DNA of 4,799 nt from a virus (lineage: Duplodnaviria; Heunggongvirae; Uroviricota; Caudoviricetes), in IMG/VR virus record IMGVR_UViG_2657244940_000018. The stretch is one strand, 5' to 3'. The number at the start of each line of letters is the position of its first letter. Positions within the stretch are counted from its first letter, which is position 1. Of this stretch, positions 1-4,799 are shown one piece after another. Position numbers and translations under genes: made by a program. The notes beneath the pieces were generated by a model. That model did not search any database. It was not told the DNA's origin and saw only the letters and a list, made by a program, of their open reading frames with translations.

Positions 1-166
1 ATATTTCGAAGTTATCAGGTGGACAGTTAATCCATTTGTTAGAGCCTGCTATGATTTCCCTGTCCCAACGTTTTATTCTTTCGCCATTTCTTTCTATGCA
101 TATCATGTAATTTGATGGGGTCATTAATTCTTTGGATGCCGAAAGACATTCCTTAAATGATGACAT
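1..166 (-). CDS. Hypothetical protein, N-terminal fragment of an AT-rich ORF that runs off the left window edge
   Basis: The reverse complement of 1..172 reads in one frame with no stop: (LE)MSSFKECLSASKELMTPSNYMICIERNGERIKRWDREIIAGSNKWINCPPDNFEI. The first ATG is at 166..164 and the frame is open from 184, inside the IS end. The other two minus frames contain stops. GC content is far lower than the rest of the window. No obvious Shine-Dalgarno sequence precedes the ATG and I do not recognise the protein. The six-frame track omits it, probably as too short or partial. Confidence 0.3.
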   Translation of the reverse strand, partial: MSSFKECLSASKELMTPSNYMICIERNGERIKRWDREIIAGSNKWINCPPDNFEI

Positions 167-172
167 TTCAAG

Positions 173-194
173 GTAAGCGACTCGTCAGAACCGT
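173..194. repeat. Terminal inverted repeat of the IS66-family element (tnpC-proximal end)
   Basis: GTAAGCGACTCGTCAGAACCGT matches the reverse complement of 2850..2871 at 16 of 22 positions. A GTAA terminus and imperfect inverted repeats are characteristic of the IS66 family. Confidence 0.55.
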
Positions 195-202
195 ATTGAT
201 AT

Positions 203-1774
203 TTACTGAGAGCTCAGATCAACTTTCCAGGGCAACAGATCGCGTACCCGGTTTGCCGGCCAGTCCTGGATATGTTCAATGACGTAACGCAGCCACTTTT
301 CTGGCTCCACATTGTTCAGACGGCATGTGCCGATCAGCGAGTACAACACCGCCGCATGTTCACCACCGCTGTCGGAACCCGCGAACATCCAGTTTTTCCG
401 GCCTACGGCCACTCCCCGTAAGGCGTTCTCTGCGATGTTGTTGTCGATTTCCACCCAGCCATTACTGCAGTACACGTTCAGTGCATCCCACTGTTTCAGC
501 AGGTATGCGAACGCTTTTGCCGTATCTGACTGACGCGACAGTGTTTTCATCTGTTGCTGTATCCAGTCATACAGTGACTGCATCAGTGGCGCGGCTCTGG
601 CTTTTCTTGCCGCCAGACGCTGTTCTGCTGAACAGCCCCGGACCTCTGCCTCGATGGCATACAGTTCACCGATACGCTGCAGGGCTTCCGTGGTGATGTA
701 GGTGGGCGCTCTTGCATGCACATCGTGGATTTTTCTCCGGGCATGAGCCATACACGCGGCTTCCGTTATTCTGCCGGATTCGTATAACGCCCGGTAACCA
801 CCGTAAGCATCGGCCTGAAGCACACCGCTGTAACCGGCCAGGTGATTTTGTGGATGGATACCTTTCCGGTCCGGACTGTACGCGAACCAGACCGCCGGGG
901 GCATCTGTGAACCGGCGTTACGGTCATCACGGACGTAGACCCACAGCCGGGCTGTCCGGGTTTTACCGCTGCCCGGCTCCTGGACCGGGACGGGGATATC
1001 ATCAGCATGGACTTTACCGGGCATCAGCACATACTGGCGCAGGACGTCATACAGCGGCTCCAGCAGTTCAGCAACAGCACCTGTCCAGCGCCCCAGTGTG
1101 GCACGGCTCAGCTCCACTCCCTGACGACGGTATATTTCTGACTGGCGGTATAACGGCAGATGGTCTGCATATTTCCCGGTGACAACATGGGCCAGAAGCC
1201 CCGCTCCGGTATAACTGCGTGCAATGGGTTTTGAAGGTACTGGTGCCTGCACGATATGGTCGCACCGGCAACAGGCCTGTTTCGGACGTTGTGTTTCGAT
1301 AACCTTAAAGGCGCTGCTGATAAGCTCCAGTTGCTCTGACACATCACATCCCAGAGAACTGAGTTCACCACCACAGGCAGGACAGCATTCCTCTTCCGGC
1401 CGGATAACCCGGGTTTCACGGGGAAGTGAGGCCGGTAACGGTTTACGGGCTGAAGACTGGCGCAGGGCGGATGGCAGTACCGGGTCATATTGCTCACCCA
1501 GCGTTTCCGCCATTTCTTCCTGAAGTGCGCTGATTCGCTCCTGTGCTTCCTGTATCTGCCGTTCGGTTTTTGCACGAAGTTTTTCTGAGCTTTTACCGAA
1601 CTGCATACGTTGCAGTTTCGCAACCAGCGCCTTCAGCCGGTTGATTTCGGAAGCATAAGCCGCCACCCGCTGTGAGAGCAGGCGGTTGTATTCAGCCATC
1701 TGGCGGATGGTGTCCTGTTGCGTCTGCAACAGTGCCCGCAGGCGGGCGTTCTCATGAGCAAGTGAGGTGTCCAT
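203..1774 (-). CDS. tnpC: IS66-family transposase TnpC
   Basis: 523-aa ORF. The N-terminus is leucine-rich and coiled-coil-like ([26 protein letters not shown]). Paired CxxC motifs (CCPACGGEL ... CCRCDH) fit the IS66 transposase zinc-finger region, followed by a large catalytic domain. It lies immediately downstream of tnpB, as in IS66 elements. Confidence 0.93.
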
Positions 1775-1778
1775 ATCC

Positions 1779-2141
1779 TCACTTTACAACGGGATATATG
1801 CGGATTCCAGCGCGTTCCGTTCGTTTCGGGTGCTTCCAGTTGATACCTTCAAGAAGCATGGATAACTGAGCCGGAGTAAGGTGCACCTTGCCGTCACGGG
1901 TGACTGGCCAGACGAAGCGGCCCCGCTCCAGGCGTTTGGTGAAGAGGCACAGTCCGTCACTGTCAGCCCACAACACTTTTATCTGGTCACCCCGGCGTCC
2001 GCGGAAGATGAACAGGTGTCCGGAGAACGGGTCATCCTTCAGGACGTTCTGAACTTTTGATGCCAGGCCGTTAAAGCCATTTCGCATATCGGTGATACCT
2101 GCAACCAGCCAGATACGCGAACCTGCAGGGAGAGATATCAT
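1779..2141 (-). CDS. tnpB: IS66-family accessory protein TnpB (IS66 Orf2)
   Basis: 120-aa [37 protein letters not shown]...[22 protein letters not shown], which I recognise as the conserved IS66 Orf2/TnpB protein. Its ATG overlaps the tnpA stop (TGATG), suggesting translational coupling. Confidence 0.93.
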
Positions 2142-2818
2142 CAGTGGTTGCTCCCTTTTATTTCGCGGATAAGTGTCTGTAATAACGCCGGCGTCAGTTT
2201 ACCTTTAAGCCTGAGAGTTCCGGCCGGCAGAACCAGCTCACAACACAGACTGTCGGACGGTGTATTTATCTGCTCTGGTTCCTGTGCGGGGGCCGGGATT
2301 TTATTATCCGGCTCCGGCGTTAACGTCACGGGAAGCAGTGCCGGCATATTTTTTCCGGAAGGCAGCAGGCCACCTTTCCGGTATTGATGGCGCCAGTTGA
2401 AGAGCAGGTTATCGTTGATTCCGTTTTCCCGGGCGATCTGCGCCACACAGGCTCCGGGCTGCAGTGACTGCTCCACTAAGGCGATTTTAAACTCATAAGG
2501 GAAGTTGGGCCGCCGGGGACGTTTTTTTACCACGGGGGCTTCGGATATAACGGTGCTTTCAGGACGTACGACTGGTACCGTGGAAAATTGTCCGTAAAGG
2601 CAGGCATCAAGTTCCTGCTCCGACATGCCTGCGGGCAAAGGCCACGAAAGACCAGCTCTCCGAAAGCGCACGAACATACTACAAACTGTTGATTTTGGTA
2701 CACCCAGGCGACGCCCGGCCACAACCCGGGGTAAATGTTCTTCAAAGTGAAGACGTAAAGCTTCAGTGATCCAGGTCCGGTGTTTCATACGATAGTGTCC
2801 ATTAAAAATGATGGACAT
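2141..2818 (-). CDS. tnpA: IS66-family accessory protein TnpA (helix-turn-helix DNA-binding protein)
   Basis: 225-aa ORF with two helix-turn-helix-like segments (RRLGVPKSTVCSMFVRF and GACVAQIARENGINDNLLFNWRHQYRKG), then a proline-rich tail. It is the first gene of the tnpA-tnpB-tnpC set. The start is ambiguous: alternative Met codons lie at 2788 (MKHRTW...) and further inside (MSEQELD...). Confidence 0.8.
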   Translation of the reverse strand: MSIIFNGHYRMKHRTWITEALRLHFEEHLPRVVAGRRLGVPKSTVCSMFVRFRRAGLSWPLPAGMSEQELDACLYGQFSTVPVVRPESTVISEAPVVKKRPRRPNFPYEFKIALVEQSLQPGACVAQIARENGINDNLLFNWRHQYRKGGLLPSGKNMPALLPVTLTPEPDNKIPAPAQEPEQINTPSDSLCCELVLPAGTLRLKGKLTPALLQTLIREIKGSNH

Positions 2819-2849
2819 TATTTTTGTAGAGCCGGAGGAAACAGACCAG

Positions 2850-2871
2850 ACGGTTTAAATGAGCCGGTTAC
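2850..2871. repeat. Terminal inverted repeat of the IS66-family element (tnpA-proximal end)
   Basis: The reverse complement of 2850..2871 is GTAACCGGCTCATTTAAACCGT, matching 173..194 at 16 of 22 positions. Homology to phage gene I stops exactly at this point. Confidence 0.55.
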
Positions 2872-3415
2872 TATCCAGCGAGGAAAAGTACGTGTTCTGT
2901 CTGCCGTTATCCGTTACGCGGTAATCCGGTGTTTTTGCCTTCGGGGCCAGCATCTGTGCCACACCGCCCAGTATCATGCTGGCCCCCAGTGAAAACAGCA
3001 TCGTGGTGGCAGAAAAACCACCGGCACTCAGGGCTGAACCCCATAACGCCATCGAGGCACCGGCCGTGAAGAAAGAGCCCACGATGGCTGCCGCCCCCAG
3101 CACAATCTGCAGTCCGCCCTTTCCGGCTCCGGCCAGTCGCGGCACAATGTGGATGACCGTTCCCTCACCCAGCTGTTCGTGAAGACGGGCGTACACCGCC
3201 TCCGGTGCCGTGTCATCACCGGCAATACGTATCTGGTACCAGCCTTCGTTCATCTGACGGCGGAATCCGGGCACCTGTAACGACAGGGCGCGAATGGCTT
3301 CCGCTGCCGTGTTCACATACAGGCTGAGGCGGCGGCCAAATCGTTGTAAATCCCCGTGAAGGCAGATGCGTGCCAGTGGCGGTGACGCCAGACAGAATGC
3401 GTTCGTCGTTGCCAT
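2855..3415 (-). pseudogene. I: Lambda-like tail assembly protein I (gpI homolog), 3'-truncated by the IS66-family element
   Basis: The N-terminus MATTNAFCLASPPLARICLHGDLQRFGRR and the rest through ...KTPDYRVTDNGRQNTYFSSLD closely resemble lambda gpI as I recall it (223 aa). Similarity ends at about 2872, and the last codons (S-N-R-L-I-stop, 2855..2872) are read from the IS terminus. About 40 C-terminal residues are missing. Confidence 0.85.
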
Positions 3416-4056
3416 TTTTCGGAATACCTCTCCCGTTTACTCAGTTGTTCAGGCAGATGGTGAAGCAGCTCACCGTTGCCGCAGTAAATGGCGGCATGAT
3501 TAGCCACCGATGCGCCGAAGCAGCACAGCAGGATATCGCCCGGCAGTGCAGAGGACAGGGGCACCCGGTAAAAGCCCGTTGCCTCCATATTGTCCAGGTA
3601 AAGGTTCTGACCGTTGCACCACCAGTCATCCCCGCGATGAAAATCCGGCATATCAATGCCTGCCAGATGGTATGCATCCCGGAACAGCGTGTAACAGTCC
3701 GTCACCCCGTGCGCAAAGCGCCGTCCCGTCAGGTGCGGAACGCAGCGGAATTTGTGAATGTCACCCCGGCTGACCAGCCACCAGGGCAGTGCGCTTTTTA
3801 TCTGCAGCCGCCGGTCGGCCTCGCTCAGCCAGGGCAGTCCACCGGGATGACTGTGGACCAGTGCCACAATCTCCCCCTGCATCTCTGCCCGCAGCCAGTC
3901 TTCCGGTGCGATACGAAAATACGCCTCAGGCTCTGCAGAGATATTCACGCACGGCTGGTACTGGTTGCCCTCCGGCGTGCTTATCACGAAGCCGCACGAC
4001 TCCGCAGGCGCACACCGCCGGGCATGCGCCAGAATCGCTGATTCAGTCTGTGTCAT
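3313..4056 (-). CDS. K: Lambda-like tail assembly protein K (gpK homolog; JAB/MPN plus NlpC/P60 domains)
   Basis: 247-aa ORF with a JAMM-type motif HSHPGGLPWLSEAD (HxH-x7-S-xx-D) in the N-terminal half and NlpC/P60-like Cys and His contexts (GVTDCYTLFRDAYH, NHAAIYCG) in the C-terminal half. It sits between L and I, as in lambda. Its 3' end overlaps the start of I by about 100 nt in another frame. Confidence 0.9.
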   Translation of the reverse strand: MTQTESAILAHARRCAPAESCGFVISTPEGNQYQPCVNISAEPEAYFRIAPEDWLRAEMQGEIVALVHSHPGGLPWLSEADRRLQIKSALPWWLVSRGDIHKFRCVPHLTGRRFAHGVTDCYTLFRDAYHLAGIDMPDFHRGDDWWCNGQNLYLDNMEATGFYRVPLSSALPGDILLCCFGASVANHAAIYCGNGELLHHLPEQLSKRERYSEKWQRRTHSVWRHRHWHASAFTGIYNDLAAASACM

Positions 4057-4061
4057 GGGAT

Positions 4062-4761
4062 TTACTGCGAAAGTTTATTAATGGAAAGGAAACCGCCAAA
4101 ATTGCCGACATTCCTGCGCAGTTCACACCCGCGCATGCACTTGCTGCATCTGTCCTTACGGATATCCGTGGTGGGTTTATCGAACTCATCCGCCACAGCC
4201 CCGCCCGTGTAACCACACTCATCAGAGCGGTAGGTCCACATACAGGTGTTCGCCAGCATGATACGACCGGGAAACAGCGCCCCGTCCGTCTCGGTCGGTG
4301 TGGCCAGCACAAACGAGGCCGTCATGGCTGTCAGCTGCGACATCTGCTCCACCACCCAGCGGTCACTCAGCTCCTGCTCCGGGTCCGCCTCCGGATTGCC
4401 CGCAACGAAATTCACCGCATCCAGAAAACGGGCATACACCCGGCGGCGGACCACCGTGGCCCCCACCAGGCTCTGCAAATCCTCCGCCATTCCGGTGACA
4501 AGACCAAACAGATTGGACACCGTCAGCGACGGGCGGGCACTGCTGCCCTTTCCGTTCATCTCAAAGCCACTCCCCTCAATCGGGTACGCCTGATATTGCC
4601 GCCCCTGCCAGGTCACCGGCTCCCCCTTTTTCATTCAGCTCATTACAGAAAAAATACCGCTCACCGCCCTGTACCGTCAGGTCGATTTCCCAGAGCAACA
4701 CCCGCGGTGACTGCTCTGACTTAACCGACTCGTTCAGACTTTCTTCGTGAATATCCTGCAT
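4062..4761 (-). pseudogene. L: Lambda-like minor tail protein L (gpL homolog), disrupted by a +1 frameshift in an A5G5 run
   Basis: The N-terminus MQDIHEESLNESVKSEQSPRVLLWEIDLTVQGGERYFFCNELNEKG (ORF 4576..4761) matches the lambda gpL start. The continuation EPVTWQGRQYQAYPIEGSGFEMNGKG...NVGNFGGFLSINKLSQ is in a different frame (ORF 4062..4634). The frames switch at the coding-strand run AAAAAGGGGG (plus strand CCCCCTTTTT, 4622..4631); one fewer G would restore NEKGEPVTW. Confidence 0.88.
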
Positions 4762-4799
4762 CAGTTCACCACCTGCTCAATCGTACAACTGAAATCACT
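4761..4799 (-). CDS. M: Lambda-like minor tail protein M (gpM homolog), 3' end only (partial, runs off the right edge)
   Basis: The minus-strand frame reads ...SDFSCTIEQVVN-stop, and the TGA overlaps the L start codon (TGATG at 4759..4763). The ...EQVVN ending resembles the lambda gpM C-terminus as I recall it. Only 12 codons are visible, so this is tentative. Confidence 0.4.
   Translation of the reverse strand, partial: SDFSCTIEQVVN

Follow-up and report, generated by a model that had tools for sequence, protein, structure and literature searches.

An AT-rich reading frame beside an ISCro1-type element is very probably a 5'-truncated PilI-family gene remnant

Introduction

The Pfam family PF10623, 'Plasmid conjugative transfer protein PilI', has as its founding member PilI, which is encoded in the pil region of the IncI1 plasmid R64. 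The family consists of soluble accessory proteins of about 90 aa, which are found on conjugative plasmids and in integrative conjugative elements (ICEs). Yoshida et al. reportedly found in 1999 that only twelve genes, pilK-pilV, are required in R64. The IncI2 plasmid TP114 is described as lacking pilI, pilJ and pilK, and its type IV pilus as still supporting conjugative transfer (PMC9045228). Another paper reports that 48% of the surveyed IncI1 plasmids lack traD, pilI and pilJ (PMC10682676). This literature is indirect, and suggests that the essential pilus role implied by the name PilI is not supported.

The second system of relevance is ISCro1 of the IS66 family, which carries three genes: tnpA, tnpB and a tnpC with the DDE_Tnp_IS66 domain. 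A simple insertion of ISCro1 leaves an 8-bp target-site duplication; for example, the copy in the O26:H11 strain 11368 has tattcgcg duplicated on both sides.

The stretch of DNA analysed here (the window, 4,799 nt) is the entire draft contig CDRA01000968.1 (assembly GCA_000947375.1), and the two are identical save at position 1794, near the tnpB/tnpC boundary, where the deposited contig has an N and the window shows an A. A first-pass annotation had described an AT-rich open reading frame of unrecognised identity at the left edge of the window, abutting the end of an insertion sequence (IS), and had considered it as possible horizontally acquired cargo beside a prophage tail module. The features are collected in Table 1.

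Table 1. Features located in the window, with the basis of each assignment
Feature	Position	Strand	Basis or remark
PilI-family (PF10623) gene remnant	1..172	minus	100% nucleotide identity to an annotated 282-nt CDS, and Pfam match
Codons 24-80 of the 93-aa gene (the first base of codon 81 is position 1)	172..2	minus	
First ATG of the frame; internal Met26, not the native start	164..166	minus	Intact translation and family alignment
ISCro1-type IS66-family IS, 2699 bp	173..2871	minus	99.5-99.8% identity to annotated ISCro1 copies
Terminal inverted repeat (GTAAGCGACTCGTCAGAACCGT)	173..194		Repeat search, partner 2850..2871
Other terminal inverted repeat (…ACGGTTTAAATGAGCCGGTTAC)	2850..2871		Repeat search; boundary backed by the O26:H11 copy
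tnpC, 523-aa IS66 DDE transposase	203..1774	minus	ORF and Pfam DDE_Tnp_IS66
tnpB, IS66 accessory protein	1779..2141	minus	120 aa here vs the usual 115
tnpA, 225-aa IS66 accessory protein	2141..2818	minus	ORF and RefSeq annotation of 99.8%-identical copies
Lambda gpI-like tail assembly gene, cut at its 3' end by the IS	2872..3415	minus	Pfam Lambda_tail_I

Identity of the reading frame

The minus-strand frame from position 184 to 2 is free of stops over 61 codons, and stops are present in the other two minus frames and in all three plus frames of the left flank. Re-translation of this frame gave the peptide quoted in the first-pass annotation, with the same first ATG (166..164); 6 nt separate this ATG from the IS terminus at 173. 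The GC content is 36.0% in 1..172, 55.1% in the IS (173..2871) and 58.8% in 2872..4799. The step in composition falls exactly at 172/173, which is the IS end, as the earlier description had also held.

A megablast search with positions 1..200 was run against 5,426 complete E. coli genomes. Positions 1..172 were matched in 89 genomes (12 of these at 100% identity), and all the matches ended at position 172. The matched DNA lies within a minus-strand CDS of 282 nt, in the same frame as the ORF described earlier, and this CDS extends beyond the portion in the window by 69 nt on its 5' side and by 42 nt on its 3' side. The encoded protein of 93 aa, WP_000856156.1 (for example JFY28_RS17830 in strain S19-651), has an uninterrupted gene in 12 or more complete E. 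coli genomes; RefSeq calls it 'type IV pilus biogenesis protein PilI' in some entries and 'hypothetical protein' in others. Its gene is identical in sequence to all 172 bases of the window, on the same strand. The intact translation reads MKTNKKDTKWYIFYRENSGEDIL-LEMSSFKE…DNFEI-LGELITINRIIKK, of which residues 24-80 are held by the window. Judging from the intact alleles of the other genomes, the native stop lies 42 nt past window position 1 and the last 13 codons fall outside the contig. Compared with WP_000856156.1, codons 1-23 and all sequence before them are missing from the window copy, and the ISCro1 end stands in their place.

The ORF is an already catalogued PilI-family gene of a conjugative element in truncated form. 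The earlier report of an open frame at this place therefore stands, and its 'unrecognised identity' does not. It had also been proposed that a stop shortly beyond the window edge, combined with a lack of homologues, would speak against a gene; the stop is indeed near, but the homologues are plentiful.

Membership and conservation of the PilI family

The curated gathering threshold of PF10623 is 25 bits. The HMM search that had been proposed for this ORF matched PF10623 to the 57-aa window fragment at 33.6 bits (E 2.9e-8), and to the identical full-length protein at 40 bits (E 3.1e-10). The fragment spans profile positions 25-72 of 77, so that the domain in the window is incomplete. Database searches revealed 21 close homologues, and 122 were found with a profile search; a precomputed PF10623 match was present in 93 of the 120 homologues listed. 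These homologues come from Escherichia, Salmonella, Shigella, Enterobacter, Cedecea and Serratia.

The family alignment showed that residues N17 and G19 are invariant, and that conservation reaches at least 90% at W10, Y14 and R15. The most conserved motifs are RWDR (58-61) and PD.FEILG (75-82), which are shared with the PF10623 family, as is the size of about 85-100 aa. An AlphaFold2 prediction (mean pLDDT 79.8) for a homologue with 86% identity has a beta-beta-alpha-beta-beta-beta arrangement, with the first two strands predicted at residues 10-16 and 21-26. The intact protein had no match in NCBIfam, PHROG or PADLOC, and no sequence match to any PDB chain. A SAND domain (PF01342) was also considered for this protein, and was rejected because of its sub-threshold score.

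The identity between WP_000856156.1 and the plasmid proteins that are named PilI by their sources is only 34-38%. No function has been demonstrated for the family, and the label 'type IV pilus biogenesis protein PilI' is given to genes that lie outside any pilus setting. PF10623 may even be misnamed, its members being not pilus-biogenesis factors but small cytoplasmic accessory proteins of conjugative elements, such as inhibitors of host defence or of a toxin, but this is an improbable alternative; the window copy would still be a dead fragment if it were true.

Genes of the PilI family are often broken, and several members are frameshifted or truncated. Such frequent breakage could mean that the IS prefers AT-rich targets, or that the family is weakly selected.

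Truncation by the ISCro1-type element

The IS of the window shares with ISCro1 its length of 2699 bp, the genes tnpA-tnpB-tnpC including the DDE_Tnp_IS66 domain in tnpC, and the terminal repeats with the start GTAAGCG…. The terminal repeats (22 nt) are imperfect and 73% complementary, and have the GTAA start. The matching copies in many E. coli genomes are annotated as 'IS66-like element ISCro1 family transposase', tnpB and tnpA. Because of the target duplications at other copies, the ends of the IS can be placed at GTAAGCG… and …CCGGTTAC. The end at position 173, which adjoins the remnant and is the one downstream of tnpC, is set independently by the terminal repeats, by the limit of the matches at 172, and by the duplications at the other copies. 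A 20-nt flank that seemed to be shared with the O26:H11 copies (query 153..2883) proved to be an artefact of BLAST extension, since the flanks differ. In strain GPEC673, ISCro1 has inserted independently into the same PilI-family gene at another site, which follows window position 115 and has positions 108..115 (8 bp) duplicated. The ambiguous base at 1794 lies inside a multicopy IS, which suggests a consensus of several copies.

The truncation removes 69 nt, namely codons 1-23 with the start codon, as well as the ribosome-binding site and the promoter. The removed codons encode the conserved W10, Y14, R15, N17 and G19, and comprise the predicted beta-strand 1 and part of the predicted strand 2 of a small single domain. 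A 5'-truncation by the IS had been suggested in the first-pass annotation, and it agrees with the end of the identity to the intact gene at 172 and with the missing codons. The ATG at 166 had been taken as a possible gene start; instead, it corresponds to an internal methionine of the intact protein. The 15 nt before this ATG (GTCGCTTACCTTGAA) contain no purine-rich Shine-Dalgarno-like sequence, just as no clear ribosome-binding site had been seen before. An outward-reading IS promoter had also been put forward; however, a scan of 1..500 gave no sigma-70-like promoter site, nor any terminator-like site. The tnpC stop (203..205) lies 37 nt upstream of the remnant ATG, in the same strand and frame, and two stop codons stand between them. 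A fusion protein of tnpC and the remnant is therefore not conceivable. Read-through transcription from tnpC into the remnant is possible, given this arrangement.

Taken as a whole, positions 1..172 are best explained as the remnant of a PilI-family gene of a conjugative element, which was very probably 5'-truncated by ISCro1 and is now a dead fragment. According to this explanation, ISCro1 would have inserted between codons 23 and 24 of an intact PilI-family gene. The insertion would have parted the promoter, the ribosome-binding site, the start codon and the first 23 codons from the downstream fragment. The remnant, which is 100% identical to the intact copies, is still open only through the recency of this event, and its frame would run on for 42 nt beyond the end of the contig to the native stop. 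A transcript of the remnant would arise at most via read-through from tnpC, perhaps with weak initiation at Met26, and any product would lack part of the fold. Since such a product would be incomplete and Met26 lacks a ribosome-binding site, the remnant should be regarded as a pseudogene; it is presumably a recent pseudogene fragment, and almost certainly non-functional.

Two other readings of this stretch have to be compared with the truncated gene. One is that 1..172 is non-coding, or that the true gene is on the plus strand. A frame on the plus strand is open from the edge; the longest ends at a TGA at 113..115, and not at about 122..124 as had been reported. In mononucleotide shuffles of 1..172, 11% had at least one of the six frames fully open, and the chance of one named frame being fully open was P ~0.011. 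As a chance event the open frame would be weak evidence, and the status as a gene rests on homology, not on length. The homology results refute both the non-coding and the plus-strand reading, to which hardly any probability can be given. The minus frame exceeds the Pfam family threshold, and is kept among homologues down to about 30% identity. The differences from a plasmid copy are spread 5/2/11 over codon positions 1/2/3. In the intact loci the plus-strand neighbour stops 31 nt before window position 1, which argues against a gene on this strand, and an Rfam scan of the whole window gave no matches.

The other reading is that the remnant still works, as an N-terminally shortened PilI-family protein of 68 aa made from Met26, on a transcript that enters from tnpC or starts at an outward promoter. 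In its favour, the uninterrupted frame matches functional-looking copies at 100% identity, tnpC runs nearby on the same strand and nothing resembling a terminator separates the two, and both of the most conserved motifs are in the retained part. However, the ATG is not preceded by a Shine-Dalgarno-like sequence and no promoter-like site was detected, while the lost 23-25 residues are conserved in the family and are predicted to make strand 1 and part of strand 2. The perfect identity is also what a recent insertion would be expected to leave, with no sign of selection on the short form, and decay by frameshift or truncation is common in the family. A working remnant is therefore very unlikely, and the correct label would be that of a PilI-family pseudogene which ISCro1 has disrupted and 5'-truncated, rather than that of a novel prophage cargo gene. 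The finding matters little beyond this correct annotation. More generally, the simplest reading of an AT-rich open frame that ends at an IS terminus is a gene remnant, and the uninterrupted alleles identify it immediately.

Genomic context of the intact gene

The context of the intact gene was viewed in one complete genome, that of strain S19-651, where it is located in the distal accessory region of an ICE of the MPF-G type. This element carries replication proteins of the STY4528/STY4534 families, TIGR037xx ICE proteins, TraD and TraG. The intact gene is downstream of the genes for ArdC, LPD29 and DUF1281 proteins and adjoins sigA; hypothetical proteins are also among its neighbours. The 50-kb view of this locus took in 45 kb upstream of the gene, with 44 CDS, and 5 kb downstream, and showed neither a pil operon nor any pilM-V gene. 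The sole pilus-related name is a 'PilL N-terminal domain' protein, which belongs to the MPF-G conjugation module and is 35 kb away. In the R64-type thin-pilus (type IVB) cluster, the gene stands at the head of the pilI-pilV operon, beside pilJ, pilK and pilL; in contrast, the intact gene of S19-651 does not hold such a position.

The paralogues are located on different kinds of plasmids. Those with 57-61% identity are found on MPF-I plasmids; one of these plasmids was viewed in context, and there the PilI-family paralogue is between trbC and the relaxase gene. A 91%-identical paralogue is carried by a mobilisable plasmid, beside a type IA topoisomerase and an LPD7 protein. A small MOBC/MPF-T plasmid carries a 34%-identical paralogue under the name PilI, with ParA and a RelE/ParE pair next to it. 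In the examined genomes, the intact gene thus lies on an ICE or on conjugative or mobilisable plasmids and never in a prophage, which contradicts the proposal of prophage cargo. The broader suggestion of horizontal acquisition of this low-GC DNA is supported; the link to a prophage tail module is not.

Two neighbours of the intact gene were also observed. A co-oriented gene of 130 aa (locus coordinates 6301..6693, minus) is 60 nt upstream, and might form a two-gene operon with it; this neighbour had no match in Pfam, NCBIfam, PADLOC or PHROGs. A convergent gene of 597 aa (locus coordinates 4177..5970, plus) overlaps the intact PilI-family gene by 11 nt at its 3' end, and had no match in Pfam, NCBIfam or PADLOC.

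Flanks of the element and the prophage adjacency

The 8 nt on the two sides of the IS differ (ATTTCAAG vs TATCCAGC), and the window IS does not show a simple insertion of ISCro1 with its 8-bp target-site duplication. Because this duplication is absent, the two flanks are assigned to different insertion events. The flank from 2872 onward is unrelated to the flank at 1..172. Its gpI-like gene is cut 137 nt before the natural end, which intact relatives reach. The resulting ORF (2855..3415, with the junction at 2871/2872) continues for 17 nt inside the IS, which encodes its final '…SNRLI*'. An identical chimeric protein was called in at least five other draft assemblies, and the same junction is present in three further sibling contigs. 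The same 'SNRLI' tail, likewise derived from the IS, closes one plasmid paralogue of the PilI family.

The junction at 172/173 was absent elsewhere in the complete E. coli genomes, the PLSDB plasmids, the GTDB representative genomes, IMG/VR and the JGI metagenomes, so that the truncation is documented by a single draft contig. The predicted partner junction, 5'-…CCGGTTAC-ATTTCAAG-CAAAATATCCTCGCC…-3', which would join the other IS end to the upstream part of the gene, was absent from the complete E. coli genomes. The only full-length match to this query was in GPEC673, whose insertion site differs.

The flanks of the IS derive from an ICE-type island and a lambdoid prophage, respectively, which were joined either by recombination between IS copies or by an assembler walking through the multicopy repeat. 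The first of these takes the contig as faithful, with the ICE-derived fragment truly beside the lambdoid tail genes after an inversion, deletion or translocation between ISCro1 copies. The missing target-site duplication is the signature expected of such homologous recombination between IS copies, and related complete genomes hold up to 27 matching places each, which are mostly IS copies. On the other hand, the window makes up one complete 4.8-kb contig in a draft assembly that is highly fragmented, the deposited contig has an ambiguous base inside the IS, and the pass of an assembler or gap-filler through a collapsed repeat would fit equally well. Moreover, in sibling drafts the identical gpI::IS junction is joined through the IS to two other, unrelated left flanks, and these contigs end only 87-172 nt past the IS. 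A faithful contig is a real possibility, then, but falls somewhat short of an even chance. The identity of the ORF is affected by neither reading of the adjacency. Since the flanks come from different elements, the place of the remnant beside phage tail genes says nothing on its function and is either incidental or artefactual; in fragmented drafts, genes that are neighbours across a multicopy IS should not be taken as functionally linked.

The flanks beyond the IS in the sibling assemblies read 'tctttttttacagaataaatcacaattt…' (4350..4455 of one contig) and 'gatccggtcattacccatgcagttc…' (the last 87 nt of two contigs). In the prophage-derived part of the window, gene L for a minor tail protein (4062..4761, minus) is split into ORFs of 61 aa and 190 aa by one extra G in a G-run at about 4618..4622 (GGGGG vs GGGG in a compared sequence), which might be a real frameshift or a homopolymer sequencing error.

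What the first reader, a model, noticed from the sequence alone, without database searches (positions are those of the whole stretch)
4615..4640. Gene L is split by a single-base frameshift in a homopolymer run
The gpL reading frame changes inside the coding-strand run AAAAAGGGGG: the N-terminal 46 residues are in one frame and the remaining roughly 186 residues in another. Removing one G restores a continuous NEKGEPVTWQ sequence. This is either real pseudogenisation of a decaying prophage, a homopolymer sequencing error, or less likely slipped-strand variation. Together with the truncated gene I, it suggests the tail module is non-functional.
Basis: seen in the sequence. Interest (0 to 1): 0.4.

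Follow-up and report, generated by a model that had tools for sequence, protein, structure and literature searches.

The report
Frameshifted tail gene L, defective prophage
A lambda-like prophage tail gene (L) in an E. coli draft genome is broken by one extra G in an AAAAAGGGG run; the change recurs in about a dozen independent assemblies, so it is most likely a real but ordinary inactivating mutation in a decaying prophage.

Summary
On the minus strand, gene L (4761..4062) reads AAAAAGGGGG at 4631..4622. Codons 1-46 are in one frame and codons 47-232 in the +1 frame. Deleting one G gives a 232-aa protein that aligns end to end with lambda tail tip protein L (E 7e-126).

Intact relatives carry four Gs: 2647 places in 1489 complete E. 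coli genomes, 42 places in 39 phage records and at least 120 IMG/VR contigs. The five-G form is rare. It occurs in one error-ridden complete record and not at all in phages, IMG/VR, JGI metagenomes or GTDB species representatives.

It is probably not a one-off assembly error. The window is contig CDRA01000968.1, and the same 61-aa and 190-aa products occur in about 13 assemblies from several submitters, including two metagenomes. A second contig of the same assembly also carries five Gs. The sister assemblies show no general homopolymer noise.

The best reading is a genuine slippage insertion that inactivates L. An IS66-family (ISCro1-like) element cuts gene I in the same module. This is ordinary prophage decay and of low interest. 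A leaky +1 ribosomal slip at GGG_GGA cannot be excluded, but nothing supports it.

The parts
4622..4631 (-). Homopolymer pair A5G5 on the coding strand (A run 4631..4627, G run 4626..4622). One of the five Gs is the inserted base that shifts the L frame by +1.
   Evidence: All intact relatives aligned have A5G4.
4624..4761 (-). Gene L, codons 1-46 (MQDIHEES...NELNEKG), in the original frame.
4576..4761 (-). The 61-aa ORF actually encoded from the L start: 46 L residues, 15 out-of-frame residues (GAGDLAGAAISGVPD), then a stop.
   Evidence: The exact product is in the protein collection.
4062..4622 (-). Gene L, codons 47-232 plus the stop, in the +1 frame. It includes the conserved C-terminal cysteines of the iron-sulfur domain.
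   Evidence: PMC10721106.
4062..4634 (-). The 190-aa ORF (MKKGEPVTWQ...) that gene callers report for the 3' part of L. Its ATG lies inside the old frame and is probably not a real start.
4761..4799 (-). 3' end of gene M (tail protein). Its TGA stop overlaps the L start by one base.
   Evidence: annotation of the SW070917 relative.
3313..4056 (-). Gene K homologue, intact at 247 aa (JAB/MPN + NlpC/P60). It starts 5 nt after the L stop and has no obvious Shine-Dalgarno sequence.
   Evidence: Same length as the annotated C40 peptidases.
2872..3415 (-). Gene I (tail assembly / tip insertion protein), cut after ...QNTYFSSLD by the IS. The ORF then reads 5 IS-encoded codons to a stop at 2855.
173..2871 (-). 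IS66-family element (ISCro1-like) with ends GTAAGCG...CCGGTTAC. It carries tnpA (2818..2141), tnpB (2141..1779) and tnpC (1774..203).
   Evidence: It is 99.8% identical and gap-free against the EH031 copy.

Best explanation
The window is a whole short contig of an E. coli draft genome. It carries part of the tail-tip module (M'-L-K-I) of a lambda-like prophage.

A single G was added to the G4 run of the conserved AAAAAGGGG tract in L, most likely by replication slippage. This shifts the frame by +1 after codon 46. Translation from the L start then ends after 61 codons, inside the N-terminal beta-sandwich hub domain (residues 1-166 in lambda gpL). No full-length hub protein L can be made by standard decoding.

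The same prophage copy has gene I split by an IS66-family insertion, so two essential tail-tip genes are broken and the copy cannot build tails on its own.

The mutant allele is real and heritable. It is fixed in a set of related E. coli isolates. It sits in at least two co-resident prophage copies that share an identical 5' half of L, which is best explained by recombination or gene conversion between paralogous prophages.

Shown: the frameshift, its rarity, its recurrence in independent assemblies, and the IS insertion. Inferred: slippage as the cause, spread by recombination, loss of function, and possible polarity on K, which lacks its own ribosome-binding site.
For: - Anatomy of the frameshift.
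- Identity as L: repair by one G gives a protein colinear with lambda gpL and a Pfam Phage_tail_L match.
- Four Gs is the normal state: 2647 places in 1489 complete E. coli genomes, 42 places in 39 phage records including Stx phages, and at least 120 IMG/VR contigs.
- Five Gs is rare: one complete-genome record, which PGAP annotates as a 'frameshifted' pseudogene. It is absent from phages, GTDB species representatives, IMG/VR and JGI metagenomes.
- Reproducibility: the exact 190-aa and 61-aa products occur on contigs of 11 NCBI assemblies and 2 ENA metagenome assemblies. All of them carry GAATGAAAAAGGGGGAGCC.
- Low assembly noise: the extra G is the only indel in 5915 nt of sister contig L007 against its best complete relative. 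The IS has no indel in 2699 nt.
- Two copies per genome: contig L009, from the same assembly, has five Gs in an L gene that matches the window through alignment column 462 apart from one substitution, and is identical to sister allele L003 there. Beyond that point it has a different 3' part. Four contigs from other assemblies end just after the tract, at the next polymorphic site.
- The intact version of the sister allele's protein exists on 162 contigs.
- gpL and gpI are structural parts of the lambda tail tip (PMC10721106).
Against: - No raw reads were seen.
- Six of the assemblies have neighbouring ENA accession prefixes, so they probably come from one project of unknown platform. One of them (L004) differs by a G5/G4 indel inside the IS.
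- No high-quality complete genome carries five Gs.
- The five-G tract appears on several upstream haplotypes. This needs either recombination or repeated mutation.
- Loss of function was not tested.
Confidence: 0.8

Rival explanations
1. Sequencing or assembly artefact: the strain really has four Gs and the fifth is a homopolymer miscall carried into the consensus.
For: - The site is a homopolymer pair.
- The window's assembly is highly fragmented (contig numbers reach 968 here and above 2300 in two sister assemblies).
- Six carriers share neighbouring accession prefixes.
- Sister contig L004 shows a G5/G4 difference in the IS.
- The only complete record with five Gs (MY504) is full of 'frameshifted' genes and holds the same prophage twice, so that instance probably is an error.
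- Shortened versions of the tract (-1 variants) also occur sporadically in other assemblies.
Against: - The same call appears in assemblies from several unrelated submitters and assembler styles, including two metagenomes.
- It is absent from about 2650 copies with the same 40-nt context. A context-driven systematic error would not behave like that.
- The extra G is the only indel across 5.9 kb with 35 homopolymer runs in L007, and the window's IS has none.
Confidence: 0.08
2. Leaky or programmed +1 ribosomal frameshift. With tRNA-Gly on GGG in the P site and the less used GGA codon in the A site, the ribosome slips one base onto the overlapping GGG and reads GAG next. This recreates NEKGEPVTWQ, so some full-length gpL is still made (only three copies are needed per tail).
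For: - The sequence allows perfect re-pairing in the +1 frame, and the slipped product would be identical to wild type.
- The downstream 186 codons are intact in all five-G copies whose contig spans them.
- The allele persists in more than one prophage copy and in several isolates.
- Suppression of GGGG-type frameshifts by glycine tRNAs is established genetics (own knowledge).
Against: - The site is not conserved. Relatives, free phages and lambda itself have the in-frame four-G tract.
- No correctly spaced upstream stimulator was seen on inspecting the sequence, and there is no unusual downstream RNA structure (z -0.34).
- The intact downstream frame is expected for a recent mutation, and the 3' differences between five-G copies match intact alleles, so they came by recombination.
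- Gene I in the same copy is destroyed by an IS, so there is no sign of selection for a working tail.
Confidence: 0.05
3. Phase-variable (contingency) tract: the G run switches between four and five at high frequency to turn tail production on and off.
For: Both +1 and -1 length variants of the same tract are found sporadically across E. coli assemblies.
Against: - Runs of five are well below the lengths that give useful switching rates (own knowledge).
- All of about 13 carriers of this haplotype have five Gs.
- Variants make up roughly 0.1% of copies in complete genomes.
Confidence: 0.03

Closest known systems
Bacteriophage lambda tail tip (hub) protein gpL (Pfam PF05100; PDB 8IYK chain L)
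   Same: After removal of one G the product is 232 aa and colinear with lambda gpL over 1-232 (E 7e-126). Gene order is M-L-K-I. The cysteines of the [4Fe-4S] domain (C173, C182, C205, C212 in lambda; PMC10721106) are conserved in the alignment.
   Different: Here the gene is interrupted after codon 46 by a +1 frameshift. As it stands, it encodes a 61-aa stub and an unlinked 3' frame.
Defective lambdoid prophages of E. coli (for example the prophage pool of EHEC strains), which carry frameshifts and IS insertions in morphogenesis genes
   Same: A lambda-like tail module has both a point frameshift and an IS insertion. Complete-genome relatives also show 'frameshifted' tail genes and IS66-like insertions in K or between I and J.
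   Different: This particular allele (five Gs in L, with ISCro1-like in I at this site) was not found in any of 5426 complete genomes. The comparison with the EHEC prophage literature rests on my own knowledge; I did not read a paper for it.
The stf frameshift of laboratory lambda
   Same: A single frameshift silently inactivates a tail gene in an otherwise lambda-type tail module (mentioned in PMC10721106).
   Different: stf is dispensable for plaque formation. L is a structural hub protein, so its loss should abolish tail assembly.
Programmed +1 frameshift sites (prfB type)
   Same: A P-site codon can re-pair perfectly one base downstream (GGG_G).
   Different: There is no conservation of the shifted arrangement among homologues, no stop or demonstrably slow A-site codon, and no correctly spaced Shine-Dalgarno-like stimulator.

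Membership tests
Lambda gpL / Phage_tail_L (PF05100) | Significant match to the family profile | tested here: met
   Repaired protein E 8.4e-93; the 190-aa fragment E 2.7e-86.
Lambda gpL / Phage_tail_L (PF05100) | Full-length colinearity with lambda gpL, including the conserved cysteines of the Fe-S domain | tested here: met
   Alignment 1-232 to 1-232 with 8iyk_L. Cysteine positions taken from PMC10721106.
Lambda gpL / Phage_tail_L (PF05100) | Position in the M-L-K-I tail-tip gene order | tested here: met
Lambda gpL / Phage_tail_L (PF05100) | Uninterrupted reading frame (a functional gene rather than a pseudogene) | tested here: not met
   The frame changes after codon 46 and a stop follows at codon 62. 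The equivalent five-G copy in MY504 is annotated as a 'frameshifted' pseudogene.
Programmed +1 ribosomal frameshift site | The shifted arrangement is conserved among homologues | tested here: not met
   Four Gs (in frame) in 2647 E. coli places, 42 phage places and at least 120 IMG/VR contigs. Five Gs in essentially none.
Programmed +1 ribosomal frameshift site | P-site codon able to re-pair in the +1 frame | tested here: met
   GGG_G, read directly from the sequence.
Programmed +1 ribosomal frameshift site | Stimulatory element (slow or stop A-site codon, upstream SD-like element at the right spacing, or RNA structure) | tested here: inconclusive
   The A-site codon is GGA, a sense codon. No unusual structure (z -0.34). 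The SD-like GGGGGAG overlaps the shift site instead of preceding it.
Programmed +1 ribosomal frameshift site | Full-length trans-frame product is made | not testable with these tools
   Needs proteomics or a reporter assay.
Phase-variable homopolymer (contingency) locus | Long tract, and both lengths present among very close relatives | tested here: not met
   The tract is only 5 nt. All carriers of this haplotype have five Gs.
IS66 family insertion sequence (the element that cuts gene I) | tnpA, tnpB and tnpC (DDE_Tnp_IS66) in order, with GTAAGCG-type terminal repeats | tested here: met
   Pfam matches; ends at 173 and 2871; 99.8% identity to an annotated ISCro1-family copy.
IS66 family insertion sequence (the element that cuts gene I) | 8-bp target site duplication flanking the element | tested here: inconclusive
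   The flanks atttcaag and tatccagc differ. The distal flank also differs between sister assemblies, so it is probably an assembly join through a multicopy repeat.

The most novel reading that the evidence does not exclude
The five-G allele may not be dead. A +1 slip of glycyl-tRNA on GGG_GGA could restore low-level full-length hub protein L. That would allow a frameshifted L to persist and spread between co-resident prophages, acting as a natural throttle on tail production.
Probability: 0.04. Interest if true: 0.45.

Novelty: already known. Interest (0 to 1): 0.12.

Why it matters
It matters little beyond annotation. The two ORFs (61 aa and 190 aa) should be annotated as one frameshifted L pseudogene, and this prophage copy should be scored as tail-defective, since L is frameshifted and I is split by an IS.

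Two side points have mild value. The A5G4 tract of lambda-type L genes is a recurrent indel site, which is useful when judging 'frameshifted' calls in E. coli prophages. The same dead allele sits in more than one prophage copy of a genome, which illustrates exchange between paralogous prophages.

Tried and rejected
- Source strain or sequencing platform. Two full-text paper searches, by WGS prefix and by GCA accession, found nothing.
- Five-G tract in public collections. Scans of GTDB species representatives, IMG/VR, JGI metagenomes and GenBank phages were all empty.
- Same I::IS junction or a near-identical prophage in complete genomes. None found: the best whole-window hits carry IS66-like elements at other sites (in K, or between I and J), and the best tail-region relative is only 98.7% identical.
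- MY504 as an independent instance. I considered the five-G copy on its 'plasmid' and rejected it, because the record repeats the same prophage 208 kb apart and has many frameshifted genes.
- A5G3 probe in complete genomes. No match, although exact -1 products exist elsewhere in the protein collection.
- Frameshift-stimulating RNA structure downstream of the tract. None found.
- Target-site duplication around the IS. Not found, and the distal flank is unreliable.

Full report
**What is in the window**

The 4799-nt window is a complete short contig, CDRA01000968.1 of assembly GCA_000947375.1, in reverse orientation. The proteins it shares with other records are labelled Escherichia coli by their sources.

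All genes lie on the minus strand:
- the last 39 nt of tail gene M (4799..4761);
- gene L (4761..4062);
- an intact 247-aa K homologue (4056..3313, JAB/MPN + NlpC/P60);
- gene I (from 3415), cut at 2872;
- an IS66-family element at 173..2871 with tnpA, tnpB and tnpC.

The IS is 99.8% identical, without gaps, to a copy annotated as 'IS66-like element ISCro1 family' in E. coli EH031. Bases 1-172 are an unrelated flank. Two sister assemblies diverge from the window exactly at the IS end and continue into a different flank. What lies beyond this multicopy IS is therefore not resolved by the assemblies.

**Check of the observation**

The coding strand reads AAT GAA AAA GGG GGA GCC GGT GAC. The A run is 4631..4627 and the G run is 4626..4622.

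From the L start the frame gives 46 L-like residues, then 15 unrelated residues, then a stop (61 aa). The remaining 186 L residues are in the +1 frame, inside a 190-aa ORF that matches Pfam Phage_tail_L (E 2.7e-86).

Removing one G yields a 232-aa protein containing NEKGEPVTWQ. It aligns residue for residue with lambda tail tip protein L (8iyk_L, E 7e-126).

**How unusual the tract is**

I used probes short enough that every 28-nt seed must span the tract.

| Collection | Four-G tract | Five-G tract |
|---|---|---|
| Complete E. coli genomes | 2647 places in 1489 of 5426 genomes | 1 record |
| GenBank phage records | 42 places in 39 records, including Stx-converting phages | none |
| IMG/VR contigs | at least 120 | none |
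| GTDB species representatives | not scanned | none |
| JGI metagenomes | not scanned | none |

The single complete-genome record with five Gs is the linear 'plasmid' pMY504-2. There PGAP calls L a 'frameshifted' pseudogene. That record carries the same prophage twice, 208 kb apart, together with frameshifted terminase, portal and tape-measure genes. It looks like long-read noise, and I do not count it as an independent case.

**Real allele or artefact**

Exact-sequence look-ups show that the 190-aa and 61-aa products are not unique to this contig. They occur on contigs of:
- six assemblies with neighbouring ENA prefixes (CDQU, CDQW, CDQY, CDRA, CDRO, CCCD);
- GCA_918374325.1;
- four assemblies with six-letter NCBI prefixes (GCA_012745615.1, GCA_027171205.1, GCA_039995615.1, GCA_022476175.1);
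- two ENA metagenome assemblies.

All of them contain GAATGAAAAAGGGGGAGCC.

The assemblies are not generally noisy at homopolymers. The 5915-nt sister contig L007 has 35 runs of five or more, and its only indel against the best complete relative (SW070917, 98.7%) is this G. The window's 2699-nt IS has no indel against EH031. One sister contig (L004) does differ by a G5/G4 indel in the IS, so some caution remains.

A context-driven systematic error is hard to reconcile with about 2650 correctly four-G copies that share the same local sequence. I therefore rate a real, heritable insertion at about 0.8 and an artefact at about 0.08.

**Spread within and between genomes**

The window's own assembly has a second contig (L009, CDRA01000746.1) with five Gs. 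Its L matches the window's through alignment column 462, apart from the substitution at column 102 described below, and it is identical to the sister allele L003 over that stretch. Beyond column 462 it switches to the 3' sequence type seen in intact EH031/ML775 alleles, and it keeps the normal L-K spacer.

Four contigs from other assemblies all stop immediately after ...GGGGGAGCCGGT, just before a known G/C polymorphic site. That pattern indicates at least two copies sharing the five-G segment in those genomes too.

Upstream (H-M) haplotypes of the carriers differ by 0 to about 5%. The simplest account is one or a few insertion events followed by recombination or gene conversion among mosaic lambdoid prophages. 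Repeated mutation at the same tract may also contribute.

The tract is a minor indel hot spot. The -1 products expected from A5G3 or A4G4 exist on 7, 10 and 4 contigs, and one A6G4 product exists. A direct A5G3 probe found nothing in complete genomes.

The intact form of the sister allele's protein is common (162 contigs). The window's own repaired protein, which carries a private V22L change, is not in the collection.

**Consequences**

In lambda, gpL is the trimeric hub protein of the tail tip. Residues 1-166 form a beta-sandwich domain that completes the last tail ring together with gpJ. Residues 154-232 bind an iron-sulfur cluster through C173, C182, C205 and C212. gpI residues 135-223 form the plug in the tip lumen (PMC10721106).

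Here the L frame breaks at residue 46, inside the first domain. I is cut about 43 residues before the C-terminus expected from lambda gpI (its sequence recalled from memory), and so lacks part of the plug region. By standard decoding this copy cannot supply L or I.

K starts 5 nt after the L stop and has no visible ribosome-binding site. It may therefore also suffer from the loss of translational coupling; this is an inference.

**Rival readings**

A +1 slip of the P-site glycyl-tRNA from GGG onto the overlapping GGG would regenerate the wild-type sequence exactly, so some leakiness is conceivable. Several points argue against a programmed event:
- the shifted arrangement is not conserved in any relative;
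- there is no correctly spaced stimulator;
- the downstream RNA is unremarkable (z -0.34);
- the neighbouring gene I is destroyed.

Phase variation is unlikely for a 5-nt run, and all carriers of this haplotype have the same length.

**Verdict**

The finding is correct and well described. What it describes is ordinary: a single-base slippage frameshift in a tail gene of a decaying lambdoid prophage, accompanied by an IS66-family insertion in the next-but-one gene.

It is not new biology. Its practical value is for annotation (one L pseudogene rather than two small ORFs) and as a documented recurrent indel site in lambda-type L genes.

Noticed in passing
window 173..2871: Complete IS66-family (ISCro1-like) element with tnpA, tnpB and tnpC, inserted in gene I. 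Its ends are GTAAGCG...CCGGTTAC. It is gap-free and 99.8% identical to a copy in E. coli EH031. No 8-bp target duplication is visible.
   Followed up: partly
window 1..172; L003 4682..4768; L004 4681..4767: The sequence beyond the outer IS end differs between the window and two otherwise near-identical sister contigs. The distal flank is therefore probably an arbitrary assembly path through a multicopy IS, and the 3' part of gene I may lie on another contig.
   Followed up: partly
window 1794 (tnpB stop codon): A substitution relative to sister contig L003 removes the tnpB stop codon. tnpB then reads 120 aa instead of the usual 115 aa and runs up to the tnpC start.
   Followed up: no
window 4057..4061 (between the L stop and the K start): A 5-bp deletion (GGTTT) in the L-K spacer relative to all the complete-genome relatives aligned and to sister copies L008/L009. 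It is shared by sister contigs L003, L004 and L005. It leaves K's ATG 5 nt after the L stop.
   Followed up: partly
window 4698 (L codon 22): A private GTG-to-TTG change (V22L) distinguishes this copy from all other five-G copies. The repaired L protein with L22 is absent from the 15-billion-protein collection, whereas the V22 version is on 162 contigs.
   Followed up: yes
L009 (CDRA01000746.1, same assembly as the window) 1744..2443: A second frameshifted L with the same five-G tract in the same genome. It matches the window through alignment column 462 except for one substitution (column 102), then has a different 3' part and a normal L-K spacer. This suggests exchange between co-resident prophages.
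   Followed up: yes
L136-L139 (contig ends): Four contigs from four different NCBI assemblies all end at ...AAAAAGGGGGAGCCGGT, immediately before a G/C polymorphic site. This implies a fork downstream of the five-G tract, and so at least two five-G copies in those genomes.
   Followed up: partly
L014 (E. coli EH031) 6442..9892; L015 (O103 ML775) 3031..5646: IS66-like (ISCro1-family) elements also sit in the tail-tip region of other E. coli prophages, but at other sites: inside K, and between I and J next to sodC. Nine complete genomes hold a place covering at least 80% of the window (IS plus tail genes together); the two I inspected have the IS at sites different from the window's.
   Followed up: partly
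L006 and L140 (NZ_AP026904.1, pMY504-2): A linear 237-kb 'plasmid' record contains the same lambdoid prophage twice, 208,096 nt apart. Both copies have identical protein ids and many 'frameshifted' genes, including L with five Gs. This is probably an assembly or long-read artefact.
   Followed up: partly
protein collection, clusters: Products expected from -1 variants of the same tract (A5G3 or A4G4; 48 aa and 67 aa) and from an A6G4 variant occur on a few to ten contigs each. The A5G4 tract of L is a recurrent site of frameshift calls in E. coli assemblies.
   Followed up: partly
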